DNA of 54,677 nucleotides from contig CAXTTL010000008.1 in NCBI GenBank assembly GCA_964247135.1, positions 1-54,677 on the forward strand. Direction: 5' to 3'. Positions within the stretch are counted from its first letter, which is position 1; each line of letters opens with the position of its first letter. The stretch is from an uncultured Deinococcales bacterium. Lineage in GTDB: Bacteria; Deinococcota; Deinococci; Deinococcales; JAAFIG01. The notes beneath the pieces are model-generated. The model had not been told where the DNA came from and did not search any database. It worked only from the letters and a program-made list of their open reading frames with translations. This document shows positions 1-54,677 of this stretch, piece after piece. The translations under genes and the position numbers were made by a program.

Positions 1-14
1 CGTTGTACTTGCTT

Positions 15-56
15 CCCTCATCCCCGACCCTTCTCCCAACTTCAGGAGAAGGGAGT
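15..56 (+). repeat. REP-like palindromic repeat, family 1 (CCCTCATCCCCrACCCTTCTC..GAGAAGGGAGT)
   Basis: Hairpin CCCTTCTCC/GGAGAAGGG; related copies at 6440, 9422, 27552 and 40030. Confidence 0.85.
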
Positions 57-89
57 TTAATTCTTTTACACCTGTGGCTCGAGGTTTTT

Positions 90-172
90 CCTTCTCCCTG
101 CGGGAGAAGCGACCATGCCCGTTAGGTGCGTTTTATGGTCAAGAAGGTGTCAGCGAAGCTGACGGATGAGGG
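90..172 (+). repeat. REP-like repeat, family 2 (CCTTCTCCC..GGGAGAAG-GTGTCAGCGAAGCTGACGGATGAGGG), interrupted by a 33-bp insert at 110-142
   Basis: Two hairpins; the insert is flanked by GAAG on both sides (106-109, 143-146). Confidence 0.75.
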
Positions 173-390
173 CTTCAAGCGAGCCAGAGTACGCTTTTTG
201 CTGTGAGACTCGAGCTTCCTGCTTAAGTCACGCACTGTCTCTCATGTAACCTCGGTGCGCGAGGCGCACCCTACCCGTCTTGAGAATTTGCCGCAAAATA
301 CATTGAGGTTTGCTCAAAGCAAAAATGGGTTTTGTTGCCCACAAAAAAAATCTTCACGCCGTAGAATGGTGTCTAGAATCAGGAGACGGC

Positions 391-1737
391 GTGGCAAAAG
401 TTTTGGTGCAATTCAAATGCAATTCTTGTGGCTATACCACCGCCAAAAGCATGGGGCGTTGTCCGTCGTGCTCGGCTTGGAATTCATTTGAAGAAATTGT
501 CAGTGCGCCCAGCAGCAAAAGCGCCTCGGGCTTTGGCGCTCGAAACACGGTGCCGAGCAGCGCTGTCACCCGTCTCTCGAGCGTGAAGAGTTCTGAAGAG
601 CCGCGCACCAGTTCGGGCATTGGCGAGTTGGATCGGGTGCTGGGCGGCGGTTGGGTGGCTGGTGGTGTGGTGTTGTTGGGTGGCGAACCTGGCATTGGCA
701 AAAGCACGCTCTTGCTGCAAGTTGCCGACCATCTGGCGTTGCAAGACGAAAAAATCTTGTACGTGGCTGGCGAGGAGTCGCTTGAGCAGGTGCGTTTGCG
801 GGCGGATCGTTTGGGCGTCAAGGGCGATATCCTGATGACCCGCGACGTTCACGCCGACGGCATCACGGCGCTGCTCGAGTTGGAACGCCCCAAACTGGTG
901 ATTGTGGACTCAATTCAGACGGTGCAAACCGATGATGGTGGTTCGCCTGGCGGGGTTTCGCAGGTGCGCGAATCCACGGCGCGACTCACCCGAGCCGCCA
1001 AAGAAACGGGCGCGGCGATGGTCTTGGTTGGGCACGTCACCAAGGACGGCAACGTGGCGGGTCCCAAAGTCATGGAGCATATTGTGGACGCGGTCTTGAT
1101 GCTCGAGTCGGTCGGGCATTACCGTCTTTTACGCAGCGTCAAAAATCGTTTTGGCAGCGTCGGCGAGCTGGGCGTGTTCGACATGCTCGAGCATGGTTTA
1201 AAGGCGGTAGACAACCCGAGTGCAGCATTTCTGGCGGAGCGTCCGGTGGGTGTGCCTGGCAGCATTGTGGCGGCAACCATGGACGGTCAGCGCCCGTTAT
1301 TGCTCGAGGTGCAGGCGCTGGCTGCCAAAACCCCGTATCCTGCGCCCAAGCGCGTGGCGGTGGGTTTGGACGCGCGTCGGGTGGATGTGGTGCTGGCGGT
1401 GCTCGAGCGTCGCTTGCAGCTCTCGTTGGGCGGTTTGGATGTGTATGTGAATTTGGCGGGTGGGATGAGGCTCTCTGACCCTGGCTTGGACTTGGCAATT
1501 GCCCTGGCGGTGTACAGTGCGGTGATGATGAAACCAGTTCCCGAAGGCGTGGCGGTGTTTGGCGAGGTAGGACTGGCTGGGGAGGTGCGCAGCGTCACCC
1601 AACCCGCCAGACGTGCCAGCGAAGCCAGTCGGGTCGGTTTGACGCGCCTGGTCATGCCGCCAGGCGTTCAAGATGGCAAAACCCAAGGTGTGCAGAGCGT
1701 CCAGGAAGCCGTGCGTTTTTTGTGGGGACAGGCATGA
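391..1737 (+). CDS. radA: DNA repair protein RadA/Sms
   Basis: CxxC..CxxC zinc finger, Walker [14 protein letters not shown] motif, Lon-like C-terminus. GTG start after AGGAG. Confidence 0.97.
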
Positions 1738-2792
1738 AAACTGGTCTTGAAGGCTTTGATCCCTTGCGCGGCTTGATTCGTTTTGTGCTAATCGCCCTTG
1801 GCGCTCTGGTTGGTTATTGGATATCGCAGCGTCTTGTCAACGACGGCTTAAACCAAACCTATATTGCCATTTTGGGCGCATTGATTACCAGTTTGGTCAC
1901 CAGCCGCCTGGTCAACATCTTGCGCGAAGGCGTGGCGAACACCGCCAACACGCTCATGACCATGCCGCCACAAACCGTGCTGGCAGCCACCATCGCCACG
2001 ATCATGGCGCTCTTGATCAGCGTGCTTCTTAACAATGTGCTCTCGAACATTCCTGGTTACGCCTGGTATTTTCAACTTTTAATCACGGTCCTGCTCGAGG
2101 TGTTTTTGGTGACCGTGGCGGTCTTAAACCGCGATGTTTTCACGCCGTTCGCAGCCCGTCAGGTGATCGAGCGCCGAATGCCCGCAGTCGCGCCCAGCAT
2201 TCAAAAATTGCTGGACACCAGCGTGATTATCGACGGGCGTATTCTCGAGGTGGCGCAATCGGGATTTCTGGAAGGAACACTGATCGTGCCTGGTTTTGTG
2301 CTGCGCGAATTGCAGTATTTTGCCGATCAGACCGATTCGCAAAAACGTGCCAAGGGCAGACGCGGTTTGGAAGTGCTCGAGAAACTTCGCGCCAACCGTG
2401 CGCTCGAGCTTGTCATTCGGGAATTTGAGGACACGGGCGGCGGGGTCGATGACCGTCTGGTTCGTGCCGCCCAAGAAATTGGCGCGAGCGTGTTGACCAA
2501 CGACACCGGACTCTCGAGGGTGGCGGGTTTACAGGGCGTGACTTGCCTGAGTTTAAATGCCCTTGCCGAAGCCTTGAAGCCACGGTTTGGTGCGGGCGAC
2601 GAACTGACCATCGCGGTGGTCAAAGAGGGTTCGCAGCCTGGGCAGGGCGTCGGTTTCCTCGAGGATGGCACGATGGTCGTGATCGACGATGGTCTGGCGT
2701 TAAAGGGTCGTACCGTGCGCGTGGCGGTCATCAGCGCCACACAGACCAGCCTTGGGCGCATGATCTTTGGCAAACCCAAAGAAGTGCTTTAA
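1734..2792 (+). CDS. Membrane PIN/TRAM-domain protein (YacL-like)
   Basis: N-terminal TM helices, PIN motif [16 protein letters not shown] motif [16 protein letters not shown] overlap with radA. Confidence 0.92.
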
Positions 2793-2842
2793 GCCAAAAC
2801 TGCCATGCAATCCCAAAACAAAATCGTTACAATGACCCGCCT

Positions 2843-3661
2843 GTGACCAACGCTTTCTTAGAACCTCGAGAACCTGCACCGCTGCCCGAGGGTTGGCGGC
2901 GTCTAAAACTGGTGCTCGAGTGGGATGGCACGAACTTTGCGGGTTGGCAGGTTCAAGCCAAGGGCGAACGCACCGTGCAGGGCGTGCTCGAAAAGGCGCT
3001 CGAGCCTCTGGGAAATTGCGCGCGCCCGATGGCGGCTGGGCGCACCGACGCGGGCGTTCACGCGCTGGGCATGGTGGCGCACGTGGACGTGGAGCATCAA
3101 ATTCCTGCCGAAAAGCTGCGCCGCGCCCTGAACGCCAGATTGCCCGAAGACGTGCGCGTTTTGTCCTGCACGGAAGCTCCCGAACACTTTCACTCGAGGT
3201 TTTCTTGCGCCTGGCGCTCGTACAGCTACCGTATTCTGAACGCCCGCACCCAAAGCGCCCTCGAGCGTCACCGAGCGCTTTGGGTTCCGCAACGCCTTGA
3301 AGTTGCCCCGATGCGTCACGCGGCGCGTCATCTCGAGGGTGAGCACGATTTTGCGGCGTTCGCCTCGCAGGAGGAACGCCAGACGGTGCGCAGCGTGTTC
3401 TCGTGCGAGGTGCGCAGCCTTCCCTTTCGGCGCAGCCCAGACGAGCAATTGATCGAGATTCAAATTGTTGGCGAATCGTTCTTGCGGCACATGGTGCGCG
3501 GCATTGTCGGCACGTTGCTCGAGGTGGGTTTGGGCAAGCTCGAGTCGGGTCAGGTCGCGCACGTCCTCGCCAGCAAAGACCGCGCTCAGGCGGGGAAAAA
3601 CGTTGCCTCGCACGGTTTGTATTTTCTCGAGGCGGGCTTTGAACCCTGGACGCGGGAATGA
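2843..3661 (+). CDS. truA: tRNA pseudouridine(38-40) synthase
   Basis: WDGTNFAGWQ, AGRTDAGVHA and FLRHMVR motifs. Start chosen at GTG 2843 inside ORF 2543..3661. Confidence 0.95.
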   Translation: MTNAFLEPREPAPLPEGWRRLKLVLEWDGTNFAGWQVQAKGERTVQGVLEKALEPLGNCARPMAAGRTDAGVHALGMVAHVDVEHQIPAEKLRRALNARLPEDVRVLSCTEAPEHFHSRFSCAWRSYSYRILNARTQSALERHRALWVPQRLEVAPMRHAARHLEGEHDFAAFASQEERQTVRSVFSCEVRSLPFRRSPDEQLIEIQIVGESFLRHMVRGIVGTLLEVGLGKLESGQVAHVLASKDRAQAGKNVASHGLYFLEAGFEPWTRE

Positions 3662-4827
3662 AAATCCTGTTTATCAGTAACGGTCACGGCGAGGACGCCA
3701 TTGGGGCATTCCTTGCCAAAACCATGCTCGAGCTTCAACCAAACCTCGAGCTTGAGGCGCTGCCGATTGTCGGGCGCGGTACGCCTTACGAGCAAGCTGG
3801 CATTCGTGTGCTTGGACCGCGTTGGAGTCCGCCTTCGGGCGGTTTTACGTTTACCAGCCTCGAGTTGTTTTTAAAAGACTGGCGCGATGGAATGCGTCAA
3901 AAAGCGCACGAGCAACACTGGGCAATTCGCAACTCCAGGGCGGATGCGGTGATGGTTGTTGGTGATGTCTACGCTTTGTGGGTGACGTTCAGTTTTGCGT
4001 TTAAAGCAGCAAAACCTCGGGTTTTTCAGTATCAACCGCTGGTCAGTCGGTATTACCAGGATGGCATGAGTGCCAGCGACAAACTCGAGCGGACTCCTCG
4101 AGTGACCGTGGACAGTTTTGTGTTGCCCGAACGCCTCTACATGAAACGCGTCGAAAAAGTCTTTGCCCGCGACGAACGCTCCGCCGCCTGGTTGCGCGAA
4201 CTTGGTGTGCCCCATGCCAAATTTGCGGGCAACATCATGATGGATTTATTGACCCCAGAACTCGAGCTTCCAACCGACACTCGCCCTGTCCTCGCGCTTC
4301 TGCCAGGAACGCGCAACGATTATCTGTACAGCCTGCCGATCATGCTCGAGGCAGCGGCGTTGTTGCCCGAATTTCAAAGTTTCGCCGCATTTTCGGGAAA
4401 CCTCGAGTTGCCCACGGGTTGGGTGTGGACTTCAAACTATTTTGCTCGAGTGGCAAAGCACAATTCTGGCATCGAAATTCCAATGCTCGAGACTGGTTTT
4501 GCGGCATTGCTTCAGGCTGCCAGTGTGGTGCTTGGAACTTCTGGCACAGGCAACGAACAGGCGGTTGGATTGGGAAAACCTGTGATTGGATTTCCGACCC
4601 AAGGACCGCAGTATTTGGAGGGTTTTGCCAAAGCCCAAAAACGCTTGCTGGGAGCAGGCTTAACCCTCGAGCAAGCCAATCCCGAAATCCTGGCTCGAGC
4701 CGTCAAAACCGCCCATCAAGATCAAAAATTTCGTGCTCGAGTTGCACAAGCAGGACTCGAGCGCATGGGTTTGCCTGGCGGGGCGAAACGGATTGCGCTC
4801 GAGGTTTTGGAAGCTTTAAAAACTTAA
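3658..4827 (+). CDS. Lipid-A-disaccharide synthase-related glycosyltransferase
   Basis: ISNGHGED, PSGGF, LLPGTR and GTGNEQAVGLGKP motifs. Confidence 0.8.
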   Translation: MKILFISNGHGEDAIGAFLAKTMLELQPNLELEALPIVGRGTPYEQAGIRVLGPRWSPPSGGFTFTSLELFLKDWRDGMRQKAHEQHWAIRNSRADAVMVVGDVYALWVTFSFAFKAAKPRVFQYQPLVSRYYQDGMSASDKLERTPRVTVDSFVLPERLYMKRVEKVFARDERSAAWLRELGVPHAKFAGNIMMDLLTPELELPTDTRPVLALLPGTRNDYLYSLPIMLEAAALLPEFQSFAAFSGNLELPTGWVWTSNYFARVAKHNSGIEIPMLETGFAALLQAASVVLGTSGTGNEQAVGLGKPVIGFPTQGPQYLEGFAKAQKRLLGAGLTLEQANPEILARAVKTAHQDQKFRARVAQAGLERMGLPGGAKRIALEVLEALKT

Positions 4828-5933
4828 ATTCGTTTTTGAAAAATGCGGTAACGCTTGTACTGTGTTGCCCCAAGCGCCTTCATGCCATTGTTGATCGCAT
4901 CGTTGCTCTCGAGCGTCCAACCGAACTCGCCGGCGTTGTATTTGCTCTGTCCTCGCCAGAAGGTTTCGGCGTACAGCAGCGCGTCCAAACCGCGTCCTTG
5001 AAACTCTGGCAGAATACCCAGCGCCACCAGTCGCATTCGTTTGGGCTTGGTCAACAACAGTTTCGCCAAGCCCCACAACCTGCCGCCCGTGCCTTTCATG
5101 GCTTCGTTGATGTCGGGCAGCGTGATGCTGAACGCGGCGGGCTTGCCGTCCACCTCGGCGATCAGGCAGAGGTCTTTGTCGGCAACCTGCCCCAGTTGTT
5201 CGGCGAGGTGCTGAATTTCGTGCTCGGTCCAGGGCACAAAACCCCAGTTTTTGTCCCAGGCGGCGTTGTAAATATCGCGCAAGACCGGCAATTCTGCCGC
5301 CAGCGCCTTTTTGCTGCCCAGCGCCACCTTGCGAATGTTGACTTTCAGGTTGCGTTTGACCCGTTCGGCAATTCGTGCCACACGGTCTGGCAAGCCGCCC
5401 GCGACGGTCATGCGCCAGGCAAACGTGTCCTCCGATTTGGTGTAACCCGCACCCTCAATAAAACCCGCATAAGTCGGCGGGTTGTAAACCATCATGACCA
5501 CCGGCGGATCATCAAAATTCTCAATCAGCACGCCCATCATGTCGTTTTGCGAGACCTTGCTCGGACCTTTGACCAAACTTAAATTCTTGGCTTTGCCCCA
5601 AGCTTCCACCGTCTCGAGCAACTGCTTGGAGACAGCCGCACTTTCGGCTTCAAAACAGGCGAACAACACCACGGCTTCATTGTGAAACTCGTTGTAACTC
5701 TTGTCATGAATCGCCGCAATCCGTCCAACAATGCGGTTTCCCTCGAGCGCCAGAAAGTAATCCGCCACGGCGTGCTCAAAAAATGGGTTCTTCTTGCGTT
5801 CCTGATCCAGGTCATCCCATTCTTGCCAAAGCAATTGCGGAACCCAAGTTGGATGGTTCTTGTAGAGTTGGTACGGGTATTCGATAAACCGTTTTAAATC
5901 CGCCCGACCCGAGACTTTTTGAATGTCAGCCAT
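4824..5933 (-). CDS. GNAT-like N-acetyltransferase (YghO-like)
   Basis: GRIAAI, NWGFVP, LGILPEFQGRG and WTLESN motifs. Leaderless TAGATT-N5-ATG start. Confidence 0.8.
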   Translation of the reverse strand: MADIQKVSGRADLKRFIEYPYQLYKNHPTWVPQLLWQEWDDLDQERKKNPFFEHAVADYFLALEGNRIVGRIAAIHDKSYNEFHNEAVVLFACFEAESAAVSKQLLETVEAWGKAKNLSLVKGPSKVSQNDMMGVLIENFDDPPVVMMVYNPPTYAGFIEGAGYTKSEDTFAWRMTVAGGLPDRVARIAERVKRNLKVNIRKVALGSKKALAAELPVLRDIYNAAWDKNWGFVPWTEHEIQHLAEQLGQVADKDLCLIAEVDGKPAAFSITLPDINEAMKGTGGRLWGLAKLLLTKPKRMRLVALGILPEFQGRGLDALLYAETFWRGQSKYNAGEFGWTLESNDAINNGMKALGATQYKRYRIFQKRI

Positions 5934-5987
5934 GCCGCAATCTACCACAACAAGCCTTTGCATGAGGCTCGAGGTTTAAACTGGGTC

Positions 5988-6389
5988 ATGCACCATTTTA
6001 AAGTTGGCGACAGCGCCAGTGTCAGCAAAACCATTTCTGAGGCGGACATTGTTGCCTTTGCCCAAATCTCGGGCGACCAAAACCCACTCCATCTTGACGC
6101 CGAATTTGCCGCCAACTCGAGGTTCGGACAACGCATCGCACACGGCGCACTCGTCTCGAGTTTGATCTCGAACGTGATCGGCAATCAATTGCCCGGTCAG
6201 GGCAGCATTTACCTTTCCTCGAGCCTCAAATTTCGAGCGCCGACCTTCATTGACGATACGATCACGGCAACCGCGACCATCTCGAGCATCCGTGAAGATA
6301 AACCTGTTTTCGTGCTGGCTTGTGTGTGCAGCAATCAACGCGGTGAAATGGTTTGTGAAGGTGAAAGCGTGGTGTTGTACGAGCCATAA
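5988..6389 (+). CDS. MaoC/PhaJ-family (R)-enoyl-CoA hydratase
   Basis: SGDQNPLHLD hot-dog motif and IAHG. Confidence 0.92.
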   Translation: MHHFKVGDSASVSKTISEADIVAFAQISGDQNPLHLDAEFAANSRFGQRIAHGALVSSLISNVIGNQLPGQGSIYLSSSLKFRAPTFIDDTITATATISSIREDKPVFVLACVCSNQRGEMVCEGESVVLYEP

Positions 6390-6439
6390 ATATAAATTTG
6401 GTTCTCGAGACTTATCTACCCAAATTAAGGATTAATAAA

Positions 6440-6480
6440 ACTCCCTTCTCTCGTGGGAGAGAAGGGTTAGAAATGAGAGT
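6440..6480 (-). repeat. Degenerate REP-like family 1 copy between convergent genes
   Basis: CTCCCTTCTCTC..GAGAGAAGGGTTAGAAATGAGAG. Confidence 0.7.
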
Positions 6481-6539
6481 AGACAGCGCAATTGCAGCTC
6501 TTATGTCTACAGGAATCCGTATTTTCTTGACCTCGAGCC

Positions 6540-7802
6540 TCAACGCATGGTTTCAGGAAGTGGGCTAGCAACGGCTTCAACGCACGAGGCGCTGGTGCAA
6601 TTGTAATTGGCAGTCAAGGTGTTGGAACTGACCGAACTGGTCGAGAGGGATAAGTTTTTCCCAAGGACTTTAAAACCTGCGTTGACCGTTCCAGACAGCG
6701 TGATGCCCGTATTGATTTTGGTGGTTTGCCCTGGAACGATTGTCAAGACTGAGAATGGTTTGGTTTCAATTTCTGGTCCGACCACCCCGTAAAATTTCAT
6801 GCTTAACACCAGTTTTGCGTAAGCTTTGGTCTTTGCGCCCGACGGCGTACTGATGCTGAACGTTGGATTTGCCGAGAAGCTGGCGGTGGGTTCGACAATC
6901 GTCCATTTGTTGGTCGCGGTGCGGTCATATTTGATGCTGAAATTGAGGTTGACGTTTGGTGAAATCCCGGCGGTCACGGTCAGGGGATCGTTGGCACTGG
7001 CTGCCGCCCCAACAATCAACTTGGGTTCAATAACCACCACCACTGGCACCACGCCGACCAGGAAAGCTCGAGTAAAGCGATAAGAAACAAGCTCTTTTTC
7101 AAAATCTGCGGTCAATGCAGCAATTTTTGCGGTGGCGGTCAATTGCCCAGTCATCGAAACGCCAAATCCGCCCGAAAGTCCAATCTCGAGTTTTTCCAAT
7201 GACCCGTTCGAGAATTTCAGGTTGAATTTTGGATTCAGGGTTTGGGTGATCGATCCCGAGATTTTCAGGGTTGCACCGTTGCCAATTGGAATAACGGTGT
7301 CTTTGAAAGGCAGTGCACCGTTGACGGCTCGGGTTTGAACCCCTGGTAAAGCACTGAGAACGGTGGCTTGGTTAAAATCCAAATCGCCGTATTCAATGCC
7401 CGCATCGCCGCTCGAGATTACGTCTTCAAGGCTGGCATCGGTGGTTTGAATGTAGACTTTTTTGATCAGGCGCGATCCCACCATGCTCGATTGGGCGGTT
7501 ACACTCGAGATTTGACGTACCAAACCATCGCCCGCGTCTGAGACAACAAATTGACCTGCCGCGAATGGTTTGTCGGCTGGTTCTGAATTGACATTCATGT
7601 CGGTTGCCGTGAACGAATCCACTGTTGCTTTGGGAACAATTTGCGTGGTGGTGGTGGTGGTAAACGAACCTGTAACCCCACATCCCGAAGCATTGGCATC
7701 TGGAACGCAGGGCGCCGGTTGAACGGGGCATCCCAACAATCCGAGACTTAAAACCCCTGTAAGAAAAGCAATTTTTGTACCTGTGAATGGTTTGGACTTC
7801 AT
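6540..7802 (-). CDS. Putative lipoprotein, beta-rich, function unknown
   Basis: Signal peptide with lipobox LLGC; GAGGTG RBS. Confidence 0.75.
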   Translation of the reverse strand: MKSKPFTGTKIAFLTGVLSLGLLGCPVQPAPCVPDANASGCGVTGSFTTTTTTQIVPKATVDSFTATDMNVNSEPADKPFAAGQFVVSDAGDGLVRQISSVTAQSSMVGSRLIKKVYIQTTDASLEDVISSGDAGIEYGDLDFNQATVLSALPGVQTRAVNGALPFKDTVIPIGNGATLKISGSITQTLNPKFNLKFSNGSLEKLEIGLSGGFGVSMTGQLTATAKIAALTADFEKELVSYRFTRAFLVGVVPVVVVIEPKLIVGAAASANDPLTVTAGISPNVNLNFSIKYDRTATNKWTIVEPTASFSANPTFSISTPSGAKTKAYAKLVLSMKFYGVVGPEIETKPFSVLTIVPGQTTKINTGITLSGTVNAGFKVLGKNLSLSTSSVSSNTLTANYNCTSASCVEAVASPLPETMR

Positions 7803-8302
7803 GGTGTCACCTCTATCGACGATTCGGCTACATCTCGAGTTTTGGCATCGTTAAAGTAAGCATTGATTTTGGCATTCAGTGCATCTTGATCGAGTTTGCC
7901 TTCAAAACGAATTGTTTTTGCAACGGGTGTGTCGGTAAACAGCAAAATAACGCGTTGCCTGCCAGTTGGTGGAAATACTTTGTAAGCTGCTTTCGCGCCT
8001 GTTGCAGTCATATCAGTTGCTCGTGGAAGAACATTGTTGCCTGCTTTCAAAGCAATACTATGTTCAACTTCGCCTGTTGTGGTATCTGGGTCCATCGAAA
8101 TCAATGTGATGTAACCCGCTTGTGCGAGTGTGAACGAAAACTTGACCAATTCTCCGACCTTGTAACTTGCCCCTTGACCACGGTCTGGTTGAAAATTGCT
8201 GATGACATCTTGAGTACCAAAACGGCTTCGTTCCAACGCGCTGGGGGCGCAGGCGGTAAAAATAAATCCAAAAACCAGTAATCCAATCAAGGGTAGGCGC
8301 AT
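7799..8302 (-). CDS. DUF4384-like lipoprotein
   Basis: Lipobox FTAC; PDRGQGASYKVGELVKF..GYITL pattern. Confidence 0.75.
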   Translation of the reverse strand: MRLPLIGLLVFGFIFTACAPSALERSRFGTQDVISNFQPDRGQGASYKVGELVKFSFTLAQAGYITLISMDPDTTTGEVEHSIALKAGNNVLPRATDMTATGAKAAYKVFPPTGRQRVILLFTDTPVAKTIRFEGKLDQDALNAKINAYFNDAKTRDVAESSIEVTP

Positions 8303-8389
8303 GTTCGCAGCCTAACAGTTCAGATGAGTTTTGGCTGTTTGTTTGATGAATGTTTTGTTTGGTTCACGTTTTCGTGCCAGAATCTGGGC

Positions 8390-9364
8390 GTGGCTTTTTT
8401 GGCGTGCGTGCAAAGCAAACTCGAGCTTGACGCTTATGTTTCAAGTCTCGCGTTTGAAACTTGGATTCTCGAGCAGGTGAAACTCGCATTAGAATCTCGA
8501 GATTCGCATGAAGCCGCACTTGTGGCTTTTCCCGAGTTGATCGGTTTGCCGCTGCTTTTTTTTCTCGAGCGCCAGGTCAATGCCGGCAAAGTTCAAGACG
8601 CGGCACTCGAGTTGGCGCGTGAGTCGTGGCTCGATGCACTCAAGTTTGGTTGGCAATTTCAAAATTTTTCAGCCTCGAGTTTTATTTTGCCGCGTGCGAC
8701 CCGCTTGTTCGAGGTTTTTGTAAAGGCTTTTTCCAATGCCGCCCGAGAAACCAACTCGTTTATTGCTGCCGGTTCGAGTTTTCTGCCTGGTGTCGAACTC
8801 GAGGCGGCGAAGGGTTTGCATCTGGCGGATGGTCGGGTGCAGAACGTGTCGTTTTTGTTCGCACCTTCAGGGAAAATCTTGACTCGCAGCCCGAAGCTCA
8901 ACCTGACTGCTGGACTCGAGAAATTGGTGGGTTTGTCTCGAGGGCGACTTGAGGACATGGCGGCGGCGGTCACAGCTTTGGGGCGCATTGCGACTTTGAT
9001 TTGTTACGACGGTTTTTTTGAACGCATCGTCGAGAAAGCCGATTCACTCGGAACTGAAATTATTGTGCAACCCAGCGCCAATGCCGCCCTTTGGAACGGT
9101 GCCTGGAGCGCGGACGCCAGCAAAATCGAGGGGCAGGAATGGTTGGCTCGAGGCATCATGCACGGCATTCAAGACCGTATGAACATTCGTTACGCGCTTA
9201 ACCCGATGCTGGTTGGAAAACTGTTTGATTTGGTGTTTGAAGGTCGTTCGAGTATCAGCACCAATCAGAGTTTGACCAAGCTCGAGCAGCCCATTTTAAG
9301 CATTGCTGGCAGCCACAACAATTTTGAGATTGTTTCGGCTCGAGTTTCAGATTTGATACTTTGA
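8390..9364 (+). CDS. Carbon-nitrogen hydrolase (nitrilase superfamily)
   Basis: E-K-C triad motifs AFPE, PKLNL and LICYD. Start inferred from CAGAAT-N6-GTG. Confidence 0.85.
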   Translation: MAFLACVQSKLELDAYVSSLAFETWILEQVKLALESRDSHEAALVAFPELIGLPLLFFLERQVNAGKVQDAALELARESWLDALKFGWQFQNFSASSFILPRATRLFEVFVKAFSNAARETNSFIAAGSSFLPGVELEAAKGLHLADGRVQNVSFLFAPSGKILTRSPKLNLTAGLEKLVGLSRGRLEDMAAAVTALGRIATLICYDGFFERIVEKADSLGTEIIVQPSANAALWNGAWSADASKIEGQEWLARGIMHGIQDRMNIRYALNPMLVGKLFDLVFEGRSSISTNQSLTKLEQPILSIAGSHNNFEIVSARVSDLIL

Positions 9365-9421
9365 GAATAAAAATTACGGGTTTAAAACAAGATATTTTAA
9401 TTGCTCAAGAAACCAATAAGG

Positions 9422-9494
9422 CTCCCGTCTCTCCAGGAAGGGTTGGGGATGAGCGACCATGCCCGAAGGCGCGTTTTATGGTCAAGAGAGAGGG
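9422..9494 (-). repeat. REP-like family 1 copy carrying a 32-bp insert (9454-9485)
   Basis: GGAAGGGTTGGGGATGAG[CGACCATGCCCGAAGGCGCGTTTTATGGTCAA]GAGAGAGGG. Confidence 0.8.
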
Positions 9495-9562
9495 AACAAA
9501 ATAGTCGCCAACAATGTTTGAAGACTACCACGAACCTTGATTGCTGTTAGAATGTCCTCACC

Positions 9563-10972
9563 GTGCCAAACCCGTTGCCTGAATCGTTTTTATTTGGCGT
9601 TGCCACTTCAGACCATCAAGGCGAGGCATTTGATCCCAAGACGCCCGACAATTGGGATGTCTGGGAAGCCAAAACCAAACGAACCCCGCGCGGTCGGGGT
9701 ACCGATTTCTGGAACCGTTTTGAAGAGGACATCAAGCTGGCGGCTGGTTTGGGTTGCAAGGTCTTTCGGTTTTCGATTGCCTGGGCGCGGGTCGAACCCA
9801 AACTGGGGCATTACGACGAAGCGGCATTCGATCATTACCGCAGCATCATTGTAGCCATCAAAGCATCGGGAATGCAGCCGCTCATCACGCTTTGCCACTG
9901 GGTTTATCCGCTTCATGTCGAGGCTCGGGGGGGATTGATCGCACCCAGTTTCCCTGAAACTTTTGGAAGTTATGCTCGAGCGGTGGCGGAACGCTTGGGT
10001 TCGGAATGCACGTTTTGGCTCAGTTTTAACGAACCCAACGTCATGTTGCAAGGTTATTTTAAGCCTTGGAACGCCTCGGAGACTTCTCTGCCGCCAGGTT
10101 TGGGAACCGATGACAGTTTGGAGCGTCAGGTGGCGTTGATCGGGCGCTTGTTACCAAATTTATTTCAGGCGCATACTTTGGCGCGTGCCCAAGTGCAAAA
10201 ACTCAATCCATCGGCTCGAGTCAGTGCCAATCCCTTGTTGACTGGTTTGCCGTCTTATGTGCAGTGGTTGCTCGATTGGCGTGTGACCCATACGCGCGAC
10301 CTCGAGCATTTACGACGAATTCAAAAATTGATGACGCCCACTCCGGTGCGGTATCCCAAAGGTACACCCAAAAAAAGGCGGCTTCGTGGTTGGCGCGGTT
10401 TTGTTACCATTTTGCGTTTGGTCTTGACGGGCGCGAACAGCAATTGGTGGCATTTGGGCATGGCTGGCAAACTGCCCGAATTTTTGTGTCCAAAAGAGTG
10501 CGTCAATCAGCATGATTTTGTCGGTTTGGACCATTATTGGGGGGTCAGCAATTGGCAACCTTGGAAAATCGTGGATTTGCTCGAGGCTGGGAGCGGTCGT
10601 TTTGACCGGGCGCCTGTCAATCCTAAAATTTTGTCCAGAACGCTTGGGAAGCTCTCCAAAATGTTTCCCGATCAAGATATTTTGATCATCGAGAACGGGT
10701 CGGTCAGAAGTGGTGTACTCGAGCCTACCGAGTACATTCGGCGGCACGTGCTCGAGGTTCAAAAGGCGGTCGGTGCTGGCGTGCGGGTGATTGGTTATGT
10801 TTGCTGGAGCATTACCAGCAACCGCGAGTGGGGTTTAAAATTTGCGCCCAGCAATGATTTCGGGCTTTATTTTGTCGATTTGGACGGTGATCCGAAATTG
10901 CTGCGGCAGCGCACCAGCACCGCCGATACTTATCAACAGATTATCCACAACCGAGGTGTGGACAACTTTTAA
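9563..10972 (+). CDS. Glycoside hydrolase family 1
   Basis: FLFGVATSDHQGE, FRFSIAWARVEP, acid/base NEP and nucleophile ENG. Confidence 0.92.
   Translation: MPNPLPESFLFGVATSDHQGEAFDPKTPDNWDVWEAKTKRTPRGRGTDFWNRFEEDIKLAAGLGCKVFRFSIAWARVEPKLGHYDEAAFDHYRSIIVAIKASGMQPLITLCHWVYPLHVEARGGLIAPSFPETFGSYARAVAERLGSECTFWLSFNEPNVMLQGYFKPWNASETSLPPGLGTDDSLERQVALIGRLLPNLFQAHTLARAQVQKLNPSARVSANPLLTGLPSYVQWLLDWRVTHTRDLEHLRRIQKLMTPTPVRYPKGTPKKRRLRGWRGFVTILRLVLTGANSNWWHLGMAGKLPEFLCPKECVNQHDFVGLDHYWGVSNWQPWKIVDLLEAGSGRFDRAPVNPKILSRTLGKLSKMFPDQDILIIENGSVRSGVLEPTEYIRRHVLEVQKAVGAGVRVIGYVCWSITSNREWGLKFAPSNDFGLYFVDLDGDPKLLRQRTSTADTYQQIIHNRGVDNF
10930..10965. promoter_or_regulatory. Three DnaA boxes inside the 3' end of the GH1 gene
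   Basis: TTATCAACA at 10930, TTATCCACA at 10941, TGTGGACAA at 10957. Confidence 0.65.
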
Positions 10973-10980
10973 ATCCCTGG

Positions 10981-12540
10981 TTAAGCCGCCTTGATCGGGA
11001 TTTCAAATTGAAAGGTCGAACCTTGACCGGCACCTTTGGATTCCGCCCAGACCTTGCCGCCATGTCCCTCAACGATGGCTTTGACGATCACCAAACCCAA
11101 GCCTGTGCCTTTGCTGCGGTGCGTTTCGCCTGGAAGGCGGGCAAATTTTTCAAACAGCAATTTCAAATGTTCGCTCGAGATGCCATGCCCGGTGTCTTTG
11201 ACACTAAAACGCACGAAATCGTTTTTTTGCTCAAGCGTTACTTCGATTCTGCCATGTTCGGGCGTGTATTTTATGGCATTCGAGATCAGGTTATCGACCA
11301 CTTGTTTGAGTTTGGTTTCGTCAACCAAAGCATGTAGCGTTTCTGGTAACTCGAGTTTTAACGTTTGGTTTTTTTCGGTTGCGATCACGTTGGCTTGGTC
11401 GCTCGAGGATTGAATCAGTTTGCACAAATCGGTGTCTTTGGTTTCAATTTTTAAGTAACCGGCGTCTATTTTGGCGTAATCGAGGTAATCGGTGACCAGG
11501 GAAATCATTTTTTTGGCGGCATCGGATGCCAAGACCAGCATTTTTTGTTGGTTGGCGTCAAAAGTCTGCTTGTCCTCGAGCAATTCGTCGATTGCCAGTT
11601 CGACCACGTTGGCGGGGTTGCGAATGTCGTGGGTGATCATCGAGTAAAAATCGGTTTTCAGTTGCTCGAGTTGCCGTCTGGCAATAATACCGGCGCGGTA
11701 ATTTCTGGCTTGTTCGAGCGCGTCAAAAAATTGGCTTTTGTCCCCTTCAAGCGGCAGGTCTTGCTTTTGAAAGTAACCGTCTGCGCCCTCGCGGATGGTG
11801 GTGATGGCTTTTTTAATATCTTCGGAGCTGGTCAGCATCACCACAACCACGTCTTGGCTGGCGCGTCTGATTTGCTCGAGCACCTGAATGCCGTTAAGGT
11901 CTGGCATCTCGAGGTCGAGTAAAATCAAATCAAATTTGCCGATCTCAGAGATGCGCTCGACGGCTTGCGTGCCATTTTTGGCTTCCTCGAGTTTGGCGTT
12001 TGTTTCCCCAAAAATGCGTTTTAAGGCGCTGCGCACCAATCCAGAATCGTCTACGGTCAAAATACGTTTCCAGCCAGAATTTTCTTGTTCTCTTAAAATT
12101 GGATTGTCCGTGGACACAAACATCGCGGCGTCTTCTTCAAGGGCATTTAAACCTTTTGTGAATGCCTGAAGTTGTTCATGCTCTTCGGCTTTTTCCAGGG
12201 TTTGCAGGCTTGGCTCGAGATCATTAATGTTGATCTCATAGCCGCTCTCGATTGCCGCATTGGCGAGACGTGAGATGGCTTGGCACAGACTCGAAAGCTG
12301 AGGTGCGCCTTGGACTTTTGCCATGTTGGCGAGCGTGGTGGCTTCTGATTCGATGGCGTTTAGCCAATTGTTTTTGGATACATATGCTTCTGGTTGGCGC
12401 CAACGGCTGGTGCTCGAAATGGCAGCGTGTTGAAAATTTTCGAGTTTCACTTTGCCTCCTGGTTGGCTATTTTGGCTGTTTGTTAGCATATCCCGAATTG
12501 CTTGGTCTGGTGCTGTTTTGAAGTTTGGAACTTTGTCCAC
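10981..12540 (-). CDS. Hybrid REC-HisKA-HATPase histidine kinase with N-terminal degenerate Hpt-like segment (start uncertain)
   Basis: VDDS..LLDLEMP receiver, THDIRNP H-box, NLISNAIKYT, DTGHG and GTGLGL. Confidence 0.9.
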   Translation of the reverse strand: MDKVPNFKTAPDQAIRDMLTNSQNSQPGGKVKLENFQHAAISSTSRWRQPEAYVSKNNWLNAIESEATTLANMAKVQGAPQLSSLCQAISRLANAAIESGYEININDLEPSLQTLEKAEEHEQLQAFTKGLNALEEDAAMFVSTDNPILREQENSGWKRILTVDDSGLVRSALKRIFGETNAKLEEAKNGTQAVERISEIGKFDLILLDLEMPDLNGIQVLEQIRRASQDVVVVMLTSSEDIKKAITTIREGADGYFQKQDLPLEGDKSQFFDALEQARNYRAGIIARRQLEQLKTDFYSMITHDIRNPANVVELAIDELLEDKQTFDANQQKMLVLASDAAKKMISLVTDYLDYAKIDAGYLKIETKDTDLCKLIQSSSDQANVIATEKNQTLKLELPETLHALVDETKLKQVVDNLISNAIKYTPEHGRIEVTLEQKNDFVRFSVKDTGHGISSEHLKLLFEKFARLPGETHRSKGTGLGLVIVKAIVEGHGGKVWAESKGAGQGSTFQFEIPIKAA

Positions 12541-12627
12541 AGGTTATCAATTCCTTTTTTGCTTGTGGCACAAGTCCAATAAAAAGTTATCCACATATCC
12601 ACAGGTTTATTCAAATTCTGTGGATAA
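12533..12627. promoter_or_regulatory. DnaA-box cluster downstream of dnaN
   Basis: Perfect boxes at 12587 and 12619; one-mismatch boxes at 12533 and 12595. Confidence 0.8.
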
Positions 12628-12728
12628 CTGGATTTGAGGATTTTGGCTTGTAGGGTCTTTTAAGCTGCCTCGAGGTTCATGGTTAGGTTCTTTGTGCCTT
12701 TTGAATCTCGAGCTTCTTTAAGCTGCCT

Positions 12729-13814
12729 TCAAACGCGCAAGGGGTTCACTATCGCCAGGTAGCCTGGATCGTTGCTGGCTCTGAACACCGCCGGCGAGTT
12801 CATGCCCAGACCTATCGTCACTTCGCCCTCAATCGGTCCCAGGGCTTCGATCAGTTGTTTTGCCCGAAAACCGACCGTAATGGCGGGTTCTGTGCCTGAC
12901 TGCTGCACCTCGAGTACATCTTGGGCGCGTCCATAATCGCTTTCGGCGACCAATTGCAGTTTGCCGCTGGCGGCGATAAATTCAACTTTGTTGTTGGAAA
13001 GTTTGTCGGCAACCACCGCCACCCGCGACACGCTCTCGCGCAGGGCAGCCGAATCGAGTTGAATCGTGACATTCGAGGTGCTGGGAATCACCCGTTCGTA
13101 ATCTGGCAGTTCGCCGTCCATCAACTTGGCGTTCAAGCGAACGCGTTCGCTTGAGACGGACAGCGTGCCGTTGCCGATGGTCAGTTTGACCTCACCATCT
13201 TTTAAAACCCGAATCAGTTCGTCGGCATTGCGGGCTGGAATCACCAATTTGCGGGCTTCCAAGGTGCTCGAGGCTGGGAAATCGCGGTAAGCCAACCTGA
13301 AGCCGTCGGTTGCCACCAGACGCGAGCGCTGCGGCGAGAGTTCCATTTGCACCCCACGAAAAATGGCCCGAAATTCTTCGGCGGCAGCCGCATAGCGCAC
13401 ACTCGAGATGCTCTTTGCGAATTCTTTGGCGTCGAGCGTCAAATCTGTGTGGCTCGGAAAACTCAGCTCTGGGTAGGCGCCAAGCTCTCCAGTTTGAAGC
13501 TTAAATGTTGCCCCGCCCGACGCCACGGTCAGTTCCGAACCAGCCAATTGCAATTCGACCAACTCGCCCGGCAAGGCTTTGGTGATTTGGGCAAACAGGT
13601 GCGCTGGCACGACAAAATCGGTTCCGTCGTTGATTTGGGCTTCAACCAGGATTTCAAGATCGATCTCGAGGTTGGTGCCAGAGAGCGCCAGCCCTCGGTC
13701 GGTGCTCGAGACCTTGAGTTGGGTTAAGGCGGCGTTCGAGCTGCGGCTTGGCACCACCCGTTCTAGGCTCGAGAGGGCATCGCTGAGTTGTTTTTTTGGA
13801 ATTTGGACTTGCAT
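12729..13814 (-). CDS. dnaN: DNA polymerase III beta clamp
   Basis: GTNLEI, VATDGFRLA and PDYERVIP motifs. ATG at 13814 with GGAGG RBS. Confidence 0.97.
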   Translation of the reverse strand: MQVQIPKKQLSDALSSLERVVPSRSSNAALTQLKVSSTDRGLALSGTNLEIDLEILVEAQINDGTDFVVPAHLFAQITKALPGELVELQLAGSELTVASGGATFKLQTGELGAYPELSFPSHTDLTLDAKEFAKSISSVRYAAAAEEFRAIFRGVQMELSPQRSRLVATDGFRLAYRDFPASSTLEARKLVIPARNADELIRVLKDGEVKLTIGNGTLSVSSERVRLNAKLMDGELPDYERVIPSTSNVTIQLDSAALRESVSRVAVVADKLSNNKVEFIAASGKLQLVAESDYGRAQDVLEVQQSGTEPAITVGFRAKQLIEALGPIEGEVTIGLGMNSPAVFRASNDPGYLAIVNPLRV

Positions 13815-13920
13815 GGTTAAAACCTCCGATGTTGGGTTCTGAATTTTCTTTGAACTTTGGATATTGTTTTGGTCTTCTTCGTTTGAACTTTGAAAATCCC
13901 GTGTCTCGAGGTGCGGTTTT

Positions 13921-14174
13921 AAAGCTTTTCTTAGTTTAATAGATTTAGTAGCAGTAGTAGTAGGGGCTGTGGATAGTGTGGATAAGTCGGATTTAACCTG
14001 CCGCAGAGTCAATTTTGCCTGTTTATAAGGTTGTGGATAACTTCAAGTTGCCTGTGGATAACCTGTTGATAAAACTTGAGTTATCCACAGGGTCATCTGA
14101 AAGTCGAGTTATCAACAGGTTATCCACAACTTGTCCACAGCTTGTCCACAGGGTTATCCACAGGGTTATCCACA
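13921..14174. other. Chromosomal replication origin oriC
   Basis: About 13 DnaA boxes, perfect at 13977, 14032, 14053, 14081, 14120, 14154 and 14166. DnaA-trio run TAG TAG CAG TAG TAG TAG at 13946-13963, then an AT-rich tract. Lies between dnaA and dnaN. Confidence 0.95.
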
Positions 14175-14328
14175 ACTTTTTAGGCTCATCTGACCTTGAT
14201 CTGACAGTCTTAGGTTAATTATAGGGTTTAAGCGTGAGCCAGCGATCAACATTGGGTCTTCGCAATTGACCCATCACTGAAAATGGAAACCAGAAAGCTT
14301 GCATTTTGAATAGCCTTGACTGGTATTG

Positions 14329-15666
14329 TTAAGCCAGACGATTGCGAATTTCTCGAATGTTGCTCGAGAGATCGGCGTCTTGTTCGACCTGCTCGGTCAC
14401 CTTTTGAATAGCATACAAAATAGTCGAGTGATCTCGAGCAAAGAATGCCCCGATTTCGGGCAGGCTGTGCGAGGTCAGTTCGCGGATCAAAAACATGGCA
14501 ACTTGACGCGGAATCACCACCTCTTTTGCGCGACCTTGGGTCTTTAAAAGCTCCACTGAAACGTTGTAATGGGCTGCGACAAATGCCAAAATATCAGCCA
14601 TCTCGTAAGTGCTCGGCTCGGTGCTGGTGAAAACATTGGATAAGGCTTTGGCTGCCATCGCCCTGGTGATGTTCTCGCCCTCCAAACCATTGAGGCTGGC
14701 ATAAGCGATCACCCGCATCAATGCCCCTTCGAGTTCTCGAATGTTGCTGGTGACCTGTTTGGCAATAAACTCGAGCACCTCGTCGCTCACTTGGACTCGG
14801 CGGTATTCGGCATTCATGCGCAAAATCGCAATTCGCGTCTCGAGTTCCGGGCTTTGAATATCGGTGATCAAACCCCATTCAAACCTCGAGCGTAACCTCG
14901 CCTCGAGCGTCAAAATATCGCGGGGCGGTCGGTCGCTCGAGAGAATGATTTGCTTGCCAGCTTCGTAGAGCGCGTTAAAGGTGTGAAAGAACTCCTCTTG
15001 GGTCCGCTCTTTGCCGGCAATAAATTGAATGTCATCGACCATCAACAAATCAACATTTCGGTAGCGGTCCTTGAAACTGGTCATTTTGTCTTCACGAATC
15101 GAGTTGATCAGGTCGTTGGTGAAGGTTTCAGTCGAAATGTACTCAATTCTGAGATTCGGAAAACGCTCGGCGACAGAATGTCCGACGGCGTGCATCAAGT
15201 GGGTTTTTCCCAAACCGACGCCGCCATACAGAAACAGTGGGTTATAAGCCTTGCCTGGTTGTTCGGCGACCGCCAGGGCTGCGGCGTGTGCAAAGTTGTT
15301 GTTGGGTCCAATCACAAACTTTTCAAAAGTGTATTTAATGTTCAGCTTGGCTCGACCATTGTCGGCGGGTGTTGCCGCCTGCTTGGTTTTTGGTTCTGGC
15401 TCGAGCACGGCTTCTTGGGTGCTGGGCAATACCCTGAAACCAATTTTTGGCGTTGCCGCCCCAAGGTGCCTTAAAGCCTCCTCGAGCAAACCAAGGTAAT
15501 GCTGCTTTAGCCAATCGGCGGCAAATGAATTGGGTACGCCAATCATATACGTGCCGCTCTCGACACCGATTGGTTTTACCCGCATAAACCAGGTGTGGTA
15601 TTCGACATCGGTGATGTTGCGTTTTACGTAATCTTTTATGTTTTCCCAAATATCCAACTGACTCAC
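14329..15666 (-). CDS. dnaA: Chromosomal replication initiator DnaA
   Basis: [29 protein letters not shown] and RDHSTI motifs. GTG at 15666 with GGAGG. Confidence 0.98.
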
Positions 15667-15822
15667 AATTACTGCCTCCCCGATTGACTCGAGCACCCAT
15701 CTTAAACCTTCAAACATGAACTTGCAGTCTTGACACAAGACCACCGTGAAATATACCTGAGATATGCAGTTTATACTGTCCAGCACGCATAGATCAATTG
15801 CTGTGGTAAATGAATTAACCTG

Positions 15823-15901
15823 TGTTGCACGTGAAACTGTTTATCTGGTAAACATAAATCGAAGATTGGTTGCACGTGAAACTGTTTATCTGGTAAACAT
15901 A
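15823..15901. promoter_or_regulatory. Two parS-like sites inside a perfect 33-bp direct repeat (15824-15856, 15869-15901)
   Basis: TGTTGCACGTGAAACT versus the parS consensus TGTTTCACGTGAAACA. Each is followed by the palindrome TGTTTA-N5-TAAACA. Confidence 0.8.
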
Positions 15902-15904
15902 GAC

Positions 15905-16249
15905 ATGCCTACTCCAGAATTTGATCTTGGATACCTCATCGGACTTACCGTCGCGGAGGGGTCGTTTACCGCAGATCGCCAACAGCCATCATTTCAGTTC
16001 AGATTGCACGAAGAAAATCCTGAGCCATTGCAACGATTGACAAAAGTAATAGGCGGTATCATTTACGGTCCATACAATCACAATGATCGAAAATATTTTG
16101 TTCTGATGTTAAGAGGACCAGCCCTTTGGCGGGCGGTAGAAATTTTTTACGAGCATCTCCCCTATTGCAAAAAGCGCCTATTGTTTATTGAATGGTGGAA
16201 AAAACACCAGGCAAAACTACCTCCATTACCATCAGAACTCGAAGGGTAA
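15905..16249 (+). CDS. Small single-motif LAGLIDADG-like protein (114 aa)
   Basis: N-terminal helix GYLIGLTVAEGSF followed by a beta-strand/LxxxxGG pattern of the LAGLIDADG fold. Ends 5 nt before rsmG. Confidence 0.72.
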   Translation: MPTPEFDLGYLIGLTVAEGSFTADRQQPSFQFRLHEENPEPLQRLTKVIGGIIYGPYNHNDRKYFVLMLRGPALWRAVEIFYEHLPYCKKRLLFIEWWKKHQAKLPPLPSELEG

Positions 16250-16254
16250 ACATC

Positions 16255-16815
16255 ATGAATCAACAACAGCGGCTCGAGAAATACGAGAGTCTGGTCCAAC
16301 AATACTCAAAAACCTTGGACTTAAGCTCGCCTAAGATGCTCGACAAATTCCATATTGCAATAGATAACAGTAAAAAATATGCCGAAATGATCCCAGAATC
16401 GGCAAACGTACTTGATATTGGGTCAGGGGTCGGACTTCCAGGTATCCCATTGGCAATCTTACGACCCGATATCGCAATCACTTTGTGCGAAATCCGTCAA
16501 AAACGGGCAGCATTTCTCGAGCGTGTGGTCAGCACCCTGAAAATTGACAATGCTCGGGTATTTAATGGTGATGTCAAACAAATTAAAACTCAAACTTTTA
16601 ATACCGTCACAGCGCAATCGGTCGGAACGCTGGCGCACCTATACCAATTGTGTAAGAACGCGCTGACCCCAACTTGGGTTATCATGAGCAACAAGGGCGC
16701 AAAACTTGAGCAAGAAATCGCGGAGATTCAAAAAATAACCAACGTTTTGTCGTTTAACACCGAAAAGTTGGATGAAAACGCGACCATTGTCATCGTTTAT
16801 GGAGGTCATTCGTGA
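16255..16815 (+). CDS. rsmG: 16S rRNA m7G527 methyltransferase
   Basis: [16 protein letters not shown] and [10 protein letters not shown] motifs; precedes parAB. Confidence 0.9.
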
Positions 16816-17561
16816 AAATACTGAGCATTGTCAATCAGAAAGGTGGAGTTGGGAAAACCACATCAACCATCAATCTGGCAGCATACCTGGCGATGGGGAA
16901 ACGAAAAGTCTTGGTGATCGATCTCGACCCTCAGGGAAACGCCTCGAGCGGCTTGGGAATCCGAGAGTCTGACGCAGGAATTTACGAGGTATTGAGCGGC
17001 GACGCCGAAATTGAGGCGTCAATCGTCGCAACCGAACAAAAAAACCTGTTTTTGCTCGCCTCGAGTTCGGATTTGGCGGGCGCAAGCATTGAACTTAACG
17101 ATCATCCGAATCGATTAAAGGAAACGTTGGCAAATTTACAAGGCTTTGATATTGTTCTGATCGATGCACCCCCCTCTCTCGGCGCCTTAACGGTAAATGC
17201 TTTGGTGGCATCTCACGGCTTGATCGTGCCACTGCAAGCCGAATACTATGCCTTAGAGGGGGTAGCTGGACTGCTCGAGACGATAGACCGTGTCAAAGAA
17301 GCATTGAACAAGCAACTCAAAACCTTGGGAATTGTGATTACCATGTTCGACGGTCGCACCAATCTGGCGCAACAGGTGGAGGAGAACGTGCGGCGACACT
17401 TTGGAGAACAGGTCTTCTGGTCGGTCATTCCCAGAAACGTCAAACTATCAGAAGCGCCGAGCTACGGAAAAACCATCAATCAATACGCCCCAATGTCAAA
17501 CGGAGCCGGCGCATATCGACGACTGGCAGAAGAGGTGATGCAACGTGCTCAAAAACTCTAA
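16812..17561 (+). CDS. parA: Chromosome partitioning ATPase Soj/ParA
   Basis: [19 protein letters not shown] and [12 protein letters not shown] motifs. Confidence 0.97.
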
Positions 17562-18396
17562 GAAACCAGGAGCCTTGGGACGCGGATTGGATGCACTTTT
17601 GCCCAAAACGACCACCAACCAAACCAATAAAGTCGCCATCTCAGACTTAATTGCCAACAAAGAACAACCACGGACCACGTTTGACGAGGCTGCACTCGAA
17701 GAACTGGCGTCAAGCATCAAAGCAAAAGGTATTTTGCAACCCCTGTTGGTTCGCACCAAGGGCAAAAAATACGAAATTATTGCCGGCGAACGGCGCTTTC
17801 GGGCGGCGCAAATGGCGGGACTGGAAGAAGTCCCCGTCATAGTTCGAGAATTTTCGGATCAAGAGACGCTCGAAATTGCCTTGATCGAAAATCTTCAACG
17901 TGAGGACCTCAATCCGTTAGAAGAGGCTCGAGGCTATAAAAATTTGCTCGAGTTTGGCATCACCCAGGACGAGGCTGCCCAGGCAGTAGGCAAAGCCAGA
18001 AGCACCGTGACCAACTCCTTACGCCTGCTCAGTTTAAGCCAAAATGCCCAGCAAGCACTCGAGGAGGGAACCATTTCGGCTGGTCACGCTCGAGCCATTT
18101 TGGGGATTCAAGAAGAATATCGTGATTGGGCGCTCGAACAGGTTTTAAGCAATGATCTCAATGTGAGGCAAACCGAAGCCTTGAAGCGCAGTTCGGAAAA
18201 CAAAGCGGGCAACGGACCAAGTGCCACGGCTATCGCCGCCAAACCGCGAATTCATCGTCAACTCGAGTTGGAATTGTCACGATATTCGGGGACCAAAGTC
18301 AGAATAATAGGGGAGAACAAAGGCAAGCTGGAGTTGTACTATCATAACCCCGAAGAGTTGAATAGGATTTTGCAAATGCTTGGGTATGAGGTATGA
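17545..18396 (+). CDS. parB: Chromosome partitioning protein Spo0J/ParB
   Basis: [25 protein letters not shown] and HTH. Confidence 0.97.
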
Positions 18397-18417
18397 TATT
18401 CTGTCTCTAACAGAATA
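18370..18417 (+). promoter_or_regulatory. Sigma70 promoter with an adjacent RDRM (DdrO operator)
   Basis: -35 TTGCAA at 18370, 16 bp spacer, -10 TATGAT at 18392. Palindrome TTCTGTCTCTAACAGAA at 18399-18415 covers the predicted start site. Confidence 0.8.
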
Positions 18418-18431
18418 GGAGAGATTTTAAG

Positions 18432-18545
18432 ATGAAACCGCGAACCAGGCAATCCTACCAGCAAGACGACCCATCAAACACCACCACACGAAGCCGACAA
18501 GCCGCGCCAAGGTGCGAACAGGAGGAACGACATGCCAGCATTTGA
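18432..18545 (+). CDS. Possible 37-aa upstream ORF overlapping the next start codon
   Basis: AGGAGA 9 nt before ATG; MKPRTRQSYQQDD...ERHASI*. Confidence 0.3.
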   Translation: MKPRTRQSYQQDDPSNTTTRSRQAAPRCEQEERHASI

Positions 18546-19353
18546 CCCTCGAGACTACTTGATCAAACTCGGAAGCAAAGATTACTTGCCCGTGGCGGCA
18601 CGGTTATTGTGGTTAAACGAGAAAGAAGAAAACTTTACGATTCATACCGAAATTCTCAAACTCGAGGATACCTATGCCGTCTGCCTCGCCATCGTCAGTA
18701 TTCACGACAAACTGGGCGCCGTTGTGAAATCTGCCCGGGCATACAAACGCGAGGACAAAACCCACTTCCCAGACTTTATTGAGAAAGCCTCGACCGGAGC
18801 GGTTGGACGCGCCTTGGGGATGCTCGGTTTTGGCACCCAATTCACCACAGAATTTGACGAACTTGAAGCCAACCTCGAGCCAAGGGTCGTGGATACCCCG
18901 CAAACCACGCCAAAAAATGCCCAAACTGCCATCTCGAGCTTACCTGCCGCCGCTCGAGCGACCGTTGGCACGGCTTCCCAACTTGGTGCGCCCACAAACA
19001 AACGCAAACCGCAGAATCTCGAGCCGGAAACCTCAACCCCAGCGCCACAATCTCGAAGTCCAAGGGCGGAACTCGACATTGACGACGGCTTAGAAGAATA
19101 CGATCACAGCGCAATCAGCGACGAGGATTTGTTCTCAGAATCCAAGGTGCGACGCTTGATGGCAATTGGCAGCAAACTTTTTAACTTGCGTGACGAATCG
19201 CTCGAGAATCGATTGATTGAGGCGAGTTCTAAAATTTTAAAGAAATCCATTGCCGATTTGAACGCACTCCATTGGCGCGACGGCAACGAAGTCATGCGAC
19301 AGCTCGAGGAAACCGCCGTCAAACGCGGTGTTTGGGATGCCGCAAGCCGATAA
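18532..19353 (+). CDS. Rad52/Sak-like single-strand annealing protein (putative)
   Basis: KDYLPVAARLLW..EKASTGAVGRALGMLGFG resembles the phage Rad52-like SSAP core. Low-complexity linker and small helical C-domain; AGGAGG RBS. Confidence 0.65.
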   Translation: MPAFDPRDYLIKLGSKDYLPVAARLLWLNEKEENFTIHTEILKLEDTYAVCLAIVSIHDKLGAVVKSARAYKREDKTHFPDFIEKASTGAVGRALGMLGFGTQFTTEFDELEANLEPRVVDTPQTTPKNAQTAISSLPAAARATVGTASQLGAPTNKRKPQNLEPETSTPAPQSRSPRAELDIDDGLEEYDHSAISDEDLFSESKVRRLMAIGSKLFNLRDESLENRLIEASSKILKKSIADLNALHWRDGNEVMRQLEETAVKRGVWDAASR

Positions 19354-19371
19354 CCAAAGCCAGATGAAGTA

Positions 19372-19410
19372 AACGGAGGAGAGCCAAAACGGCTTTCCTC
19401 CGTTCCTTTT
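19372..19410 (+). terminator. Intrinsic terminator
   Basis: AACGGAGGAGAGCC-AAAAC-GGCTTTCCTCCGTT followed by CCTTTT. Confidence 0.8.
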
Positions 19411-19615
19411 AAATCTAGACGTCAGTCACGTGAAACCAAAAATAAAACTTCTCCAGAACAGTATTTTTTGATCTATTTGCTTCAAGGTTTAGACTTCGCA
19501 GTCTTCATGCGCTCAAAATTGAAAAAGGATAGAATGACTTTTCTTGAGCTTGATCTCGAGCTGAACTGGCAGCGGTTTTTGCCGTCCAAAAATACTGTAC
19601 TTTGAGGTTGCCCAG

Positions 19616-21340
19616 ATGAAAGAAGAGATACGTCAACGTTTAGACATCCGCGAAGTGGTCGCGGAATACGTGGCGTTGAAACCGTCTGGGGCAAATAAAT
19701 TTAAGGGACTTTCACCCTTCAGCAAAGAAAAAACCCCCAGTTTTTACGTCGATACCGCCAAGCAGCTTTTTTACTGCTTTTCGACCAAAACGGGCGGCGA
19801 TGTTTTCAAGTTCGTGCAACTGGTCGAAGGCATCAGCTTCCGCGAAGCCCTTGAGAAACTCGCCTCCAAAGCTGGGGTCGCGCTCGAGCCAACCTCAGGC
19901 GTGCAGGACAAGCGCAAACGCGATTTGTTTGAAGTCAATGCTTTTGCTGCGCAGTATTTCAAATCGCAACTGCCCAACTCCGAGGCACTGGCATATTTGC
20001 AACGGCGCGGCGTGACCGACGCCAGCATCGAAATGTTTGGGCTGGGGTATGCCCCCGCAGGTTTTGACAACCTTTTAAAATACGCCAAAGCCCGAGGCTT
20101 AAACGAGCGCGAGTTGCTCGAGGCTGGGTTGCTGGCGGAAGCCCAAGACACAGGACGAATTTACGACCGTTTTCGCGGACGGGTGATGTTCCCAATCAAA
20201 GATTACCTGGGGCGCATCGTTGCCTTCGGTGGACGTGTGCTTGACGATTCCAAACCAAAATATTTGAACTCGCCCGAGACCGAAGTCTTCAAAAAACACG
20301 ACACGCTCTACGGTCTCGAACTCGCCCGCAAGCACATTCAAGAGACGGGCAACGCGGTGGTCGTCGAAGGCTACATGGACGTGATCGCCATGCACCAGCA
20401 CGGCTTGACGGGCGCGGTCGCCAGCCTCGGCACGGCACTGACGCCAGATCACGCACACTTGCTGGCGCGGCAAGGTGTGCGAAAGCTCGAGTTGCTGTTC
20501 GACAACGACGCTGCCGGACAACGTGCGACTTTGGCGGGACTCGATCAAGAAATCGGGCGGATGTTCCTGGTCAGCGCCGTGATCGCCCCAGGCGGCAAAG
20601 ATGCCGCCGATATCTTGCTGGCTGGCGGCAAAACCGAACTCGAGCAAGCTTTGAACAGCGGCGTGACTGAGGTGGAATTTCGTTTGAATGCCGCCCTCGA
20701 GAAATTCGATGCCAACACCCTGGATGGCAAACGCGGCGTGCTTCAAGCGCTCCTTCCCGCGCTTCGCCCCAGAGAGGTTTTTGACCCCGTGGCGCTCGAG
20801 TTGCGGCGCTTGGTTGAGGACCGATTGCAACTCGAGCCGAAAATGCTCGATCAGTTTTTAAATGCCAACCGTCCCAAAGGGCAGAACATTGACCGAATGC
20901 AAATGAGCGGACTTTCACGCTCGAGCGGCGGGGACGAGATCAAACTGGCAAAACTGCTGGTGCAAAACCCTGGTTTGACCGCCAAACTCGACGGCGAGGC
21001 GATGTTTGAAAACCCATTGGTCGCCGAACTGATCGAGGTTGCCCGTACCGCCACCAGCAGCCAACAGATTCTCGAGCATTTCATTGGACGCCCCGAAGCC
21101 AGCATGTTGTTTGAGGGCGTGTTCACCGCACCAGATCAGGCGCTCGAAATTGGCGAGGAAGATTTTGCGGTCGTGCAAATCTCGTCGCGCCAACGCGAGG
21201 ACACGCTGCGCCAAGAGTTGGCGGCTCTGAAATCGCAGATTCCCAAAGCACCCCCCGAGCAACAACTGATTCTGGCAAAACAATGCGGCGACCTGCAACG
21301 CGCGATGGAAGCCGAACGCCGCTCGAGAATGCGGGCTTAA
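19616..21340 (+). CDS. dnaG: DNA primase
   Basis: EKTPSF, DRFRGRVMFPI, KYLNSPET, VEGYMDV and FDNDAAG (TOPRIM). Confidence 0.97.
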   Translation: MKEEIRQRLDIREVVAEYVALKPSGANKFKGLSPFSKEKTPSFYVDTAKQLFYCFSTKTGGDVFKFVQLVEGISFREALEKLASKAGVALEPTSGVQDKRKRDLFEVNAFAAQYFKSQLPNSEALAYLQRRGVTDASIEMFGLGYAPAGFDNLLKYAKARGLNERELLEAGLLAEAQDTGRIYDRFRGRVMFPIKDYLGRIVAFGGRVLDDSKPKYLNSPETEVFKKHDTLYGLELARKHIQETGNAVVVEGYMDVIAMHQHGLTGAVASLGTALTPDHAHLLARQGVRKLELLFDNDAAGQRATLAGLDQEIGRMFLVSAVIAPGGKDAADILLAGGKTELEQALNSGVTEVEFRLNAALEKFDANTLDGKRGVLQALLPALRPREVFDPVALELRRLVEDRLQLEPKMLDQFLNANRPKGQNIDRMQMSGLSRSSGGDEIKLAKLLVQNPGLTAKLDGEAMFENPLVAELIEVARTATSSQQILEHFIGRPEASMLFEGVFTAPDQALEIGEEDFAVVQISSRQREDTLRQELAALKSQIPKAPPEQQLILAKQCGDLQRAMEAERRSRMRA

Positions 21341-21358
21341 GGTGGTTGCTCGAGCAAC

Positions 21359-22063
21359 ATGAATTCGATCTGGCGCGGCTTGCATTTGGCGCACACTTTC
21401 TTGACCACCCTGCCTTTTCCGCACGTTGGCGAGATCAAAGACGGTGAATTTGCCAACGCCAGCGGTTATTACCCTGCCGTCGGTTGGACGCTGGGTTTGC
21501 TGCTGGCTTTAACGGTCTGGTTAAGCTCGAGCCTGCCAACTGGAATTGCCGCTGCCCTCCAGCTTGCGCTGTGGCTGGGTTTAACGGGTATGTTGCACTT
21601 TGATGGACTTGTTGATGCCTCCGATGCCGTGCTCGCCACCAAGACCCCCACAGAGCGTCTGAAGATACTTTCGGACGTTCACATTGGCGCATTTGGACTG
21701 GCGGTGGGTGTGATGCAACTTTTGACCAAATGGAGTGCGCTTTCCGCCCAACCAAACCTGCTTGCCATCATCACCACACCCGTCCTGGCTCGAGCGGCAT
21801 TGCTCATCCCCATGAACCTCTTCCCCGCCGCTCGAGCCGAAAGCCTTGGCGCACGCGCCAGGGAGGGCAACTGGCAGGTTGGTTTGCTGATTGCCATCCC
21901 AGCAATTTTGCTCAATCCCAAAGGCGCCATCGTTGCGATCATCACTGCGCTGATCGTCTCGGGTTTTGCCGCCCGAAAACTCGGCGGCGGTATCGGTGGC
22001 GACGTGTACGGCAGCGTCGTCGAACTCTGTGAAACCGCCGTTTTGATTGCGGCGCTCAAATGA
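21359..22063 (+). CDS. cobS: Adenosylcobinamide-GDP ribazoletransferase
   Basis: TGMLHFDGLVDASD, DVHIGAFG and GGIGGDVYG motifs. Confidence 0.93.
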   Translation: MNSIWRGLHLAHTFLTTLPFPHVGEIKDGEFANASGYYPAVGWTLGLLLALTVWLSSSLPTGIAAALQLALWLGLTGMLHFDGLVDASDAVLATKTPTERLKILSDVHIGAFGLAVGVMQLLTKWSALSAQPNLLAIITTPVLARAALLIPMNLFPAARAESLGARAREGNWQVGLLIAIPAILLNPKGAIVAIITALIVSGFAARKLGGGIGGDVYGSVVELCETAVLIAALK

Positions 22064-22569
22064 GCATCATCTTCGTCACTGGCGGCGCACGATCAGGCAA
22101 AAGCACGTTTGCGCTCAACCTGGCTCGAGCCACACTTCAACCCGTGACCTTCATCGCCACCGCCCAAGCCTTCGACGATGAAATGACCGAACGCATCACA
22201 AAACATCAACTCGAGCGACCCACAGAATGGACGACCATCGAAGCCCCAACCGACGTTCAAAGCGCACTCGAGCAAATTCAAACCCGAGTGGTGATTCTGG
22301 ATTGCCTCAGTTTGCTGGTCTCCAATTTGATGCTCGAGAATTTCTCTGAAACCGAAATCTTTGAGCGAATTCAAAATGCGCTCGAGATTGCCGAAACCCG
22401 AGATTTGAAACTGATTGTGGTCAGCAACGAAGTGGGATCGGGAATTGTGCCAGAATACCCACTTGGACGGCTCTTTCGGGATGTGCTCGGACGGGCAAAC
22501 CAAACGGTTGCCGCAACCTCGAGCGAGGCGTACTTGCTGGTGGCGGGATTGTCGTTGCGGTTGAAATAA
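22060..22569 (+). CDS. cobU: Adenosylcobinamide kinase/guanylyltransferase
   Basis: TGGARSGKS, LDCLSL, SNEVGSG and FRDVLGRANQ motifs. Confidence 0.95.
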   Translation: MSIIFVTGGARSGKSTFALNLARATLQPVTFIATAQAFDDEMTERITKHQLERPTEWTTIEAPTDVQSALEQIQTRVVILDCLSLLVSNLMLENFSETEIFERIQNALEIAETRDLKLIVVSNEVGSGIVPEYPLGRLFRDVLGRANQTVAATSSEAYLLVAGLSLRLK

Positions 22570-22649
22570 CTATTGATTTGAGGGATTTATAGTGTCTGAT
22601 CTCTTCGGGTTTTCACAAGAGAAAACTTTGCCGTATGATTTTGCTGTAA

Positions 22650-25600
22650 ATGACAAAACCAGCAGAATCCAAAAAATCACGATTGAGAATCCATCTGCAA
22701 CCAAAAGACATTGCGGATATTCCTAATCCGATCAACAAAGCTGGGACTGAAGAACTATTGCCATTCTATGCGCTCGGTCAGAAGAATTTTGAGAGACTGT
22801 GTGCTCGATTAGCTGCAACTCAAGAAAACGTTTTGGAAGCAAAATTATTCGGCACACAAGGGCAAGCGCAATATGGAATTGATGTTTATACCCAACTCAA
22901 AGGCACTGATACAAAGACTCTTCATCAGTGCAAGTGCTATGCTCAAGATAAATATAAAAAAGAAGATGTAGCTGAAGCTGTATACGAATTTTTGTACGAT
23001 GGCGAACATTCAGCCGATCAGCGAGACAATCGGGTAGATGCCCCAGAACGTCTTTGGGCGCAACTAGGAAACACTTTTGTTCTTAGTGTTGCGTGCTCAC
23101 TTGAACATACTGATTTTAAAACAGCAGAAGAAACTCAGAAAAAGAGACTTGGAAAATTTGGCATTGATTTTTTTATTTGGGATCAAATTCAATTGACCGC
23201 ACGTTTAAAGCAACAGCCAGAGATTGTACTGGATTACTTTGGGATTTTGTGGGTGGAGAAAGTTTGTGGAATAGAAGCTCGAAACCGAATCGATAACAAA
23301 TTCGATGATTTTGTGCAAATTCCAAGTTCGGCAATACAACGAAAAAAAACGCCAAGCGGAGCTTTACGCAGTGAAAGCAGAGCGGTTAAATTGATGTTCC
23401 GTAAGCAAGAAAAACGCGAAATTGTGGAATGGCTTTGTTCCGAAAGCACCCAAGAGATACAAGTATTTACGGGGATAGCTGGTATCGGCAAGACCCGTTT
23501 GTTACTTGAAATGGGACGAATTCTACATGATGGATTGGGTTGGAGTGCAGGATTCCTAACTCCTAGAGCTACTCCAGAAGAAGTCCGCAGAATCTTGGAT
23601 AGAACTGTTCCCACGTTGATAATCCTAGATTATGGCGAAAATCGGACGGAACAAATCAAGGTTCTGATCGAAAAACTCCTATGGATTCGACAACATCCGC
23701 GCCAACTTCCAGTTCGTGTTGCTGTTATTGCCCGAAATACAGGTAAGTGGCTAGAAAACTTACTACGCGGTATTGCAAATTCTAAGCAAGTTTTTAATGA
23801 AATCGCAAAAGAAATACTGCCAATTACAAACAGCAATAACTCTCGAGTGAAACTTTGGAGCGCTGCATACATGGCATATAACACTGATTTTGGCGATGTA
23901 GACGTTAGTCCACCAGCTTCGCCAGACCTAACCAATCCGATATTTGATCGCGTTTTAGCGATTCATATGAGCGCTATGAATAGTGCCATTAAAACCCGTG
24001 AAAAAACCATTTCTCCACCTGCGGAAAAGTTAACAGATATTATTGACGAATTACTCAATCATGAAGCACGTTATTGGAGTTCAATATCTGAGAGATGGTC
24101 GCAAGATCAAATTCGTATGCACGAACGTTTGAATCGACTCATGACAGTTATCAGCTTGGGGGTTGATATTGGGAATGACCAAAATGATTCAAGACAATTG
24201 TTAAAACTTATGGCACAACCTCCAATACTGGAACAACTTTCAGACGATCAACGATTGACTGTTGCCGAACATCTTCGCGCACTCTACCCCAGTAAAAGCA
24301 CATACCTCGCACCACTTGAACCTGATTTGCTTGGTGAACGCTTGATTCAAAAAGAACTTGAAAATTTGACTGGTATAGATGGCGAAAATGCAGACAAATT
24401 AATCCAGATTGTGTTTGGTGATCTCTCAAAAGATGTAAATGAATGGCAGTCAGGCATTGATCGTGGATTTTCTGTCCTTACTCGCATCGTAAGTTGGAAT
24501 CTAGACGCTGGCGTTAAGTTACTTGAACGTGTGATTCACCCGAGAATCAAGCAGCTTGCTTGGGTAGCCTATCTCACTTTGCCAAGAGAGAGTACGGTTT
24601 TATTAGATTTGAATATTAAATGCGCGGAATACTTGATTGCCCAATTCGATGACAATTTAACAATGAAGGCGTTTCTGAGTAACGATTTGTCAATCTTTTG
24701 TCGTCAAAAAGGTTTTTATGATAAAGGTCTTGAATACGCTAAACAGGCGGTACAGACATTTGAATTACTGGTTAAGCTCGAGTCAGATAGTTACCGAGCA
24801 GCTTTAGCTAGCGCATATGACACACTTAGCGTACAGCAAAGTAAAATGGACACTTCTGGCTCTAGAGAGGCTTTAAATAATTCTAAACTAGCCGTGATAG
24901 AAGCATACAAACAGTCGGTGTTGAATCAAATGTTTCCAGCGTCAGTGATGGCTAGTCTGTTATCAAACCTTACACGAAGACACAATGATCTTGGACAATT
25001 TAAGAAGGCTTTAAGTGCTGCCCGTGGTGCTGAAATGATTTTTAGGAATTTCTCCGATGTGGCTTTGCATGAAAATTCAGGATTTTCAAAGCTTCTAGTT
25101 GTCAGCGCAAAGGCATTGGTGGCGTTAGAGCAGACTTCTGAAGCATTAGCTAAAATAGAAGAAGCAATTATTATCTTAAAACCTCTTTCCCAACAAAATC
25201 CAGATTTATATGCGAGTGTCTTAGCCGCAGTTTACGGTGAAGGTAGTAGAATCTATCGTTTGTCAGGTTTACCTGAACAAGCACTAAATGCTAGTCAATT
25301 GGCAACCCAAATTTTACGAGATTTAGCGCCACATAGTCAAGTTTTACAACGCGAGTTTGTAATTTCTTTGTACGAGTTGGCAATATGTTATGGGTCGCTT
25401 ATATGTTGGCAAGAATTTGCTGAAACTGCTAATTCAATGATTATAGAATGCTGCAAGTTGATTGAAATTGATGATTTTGATTTTGTACTTGGCGCTTTTC
25501 AAAACGTTTTTAGTATATCTAAAAAATTTGCAATATTAGGGGGTAAAGTTAAATTTTCTGAACTAGCAGAGATTGTAGAGCAGTTGGGCGATCAATATCG

Positions 25601-25763
25601 AGCTATTAATAAAACCGAGCAAGCAAAGCAGTGTTTTGAACTTGCTTTGGATAATTTACAACATACTGATTTGAAAACTATGCCTATAAAAATACAACTA
25701 CAGAAAAAGCTATATGACGTAAATGTGGAACTTTTTCAAGCGCATACAGATCAAAATAGGTGA
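22650..25763 (+). CDS. Mrr-like PD-(D/E)xK nuclease + STAND-type ATPase + TPR protein (1037 aa), putative defence protein
   Basis: FERLC..GQAQYGID..HQCKCY nuclease pattern; Walker A GIAGIGKT and Walker B LIILDYGE; helical TPR-like C-half. AT-rich and depleted of CTCGAG. Confidence 0.8.
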   Translation: MTKPAESKKSRLRIHLQPKDIADIPNPINKAGTEELLPFYALGQKNFERLCARLAATQENVLEAKLFGTQGQAQYGIDVYTQLKGTDTKTLHQCKCYAQDKYKKEDVAEAVYEFLYDGEHSADQRDNRVDAPERLWAQLGNTFVLSVACSLEHTDFKTAEETQKKRLGKFGIDFFIWDQIQLTARLKQQPEIVLDYFGILWVEKVCGIEARNRIDNKFDDFVQIPSSAIQRKKTPSGALRSESRAVKLMFRKQEKREIVEWLCSESTQEIQVFTGIAGIGKTRLLLEMGRILHDGLGWSAGFLTPRATPEEVRRILDRTVPTLIILDYGENRTEQIKVLIEKLLWIRQHPRQLPVRVAVIARNTGKWLENLLRGIANSKQVFNEIAKEILPITNSNNSRVKLWSAAYMAYNTDFGDVDVSPPASPDLTNPIFDRVLAIHMSAMNSAIKTREKTISPPAEKLTDIIDELLNHEARYWSSISERWSQDQIRMHERLNRLMTVISLGVDIGNDQNDSRQLLKLMAQPPILEQLSDDQRLTVAEHLRALYPSKSTYLAPLEPDLLGERLIQKELENLTGIDGENADKLIQIVFGDLSKDVNEWQSGIDRGFSVLTRIVSWNLDAGVKLLERVIHPRIKQLAWVAYLTLPRESTVLLDLNIKCAEYLIAQFDDNLTMKAFLSNDLSIFCRQKGFYDKGLEYAKQAVQTFELLVKLESDSYRAALASAYDTLSVQQSKMDTSGSREALNNSKLAVIEAYKQSVLNQMFPASVMASLLSNLTRRHNDLGQFKKALSAARGAEMIFRNFSDVALHENSGFSKLLVVSAKALVALEQTSEALAKIEEAIIILKPLSQQNPDLYASVLAAVYGEGSRIYRLSGLPEQALNASQLATQILRDLAPHSQVLQREFVISLYELAICYGSLICWQEFAETANSMIIECCKLIEIDDFDFVLGAFQNVFSISKKFAILGGKVKFSELAEIVEQLGDQYRAINKTEQAKQCFELALDNLQHTDLKTMPIKIQLQKKLYDVNVELFQAHTDQNR

Positions 25764-25787
25764 TTAAAATTGGCTTGGCTCAACATC

Positions 25788-26420
25788 CTATTCAGCAAAA
25801 ACATTCTCGAGGTGGGTCGTGTCATTCAAACCCGTTAACGTCCAAGCAAATTGACCGTTCGGCATTCTCCAACGCTCGAGTTTGGTGATTGAGGCGTGAA
25901 GCACCTGAAAACGCCACCAGCGAGGACCTGCAAATGTGGTTGTCTCGAGCAATTTCGGGACGAGCGTGTGAACCACACCGCCATGCGTGAACGCCAGAAT
26001 CTCACCCGATTCGGGCAGGCTCTCGAGCCATTCAAAAGCCCTGGTTTGCAGGTCAAAATACGATTCGCCGCCCGCGATTTTGGTGTGCATCGGGTCTGCA
26101 AGCCACGTTGCAAAACCAGGGTCTGCTCGAACCTCTTGATTCATCTTGCCTTCGATCTCACCAAAATGAATTTCCCGCAGCCGAGGCTCGAGCGTGGGCG
26201 TAAAACCAGCCAGGGTCGCGGTTTCAATCGCTCTGGAAAGGTCGGAGCTGAACACGGCATCGTAATTGATGGCACTCAGTTTGGGTTGCAAAGACCTGGC
26301 TTGGACGCGTCCAGCCTCACCCAGAGGCACATCGCTCCAACCCTGCCAGCGTCCCTCGAGATTCCAGTCGGTCACGGCATGGCGCACAAAAGTTAAACGC
26401 AGTGGTAAGTCGTTGTTCAC
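25788..26420 (-). CDS. Histidine phosphatase, probable alpha-ribazole phosphatase (CobC-like)
   Basis: VRHA, SSDLSRA, LREIHFG and THGG motifs; cob context. Confidence 0.85.
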   Translation of the reverse strand: MNNDLPLRLTFVRHAVTDWNLEGRWQGWSDVPLGEAGRVQARSLQPKLSAINYDAVFSSDLSRAIETATLAGFTPTLEPRLREIHFGEIEGKMNQEVRADPGFATWLADPMHTKIAGGESYFDLQTRAFEWLESLPESGEILAFTHGGVVHTLVPKLLETTTFAGPRWWRFQVLHASITKLERWRMPNGQFAWTLTGLNDTTHLENVFAE

Positions 26421-26460
26421 GCCCTATTGTATCCCGACAGGCGACTGGTAGGATTCGCCC

Positions 26461-27534
26461 ATGAACGAACTCGAACAACTGCAACACCTCATCTCGAGTA
26501 TCACCCCCACCGATCAAAGCGCTCGAGATCGGGCGAAAGTGCGTCAAGCCCAACTGACCAAACCGCCAGGTTCGCTCGGACGGCTCGAGGAAATCAGTGT
26601 TTGGTTGGCGGGCATTGTCGGCACCGAAAAACCCGTGATTGCCGGCAAAGCCGTGATCGTCTGCGCGGGCGATCACGGCGTCACGCGGGAGGGCATCAGC
26701 GCCTACCCGAGCGAGGTGACACCCGCGATGGTGCAAAATTTTCTGGCGGGCGGCGCGGCGGTCAGTGCGATCGCCAGGGTCGTAAACGCTCGAGTGTTGG
26801 TGCTGAATGTGGGTGTGAATGCCGACCTGCCAGACCACACGGATTTGATTCAAGCCAACGTCAGACGCGGCACGGGAAACATTGCCAGAGAACCCGCCAT
26901 GACGCAGCTCGAGACGGCACAAGCGATTCTGGCGGGGGCAAACGCCGCCAAAACTGCGATTGAAGCGGGAGCGAATCTGCTGGCGGCAGGTGACATGGGC
27001 ATCGGCAACACCACGCCAAGCGCCGCGCTCACTGCCTGGTTAACTGGCAAAGCCGTGATCGAAGTCACAGGGCACGGCACGGGCATCGACGTGGTGACCC
27101 TCTCGAGGAAGGTTTCAATCATCGAACTTGTCCTCGACAATGCGCGTGAGGCAGGACTCGAGCCTGACGACGCACTGGCGGCGCTCGAGGTCATGGGCGG
27201 ACTCGAGATTGCTGCGATGGTCGGTGTGATGCTGCAAGGCGCGAGCGCCAAAATTCCAGTGATTGTTGATGGTTTTATCGCTGGCGCTGCCGCGTTGGTG
27301 GCGTGTGGTATCTCGAGCACGGTGCAAGAATACTTAAGCGCATCCCACGTTTCGCAAGAACCAGGACACCGCATTCAACTAACGCACCTCAAACTCGAGC
27401 CGCTGTTCGATTACGGCTTGCGGCTCGGTGAAGGCACGGGGGCTTTACTTGCCATGCCCGTGCTCGAGGCGGCGGCAAGAACCTTAAGTGAAATGGCGAC
27501 CTTTGCCGAGGCAAGCGTGCCGAACAAAAGTTGA
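26461..27534 (+). CDS. cobT: Nicotinate-nucleotide-dimethylbenzimidazole phosphoribosyltransferase
   Basis: LTKPPGSLGRLE, GDHGV, GDMGIGNTT and LRLGEGTGA motifs. Confidence 0.96.
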   Translation: MNELEQLQHLISSITPTDQSARDRAKVRQAQLTKPPGSLGRLEEISVWLAGIVGTEKPVIAGKAVIVCAGDHGVTREGISAYPSEVTPAMVQNFLAGGAAVSAIARVVNARVLVLNVGVNADLPDHTDLIQANVRRGTGNIAREPAMTQLETAQAILAGANAAKTAIEAGANLLAAGDMGIGNTTPSAALTAWLTGKAVIEVTGHGTGIDVVTLSRKVSIIELVLDNAREAGLEPDDALAALEVMGGLEIAAMVGVMLQGASAKIPVIVDGFIAGAAALVACGISSTVQEYLSASHVSQEPGHRIQLTHLKLEPLFDYGLRLGEGTGALLAMPVLEAAARTLSEMATFAEASVPNKS

Positions 27535-27551
27535 AGTCATTGCACTCGCCA

Positions 27552-27593
27552 CCCTCATCCCCAACCCTTCTCTCGCTGGCGAGAGAAGGGAGT
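27552..27593 (+). repeat. REP-like family 1 copy without insert
   Basis: CCCTCATCCCCAACCCTTCTCTCGC-TG-GCGAGAGAAGGGAGT, between convergent genes. Confidence 0.85.
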
Positions 27594-27743
27594 TTGGTTC
27601 TTTTACACGTGCGGCTCGAGATTCTTATTCTTTCCGTAAGCGGAGGCATTGCATCAGAAGGCTCGAGATTGCGCAGTATTCTGACGGGCGCAGCAAGCGA
27701 TCCAAGCCCGCCAGGTGCATTTTATGAGCAAGAAGCAGCGCCC

Positions 27744-28700
27744 CTACGTGTATTGAACGTACTCGACGTTGAATTTCCCGTCATTGTACAAGTCCACGAC
27801 GGCATAACCTGGTTTGGTTTCCTGGTAATTGCCGCGCCACCAATTGCCGCACACCGCACCGTTGCAGGCATAAGTCACGCCGTTGTAAACCGCGCTGTCC
27901 TGCAAATGAATATGACCACTGAGGCACAACCGCACGTTTGGGTGCGCGGCAAACAGGGTTTTCAGGCGGCGGGCGTCAATGTGCATCCAAGCGCCTGGGA
28001 CAATCCAGTTGCCCGTGGTTTCGTTATCACCGTCCATATAGGGCGCAACCGCCAAAATTGGAATGTGTGACATGACCAGTACAGGACGATTTGCGGGTGT
28101 GGCTTTCAGGTCATTCTCGAGCCATTTGAATTGCGCATCGTCAAGTTTTGCAGTGTAACCGTGTGAGTCTTGTGTTGCTAAGTTGGTGGAATCGAGCACG
28201 ATGAAATGCCAGTTTCCAGCGTCGAACGAATAATATGGTGTTTTCAGTTTGTATTCTTGCAACGCCCAGGCTTTGCCGTACAGCGGGTCGTTTTTGCTGC
28301 CAGCTCCAGTCCAGCAATCGTGATTGCCTATCGCATGACGAATTGGAGTGCGCAGGTGTTTGGTCAGCGCCTCTTGAAAAGCCGCCCATTGCGCTTTGAC
28401 ATCGCCTTTGCCCGTGCGCAGTGCGTCCATGATCGCATCGCCGCCCTGCAAGATCAGATCGGGTTTGCGACTTAAATTCTGGCTGTGCTCGAGCGCCTGA
28501 ATAAACCCCGCTTGGGCGTTCACCGACATGGCGCCGTCTGGCATCACGTGCATGTCGGTCAGGTGCGCAATCCGAAAATCGGGCGCTCGAGTTTCAGCGT
28601 TTTGCGCGAGGGTGGGTTCGAGGGCATTGAGGCTCGAGGCTAAAACGCTGCCAGAGGCGAGGATTCCGACTTGAGCCATAAAATTGCGGCGGTTGAGCAT
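27744..28700 (-). CDS. Tat-exported calcineurin-like metallophosphoesterase
   Basis: RRNF Tat signal; TDMH, GGD, GNHD and GHIH motifs. Confidence 0.9.
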   Translation of the reverse strand: MLNRRNFMAQVGILASGSVLASSLNALEPTLAQNAETRAPDFRIAHLTDMHVMPDGAMSVNAQAGFIQALEHSQNLSRKPDLILQGGDAIMDALRTGKGDVKAQWAAFQEALTKHLRTPIRHAIGNHDCWTGAGSKNDPLYGKAWALQEYKLKTPYYSFDAGNWHFIVLDSTNLATQDSHGYTAKLDDAQFKWLENDLKATPANRPVLVMSHIPILAVAPYMDGDNETTGNWIVPGAWMHIDARRLKTLFAAHPNVRLCLSGHIHLQDSAVYNGVTYACNGAVCGNWWRGNYQETKPGYAVVDLYNDGKFNVEYVQYT

Positions 28701-28757
28701 GGCTCGAGTCTAACAAACTGGCAAGTTGAGCGTTTAAAACTTGGTAGACTCTGGGTT

Positions 28758-29639
28758 ATGTTCAAAGGAATCATTCCGCCCGTCCCAACGCCTTTCAAGC
28801 CCAACGGTGATCTGGACACGGACAGCCTGCAAAAATTAATTGCGCAACTCGAGCCTCACGTGGACGGGTTTTTGATCCTGGGGTCAAATGGTGAGGTGCC
28901 GTACCTCGAAGAATTTGAGCGCTTCATGGTGCTTGAGGCGGCACGTGAAGCCATTCCGCGCGGCAAGCCGATGATCGTTGGCGCTGGGGCAGAAAGCACC
29001 CGCGCCACCATCGAACGCACTCGGGTTGCGGCAAGTGTCGGCGGAGAGGCTGCGTTGGTGATCGCCCCGTTTTACAACAAAGGTTCGATGACGCCAGGTG
29101 TGCTCGAGACGCACTTTAAAGCCGTGGCGGACGCCTCGAGTCTTCCAGTGTACGTGTATAACATTCCACAAGTGACTGGCATTGCGCACTCGCCAGTTTG
29201 GATGGGCAAAATTGCAGCGCACCCGAACGTGAAAGGCATCAAAGACTCGAGCGGTGACATCATGAATTTAACCGAAATACTGCGCCTGACACCCTTGGGG
29301 TTTAACACGCTGACCGGAAACGCGCCGACGCTCTTGCCGGCGCTTTCGGTTGGCGCTCAGGGTGCGATTCTGGCAGCCGCGAATGTGATTCCCAAAGCCT
29401 TCGGCGCACTCTTAAAAGCCTTCAACGCCGGTGATCTGACAACCGCGCTCGAGATTCAACGGCGCAGCAACCCGATGTCTTACGCCGTCACCCGCGATTA
29501 CGGCGTCGCAGGCTTAAAAGCCGTGATGCGAATTTTGGGGCTGCACGCAGGTTATCCTCGAGCGCCACTGTTGGACGTGGACAGCGATACCACCAAAAAA
29601 CTCGAGGTGCTGCTGCTCGAAATTCCTGATTTCACCTGA
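28758..29639 (+). CDS. Dihydrodipicolinate synthase-family aldolase
   Basis: GSNGE, YNIP and GIKDSSGD motifs. TAGACT-N7-ATG start. Confidence 0.9.
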   Translation: MFKGIIPPVPTPFKPNGDLDTDSLQKLIAQLEPHVDGFLILGSNGEVPYLEEFERFMVLEAAREAIPRGKPMIVGAGAESTRATIERTRVAASVGGEAALVIAPFYNKGSMTPGVLETHFKAVADASSLPVYVYNIPQVTGIAHSPVWMGKIAAHPNVKGIKDSSGDIMNLTEILRLTPLGFNTLTGNAPTLLPALSVGAQGAILAAANVIPKAFGALLKAFNAGDLTTALEIQRRSNPMSYAVTRDYGVAGLKAVMRILGLHAGYPRAPLLDVDSDTTKKLEVLLLEIPDFT

Positions 29640-29680
29640 ACCGTTTGATGCCATCATCAAAACCCGTCAAAATGCCATTT

Positions 29681-30571
29681 ATGTGGTGGATTTCGTTATT
29701 GCTGGTATTGTTAAGCGCCTGTGCGCCGCTCAACCAAAGTAAATCCGAGGCTGGAAATTGGCTCTCAATCCTCTCGGGTGCCACGGACATGCAAAACGTC
29801 ACCAAACTCGAGAATTTTCGTTACGGCAGTTTCTCGCGGCAAATGCTTGACGTGTACGTTCCCAAAAAAGCGGCTCGAGGAATCTTGGTTTTTGGCTATG
29901 GCGGCGGCTTTAAAGACGGCAACAAAGACGAATACGGTTTTGCAGGTGAGGCATTCGCCAGCCTTGGCTTTGTCACCATCGTTTACGATTACCGTTTAAA
30001 CCCAGATTTCACCTTCCCAATCTATCTCGAGGATGCCGCGCTGGTGGTGCGTTGGGCGGTCGATCACGCGGCACGTTTTGGAATCAACCCAAAAAATCTG
30101 GTGGTCGCCGGTCACTCGGCGGGCGCGTACCTGACTGCCATGCTCGCCACGGACAAACGGTATCTCGAGCGGGTGGGTTTAAAACCGAGCGACATCAAAT
30201 TGGCGCTGTGCTTGTCGGGGGGTTACGACTTTTACGATTCGAGCCGCAAAGAGCACGGCGGGTTTTTGTCCGACGATCTGCGTGACGTTTTTGGAAACCC
30301 AAGCACCTACTCCCAGACGCAACCGATTCGGTTTGTTGATGGTGATGAGCCACCATTTTTGATTGTCCACGGCACACAAGATCAGATTTTGCCAGTTTCT
30401 CAAGCCAGAAGTTTCGTGCAAAAACTTCAAGCCGCCCACGAATCCGTGAAGTATCTCGAGTACCCAAACCTTGACCACGCGCAAACCATCACCACGTTGG
30501 CGCAACCACTGCGGTTTCTCTCGAGCGTCTATGCCGACCTCAAAATCGAACTCGAGAAGCAACACCATTAA
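29681..30571 (+). CDS. Alpha/beta-hydrolase (esterase) lipoprotein
   Basis: Lipobox LSAC, YGGGF, GHSAG and HGTQD. Start uncertain (29645-29681). Confidence 0.85.
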   Translation: MWWISLLLVLLSACAPLNQSKSEAGNWLSILSGATDMQNVTKLENFRYGSFSRQMLDVYVPKKAARGILVFGYGGGFKDGNKDEYGFAGEAFASLGFVTIVYDYRLNPDFTFPIYLEDAALVVRWAVDHAARFGINPKNLVVAGHSAGAYLTAMLATDKRYLERVGLKPSDIKLALCLSGGYDFYDSSRKEHGGFLSDDLRDVFGNPSTYSQTQPIRFVDGDEPPFLIVHGTQDQILPVSQARSFVQKLQAAHESVKYLEYPNLDHAQTITTLAQPLRFLSSVYADLKIELEKQHH

Positions 30572-30574
30572 AAC

Positions 30575-30600
30575 AAAAACCGCACCAAAACGGTGCGGTT
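30575..30600. terminator. Hairpin terminator between the convergent esterase and tRNA genes
   Basis: AACCGCACC-AAAAC-GGTGCGGTT, with a U-tract on the minus strand. Confidence 0.8.
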
Positions 30601-30604
30601 GTCG

Positions 30605-30681
30605 TGGTGGGTGGTCCCGGACTCGAACCGGGGACCTTCACGTTATCAGCGGGATGCTCTAACCAACTGAGCTAACCACCC
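30605..30681 (-). tRNA. tRNA-Ile (GAT)
   Basis: 77-nt cloverleaf GGGTGGTTAGCTCAG..CTGATAA..GGTTCGAGTCC..ACCACCCACCA with encoded CCA. Confidence 0.95.
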
Positions 30682-30696
30682 ACAAAAGCGAACGAG

Positions 30697-30725
30697 ATGG
30701 TATCACGCACTTTCAGGCTCGTCAA
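30697..30725 (-). promoter_or_regulatory. Sigma70 promoter of tRNA-Ile
   Basis: TTGACG-17 bp-TACCAT on the minus strand. Confidence 0.75.
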
Positions 30726-30884
30726 GGGTGCTCGAGCTTCAAAAAAGGCGCGTGCCTGTCGATTTTGAGTCTCAAAAATGCCTTCACAAGAACTCGAGCC
30801 TCACCAAAATCGCTCTAAGTTCATGCAAGACAGCCAATTTGGGTTTTAGGATGCCTGGATTCTCGAGGGCTGGTATCGTGTTTC

Positions 30885-31778
30885 ATGACCAACCCAAGCC
30901 TTGAGAGCATCACCTCTCGCATCGCCCAAACCATGCGCAAACCCGTGCTTCGGCTCGAGCCTGTTATGGGCGGTGGGTATTCGTTGGCGTTGCGATTGCG
31001 AGCGTTTTTTGATGATGGTACGACGGCGTTCGTCAAAGTCGCCACCAGCGAGGATTTGGCAAATTTCTTGCGCACCGAGCACCACGTCTACTCGAGCCTC
31101 GGGAAACAAAATTTTCTGGCGGCATTTTACGGTTGGGACGACGATGGTTTACACCCCTTGTTGATCCTTGAGGATTTTGGTGCGGCGTTTTGCGCCCCGC
31201 CTTGGACGACAACTCGGATTGATGCGGTTCTGGCAACGCTCGAGCGTGTCCATCAAACACCTGCGCCCGTGGGTGTGCCGCAACTGGAAAGCCCAGAAAC
31301 CCGAGAAATGTTGAGCGGTTGGAAGGTCGTGGCTGAAAATCCCACAGCGTTTTTAAGCCTTGACTTGTGCCAAGTGGCTTGGCTCGAGGATGCTTTACCA
31401 GATTTGCTCGAGGCTGAAGCGAAAGTGATGCTGACAGGGACGGATTTCTTGCATCTCGATGTGCGTTCGGACAATTTATGCTTCCCGCAAGATCACCGTG
31501 CAGTCTTGGTGGATTGGAATTGGGTCAGTGTCGGCAATGGCGAGTTTGACTTGGCGGCGTGGCTGCCGAGCCTTGAAGCCGAAGGTGGTCCGCCACCAGA
31601 AACCTTCTTGCCCGATGCTGCGGTGTGGGCAGCGGCATTGTCTGGTTTTTTCGCGTCAAGGGCAGGCTTGCCCGCGCCAGAAGCCGCACCAACGGTACGA
31701 ACCGTACAACGTCAACAACTGGCAACCGCGCTGCCTTGGGCGGCTCGAGCGCTCGGTTTAACAGTTCCAAAAGCTTGA
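30885..31778 (+). CDS. Aminoglycoside phosphotransferase/choline kinase-like protein
   Basis: AFVK, HLDVRSDN and VDW kinase motifs. Confidence 0.85.
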   Translation: MTNPSLESITSRIAQTMRKPVLRLEPVMGGGYSLALRLRAFFDDGTTAFVKVATSEDLANFLRTEHHVYSSLGKQNFLAAFYGWDDDGLHPLLILEDFGAAFCAPPWTTTRIDAVLATLERVHQTPAPVGVPQLESPETREMLSGWKVVAENPTAFLSLDLCQVAWLEDALPDLLEAEAKVMLTGTDFLHLDVRSDNLCFPQDHRAVLVDWNWVSVGNGEFDLAAWLPSLEAEGGPPPETFLPDAAVWAAALSGFFASRAGLPAPEAAPTVRTVQRQQLATALPWAARALGLTVPKA

Positions 31779-31801
31779 ACGGGAAAAGGTATCGTATTTT
31801 C

Positions 31802-32767
31802 ATGACCAACCCCCTCACCAGCCTCCTCGAGTCTCAAAACGTTGTGATTCTGGATGGCGCACTCGCCACCGAACTCGAGCGGCGCGGTTGTGACCTGAAC
31901 GACCCGCTCTGGTCGGCACGGGTCTTGCTCGAGACGCCAGAATTGATTCGCCAGGTTCATGCCGATTATTTTGCGGCGGGTGCGGATTGTGCGATCACGG
32001 CGAGTTATCAGGCGACCTTTGAAGGTTTTGCGCGGCGCGGTTTATCGGCAACCCAAGCCGCAGATTTGATGAGGTTATCCGTTCAACTGGCGCTCGAGGC
32101 TCGAGATGCGTTCTGGGAGATTTCTGCGAACCGTGCCGGGCGGGTCAAGCCGTTTGTTGCGGCATCGGTCGGTCCTTATGGTGCGTTTCTGGCGGACGGT
32201 TCGGAATACCGAGGCGATTATGGTTTGACTCAAACCCAGTTGATAGACTTTCATCGCCCACGTTTGGCGGTGCTGGCGGCGTCTGGCGCGGATATTTTGG
32301 CGTGCGAAACCATTCCCAGTTTGCTCGAGGCAACAGCTTTGGCGCGTCTTCTCGAGGAATTCCCTGGCACAACTGCCTGGATCAGCTTTAGCGCCAAGGA
32401 TGGTGCGCATGTCAACAACGGCGAAACCTTTGCCGAATGCGTGACGGCGCTCGAAGCTTTCCCACAGGTGGTGGCGGTCGGCATCAATTGCACCGCACCG
32501 CAATTCATCACCGATTTGGTACGGTCGGCTCGAGGTTTGACCCAAAAACCGATGGTGGTCTACCCCAATTCTGGGGAAACCTACAACGCCATTTCAAAAC
32601 GCTGGAATGGCGAGGAAACATGTCAAAGCTTTGCCAGCAAGGCTCGAGCCTGGTTTGAGGCGGGTGCGAACATCATCGGTGGTTGTTGCCGCACCAGCCC
32701 AGAGCATATTCGGGCGTTAAAACTCGAGATTCCCCTGATACAAACCCCAGCACACCTTGGGCGGTAG
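31802..32767 (+). CDS. mmuM: Homocysteine S-methyltransferase
   Basis: LDGALATELE, SVGPYGA, GINC, YPNSGE and GGCCRT motifs. Confidence 0.95.
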   Translation: MTNPLTSLLESQNVVILDGALATELERRGCDLNDPLWSARVLLETPELIRQVHADYFAAGADCAITASYQATFEGFARRGLSATQAADLMRLSVQLALEARDAFWEISANRAGRVKPFVAASVGPYGAFLADGSEYRGDYGLTQTQLIDFHRPRLAVLAASGADILACETIPSLLEATALARLLEEFPGTTAWISFSAKDGAHVNNGETFAECVTALEAFPQVVAVGINCTAPQFITDLVRSARGLTQKPMVVYPNSGETYNAISKRWNGEETCQSFASKARAWFEAGANIIGGCCRTSPEHIRALKLEIPLIQTPAHLGR

Positions 32768-32815
32768 ACTGTGGAAAATCAATCGGTTCTCTCGAGCCGC
32801 ATATTTGGAGGCTTC

Positions 32816-34222
32816 ATGAAATACGACGTGTTTGTGATCGGTGCGGGACCTGGTGGTTATCACGCCGCCATTCGGGCGGCGCAATTGGGGTTGAAGGTGG
32901 CAATCGCCGAAAAGGAATTCTGGGGCGGCGTCTGCCTGAACGTCGGTTGCATTCCGACCAAAGCGCTGCTTCACGTTGGACAAGAAATTTACAACGCCAA
33001 ACACGGCAAAGATTTTGGTCTCAACATCCTCGAGATGAACCTGGATTTGAAAGCCGTCAACAAGTACCGCGACGGCATCGTCAAAAAACTGACCAGCGGC
33101 GTCTCGAGCCTGTTAAAAGGCAATGGCGTGACCATGTTCGAGGGCGAGGCGAAACTGACGGGCAAGAATTCGGCAACCGTCAAAACCAAAGACGGCGAGA
33201 CGACGCTCGAGTTTGCGAACTGCATCGTGGCGGTGGGCGGCGGGATCAACCATTTAAAAACCTTTCCAGTGGACGGTTATGACATTGTCGATTCCACCAG
33301 CGGTCTGGTGATTCCCGACGCCGTGCCAGCCAGGGTCTTGTGCATTGGCGGCGGCGTGATCGGTATGGAATTCGCCACGATTTACAACCGCCTGGGCAGC
33401 GATGTCACCGTGATCGAACCACTGCCGAGCATCATCGCTGGGGCAGACGCGGAAATTGTTGGCATCGCCATGAAAAGCTATAAAAAACAGGGCATCAAAA
33501 TTTCGCTTCGCACGGGCGCAAACGGATTTGAAAAGAAAGCCGATGGCTTGCACGTCGAACTCGAGAATTTAGAAACCAAAGAAAAACGGGTTGAGATTTT
33601 TGATCGTGTGGTCAGCGCCGTGGGGCGTCACGCCAAAGGGAAGGGTCTTGGACTCGAGGAAATTGGCGTCAAACTGACCGAACGCGGCGCGGTTGAAATC
33701 GACCCGCAGACGCTCGAGACGAACGTTCCAGGGATTTACGCGATTGGCGATGTCGTGCCTGGCATTTGGCTGGCGCACAAAGCCATGAAAGACGGCTTGG
33801 TGGCTGCCGAACGCTGCGCGGGCAAAAAGAGCGTCAACGATGCCGTGGCGGTCCCTGGTGTGGTCTACACCAGCCCAGAGATTGCCTGGGTTGGACCGAC
33901 GCAAACCGAACTCGAGGCGAAGGGCTTCAACCTGAAAATTGGCAAATTCCCACTGGCGGCGTTGGGTCGCGCCCTGACCTTGGGTTCGACCGAAGGCACG
34001 ATCAAAATGATTGCCGATGCCGAAACCGATTTGGTGCTGGCGGTTCACGTGGTCGGACCAAACGCCAGCGACATCATCGGCGAGGCGTGTTTGGCGCTCG
34101 AGATGGCAGCCACAGTTTCCGACATCGCCCTGACGATTCACCCACACCCAACCCTTGCGGAATTGATGGGCGAGGTTGCGGAAGCCACGCACAAGCACAG
34201 CATTCACATCATCAACAAGTAG
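32816..34222 (+). CDS. lpdA: Dihydrolipoyl dehydrogenase
   Basis: [20 protein letters not shown] and HPHPTLAE motifs; GGAGG RBS. Confidence 0.97.
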
Positions 34223-34236
34223 CGATTCGCAAATAG

Positions 34237-34269
34237 AAAAAAGCGAACCCATTTTGGGTTCGCTTTTTT
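34237..34269. terminator. Bidirectional intrinsic terminator
   Basis: AAAAAAGCGAACCC-ATTTT-GGGTTCGCTTTTTT. Confidence 0.9.
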
Positions 34270-34301
34270 GTCGCTCGAGATTCGATTTTGTTGACAGTTG
34301 T

Positions 34302-35312
34302 TCAAGCTTCAAACCCGAGCTGCATTTTCATCCAGCCGCTCGAGTTGAAAAAATTCGCGGCGGCACTGCCTGGCGGCACAATGCCGTCACAGGCAAGCCG
34401 AATTTCATCGGGCAGTGTCATCTCGAGCACGGGCAATAAATGCTCGAGTTGCGCCACGTTTTTGGGTCCAATGATCGGCGCGGCGATGCCTGGTTGATCT
34501 TTGACCCACAACAACGCGAGTTGCGCGGGATCAAAGCCAGCATCTCGAGCGAGTTGCACGAATTGATTTGCCACCCGCACGGCATTGGGCGTGACCCGAT
34601 CTGCGTAAATCCCACCGCGTTGAGAGGCTCGAGAATCCTCGGGGCGGGTGTTTTCATGCTCGTATCGCCCCGCCAGCATTCCCATCGCCATCGGCGACCA
34701 CGGCAGTAACGCCAGGTCGTAGGCTTGCGCCATCGGAACGAGTTCGTTTTCGATGCGGCGATCCAGCAAATTGTACGGCGGTTGTTCACTCGCAAACCGC
34801 ACAAAACCCTTCGCTTCAGAAGTCATAATTCCCTCGAGAATCTTCCAGGCGGGCGCGGTGCTGCAACCGATGTACCGCACCATGCCAAGGCGCACCAAAT
34901 CCGTTAGCGCAGACAGGGTTTCCTCGAGCGGTACAGCAAAATCCATGCGGTGCAGTTGGTACAGATCGATGTGGTCGGTACGAAGGCGCTTTAAACTGTC
35001 TTCGCAGGCTTTCAGAATGTGTTGCCGACTGTTTCCACGGTCATTCGCGCCCGTGCCGGTCGGGTAATGCACTTTGGTCGCAATGAACGCCTGGTCGCGC
35101 CGCCCAAGCTTCTCGAGCGTCTGCCCGATGATGCGCTCCGACTCGCCCGCGCGGTACGAATTGCTGGTGTCAATCAAATTGATGCCAGCGTCAAGCGCCC
35201 GCTCGAGCATGGCGGCACATTCGGTTTCCAGGGTTGGGTTTAAGAAATTGTCGGTTCCCAACGCGAGAGGGGAGACAAAAACGCCAGTGCGTCCAAAAGG
35301 TCTAAATTGCAT
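34302..35312 (-). CDS. Aldo/keto reductase
   Basis: [26 protein letters not shown] and WSPMAMG motifs. Confidence 0.95.
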
Positions 35313-35525
35313 GTTTATATTCTGGCAGGAAAATCTCTTTTGTGCTGAACATGGAAATCCGATCTGAAACGAATTGAGAATCTCGATAATTAGAAACCCT
35401 CAATTGTAACTCTAAATACAGAATCCTAAACTGGGTGAGCGATACTTCTGTTTACACGACTAAACCTTTGCTTTAGCCAAATCGTCAGCCCTTCAAGCCC
35501 TTCGCTGTTGTGAAAGGAGCAGACC

Positions 35526-35792
35526 ATGAATCAAAACATCGCCCCATCAGCCGCCCATCCAGTGCAATGTCGTTGGGTTCCAGGCACACTCGACAAAGTT
35601 CGGGTCAGCGACCCCGAGATTCATCAGGACATGATTCTCGAGCTTCGTGACTTTTTGGAACTCGCCAACCGCGATGCGGTCAATGCGCTTCACATGCAGG
35701 GTTTGGCGCAACTTCAGTGTGATCAAAAGCAGTGGAATGTCTTGTCGGCGCTGGCGGTTTCGCCCTGGAACGATTCCTCGGCTTATCTTTAA
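35526..35792 (+). CDS. Hypothetical protein (88 aa)
   Basis: Strong AAGGAG RBS; fills the gap between neighbouring genes. Confidence 0.7.
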   Translation: MNQNIAPSAAHPVQCRWVPGTLDKVRVSDPEIHQDMILELRDFLELANRDAVNALHMQGLAQLQCDQKQWNVLSALAVSPWNDSSAYL

Positions 35793-35878
35793 AGCTCGAG
35801 TTTCCCAAATCCTTGAAAAGTAAAATAGTTCATTCATTGAATTGTTTGCTTTTCCAAGGATTTTTAAATTGTCTCGGG

Positions 35879-36523
35879 TTAAACACCGTCGGTTGGCACA
35901 AGCCCAACGTGGGCAAAATACGATTCTGTGCCGCTCGGTTGTTGATACCGCAGCAACAACTCGAGCATTTCACGCTGTAATTTTTTGGCATCGGGGTACG
36001 ACAGCCTAAACTCCATAAACGAACTCATCATGGCGGGCGCGTCAGGCTCGAGCATGGCTTCCAGGGTGTCAAAATGTTCGCCATCGGCGCTGATATCCGT
36101 GATGGCATGGTTGTCACGCAAGTACAAACGCAAACCCGTTTTGGCGGGGTCTTTGACCAAACTTTTTCCCGCCCTGGTCAAAAGAGTGTTGAAGACTTTT
36201 TGGCTCTCCGCCATGATTTGCTGCACAAAACCCTCGAGCGTGACGGCGGGCGTGGCGTAGAACGGAATGAAAAAACCATCGCTGCTGGCACGGTAATGCT
36301 TGATCGCCCGACCTCGGCGCGATTCGAGCCGCGTCAGCTCGATCAGTCCCAAACGCTCGAGTAACCGCACCTGGTAATGCGCGGCTTGCAGACCCATGTT
36401 CAACTGCTCGGCGAGTTGCGAAACACTCAAGGTTTGGCGCATGAATGGCTCGAGAAAGCGACGACGTTCGAGCTGCAACATGATGCTCACGGCTCGAGGT
36501 TCGGTGATGGTCTGCCAGCGCAT
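35879..36523 (-). CDS. ArsR-like winged-helix regulator
   Basis: SVSQLAEQL..AHYQVRLLERLGLI..GRAIKHY. TACGAT-N6-ATG start. Confidence 0.85.
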   Translation of the reverse strand: MRWQTITEPRAVSIMLQLERRRFLEPFMRQTLSVSQLAEQLNMGLQAAHYQVRLLERLGLIELTRLESRRGRAIKHYRASSDGFFIPFYATPAVTLEGFVQQIMAESQKVFNTLLTRAGKSLVKDPAKTGLRLYLRDNHAITDISADGEHFDTLEAMLEPDAPAMMSSFMEFRLSYPDAKKLQREMLELLLRYQQPSGTESYFAHVGLVPTDGV

Positions 36524-36595
36524 GGCATAATCGTACAAGATGTCTACTTGAAAACCAGGCTTGCAACTCGAGTAAATAAACTTGATGCTGTGGTC

Positions 36596-37786
36596 ATGAC
36601 CCTCGAAACCGATTTACAGGCTTTGTTCTCGCCCGCCGCCCATGCCAACCCTTTCCCACTGTACGAAGCGGTGCGTGCCCACGGTTCGGTGCTACCGATG
36701 CCAGAATGGAAGACCAACTTTGTGCTCTCGCTCGAGGCGGTGCAAAAACTGTTTCGCCTGCCCAGCATTTCCAGTGACCGCATGGGCGGCATGGCACAAC
36801 TCGAGAACACCGCCTCGATGACCCTGCTGCGCCACATGATGCTGTTCCATGACGGGGCAAACCATGCCAGGTTGCGCGGTCTGGTCTCAAGTGCCTTTAG
36901 CCCAAAAGCCGTCGAGGAAACCCGAGCATTCATTGCCAGTACCGTCAAACAATTGCTCGAGCATCATGCCCGAGACGGCACAAATTTTGTCGCCAACGTC
37001 GCCGTCCCACTGCCGTTGCTGGTCATCCTCGAGATGCTGGGCGTGTCCGACACGGAGCGCCACAACCTCAAACGCTGGTCCGAAAGTGTTGCGGCTTTGT
37101 TCGACGGCGGCAGCCTGAGCGAAGAGCGTTTTCCCGCCATCGAACAAGACATTCAAGACCTGCGTGCCCACTTTCAAAACATTGCCGACGAACTCCGTGC
37201 CAATCCGCGCCCAGGCGTGCTCTCGGCGATGGCGAACGCCGAAAACGGCGCACTCTCGAGCGACGAATTGCTCGCCAATGCCGCGCTGTTGATGGTCGCA
37301 GGACACGAAACCACCACCAATTTGCTCTCGGGGGCGATGCTCGAGTTTTCACGCCAAAAAGACGCCTGGCAAGACTTGCTCGAGCATCCAGAATGGCTGG
37401 GCAACTGCGTTGAGGAACTGCTGCGCATCATCAGTCCAGTCACCATCACAGATCGCGTTTTGACGGCGTCGCTCGAGTTAAATGGTGTCACCATGCAGCC
37501 TGGCGGTGTTTCGTTGATGCTGGCAGCCGCCAACCGCGACCCCAAACATTTCAGCGAACCCGCACGCCTCATGCCAAACCGCACCAACGCCAAAGACCAC
37601 GTTGCATTCGCCGCAGGCGCTCACTACTGCCTCGGCGCACCGCTGGCACGGCTCGAGGTACGCGTTTTCTTGGAGGTGCTGCTCGAGCACTACCCACGTT
37701 TTACGGTCAAGCAAAACAGCGCCACCTACCGCGAGAATTTTTCCTTGCGTGGTTTGAACCAGCTCGAGGTGCAACTCGAGGCTTAA
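36596..37786 (+). CDS. Cytochrome P450
   Basis: AGHETT, EELLR, AANRDP and heme motif FAAGAHYCLG. Confidence 0.96.
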   Translation: MTLETDLQALFSPAAHANPFPLYEAVRAHGSVLPMPEWKTNFVLSLEAVQKLFRLPSISSDRMGGMAQLENTASMTLLRHMMLFHDGANHARLRGLVSSAFSPKAVEETRAFIASTVKQLLEHHARDGTNFVANVAVPLPLLVILEMLGVSDTERHNLKRWSESVAALFDGGSLSEERFPAIEQDIQDLRAHFQNIADELRANPRPGVLSAMANAENGALSSDELLANAALLMVAGHETTTNLLSGAMLEFSRQKDAWQDLLEHPEWLGNCVEELLRIISPVTITDRVLTASLELNGVTMQPGGVSLMLAAANRDPKHFSEPARLMPNRTNAKDHVAFAAGAHYCLGAPLARLEVRVFLEVLLEHYPRFTVKQNSATYRENFSLRGLNQLEVQLEA

Positions 37787-39906
37787 AGCACAATGTCGCT
37801 CAAGGCTTGAATCGGAATCAAACTCAGTGCCTCCTCGCCCACCACGGGTTGATCGGCTCGAGCGATGGTGTCCGCCTTGCGAATGGCTGTTCCAAAATCC
37901 AAACCTGTGCGTTTCTCGATTTGCGTAATTGCCACACGCCAATGCGAAACGTTGACGCTCGAGCTTGGTTGCGGCATACCGAGCGATTTGCGTTCTTCGG
38001 ACAAGAGCGCCAGTTGATCGACCACCATGCCAACCGCCTTGAGCGCCTTCTCGCCCTTCCAAACCACGATCTTCCAAAATGAGGACGGAATTTGCACATC
38101 ATCCGCCCAGAGGTCGATGGTGTCATCAAAAATCGGTCCCTGAAAGACGCACAAATGCTTGTTGGGATTGCTGGTTTTTAAGACACCCTGCTCGAGCACG
38201 TACTGTTCGACGCCCTGCCAAAATTTGGTGGTCTGGTTGAAGCGAAAATGTTGCGGCGAGCAGTTGGTGAAATGAAAGGTGTCCGCGTTGGCTCGGGCGG
38301 CGGTTTGATTGTCGCCCCAGGTTGGGTCGGAGCGCCGCGTCAAATGCCCACGGTCAAAATAGGTTGACCACGCCGAGTAAAAGGTCTGATCGAGAAAAAA
38401 ACTGGCACTGATGCGCACATCCTTAAACCAAGTTTCACCCTCCGCGTTTGAAACCTGCCCCGTCTTGCGATCCACCGACAAATAGGTTTCGCCGTCAATG
38501 TTGGTGGCGGTAAAAAGGGCAATGCGTTTGGACTTGTTCATCTTCAAACTGAAATGCTCGTACTTCAACTCGCCCGCCTCGAAGTCGGTTTCTTGCGCCC
38601 GCAACGGCGCAATTTGTGAGGCATCCGTGACCATCGGCAAGGGTATGCTCGAGCCGTCAATAAAATCTGTGTTGTAACCCGTGCGGTTGGAATAATCCTG
38701 GTCAACCTTCAAGACTTCCGCCCCTCGAGTCAGGGTTTTGGTCGGCACTTCCAGGCTTGTCGGGGCGCTCGAGCTTGCAGGCAATGACACTGCGCTACCT
38801 CCCAAGCGCACACTGATTTCCAGGGGAACTGTAAACCGAACTTCACCGCTCGAGTCTGCATGGTTTGCCATAACCACTCCTTGTGAATCTGGAATCTGAA
38901 AAACTTCGGGTTTTGAAATTTTCGGTGGCGAAAGCTTTTTGGTCTCACCCGCGATTGAAGTGACCCGAGCGCTTCCCGCCGCCTCGAGCACCTCACGCAA
39001 CAGGGCTTGCTGATCTGGCGGCAGGCTCGAGAGTTTGCTTTGCAAATCCTTGTAAATCGCACTGATTCGCACACCCTCGTTGACGTTGATGGTCACCGGA
39101 ATTTGCTGTCCCCTGTCATCCTGATGCTCGAGAAACGGTTGCGCCCAGTGGTGCAACGCCACCAACTCCCACTCGTCATTGAAGACCGGCGAACCCGAAG
39201 AACCCTCCTCGGTGTCGGTTTCGTACAGCAGCGTCCGGTCCGTGCGGTAGACCAAATTGTTGTTGCGCAATGCAATCATCTTCAGCCAACCTTTTGGATG
39301 CTGAACAATGTTGACGTTCATGCCGATCACGTGCCTATCGGGACGGTCTGAGAGCGCACAAAAGCCAAAATCGGACAATGCCGCATTCCCAGAATTCAAA
39401 CGTCCGACCGCCACCAGCGCGTAATCCAACTGATCTGGCATGGAAAACAACGCGAACTTTTCAGGCTCGAGCAAATACGAGGTTGTGGGAAGCGCCGTGC
39501 CATCATTGCCCAGTTCGCGGTCAAAAGTGATTTGCGTCCCTCGAGCCTCATTGATGTCGCCAATGACATGACAATTGGTTAAAAAAAGGTTCGGGCTGAC
39601 CAAAAAACCGCTGCCCAATTTCGATTCGTTCGGCGTGTTGACCTCGACATAACCCACCGCCCGACGCACGGCAGCGCCCATCGGCAAAAACCGAATGGGT
39701 TGCAGGTCAATCGTGTCACCGACAATTGCTTCCGCCCCAGGCGGCGCGACACCCTGGGTGCGTTTGTCCATGTACGCCGCAGAGCGCACCTTGTCGGGTT
39801 CGGCATCGCGCCAACGTTTTTGCCCAATTAAAGTTCGGACTCGAGCACGCTCAACTTGGCTGGACTGGACAAGCTCGAGGATGGATTGGCTGTCGTCTGG
39901 GTTCAT
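37783..39906 (-). CDS. Trypsin-like serine protease fused to a DNA/RNA non-specific (EndoG/NucA-type) endonuclease
   Basis: Protease triad TNCH/LDYAL/GSSGSP; nuclease DRGHL, TNCSPQ..FNQ..W..E; no signal peptide. Confidence 0.92.
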   Translation of the reverse strand: MNPDDSQSILELVQSSQVERARVRTLIGQKRWRDAEPDKVRSAAYMDKRTQGVAPPGAEAIVGDTIDLQPIRFLPMGAAVRRAVGYVEVNTPNESKLGSGFLVSPNLFLTNCHVIGDINEARGTQITFDRELGNDGTALPTTSYLLEPEKFALFSMPDQLDYALVAVGRLNSGNAALSDFGFCALSDRPDRHVIGMNVNIVQHPKGWLKMIALRNNNLVYRTDRTLLYETDTEEGSSGSPVFNDEWELVALHHWAQPFLEHQDDRGQQIPVTINVNEGVRISAIYKDLQSKLSSLPPDQQALLREVLEAAGSARVTSIAGETKKLSPPKISKPEVFQIPDSQGVVMANHADSSGEVRFTVPLEISVRLGGSAVSLPASSSAPTSLEVPTKTLTRGAEVLKVDQDYSNRTGYNTDFIDGSSIPLPMVTDASQIAPLRAQETDFEAGELKYEHFSLKMNKSKRIALFTATNIDGETYLSVDRKTGQVSNAEGETWFKDVRISASFFLDQTFYSAWSTYFDRGHLTRRSDPTWGDNQTAARANADTFHFTNCSPQHFRFNQTTKFWQGVEQYVLEQGVLKTSNPNKHLCVFQGPIFDDTIDLWADDVQIPSSFWKIVVWKGEKALKAVGMVVDQLALLSEERKSLGMPQPSSSVNVSHWRVAITQIEKRTGLDFGTAIRKADTIARADQPVVGEEALSLIPIQALSDIVL

Positions 39907-40029
39907 GGTTCACCTCGGGAATGAAAGCTGGTTGAAACACTAAAGTATTGCATGAGGACGTGAAAAGACCTTGATTGAGCCTCGAGTTCGCTGTCTGGTG
40001 CGAGAAAAACTCGATTCGATATAACGCCA

Positions 40030-40109
40030 CCCTCTCTTGACCATAAAACGCACCTAACGGGCATGGTCGCTCATCCCCAACCCTTCTCCCGCTTGCGGGA
40101 GAAGGGAGT
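40030..40109 (+). repeat. REP-like family 1 copy carrying the 33-bp insert (40037-40069)
   Basis: The insert is the exact reverse complement of 110-142. Confidence 0.85.
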
Positions 40110-40189
40110 TTTGGCGCTAACTCGAGAAACGAAAATATTGCGCTCAAATGTTGCCTCGCGGTTGCATTTATGAAGCTCGAGTCATTGAT

Positions 40190-41611
40190 TTAAGGCGTGG
40201 CGTTCAGGGCGGAACCAACGTCCAATAAGCCTTGACCGCAAGCGTTCGGATCGGTCGGGAACGTTGCCGATGCTGGCATTGGGTTTGGTGCTGAACAGCC
40301 CGAAGCATTCGCGGTGCTGACAATGATCTTCTTGACATCTTGAGGTTGCAACGCTGCATTCTTGGCAAAAATGATGGCGGCAGTTCCCGACACAAACGGC
40401 GCTGCGTAAGATGTTCCTCCTGTCAGGTTCGTGAACAATGTGCCATCGCGTTTGAACGTGGCGACAGATTCACCTGGCGCGACCACATCCGTGTGCTTGT
40501 TCGCCGTGGCGTAATCGGCGTAATTCATTTTTGGCGTGATCGCACCCACTGAAATCAGATTCTCGAGGTTCAACACTGGGTCTTGCGAGAACGCCGCAGG
40601 AAAAATGGTGCGGTTGAAATCTGGATGCCCCGCAGGAAATTCTCGGGTGTTTCCAGCCGAAGCGACCACCACAGCCCCCTCGAGACCCGCATCCCGAATC
40701 GCACCCTCGGCAAGTGGAGAGTTGATAAAACTGCCCAAACTTAAATTCAGCACTTTGGCTTGCGCCGCCTTCGAGACTGCGTAACAAATGCCCATCACCA
40801 CGCTCGAGTCACGGCAATGCCCCGTCTTGTCACAGACTTTCACAGGCACAATGTTCGAGTCTGGCGCGACGCCCACCGCGTTACCGCTCGAGTCCCGACC
40901 TGCGACGATGCCTGCCACGCCCGTACCGTGACCTTCGGGCGCAGGTATGAAATCGTCATCTGCATTCAAAACACCAGCCACGTAATTTTTAGGGGCAACG
41001 CTCGAGAATGCCGCAATGTTCGTGACACCCGTATCCAGCACCGCCACGCGCACGCCCTTGCCTGTTTGCTCGAGTTTTTGGGCTTTGACTGCCTCGAGAC
41101 CCCAAAAGTCAGGTTTGGATTCGGTGGTGGTTTGATATGGCAATCCATAACTTTGTGGTGCGACACCATACAATGCGTCACCACCAACAATGCTAATACC
41201 CTGTTGATCGAGAACCGCAATCGTGTCTGAAATGCTGCCTGCTTGATTCAATCGGAATCGCAGCAGTATTTTTCCGCACACCTGCGAATTTTTGCCGCTT
41301 GGGTCGCTGGTACGAGCAGGAATTGGAGTGCTACTGACCAAAGTCACTTTGGCTTTTTTAGCTGCTAACGCAAGTTTTTTATTCCCAAACAAACTCTTGG
41401 CGTTTTCTGAAGTTCCTGCAACGTTATAAATCGCCAGAACTTCATTTGCAGAATAATCAATCTCTGGCATTAAGGTTTTAAATGACTCGAGCGGCTTCCA
41501 GACCAAACGCGGCGTTTTGTCCGTTTGCGCTTGGCTGTTGACAACAGCAACCAAACCCGAGATGCTCAATACCAAACCAGCCACGAGCCAACGTCGAAAC
41601 ACTGTTTTCAT
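40190..41611 (-). CDS. Secreted subtilisin-like S8 peptidase
   Basis: Signal peptide; VLDTG, HGTGVAG, SAGN and GTSYAAP motifs. Confidence 0.93.
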   Translation of the reverse strand: MKTVFRRWLVAGLVLSISGLVAVVNSQAQTDKTPRLVWKPLESFKTLMPEIDYSANEVLAIYNVAGTSENAKSLFGNKKLALAAKKAKVTLVSSTPIPARTSDPSGKNSQVCGKILLRFRLNQAGSISDTIAVLDQQGISIVGGDALYGVAPQSYGLPYQTTTESKPDFWGLEAVKAQKLEQTGKGVRVAVLDTGVTNIAAFSSVAPKNYVAGVLNADDDFIPAPEGHGTGVAGIVAGRDSSGNAVGVAPDSNIVPVKVCDKTGHCRDSSVVMGICYAVSKAAQAKVLNLSLGSFINSPLAEGAIRDAGLEGAVVVASAGNTREFPAGHPDFNRTIFPAAFSQDPVLNLENLISVGAITPKMNYADYATANKHTDVVAPGESVATFKRDGTLFTNLTGGTSYAAPFVSGTAAIIFAKNAALQPQDVKKIIVSTANASGCSAPNPMPASATFPTDPNACGQGLLDVGSALNATP

Positions 41612-41645
41612 GCCTTCACCACTTTCTTCGGATTAAAACCGAAAC

Positions 41646-44600
41646 TTAGTTTTTTAATTTCTCCAGAAGTTGATTTGCCCGAGTCTGCCAACTTTGATCT
41701 TGCGCTAGGAATGCAAAATCGAGCATCAGTCGCGCTTCTTCAAATGGGTCATTGACTTTTTGAATTTCAAGTTGAGCCGAATTGAAATCGCGCTCAACGG
41801 CATAGAGTGCTGCTTTGGTCATTGGAGTATCTGCAAGTTCTATGGCTTGATGGGCGACATCTGCGCTATCTTGTAAACGTGCCAATTTGCTTAGGGCAAA
41901 AGCTTCACGATCTGTTAAATGACCTTTTTGTGCAATATCGCTTGCCGATTGAAATGCGCTTGCTGCTTCTGAAAAATCTTTGGTCAGAGTAAAAATATCG
42001 CCTCTGAATAAGTGAAACTCTGTCAATTGAAAAAAGTGCGATTCCGTTGATGGAACATCATTCGTAATCTGTTTCAACAGTTCCATTCCAAGCTCAAGAT
42101 TGTCTTTTGCGTCCTGAAATAAACCAAGTCGGATTTCGACTTCGACTAAATTACTTCTGAACATCATTAGGCTAGGTTTGCTGGTTGCAATTCTTTGTGA
42201 TTTCAATGCTCGTTGATATGCTTCTCGAGCTTCACGGAATTTGCCTTGCTCAAAACGAATCAATCCTAAGTTATTAAAAACAGCGTGAGCAATAATATCT
42301 TCGCCAATGGGTTGAATGCTGGTTAATGCCATTTCGTAATATTGTTCAGCAGTTGCCAATTCTCCAAATCTCCAAAATAATCTTCCCAAATTAGCCTGAG
42401 TTCGTGCTGAATTTGACAAATTGCCCAAACGTCCCCAGACTTGCAATGCTTCATCAAATATCTCTCGAGCCTCTGGTTTCACCTGATCTGTCAGTACCAA
42501 TCCTAAATTTCCGAGCGTATCCCCAACCTTATCCAAATCCCCCAACGCCCTTCTAATCTCGAGCGCTTCCCGCAAGTACCGTTCTGCGTTTGGCAAATCC
42601 TGCTCGAGCCATTTGGCAAGCCCCAAATTGTGCAGGGTGTTGCCGCGTTCAACCAGCACTTCGATTGAATCTTGCCCCTCGAGCAACGCCAAGGCTTTGT
42701 TGGCGAGTTCGGCGGTGGCTTGGGCGTCGCGGAAGTACGTTCCCAATAGGTTCGCTCGAGCGTTCAATAAGCTGGCGCGGGTCACGGCGTCCAAACCGGT
42801 CACGAGCAGGTCGGCTCGGTCTAGGTCATGGTTGGCTTCGTCCAGGCGCATTAGGCGCTCGGACACTCGAGCGCGGCGGGTGAGGGTGCGAACGCGGGTG
42901 GTGGGGGTGGTGGCGCGTTCCAGGGCGCGGTCAAACCAGAGTGTACCTGCGGTCATGTCACCGCGCAGGGATTGGCTTGTGCCGGCTTTGGCGAAGGTCT
43001 CAGAGATGCTTGCCATCTGCGGGGCGTCCAGGGTGATCGTGCCGCCTTCCAGGGCGCTCCAGTAGTGTTGCGCGGCAAGTTCTGGGGTGTCGTGCCTGGC
43101 TCGAGCGGCGCGGAGGTGCAGCAGGTGTTGGCGTTCAAAGGTCAGGTGGGCTTTGGCAACGCCCAGGGTCAGGTCGTGGTTGAAGTGAATGCTGGTGTCG
43201 CCGCGTCGTAAAACTCGAGCGTTGCGTAAAATACTCAGTCCTTCTATCACGGCGTCGTAACCCAGTTCGGTGACGGTTTTGATCTCGAGGAGCGTCGAAC
43301 CTTCGCCCAAGACTGCGCACGCCTCGAGCACCTGTTGGGCGTTGGGGTGTTGGGCGATGCTGTTCAAACGGTATTGAATCAAGTCTTGCACTTTGGGCGG
43401 AATCAGGCTGGCGTCGGGTTTGACATAATCGGCTTCGAGCATCTCGAGCAAGTACAGTGGGTTGCCGCCCGATTGTTGCATCAGCCAGGCGATGTCACTG
43501 TTGGATTGTCCGAGGCGGGCGGCAAGTTCTTGAATGGCGTTCTCGTTCAAGGGTGGCAACTCGAGGCTGATGCCTGCGTGTTCGCGTTGAAGTAATTCTG
43601 GCAGTCTTGAAAGCTCGAGGCTCGCGTTTTGTTCGGTGTCGCGTTGGGTCACGATCAAGAGCATTCCGCGCGGCGGCGGTTTGCGCAGCAGCTCGAGCAC
43701 CAGCCCAAAACTGGCGGGGTCAATCCATTGCAGGTCGTCCAGGAAAAGTAAAGTCGGGCGGATTTCGTCGCTTAAGAGCCAGCGAATGCCCAAGAGCAAC
43801 AGGCGTTCGTCCTCGCTCGGCGCGTCACCAGTCACGTCCAAAAGGTCGGGCACAAACCTTGCAATCGCGGCACGAAGCTCACTGGGCATGGACTCGAGGT
43901 CGTGGCGTCTGGCGCGAACGAGTTGACGCACCACCATGTCAAAGGTTCGCCAAGCGGGAGTGTGGCGTTCGCTGAAGCCCTCGGCGTGAAGGTAAGCGCG
44001 TTTTTGTGGGTCGAGCAGCGCAATCCAACGCCGCGCCAATTCGGTTTTGCCCGCGCCTGGTTCGCCGATCAAACGCACGCCCCAAACCCGTCCCTCGAGT
44101 GAGTTGGGTAAGCTTGTATTCAGTTGCTCGAGGGTGGTTTCGCGTCCCAAGAACGGCACGGGTTTCTCCTGGTGGTGGTTTGCAAAAAGTTCGGTCAACA
44201 AGCCTCGAGCGGCGGCGATCTCAACGGCGTTCGCCATTGCCAGCGCTGCTTCAATATCCGAATTCGGGCGACCCCCGAGTTCGTGCAGGCACTCGAGGAG
44301 TTCGCGGTGGGCGGCTCGGGCGCGTTCGGGTTGGTTGGTAGCGGTCAAGACCAGCATTCGGTACAAGACCAGTTGTTCTTGCGGGTCGTCGATTTCGGGT
44401 TTGATAAACTCGAGAAAGGGGAGGGCGGAAAGCCAGTTTTGGGCGTTCAGATGATGAAGCGCCAGGCGCGAACTCAGGTCGCGGCGAAGTTGGTACAACT
44501 CTTGGCGTTTGGCTTCCAGCCAGTTTTGAAACTCGAGGTCGAATTTGGCATCCCAGGCGGGTTCTGGAAAACCGAGAAATTCGTGCGCCAACGCTTGCCA

Positions 44601-44951
44601 CGCCGCCAGCCAGGATTGCGGATTTTCGGATTTCGCCAGCTCGAGTTTGTTTTGCCAGTCGCTCGAGAATGATGCCCCGAGTTTCAAGGTACGGTTTTTG
44701 TCGTCGCTGAGAAACGGGTCGAAACCCAGCAGCTCGCGGATTTGATTCAGCGCCGTCGAGAGGCTGCCCAGGGCGTTGCTTTTGCCAGCCCAGAGCATTT
44801 GTGCCAAGACATCTCGGGTCGCCAATTTCTGATCGTTGGACGCGTCGGAAAGCAATGCCAGCAAGACCACGGGTTTGCGTCCCAACTCGAGAGGTTGCCC
44901 CTCGAGCAGGATGTGTGGTCTGCCCAGCCAGCGAAATTCCAAACGTGTCAC
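41646..44951 (-). CDS. SARP/BTAD-like DNA-binding + AAA (STAND) ATPase + TPR regulator
   Basis: WLGRP..TRDVLAQMLW wHTH, FLGRE, GEPGAGKT, FLDDLQWID, SGGNPLYL, FNHDL and TPRs. GTG start inferred from TATTGT-N5. Confidence 0.88.
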   Translation of the reverse strand: MTRLEFRWLGRPHILLEGQPLELGRKPVVLLALLSDASNDQKLATRDVLAQMLWAGKSNALGSLSTALNQIRELLGFDPFLSDDKNRTLKLGASFSSDWQNKLELAKSENPQSWLAAWQALAHEFLGFPEPAWDAKFDLEFQNWLEAKRQELYQLRRDLSSRLALHHLNAQNWLSALPFLEFIKPEIDDPQEQLVLYRMLVLTATNQPERARAAHRELLECLHELGGRPNSDIEAALAMANAVEIAAARGLLTELFANHHQEKPVPFLGRETTLEQLNTSLPNSLEGRVWGVRLIGEPGAGKTELARRWIALLDPQKRAYLHAEGFSERHTPAWRTFDMVVRQLVRARRHDLESMPSELRAAIARFVPDLLDVTGDAPSEDERLLLLGIRWLLSDEIRPTLLFLDDLQWIDPASFGLVLELLRKPPPRGMLLIVTQRDTEQNASLELSRLPELLQREHAGISLELPPLNENAIQELAARLGQSNSDIAWLMQQSGGNPLYLLEMLEADYVKPDASLIPPKVQDLIQYRLNSIAQHPNAQQVLEACAVLGEGSTLLEIKTVTELGYDAVIEGLSILRNARVLRRGDTSIHFNHDLTLGVAKAHLTFERQHLLHLRAARARHDTPELAAQHYWSALEGGTITLDAPQMASISETFAKAGTSQSLRGDMTAGTLWFDRALERATTPTTRVRTLTRRARVSERLMRLDEANHDLDRADLLVTGLDAVTRASLLNARANLLGTYFRDAQATAELANKALALLEGQDSIEVLVERGNTLHNLGLAKWLEQDLPNAERYLREALEIRRALGDLDKVGDTLGNLGLVLTDQVKPEAREIFDEALQVWGRLGNLSNSARTQANLGRLFWRFGELATAEQYYEMALTSIQPIGEDIIAHAVFNNLGLIRFEQGKFREAREAYQRALKSQRIATSKPSLMMFRSNLVEVEIRLGLFQDAKDNLELGMELLKQITNDVPSTESHFFQLTEFHLFRGDIFTLTKDFSEAASAFQSASDIAQKGHLTDREAFALSKLARLQDSADVAHQAIELADTPMTKAALYAVERDFNSAQLEIQKVNDPFEEARLMLDFAFLAQDQSWQTRANQLLEKLKN

Positions 44952-45058
44952 AATGTACAATACAGCAAAGTGAGAGATTGCCGCCAAAAGTCTCGAGATT
45001 CACGTCATACAGCTTGAACACCACCATCACCTCCCTAGGTTCTCAAGTTAAACCCGCA

Positions 45059-45170
45059 GTCTCAAAACGGTCTCAAAACGCGGCTTCAAATCCCTGATCG
45101 TAAGTTCAAATTGACTCGAGAGAACCCGTGCTGAACAAGGTTAATTGATTTTGAGGGCTTTTTGAGACCC
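45059..45170. promoter_or_regulatory. Two oppositely oriented pairs of 11-bp tandem repeats (candidate SARP-type operators)
   Basis: GTCTCAAAACG x2 at 45059-45080; TTTTGAGGGCT-TTTTGAGACCC at 45149-45170. Confidence 0.55.
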
Positions 45171-45249
45171 CCACCCTAGGCTGAATGGGCTTCAAATCCA
45201 TCAAAGGCATATTGCTTTGCACCCGCAAAGGATGCCGAACAGGAGTGTC

Positions 45250-45483
45250 ATGAGGAAAATCAATTACATGAAACGCGCCGCCAAACGATTTCTCGCGGGA
45301 ACAAACTGCCGAGTCCCAGTTGAAGTGGTCGAATTGGGCATCAAAAGCCTGACCGAATGGGTGGACACCCTGGCGGAAGAACGCGAGTTTGACCGCATGA
45401 AACACCTCGAGTCGCAAGCCCGCAAAGCCGCCAGAGCGCGTCAATACCTGCCCACCCGCAACCCAAGCTTTGCTCAAGACTGA
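45250..45483 (+). CDS. Small basic hypothetical protein (77 aa)
   Basis: AGGAG RBS; divergent from the SARP-ATPase. Confidence 0.6.
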   Translation: MRKINYMKRAAKRFLAGTNCRVPVEVVELGIKSLTEWVDTLAEEREFDRMKHLESQARKAARARQYLPTRNPSFAQD

Positions 45484-45531
45484 ACCACACGCCGCTCGAG
45501 CCGTTATACTCAAAGCCTCGAGAGGAGTCCG

Positions 45532-46686
45532 ATGAAAGTCAGCAAGGTTGAGGTCTTCACAGTTGGCTCGGAGTGGCGCAATTTAACGATTGTGCAAGTC
45601 CACACCGACGAGGGTCTGACGGGTTTGGGCGAGTCTCGGATTCCAAACCATGCCAGCACGCTCGAGGCGTACATCAACGATGCTGCAAGTCGGCATCTGG
45701 TCGGACGCGACCCGTTTGAGATCGAGGCTTTGGTGCTGCGAATGCGCCGCGACGATTTTTCTCGCCCTGGCGAGATCATGATGAGCGGCATCGCCTGCCT
45801 CGAGATTGCCTGCTGGGACATTGTGGGCAAAGCCCTTGGGCAGCCGATTTACAAGCTGCTGGGCGGTGCGGTGCGCGACAAAATCAAAGCCTACGCCAAC
45901 GGCTGGTACCGCGTCGAACGCACGCCCGAAGAATTTCATGCCGCCGCCCAAAAAGTGATCGAACGCGGTTACACTTCCCTCAAACTCGATCCGTTTGGAC
46001 CCGGTTATTTTGAACTCGAGCGATCTGAGTTTTTAAAATCGGTGGCTTTGGTCGAGGCGGTGCGCGACGCCATCGGTGCGGATGCGGAAATTTTGCTCGA
46101 GATGCACGGCAGATTCTCCCCCGCCCAAGCCATCAAAATTGCTCGAGCCTGCGAACCGTTTGGTTTGGGTTGGGTCGAAGAACCCGTGCCGTTTGACAAC
46201 CTCAAAGCCTTGAAAAAAGCCAGCGACGGAATGCAGGGCATCACGGTTGCCACAGGCGAACGGATTCATGCCCGCAACGAATTCCGCGAACTCTTCGAGC
46301 TTCAAGCCTCCGATGTGATTCAATTTGACATTACCCACATTGGCGGGATTCTCGAGGCGAAAAAATTGGCTGCCCAAGCCGAAAGTTATTATGTGACCGT
46401 TGCGCCGCACAATGTCGGCGGGCAGATCAGCACGGCGGCGGCACTGCACTTGGCGGCGTGTACCACCAACCACCGCATTCAAGAATACTTCAACGATTTT
46501 GCCGACCCCTGGGTCAAGCAAACCGCGACAGGTTGCCCTGAAGTCGTGAACGGTTATTTTACGCTACCCACCGCGCCTGGTTTGGGACTCGAGTTGGACA
46601 TGGATGTGATTCGGGCGCACCCCAAACAGAACACGCATTTTAATTTGTTTTCTGAGGGCTGGGAAAAGCGCAAAAAAAACAATTAG
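45532..46686 (+). CDS. Mandelate racemase/enolase-superfamily sugar-acid dehydratase (DgoD-like)
   Basis: WDIVGK, KAYANGWY, EMHGRF, WVEEP, TGER and APHN motifs. Confidence 0.9.
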   Translation: MKVSKVEVFTVGSEWRNLTIVQVHTDEGLTGLGESRIPNHASTLEAYINDAASRHLVGRDPFEIEALVLRMRRDDFSRPGEIMMSGIACLEIACWDIVGKALGQPIYKLLGGAVRDKIKAYANGWYRVERTPEEFHAAAQKVIERGYTSLKLDPFGPGYFELERSEFLKSVALVEAVRDAIGADAEILLEMHGRFSPAQAIKIARACEPFGLGWVEEPVPFDNLKALKKASDGMQGITVATGERIHARNEFRELFELQASDVIQFDITHIGGILEAKKLAAQAESYYVTVAPHNVGGQISTAAALHLAACTTNHRIQEYFNDFADPWVKQTATGCPEVVNGYFTLPTAPGLGLELDMDVIRAHPKQNTHFNLFSEGWEKRKKNN

Positions 46687-46695
46687 ACTCGGGCT

Positions 46696-47100
46696 TTACA
46701 GGCTCGAGCGTTCCGCCACCACCGCAATGCCAAGCCCACCTCGAGGCGTTTGGGTTAAAGTCACTTTCAGGTGCCGAGGCGCAATGGCATTCACGATGTC
46801 ATCGGCAATTCGAGCCGCCAAGGATTCGCAAAACGATCCCTCGTTGCGAAACGACCACAGATAAAACTTGACCGCTTTGGACTCGAGACACTTTGCGCCT
46901 GGTTGATACTCGATGCTGACCGTGCCAAAATCGGGTTGTCCAGTGATCGGGCAAACGCTGGTGAATTCGTTGGTTGTGATGCTGACGCGTTGCACGTTCG
47001 GGGCTTCAAAAGCTTGTTCTGCCAGCACTCGAGCGGCTTGTTCGGGCGATTCGGGGCGTTTCATTGGACCCGAAGTTGGAATGTAGAGATCGTTGGTCAT
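46696..47100 (-). CDS. queF: NADPH-dependent preQ0 reductase (type I)
   Basis: EFTSVCPITGQPDF, ESKAVKFYLWSFRN and PRGG motifs. Start from TAGAAT-N7-ATG. Confidence 0.92.
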   Translation of the reverse strand: MTNDLYIPTSGPMKRPESPEQAARVLAEQAFEAPNVQRVSITTNEFTSVCPITGQPDFGTVSIEYQPGAKCLESKAVKFYLWSFRNEGSFCESLAARIADDIVNAIAPRHLKVTLTQTPRGGLGIAVVAERSSL

Positions 47101-47179
47101 GTTGGTCATTCTAGGGCATCCAAGGCGTTACTCGAGATCGGGGCGATATTTGAATGCCAACAACGCTTAGAATTAACCC

Positions 47180-48430
47180 GTGATCCCCCGTTCTTTGTCA
47201 CTCGCAGGACTGCCCAAAAACGCCCGCAATGCCATTTTGGTCGAACCGCTCTGGGCGCTTTTTGGTGTGGTGATCTTGTATTACGCCCCGCTGTACATGA
47301 CAACCATCGGACTCTCGAGCGTTCAGGTCGGTTGGATCGGTTCGATCATGTTGGCGTTTTCGTTCGTTTTTCAAACCCTGGCGGCGCCGATCACCAACCG
47401 CCTGGGACGCAAACGCACCAGCCTGATCTGGGATTTGATCTCCTGGACGTTGCCGATGCTGATCTGGACGTTTTCGCAAAGTTTTGCGGCTTTTGCCATC
47501 GCCGCAATTTTAAACTCGAGCGTCCGAATTGTCAGCGTCTCCTGGAGTTTGTTGGTGATCGAAGATGTAGACCCAAGCGACCGCTCGAGGGTTTTTGCCA
47601 TCCTCAATTTGATCGCTGCCGCCTGCGGACTGATGACCCCAGTAGTTGGCTTGTTGATTGGCAAATATGGGGTCGAATCGACCTTGCGCGTCTATTATTT
47701 TCTGGGCGCCATCAGCATGACCGTCATGTTTTTCTTGCGCAACGCCCTGACCGATGAAACCCAAAACGGTCTTGCCGCCATGCTCGAGCATCAGGGTTTG
47801 CAGCCTTGGGAAAGTTTAAAGAAAAACCTCCAGAGTTTGAACGCCCTAAAAGACACCAAAGGTTTGTTGTGGTTGATCGCTTTTTACGTCCTGACTTTTT
47901 TTATCGAACAAATGAACCTGTTTCAAATTTTGTACTTTTCCCAAACCCTGCATTTTGGCGCACTCGCCGTGTCGCTCGTGCCGGTGTCGGTCGCGTTTAT
48001 CACCGCGATCATGTACGGTTTTGTCTTAAAGCGACTCTCGAGCCTTGCGGTCGAACAAACCTTGGTTTTGACCTGTGCGCTTGGACTGCTTGGAGCAATT
48101 TTAATGGTTTTGATTCCAGCCGGAAACCTGGTTATTTTATTGCTGGTCATCAGCGTTTTGGCGGGCGGAACGTTTTTAACCCGAACCTACCGAGACACGG
48201 TTTTGTTCAGTCATTTGCCAACCCAAGGCACCGCTGATTTGTTCTCGGCGGTTCAAGTGCTGACGATGTTGTTCTCGATTCCCGCATCGGCGATTGCGGG
48301 CGCAATTTTTAGCGTTCAACCCAGCGCACTGTTTGTTTTGATTGCGTTCCTCAATCTGGCATTGTTTGCAATGGCATGGGTGATTTCTCGTCTTCAAACT
48401 CGAGAAGCTGTAACAGAGCCGAATCTTTGA
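47180..48430 (+). CDS. MFS transporter
   Basis: About 12 hydrophobic segments; TNRLGRKR loop motif. Confidence 0.9.
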   Translation: MIPRSLSLAGLPKNARNAILVEPLWALFGVVILYYAPLYMTTIGLSSVQVGWIGSIMLAFSFVFQTLAAPITNRLGRKRTSLIWDLISWTLPMLIWTFSQSFAAFAIAAILNSSVRIVSVSWSLLVIEDVDPSDRSRVFAILNLIAAACGLMTPVVGLLIGKYGVESTLRVYYFLGAISMTVMFFLRNALTDETQNGLAAMLEHQGLQPWESLKKNLQSLNALKDTKGLLWLIAFYVLTFFIEQMNLFQILYFSQTLHFGALAVSLVPVSVAFITAIMYGFVLKRLSSLAVEQTLVLTCALGLLGAILMVLIPAGNLVILLLVISVLAGGTFLTRTYRDTVLFSHLPTQGTADLFSAVQVLTMLFSIPASAIAGAIFSVQPSALFVLIAFLNLALFAMAWVISRLQTREAVTEPNL

Positions 48431-48474
48431 GGCTCGAGCTTCACCATCAAAACGGGTTAAAAACGTTCTGCAAA

Positions 48475-48750
48475 TTAACGGTTTCCTTTTGGGTCGAGCG
48501 CATCGCGCAAGCCGTCACCCAGCAAATTAAACGCCAGCATCGGCACAATTTTCAGCTTGGGGTCGATGTCTACCAGTTTGTCGTAAATCTGATTCTGAAC
48601 TTGACGGTCCACAAAGGCACTCGAGACGGCGGGATCAAGATTGGGCGGGTCGGCGTCCAAGCCAACCGTGAGGGTGTTATCACTTTGCGCCAAACCCCCC
48701 AGCGTCAAGCCGAGCGCCGTGAGCACTGCCATTCCAATGCGTCTTTTCAT
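48475..48750 (-). pseudogene. Chimeric remnant: N-terminus of a DppA/OppA-type binding protein fused to the C-terminus of a DppC/OppC permease
   Basis: Signal peptide + LDP..IYDKLV..IVPMLA joined directly to FNLLGDGLRDALDPK. Confidence 0.85.
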
Positions 48751-48812
48751 TCCCTATCGCCTCCTCTGTACCAACCCTGAACCTGTTGCGATGCCCGCCG
48801 AGAAGTCACTGG

Positions 48813-49496
48813 TTATTTCGCAGATCGAACCACCTCTTTCAAATGCGTTTCCATCGCGGCTCGAGCCTTGTCTGGCTTTCGCTTGCGGATGGCATTGACA
48901 ATGGCGCCGTGATGCTCGAGGGTCAAATGTTGCAAGTTGTCGGCGAGGGCGCGTTCGCGCAGGTTCAGCATCAGTTGACGCAGCGCCGAGAGCACCTGTA
49001 AGGTCACACCATTGCCCGCCGCCCGGGCGATCAACTCGTGAAACTCGAGGTCGGCACGGCGCAAACTCTGCCCAGCCGCCGCGATGTCGTGTTGAGCCTC
49101 GAGTGCCGTTTCAAGGGCTTTGATGTCCTCTGGCGTCGCCCGTGTCGCCGCGAGTGCCGCCACGCCAGGCTCGAGCAATGCCCTAAACTCGAGCAGTTCT
49201 TGGGTCAAGTGCGGGCGACCCAGCAGCAAATTTCCAAACGGTTTGGCGAGGTCTTTGCTGCTGGCGTCAAGCACCAGCGTGCCCTCGCCTTGACGCGCCT
49301 GCAAATAGCCAAGCACCTCGAGTTGATGGATGGCTTCGCGCAAACTTGCCCGTCCAATGCCCAGAGTCGTCGCCAGTTCGCGCTCGTTGGGCAGGTACGC
49401 TCCAGGTTTCAGTTGACCCTCACGCATCATGGCAAGCAAGTGCTCGACGATGCCATCTCGCAATTTGGAACGCTTGATCTCGAGATTTTGAATCAT
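48813..49496 (-). CDS. GntR/FadR-family regulator
   Basis: LPNERELA..GRASLREA, QGEGT, FCD domain DLEFH..AGN. Confidence 0.95.
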   Translation of the reverse strand: MIQNLEIKRSKLRDGIVEHLLAMMREGQLKPGAYLPNERELATTLGIGRASLREAIHQLEVLGYLQARQGEGTLVLDASSKDLAKPFGNLLLGRPHLTQELLEFRALLEPGVAALAATRATPEDIKALETALEAQHDIAAAGQSLRRADLEFHELIARAAGNGVTLQVLSALRQLMLNLRERALADNLQHLTLEHHGAIVNAIRKRKPDKARAAMETHLKEVVRSAK

Positions 49497-49588
49497 AGAC
49501 TCCAATCATCCGATCATCCGACCACTGAAAGGTCAGAGTGTAAACGCAAGTGCCTTGAGAGTCAAGTCGGAAAACCCACAATCTGGTT

Positions 49589-50437
49589 TTAGGCGTTTCG
49601 CCAAGAATACTTGGGCATATACCCAAGCACTTCACGCGCCCGATCTATCGAGAGCAAGGTTTCAAATTCACCGAGGTTTGCCTTGACCCGCACGCCAGGG
49701 AAAACTTCCGCCATCAGTTCGCCCGAGCTGCGGTTCATGACCGTGTCGCTTGCGGCAACAATCAGATTAACCGAGCCAGTCAGGGGTTTTTCCAAACCCA
49801 ACCAACAAGCCTGTGCCACATCTCGAGCGTCGACATAGCCCCACAAATTCCATTTTCGCAAATGTGGGTCGTGTTGAAAGCCCGCAAATTTGGCGTAATC
49901 GTGGGGTTCCATGATGTTGGAAATTCTCAAGCCCACAAACCCAATCCCTGACCACCTCGAGAATTCTGCCGCCATGACTTCGCCGACCACTTTGGAGAGC
50001 GCGTAACTCGATTCTGGAATCGGGAAATGATCCTCATCGACGGGCGCGTAACGCGGCGGGGTTTCAAACGGCAAACCCAGTGTGGTTTCGCTCGAAGCCC
50101 AGACAACCCGCTCGAGTTTTAAAATCTGCGCGGCGGAAAACACGTTGTAATTCATGGCGTTGTTCTCTAAAAAAGTTCGGGCTGGCGCAAACAGCCCTGG
50201 CGCGGGAATGTTCGCCAAATGCACCACCGCATCCGCCCCCTGCAAAACCTCGAGCGTCTGAGAAAAGTCGGTCAGATCGGCACGCAGCACGCGCCAGTTG
50301 TCGCCAAACTCGGCAAGCTCGAGTGGGTTGGGCAGTGTTTGGTCAACGCCCAAAACCTGATAACCATGCTCGAGCAAGTATTTTGTGACGGTGCGTCCCG
50401 CTTTGCCGCTCGAGCCTGTGACCACAATGTTTTTCAT
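49589..50437 (-). CDS. NAD-dependent epimerase/dehydratase
   Basis: TGSSGKAG, ASSE and YALSK motifs. TATACT-N6-ATG start. Confidence 0.92.
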   Translation of the reverse strand: MKNIVVTGSSGKAGRTVTKYLLEHGYQVLGVDQTLPNPLELAEFGDNWRVLRADLTDFSQTLEVLQGADAVVHLANIPAPGLFAPARTFLENNAMNYNVFSAAQILKLERVVWASSETTLGLPFETPPRYAPVDEDHFPIPESSYALSKVVGEVMAAEFSRWSGIGFVGLRISNIMEPHDYAKFAGFQHDPHLRKWNLWGYVDARDVAQACWLGLEKPLTGSVNLIVAASDTVMNRSSGELMAEVFPGVRVKANLGEFETLLSIDRAREVLGYMPKYSWRNA

Positions 50438-50537
50438 GCCAGAAGTATACGCGCCTCGAGGCGAAGCCGAAATGCAATCTCAAGGTGTCTACCTCGAAAC
50501 TGCTGACAATGATTGCTTTGAGAAACACATTCCAGCG

Positions 50538-50915
50538 TCAAGTCCGAAGCTCGAGTGTGCCTAAATCAATAACTGCATGTGCTGCACGTAAGAAATCCAA
50601 ACCCAGAATGCCTTGTAAATCAAAACCGTAATCCATCCAACCGACTTCAATCTGAAAATCAGTCATCAATAAATCTCCAACCCGAATACGCTCGAGTTGC
50701 TTCGAGAACACAAATTCCGTACCCCCAACGCCTCGAATACGGTGCATTTCGTCCTCAAGGTCATACAGTATTCCAATACGTTGTAATTGCTCAGTTTGAA
50801 AAATTGTTCCAGCCGAACCCGTATCAACCAAAACCGACTCGAGAATCAATTCTTGATGATTGTTTTCAATTGCAACTGTTGTGAACAACAAACCTCGCTC
50901 GAGCCTTAATTTCAC
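50538..50915 (-). CDS. Retropepsin-like (clan AA) aspartic protease
   Basis: VLVDTGS catalytic motif, GVGG flap, GILGLDFL. GTGA overlap with the upstream gene. Confidence 0.88.
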   Translation of the reverse strand: MKLRLERGLLFTTVAIENNHQELILESVLVDTGSAGTIFQTEQLQRIGILYDLEDEMHRIRGVGGTEFVFSKQLERIRVGDLLMTDFQIEVGWMDYGFDLQGILGLDFLRAAHAVIDLGTLELRT

Positions 50916-51172
50916 GCGGCACTCCGAATGCCAAGCCAAACGCGTTCTTTGATAATCAACTCTGGTTTGCTGCTGTGCGCCACATACAATTCTCGGGTTG
51001 GGTTCATGTGATGCAATTCTCGGTAGGCTTTGAGGGCATCGAGTGAGGTTTCAAAAACATTCAGCACTGCCAAATCCTCGAGAATGCGATACTCGTCTTG
51101 ACTGTGTGCCTTAAAGGCTTCGAGCAACAACCAAGTATTGGGATGGGCTTGGCGAACTTCGGAGTATGTCAT
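50912..51172 (-). CDS. Small hypothetical protein (86 aa) coupled to the aspartic protease
   Basis: TAGAAT-N6-ATG start; EVRQAHPNTWLLLE N-terminus; stop overlaps the protease start. Confidence 0.8.
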   Translation of the reverse strand: MTYSEVRQAHPNTWLLLEAFKAHSQDEYRILEDLAVLNVFETSLDALKAYRELHHMNPTRELYVAHSSKPELIIKERVWLGIRSAA

Positions 51173-51274
51173 CTCAAAATTCTAGCGCACTTTGATGAAC
51201 TGACCATTGAGGTTTGCTGAAAATTCGTATCGAATCTATACATCAAAAGCTCAAGATTCGCGCATTTGAGGCTT

Positions 51275-52162
51275 TCAACGAACGCTGCCAATCGTAATGT
51301 TTTCAATAAACGCTTTTTGAAACGCCAGAAAAATCACGATCACCGGCAAGACCACCAAGGTCGAAGCCGCCATCAAGAGATTAAATTGCACATCGTGTTC
51401 GGAGCGGAACATTTGCAAACCTATCGAGAGCGTGTACTGGCTTTCGTCTTGCAGGTAAATCAGCGGTCCTAGAAAATTATTCCAAGCGGCAATCGCGGCA
51501 AAAATCGCCACCACCGCCAACGCTGGTCGCGCCAGCGGCAAAATTAAATAGCGCAGAATTTGCATTTCGTTCGCACCATCAATCCGTGCGGCTTCAGAAA
51601 TCTCGAGCGGGATTTGCAGCAAGAATTGCCGCAACAAAAAAATGTAAAAGGCATTGCCAAAAAAACTGGGCACGATCAAGGGCAAGAACGTGTTGATCCA
51701 GTGCAGCTTGGCAAAAATAATAAACAACGGAATCAAAGTCACCGGAAATGGCACAAAAATTGTGGCGACCACAATGCCAAAAATCACATCCCGACCGCGC
51801 CATTGGATTCTCGAGAAACCATAGGCGATAAACAAATTGGAAATCACCGCGCCAATGGTGCTAAAAACCGTGATGACCAGCGTGTTCCAGGCATAGCGCA
51901 AAAATGGAAAAGCCCGAATCGCCTCGCTAAAATTATCAAAGCGCCAATGCAGGGGAATCAAGGTTGGTGGGAATACGCCCAGTTCTTCGGATTCTTTTAA
52001 AGCAGTCGAAACCATCCAAAACAATGGGGTGATAAACAGCAACGACCCGACAATCAAAATCAGCCTCGAGACCAGTTGGCTGCGAAAAACCCGTCTCGCT
52101 CGAGCCGAGGCTGCGTTTGCTGAGCTGACGGGTGCTTCGATGGTGTTGGCAGGGTTTTTCAT
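51275..52162 (-). CDS. Carbohydrate ABC transporter permease (MalG-like)
   Basis: EAARIDGA EAA loop and WNNFLGPL. Confidence 0.95.
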   Translation of the reverse strand: MKNPANTIEAPVSSANAASARARRVFRSQLVSRLILIVGSLLFITPLFWMVSTALKESEELGVFPPTLIPLHWRFDNFSEAIRAFPFLRYAWNTLVITVFSTIGAVISNLFIAYGFSRIQWRGRDVIFGIVVATIFVPFPVTLIPLFIIFAKLHWINTFLPLIVPSFFGNAFYIFLLRQFLLQIPLEISEAARIDGANEMQILRYLILPLARPALAVVAIFAAIAAWNNFLGPLIYLQDESQYTLSIGLQMFRSEHDVQFNLLMAASTLVVLPVIVIFLAFQKAFIENITIGSVR

Positions 52163-53043
52163 GCCACGACCTCATAATTGACCCAACGTTTTGAAGACCA
52201 GAACACCAGCAATGCCAGCGCCAAACTGATCAGAAATAAAAACCATGACATCGCGGCGGCATAACCCATCTGTCCGTACCTGAAGGCGTTGTTGTAGAGG
52301 TAAAAAACGTAAAATAGTGTCGAATCGACGGGTCCGCCGTTGGTGGTGATATAGGCTTGCTCGAAGACTTGCAGCCCAAGCCCAAGTCCGACGATCACAT
52401 CGTACAAAATGACGGGGGTCAACAGCGGCAAGGTGATGTGCCAGAACTTCCGCAAACTGCTCGCGCCATCAATTTCGGCGGCGTCGTACAGGGTTTGTGG
52501 GATGCCGCGCAAACCCGCCAAAAAGATCAGGGCGTATTGTCCTGCCCCCAACTGCGCCAGCATGACAATCGCCAGTTTTGCCCAAGCGGGATCACCAAAC
52601 CAGTTGATGTTCGGTAAACCCACCGCAGACATTGCCAAATTCACCAGCCCATAGCGCGGGTTGAGCAACCAGATAAAAATAAACGAGACCGCGTAGACAG
52701 GCAGCACCGATGGCAGGTAAAGCGCCGCCCGATAAATCGGGATTTCGACCAGTTTTTGATTCATGGCAAGCGCCAGAATGATCGCAATGATTGCACCCAC
52801 CGGCACCGCCAAAATGGTGTAATACAGCGTGTTGTAAAGCGAAGTCCAGAACAATTTGTCGTTGAACATTTGCTTGAAATTGTCTGTACCGATAAAGGTC
52901 ATGTCGCCAAAACCAGAAAATTCGGTCAGGCTCATGTAACCCGAGGAAAGAATTGGATAGACCAAAAACACCAGAAACCCAACAATCCAAGGGCTGATGA
53001 ACAACAGCCCCAAAAAGACGTTCCTCCACTCTTTTTTTGTCAT
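52159..53043 (-). CDS. Carbohydrate ABC transporter permease (MalF-like)
   Basis: YDAAEIDGA and ITLPLLTP motifs. Confidence 0.95.
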   Translation of the reverse strand: MTKKEWRNVFLGLLFISPWIVGFLVFLVYPILSSGYMSLTEFSGFGDMTFIGTDNFKQMFNDKLFWTSLYNTLYYTILAVPVGAIIAIILALAMNQKLVEIPIYRAALYLPSVLPVYAVSFIFIWLLNPRYGLVNLAMSAVGLPNINWFGDPAWAKLAIVMLAQLGAGQYALIFLAGLRGIPQTLYDAAEIDGASSLRKFWHITLPLLTPVILYDVIVGLGLGLQVFEQAYITTNGGPVDSTLFYVFYLYNNAFRYGQMGYAAAMSWFLFLISLALALLVFWSSKRWVNYEVVA

Positions 53044-53233
53044 GGCATGTCCTCTTGGGGTGGTTTATACGAATGGTTTTTACTGCTGGATTGCGGACAA
53101 ACATCAGACTTAAGAGAATCATTTGCCTCGAGATGAGCCTCGAGATTCATTTTGTACGAAATATGAACAATACGAAATACGAATAAAACTGAATATCACA
53201 AAACGTTTCTCGAGATTTGTGCAAGCTCGAAGT

Positions 53234-53263
53234 CTGGAGGAGGGGAGACATTCCCTCCTCCAG
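53234..53263 (-). terminator. Strong hairpin after the binding-protein gene (terminator or mRNA stabiliser)
   Basis: CTGGAGGAGGG-N8-CCCTCCTCCAG; no clear U-tract. Confidence 0.6.
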
Positions 53264-53272
53264 GGCAATAAT

Positions 53273-54580
53273 TTACTTGCAGAACTTTTGAAGCTGTTGG
53301 TTGACTCGAGTACCGACTTCGGTCAACGCATCCATTGGTTTGGCTTGGTTTAGGGTCACTTTGTTCATGGCGCTGGTCAATTGATCCCAGTACAACGCGC
53401 CGACCGGAATGGCGGGGCGTGACTTTGCCGAGGTCAAAAGGTCTTTGAAAAACAGATGGCGTTTTTCAAACAAACTGTTGTTGCCCAGGAGCGATTTGAC
53501 GGTTGGCAGGTGCGCGGTTTCTTTGACGTAGACCGACTGCCCTTCGGCTCCGGTGATGTATTTCATAAATTCGTAGGCTTCGGCGGGGTGTTTGGCTCCT
53601 TTGGGTGTGACCATTGACCAACCGCCAGCCCAACTGGTTTTATGACCATCTGCGGTGGGGATGTAGGTCACGCCCCAGTCGGCTTTCGGGGCGTACTTTG
53701 CCATGTTGGCGATCACCCAGTCACCTGTAATCACCATTGGTTGCCGACCGGTGATAAATGGGTCTTGGGCTGGTGGGTAGTTTGGCGGGTAATAGGTGCT
53801 GACAAAAGCGGCGACCTTCTTGGGGTCGAGGGCTTTGGCATAATCGTAAAGGTACTGAAAGCCCGCCACCACACCCTTGTCGGTTGGCGTGACCTTGCAA
53901 GTTGCGGCATCATAGAAACTGCCATTGAAGGCAAAGCCCCAAGTGTAATGCCAACCCTGATTGGGCCAAGGGACAAAACCGAGGCGGGTGTAATTGCCCT
54001 GGCTGTCTTTGGTATTCAGTTTATTGGCGATGCTCGTGATCAACTTGATCGAGGGCACGCCTTTGGCGGGATCGAGCTGGGCAGGATTGACCCCCGCTTG
54101 TTTGAGAATGTCCTTGCGGTAGTAGAGCACTCGAGTGTCGGTGTCAAATGGCAGAGCATAGGTTTTGCCTTTAAATTGGGTTTCTGCCCAGGCAAACGGC
54201 AGGTGCACATCGGCTGGTTTGACGGTATCGGCGGCGGTGAATTCGTCGAGTTCTTGCAAAAAGCCAGCGGCGGCTCGTTCGGCAACGATAAAGCGATCCA
54301 GCATGTAGACATCGGGTCCAGTACCGCCCGCCACGGCGGTGGTGAGCTTGGCGGTGTCGGTTTCTGTACCGGTCACTTGAACCAGCTTGACGGTGATTTT
54401 GTCGCTGGTTTTGTTGAAATTTTCAACAATATGCTTGAGCGAGCTTAGATCAGGTTCTGAGTGTGAAGTCCAGAAGGTAACTTCGGTTTTTGCGGTTTGC
54501 GCCTTGGCGAACAAGGCTGTTGAAGCCAAAGCAAGACAACCAATGACGGCAACGCTGGCGAACGCTCTGAGCTTGTGCAT
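53273..54580 (-). CDS. Sugar ABC transporter substrate-binding protein
   Basis: Signal peptide; GPDV, YALPF..LYYRKD and GGWS motifs. ATG at 54580 with GGAGG. Confidence 0.93.
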   Translation of the reverse strand: MHKLRAFASVAVIGCLALASTALFAKAQTAKTEVTFWTSHSEPDLSSLKHIVENFNKTSDKITVKLVQVTGTETDTAKLTTAVAGGTGPDVYMLDRFIVAERAAAGFLQELDEFTAADTVKPADVHLPFAWAETQFKGKTYALPFDTDTRVLYYRKDILKQAGVNPAQLDPAKGVPSIKLITSIANKLNTKDSQGNYTRLGFVPWPNQGWHYTWGFAFNGSFYDAATCKVTPTDKGVVAGFQYLYDYAKALDPKKVAAFVSTYYPPNYPPAQDPFITGRQPMVITGDWVIANMAKYAPKADWGVTYIPTADGHKTSWAGGWSMVTPKGAKHPAEAYEFMKYITGAEGQSVYVKETAHLPTVKSLLGNNSLFEKRHLFFKDLLTSAKSRPAIPVGALYWDQLTSAMNKVTLNQAKPMDALTEVGTRVNQQLQKFCK

Positions 54581-54677
54581 ACGACCCTCCTCTTGGATGG
54601 CAATCTCGAGGTGACTTCGTTTTACAAGTTGATGTTTAATGTGGCGCGAGAACAAAGTCTGGCGGCGACTGGAACGA

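Follow-up and report, generated by a model that had tools for sequence, protein, structure and literature searches.

A small gene lying between dnaA and rsmG-parA-parB, here called X, is real and strongly constrained, and across many bacteria it is retained or lost together with a modified parS site, which suggests that the ParABS chromosome segregation system has an undescribed partner. X is most probably a domesticated LAGLIDADG protein, possibly still catalytic, that would act with ParB on a modified centromere or operator. We regard it as quite possible, and put it forward tentatively, that X and the modified parS are one functional module of chromosomal ParABS working by the mechanism proposed below. 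ParABS is regarded as having three parts, ParA, ParB and the palindromic parS, and to our knowledge no further protein has been described that works with chromosomal ParABS at parS. Literature searches found neither a third ParABS protein at chromosomal parS nor a publication on the X family, in keeping with the suggestion, made in a preliminary description of the same DNA, that X may be undescribed.

The window, which is the whole stretch of DNA that was analysed (54,677 nucleotides), contains the features listed in Table 1. By ORF reading, X has 114 codons and ends in a TAA stop at 16247-16249, 5 nt before the rsmG ATG, and rsmG, parA and parB overlap at their ends. Coordinates, gene order and Pfam matches agree with the earlier placement of X as a 114-aa ORF divergent from dnaA and heading rsmG-parA-parB. 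X had also been described as free-standing, and the surrounding sequence showed no intron, intein or RNA family (Rfam at E ≤ 1 on 15600-16400, 0 matches). Of 24 DnaA-box matches, 13 are clustered ~1.7 kb from the parS-like sites and X, and this cluster is the probable oriC. The start of X was called inconsistently by gene callers, in forms of 114 to 177 aa; the callers run through the sites, and X is then wrongly started. A 161-aa form from the ATG at 15764 was rejected, its extension being translated DNA repeats that vary in length among relatives.

Table 1. Positions of the genes, sites and predicted elements around X in the window.
Feature	Position	Strand	Basis
Main DnaA-box cluster, 13 boxes around the dnaN-dnaA spacer	13968-14174		Box scan
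dnaA, divergent from X; start set at conserved ATG 15716-15714	14329-15716	-	Pfam (Bac_DnaA 1.9e-74), conserved start
Distal unit: parS-like 16-mer 15823-15838 and abutting palindrome TGTTTA-TCTGG-TAAACA 15838-15854	15824-15856	+	Repeat, pattern match
Proximal unit: parS-like 16-mer 15868-15883, palindrome 15883-15899	15869-15901	+	Identical to distal unit
Predicted core promoter of X: TTGCAC 15870-15875, 18-nt spacer, TGg+TAAACA 15891-15899	15870-15899	+	Prediction
Gene X, single-domain LAGLIDADG-fold protein, 114 aa	15905-16249	+	Fold, family, dN/dS 0.035
rsmG, 16S rRNA m7G527 methyltransferase	16255-16815	+	Pfam (GidB 1.1e-32); TIGR00138 109.6 bits (cut-off 99.5)
parA, Soj-type ATPase; start overlaps rsmG stop	16812-17561	+	Pfam (AAA_31 2.8e-53)
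parB; GERRFRAA motif, canonical HTH recognition helix	17545-18396	+	Pfam (ParB_N 1.7e-36), motif reading

Upstream of X, two 33-nt units with a period of 45 nt are 100% identical, and the proximal unit ends 3 nt before the X ATG, a spacing that is kept in relatives; the perfect repeat reported earlier was therefore confirmed. Each unit is composed of a parS-like 14-mer followed by TGTTTA-N5-TAAACA. The 16-mers differ from TGTTNCACGTGAAACA by 1 mismatch in the distal unit (15/16) and by 2 in the proximal unit (14/16). They are placed in the parS class by their palindromic match to TGTTNCACGTGAAACA together with their closeness to parAB and oriC, the pattern at ≤3 mismatches not being rare alone (5 matches versus 2.05 expected). 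Across the entire assembly (5.09 Mb, 84% complete), the exact core GTTNCACGTGNAAC was found only at these two units, as was TGTTTA-N5-TAAACA, for which the reversed control gave one place. An RNA hairpin at the site was considered and dropped, because there is no Rfam family and the arms do not co-vary (the left changes, the right is fixed).

The LAGLIDADG fold expected for X was recovered by structure prediction. Two AF2 models (pLDDT 75.7 and 85.7) have the order alpha-beta-beta-alpha-beta-beta-alpha, and the predicted core with its four-stranded saddle places X in the LAGLIDADG superfamily at the fold level. An unbiased structure search against 48,161 chains gave LAGLIDADG-domain proteins (homing endonucleases, inteins and WhiA) as all of its 18 best matches. 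Ten LAGLIDADG entries matched the model at Z scores of 10.4-8.1, among them 3uvf (10.4), I-Vdi141I (9.8), I-TnaI (9.6), I-CreI (8.7) and WhiA (8.5), and every match listed by Foldseek was a LAGLIDADG enzyme. The motif helix is LGYLIGLTVAEGSF, carrying the acidic residue E18 that had been read from the window, and G9, G13, E18 and G19 are invariant in 38 sequences. The acidic residue was kept in 118/120, 117/126 and 80/80 members of three samples. In the models, the residues that are invariant in both subtypes of X sit mostly on the four beta strands.

The X of the window falls below the Pfam cut-offs, and the family is a divergent LAGLIDADG subfamily missed by current models. PF14528 was matched at E ≤ 0.1 by 8 of 21 relatives (best 2.5e-4), and a tandem, two-domain relative passes Pfam LAGLIDADG_3 (30.3 bits, cut-off 22.5). 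The window protein itself scored 13.5 bits versus 23.1 and 12.5 versus 22.5 (E 0.14), and it is not assigned to PF00961, PF14528 or PF03161 by the curated thresholds. The X family profile matched I-GzeII at 9e-4, the best E-value of a narrow X profile against PDB sequences was only 0.11, and NCBIfam held no family matching X. A word-based search gave only 8 relatives and made X look like an orphan, a reading rejected after an exhaustive search and a separate search from a homologue in another genus (g7, below). The family comprises more than 3000 proteins in multiple phyla, annotated only as hypothetical. The subtype of the window family is 27-36% identical to that of a sister family, and the latter shares 57-70% identity with copies that carry the labels of other phyla; the low identity between family subtypes with high identity across phyla argues for old horizontal transfer or paralogy. 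Window-type relatives also occur outside the order, a Tellurirhabdus protein being one of them. Widespread-type X proteins are 57-81% identical across loci where ParA is 45-58% identical.

The dN/dS ratios over 6 loci (15 pairs) were 0.035 for X, 0.026 for parA, 0.043 for parB and 0.074 for rsmG. That X is a chance ORF behind a recent local duplication, with no real feature present, is so improbable that we rule it out. The below-threshold Pfam match of the window protein and the start disputed among gene callers would fit such a reading, but it is contradicted by the conservation, fold and selection evidence, namely the existence of the family, its presence across the order, the low dN/dS and the LAGLIDADG fold.

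The comparison of loci showed that par genes consistently adjoin X and that an extra element derived from parS travels with it and varies with X subtype. rsmG-parA adjoins X in 30 of 30 loci of the order, and of 80 metagenome loci, 66 have rsmG, parA or parB beside X, the gene order varying in at least four ways; in three loci (L054, L071 and L079) no par gene lies within 4 kb of X. In genus g7, X is located between mnmG and rsmG, so X does not replace mnmG. The linkage to dnaA seen in the window holds for the window family only, and not for genus g7.

In its widespread form, the modified site is GTTTCAC-N13-GTGAAAC, in which parS half-sites are split by exactly 13 bp. This split site was found ≤300 bp upstream of X in 74 of 77 loci. 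Where X is inverted (L031), the modified site still precedes it. The half-site spacer was 13 in 121 sites and never 8-12 or 14-18, and outside these positions about 354 kb contained only 3 plus-strand split sites. Each arm of the modified site matches a parS half-site exactly, and the split site carries a third half-site block, 14 nt proximal to X, that is nearly invariant among lineages with about 40% difference between their X proteins. The palindrome TGTTTA-N5-TAAACA, first taken as the co-travelling element, proved to be so in the window family, where parS plus the N5 palindrome stands in place of the 13-bp split, but not in the widespread form. The 31-bp window-type site precedes X in 15 of the 16 family loci, was found in 0/2 loci from window-family genomes without X, and was absent from 732 kb of other-type loci. 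ParB appears unchanged in lineages with and without X (GERRxRA and the recognition helix are kept). Carriers have as their only parS-like sites 1-2 modified ones, always beside X. As exceptions, no site was found in L071, L079 and L089, an intact X stands ~10 kb from the site in G100, and a perfect canonical 14-mer opens the distal unit in L002 and L003, which belong to the window's genus and carry X.

Among 301 genomes of the order, the split site was present in 70, all of them X carriers, and in 0 of 207 without X (reversed control 0). Perfect TGTTTCACGTGAAACA occurred in 82 of the 301 and in none of the 94 X carriers, and the canonical parS 14-mer core was never perfect in 127 split-site instances. 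Canonical parS was also absent in most species of one well-sampled Deinococcus-type genus, in Calidithermus and Meiothermus relatives, and in contigs labelled Binatia or Bacteroidota. By family, X was present in 0/96, 0/23, 12/68, 66/95 and 15/18 order genomes.

The lack of a perfect 16-mer parS in X genomes, and of a perfect 14-mer core in split sites, is also consistent with X being a selfish, free-standing, active LAGLIDADG endonuclease directed against canonical parS. This is the main rival reading, and we consider it unlikely. The adjacent modified sites would then be immune to cleavage while still serving ParB, and homing, or recombination between conserved flanking genes, would spread a cassette of sites and X. 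The catalytic-type acidic residue is kept in almost all X members, and a palindromic, universally conserved target suits a homodimeric LAGLIDADG enzyme, as textbooks describe. Moreover, X adjoins a parS disrupted exactly at the dyad, wherever parS stands relative to parAB, its occurrence is patchy at the family level, and the distribution of its two subtypes conflicts with host relationships.

The inheritance of X in genus g7 argues against selfish spread. Of 107 genomes, 80 carry X, and 78 of these have the strict site. In the g7 genomes without X, canonical sites occupy the same mnmG-rsmG slot. Mapped on the host tree, the absence of X requires 7 changes, no fewer than 5 of which are forced, and the tree of X is compatible with that of the hosts (p-AU 0.435). 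In this genus X is inherited vertically and was lost at least five times, each time with canonical parS in place, and several losses fit better than gains. A decayed remnant of the site is retained in one g7 genome (G112), and in another (G259) X and the sites are both decayed. Set against the inheritance of homing endonucleases, X is vertical and constrained in g7, but patchy at the family and phylum levels, with subtypes conflicting with hosts. Decay of X is rare: an in-frame stop was found in 1 of 94 order copies, 1 of 80 g7 copies is decayed, and X was intact in 80 of 80 metagenome copies. Searches of 72,556 plasmids and 50,697 phages returned no copy of X, and the purifying selection on it is as strong as on parA and parB. 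Perfect canonical 14-mers do coexist with X, inside mnmG in two g7 carriers and in the two loci of the window's genus mentioned above. The near-invariance of the extra half-site block despite the divergence of X suggests function rather than a scar.

It is conceivable, but in our view doubtful, that X is an active nuclease on canonical parS whose carriers would have been forced to adopt an immune, rebuilt centromere, split by 13 bp or bordered by a second palindrome, that works only with X. A nuclease aimed at parS would account for the conserved acidic residue, for carriers having no perfect parS, for the disruption lying exactly at the dyad and for canonical parS coming back after each X loss.

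A further alternative is that the site is read by ParB only, as an operator in the X promoter, and that X is a ParB-regulated passenger active elsewhere, as a nuclease or in repair, defence or another role. All conserved arms are ParB half-sites and the ParB recognition helix is unchanged, and conservation of the site could arise largely from ParB half-sites and promoter elements alone. In genus g7, a -10-like GAAACT lies within the 13-bp core at a fixed distance from a -35 element (TTGAC, 17 nt upstream) in 67 of 78 loci, and a Shine-Dalgarno-like stretch follows the core in 66 of 78. The window unit can be read as a -35, an extended -10 and a leaderless ATG. Here the -10-like TAAACA is followed by 5 nt before the A of the X ATG and there is no Shine-Dalgarno sequence, so the X mRNA is probably leaderless. 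Leaderless mRNAs are frequent in the host phylum. TAAACA is not a TANNNT hexamer, a simple sigma-70 consensus scan called no promoter in the two units, and the promoter reading in the window rests on spacing, the missing Shine-Dalgarno and analogy. The modified site overlaps X's own promoter in genus g7 and, by the predicted promoter, probably also in the window.

The X frame that remains intact 10 kb from the site (G100) or without a site (L071 and L079) would likewise suit a site read by ParB only. However, loss or decay of X is each time accompanied by decay of the site or its reversion to canonical parS (G112, G259 and at least five independent losses), and this vanishing with X argues against it, since a site needed by ParB alone should outlast X. 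The site architecture follows X subtype while ParB stays constant, and the strict 13-bp spacing and near-invariant 14-nt block exceed the needs of a half-site and a weak -10. We judge a site read by ParB only to be rather improbable.

In the mechanism that we favour, X would act as a homodimer. Single-domain LAGLIDADG proteins are homodimers. The dimer would bind the non-canonical part of the site, which in the window family is the TGTTTA-N5-TAAACA palindrome abutting parS and in most other lineages would be the 13-bp core and inner arms of the dyad-split parS, and the GTTTCAC/GTGAAAC half-sites would be taken by ParB. The joint X-ParB complex would be the only or nearly only centromere of the cell. 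Since the site overlaps X's own promoter, the same complex would also be the operator feeding back on X-rsmG-parA-parB. We infer the homodimer, the binding of X to DNA, the cooperation with ParB and the repression. The architectures of the site differ between the N5 palindrome and the 13-bp split, yet the strand residues are common to both subtypes, so one rigid dimer cannot read both alike. X may possibly still cut or nick DNA, as the conserved acidic residue suggests; its retention is more in line with an active nuclease than with a protein that only binds DNA, like WhiA.

X shares its domain with the homodimeric LAGLIDADG homing endonucleases I-CreI, I-TnaI, I-Vdi141I, I-CeuI and I-MsoI (Z 8.1-9.8, 95-103 of 114 residues aligned), as well as a motif helix ending in Gly-acidic-Gly, small size and palindromic DNA beside the gene. 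It differs from them in having no intron or intein and no phage or plasmid copy, and in being single-copy, par-syntenic, vertical and under strong purifying selection. It is also shorter (114 aa versus about 150-170), scores below Pfam thresholds and has invariant residues of its own (YGPY.H, R.Y and RG). The yeast HO endonuclease, a domesticated LAGLIDADG enzyme that is still catalytic and cleaves a single programmed site in the chromosome, sets a precedent for a host-kept LAGLIDADG protein with an active site, but it is eukaryotic, intein-derived and much larger than X.

The preliminary description had likened X to WhiA as a domesticated protein. The likeness stands as regards a LAGLIDADG fold retained for a host function (8dy9_I for the WhiA match), but it is an analogy only. 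WhiA is a transcription factor of Gram-positive bacteria. According to PMC3240954, it has two degenerate LAGLIDADG domains and a C-terminal HTH that drives DNA binding, and it binds its own promoter and parABp2 in Streptomyces, so that an effect of a LAGLIDADG protein on par expression has a precedent. X belongs to a separate sequence family, with one 114-aa domain, only helices after the core, no HTH and the acidic residue kept.

Like canonical ParABS, the X loci have ordinary parA and parB, exact parS half-site arms and sites beside parAB near oriC; carriers differ in having 1-2 modified sites beside X, built as parS plus the N5 palindrome or as a 13-bp split with a third block. The first 14 nt of the split site are compatible with the segS consensus reported for Deinococcus radiodurans, in the form quoted in PMC7671480. 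Composite sites offer an analogy with the proposed module, in that ParB-family action would need a small partner at an adjacent or embedded element, together with operon repression. KorA beside KorB in plasmid RK2 and IHF within P1 parS are cases of a second DNA-binding protein at such a site. KorA and IHF have HTH or IHF folds and belong to plasmids or phages, whereas X, the candidate partner, has the LAGLIDADG fold and is chromosomal.

Parts of this have direct consequences. Predictors of parS that expect a palindrome miss these modified centromeres, and the question of what X does is directly testable, since cultured, non-pathogenic X carriers exist, among them Deinococcus and Calidithermus species. 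If X is a nuclease acting at parS, the centromere would be the object of a genetic conflict of a new kind, with a homing or incompatibility system aimed at it and conflict-driven centromere remodelling in bacteria. If X is a co-factor of ParB, it would be a new component of bacterial chromosome segregation and the second known LAGLIDADG domestication in bacteria.

The gene under study (X hereafter) leads a plus-strand series of X, rsmG, parA and parB that diverges from dnaA, with two repeat units directly upstream (see table). The preliminary description of this layout (a 114-aa ORF 5 nt before rsmG, a divergent dnaA, and 33-bp units combining a parS-like sequence with a palindrome) was correct in every detail. 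No terminator-like sites were seen on the plus strand between X, rsmG, parA and parB. The dnaA-X spacer measures 188 bp when the dnaA start is taken as the ATG; the longest dnaA frame opens at a GTG at 15786 (window 15714-15786, minus strand), but relatives are conserved from the ATG onward, with a further conserved stretch just 5' of it. A window scan found no DnaA boxes in the spacer. Of 24 matches in the window, where 7.6 were expected, 13 fall in one cluster 1.7 kb from the units; the three clusters seen flank a histidine-kinase gene, dnaN and dnaA. The ORF directly past parB matched neither Pfam nor NCBIfam and is kept there in the window's family, genomes without X included, at 57-96% identity.

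Features of the par operon and its surroundings in the window
Feature	Position	Strand	Details
33-nt repeat units	15824-15856 and 15869-15901	+	100% identical, 45 nt apart
X	15905-16249	+	ATG at 15905, TAA at 16247-16249; 114 residues
rsmG	ATG at 16255	+	5 nt past X stop; Pfam GidB 1.1e-32; TIGR00138 over cut-off
parA	16812-17561	+	end overlaps parB start
parB	17545-18396	+	start overlaps parA end
ORF past parB	18532-19353	+	273 aa
dnaA	start ATG at 15716	-	divergent from X; start set by conservation in relatives
DnaA-box clusters	10930-10965, 12533-12627, 13968-14174		3, 4 and 13 boxes

The parS-like 16-mers of the two units have 1 and 2 mismatches to TGTTNCACGTGAAACA, and in both units the palindrome TGTTTA-TCTGG-TAAACA abuts the 16-mer. 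Within the 5.09-Mb assembly, which is 84% complete, the exact parS core and the TGTTTA-N5-TAAACA-type palindrome are each confined to the two units. The units are near-unchanged across six loci of the window's genus. The X frame remains open 5' of its true start through both units (window 15764-16249), encoding an 11-residue pseudo-peptide twice, and public gene calls of relatives take extended starts (161-177 aa forms). The "conserved N-terminal peptide" of these calls is a conserved DNA site.

Pfam alone was not convincing for the LAGLIDADG fold proposed for X (LAGLIDADG_1, E 0.14, 13.5 bits, cut-off 23.1), and NCBIfam gave no match, while structure prediction was convincing and bore the proposal out. 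An AF2 model built with 7 relatives (pLDDT 75.7) has the predicted order alpha-beta-beta-alpha-beta-beta-alpha, and all Foldseek matches listed for it are LAGLIDADG enzymes (best I-TnaI, 5.4e-4). With a model from 38 sequences (pLDDT 85.7, pTM 0.76), a Foldseek-independent search of 48,161 representative chains placed LAGLIDADG-domain proteins at all of ranks 1-18, with Z scores of 10.4 for 3uvf, 9.8 for I-Vdi141I, 9.6 for I-TnaI, 9.1 for PI-PfuI, 9.0 for I-LtrI, 8.7 for I-CreI, 8.5 for WhiA in 8dy9 and 8.4 for I-CeuI. The 21-member family profile matched I-GzeII at 9e-4; Pfam LAGLIDADG_3 touched 8 of the 21 members, and a tandem two-domain relative exceeds its curated threshold. The motif helix of X is LGYLIGLTVAEGSF. 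Full-text searches, with subscription journals thinly covered, found no LAGLIDADG protein tied to parS/ParB beyond the WhiA work.

A word-based search returned 8 relatives of X, and all 8 loci in genome contigs were from Deinococcales MAGs. An exhaustive profile search gave 253 representative proteins at E<=1e-3 (87 at E<=1e-10), and one seeded with a homologue from a Deinococcus-type genome gave 3080 proteins. X belongs to a large, unnamed, multi-phylum family. Its members, where sources give them a name, go under "hypothetical protein" or the UniRef label "Homing endonuclease LAGLIDADG domain-containing protein". The carriers that are named are many Deinococcus species, Calidithermus, Meiothermus and Candidatus Binatia MAGs, and Tellurirhabdus rosea. 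Longer relatives (P0010, P0041, P0153) include the tandem two-domain protein of 301 aa, and more distant proteins carry an additional HNH_3 or Archease domain; no ParB or HTH fusion was found in any of them.

Two subtypes of X were distinguished. The window's subtype carries GEGSFT.D..QP and a KR..F..W tail, and the widespread one GEGHFGGDGKQPQ and a ..RY..MK.RY.L tail. Residues G9, G13, E18, G19, F21, D24, Q27, Y54, G55, P56, Y57, H59, R62, Y64, R70, G71 and L74 are invariant in both, mostly on the four strands predicted by the AF2 model. An acidic residue stands at the motif position in 118 of 120 widespread-type proteins, in 80/80 metagenome copies and in 117 of the 126 representative proteins with a matchable motif (9 non-acidic). 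The subtypes of sister families within the order are only 27-36% identical, so at the deep level the history of X does not follow its hosts. Compared with the large Deinococcus-type genus g7, metagenome-locus X proteins are 57-81% identical, ParA 45-58% and RsmG 26-71%; the RsmG values over 49% all come from two Deinococcus-like loci, L047 and L060.

X is single-copy in 94 of 301 genomes sampled from the order, which are mutually related, so that counts are not independent, and many of which are incomplete MAGs; with the window's genome left out, carriers by family are 15/18, 0/96, 66/95, 0/23 and 12/68. X lies beside rsmG-parA in 30/30 fetched order loci, in the same orientation save for one inverted locus (L031). 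Among metagenome loci (the best 80 of 525 confirmed), rsmG, parA or parB adjoins X in 66, in at least four arrangements: mnmG-X-rsmG-parAB, mnmG-rsmG-X-parAB, X divergent from rsmG-parAB, and X convergent with parB. Of the other 14, 11 are short or cut near X, and three (L054, L071, L079) have 4 kb on either side of X and no par gene. The expectation that homologues sit between dnaA and rsmG/parAB thus held for the par genes; dnaA, however, adjoins X in the window's family alone, the order in g7 being mnmG-X-rsmG-parA. In a minority clade, L079 (2953-5547) and L071 (3977-5535), X lacks both nearby par genes and a split site (described below) and lies before genes for an aldo-keto reductase, a DUF429 protein and a GAF-HD protein; in L079 it is directly 3' of a XerC/D-like tyrosine recombinase. 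A tblastn search of 72,556 plasmid and 50,697 phage records gave no copy of X.

Each subtype of X is accompanied by its own modified parS. In the window's family this is a 31-bp site, a parS-like 14-mer abutting TGTTTN-N5-NAAACA, located 5' of X on its strand. It occurs in 15 of 16 loci, mostly in two copies, the sixteenth locus being cut 27 nt before X. The site is absent from two loci of the family whose genomes lack X and from 732 kb of other-subtype loci, and in the inverted locus L031 it remains with X. Beside the widespread subtype, parS is split at its dyad, GTTTCAC-N13-GTGAAAC. This split site lies <=300 bp from X in 74 of the 77 loci with enough upstream DNA, with two copies in 44, one in 29 and three in 1. 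In the 80 metagenome loci a spacer of 13 was found in 121 sites and spacers of 8-12 or 14-18 in none, and only 3 plus-strand sites lie away from X. Across 106 unique sites the consensus reads GTTtCAC GnGaaAC ntGACG GTGAAACA ac. The X-proximal arm is exact in 121/122 and the far arm in 73/122, and by these measures most split sites can be read as a slightly degenerate parS, 6 nt, and a third, invariant half-site. None of 127 instances has a perfect canonical core in its first 14 nt, with which the D. radiodurans segS consensus, as quoted in PMC7671480, is compatible. The suggestion that parS and a co-varying palindrome accompany homologues survives in part: a parS-derived site tracks the X subtype, but the N5 palindrome is restricted to the window's family and a split parS takes its place elsewhere. 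In our reading of the g7 site strings, ACGG stands at both bounds of the core, at an interval of 12 nt. Slippage with deletion between these repeats would turn the site into parS arms around 5 nt, the geometry of the window family's second palindrome.

The strict split-site pattern was found in 70 of the 301 genomes (1-2 copies each; none with the reversed control), all of them among the 78 X carriers of the families with 66 and 12 carriers; the 207 genomes that lack X have no match. Conversely, the perfect 16-mer TGTTTCACGTGAAACA was found in 82 of 301 genomes, a tally that includes the unpublished genome G250, and in none of the 94 carriers. In three complete genomes with X the parS-like core is confined to 1-2 sites 5' of X. 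Canonical sites number 2-5 in relatives that lack X, and in the window's family these lie inside the rsmG 3' end and inside parB. This lack of a perfect parS in carriers, its disruption exactly at the dyad and the retained acidic residue would fit an active endonuclease that targets canonical parS and to which the modified sites are immune. We consider this main alternative unlikely, given the history of X in g7 and its absence from the plasmid and phage records searched.

The mnmG 3' region was compared in 107 g7 genomes. X lies just 3' of mnmG in 80, of which 78 show one or more strict split sites; the exceptions are G322, with a linker variant, and G259, with two degenerate sites and an extremely diverged X (branch length 10). 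In the 27 genomes without X at mnmG there are 1-5 canonical-like 14-mers each, and these often lie at the mnmG stop, the position of the carriers' distal split site. One of these, G112, retains a decayed split-site remnant; G259 (L221) and G112 (L176) show signs of co-decay of X and site. In G100 (L133, G100:C1:9000-28000), the site at the mnmG stop, the only copy retained, is followed by an intact X-rsmG-parA-parB at a distance of about 10 kb, the interval being filled by other genes. When mapped on a tree built from MnmG+RsmG+ParA of 105 genomes, absence of X takes 7 changes, at least 5 of them forced by well-supported branches, compared with 22.6 on average for shuffled labels, and the X tree permits grouping of copies from one deep host clade (p-AU 0.435). 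The simplest reading is that X was ancestral in g7, descended vertically and was lost several times, each time with a switch to canonical parS. Vertical inheritance and the near absence of decay of X are at odds with an endonuclease, as is coexistence with perfect 14-mers: two g7 carriers have one inside mnmG. The mnmG-internal 14-mer (around position 343, L134-L240) is mostly ATTTCACGTGAAAC in carriers (13 genomes) and GTTTCACGTGAAAC or GTTTCCCGTGAAAC in g7 genomes without X.

The modified sites overlap the predicted promoter of X. In g7, TTGAC stands exactly 14 nt ahead of the proximal site in 67 of 78 loci, which is 17 nt ahead of GAAACT (site positions 10-15, present in 75/78), and 66/78 have a Shine-Dalgarno-like stretch after the site. 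This spacing puts the far half-site in the promoter spacer, a -10-like hexamer in the 13-bp core and the invariant half-site at about +1. For the window's proximal unit a possible reading is TTGCAC, 18 nt, TGg-TAAACA, 5 nt, ATG, although a consensus promoter scan made no call in the units and the TAAACA hexamer is not TANNNT. The lack of a Shine-Dalgarno sequence, with a spacing to the X ATG that is kept in relatives, suggests a leaderless X mRNA; PMC4007540 and PMC12340547 describe leaderless mRNAs as common in the phylum. Promoter overlap, and also the exceptions, would be explained if ParB were the sole reader of the site and X a regulated passenger, an improbable reading that leaves the repeated joint loss of X and site unexplained.

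The ParB GERRxRA motif and recognition helix are alike in lineages with and without X. Nei-Gojobori dN/dS in six loci of the window's genus was 0.035 for X, 0.026 for parA, 0.043 for parB and 0.074 for rsmG, approximate ratios as dS (1.2-1.9) is near saturation. Given the unchanged motifs and the strong constraint on parA and parB, ParB presumably still needs GTTTCAC half-sites, and the only ones in carriers adjoin X. Site architecture tracks the X subtype rather than ParB, vanishes with X, and is fixed in geometry to the base pair; we take this as good evolutionary evidence that X acts on or with the DNA of the modified site. As to how, we tentatively favour a mechanism to which we give somewhat less than an even chance: a homodimer of X would bind the non-canonical part of the site and ParB the half-sites, and the two together would make up both the centromere and the operon's operator.
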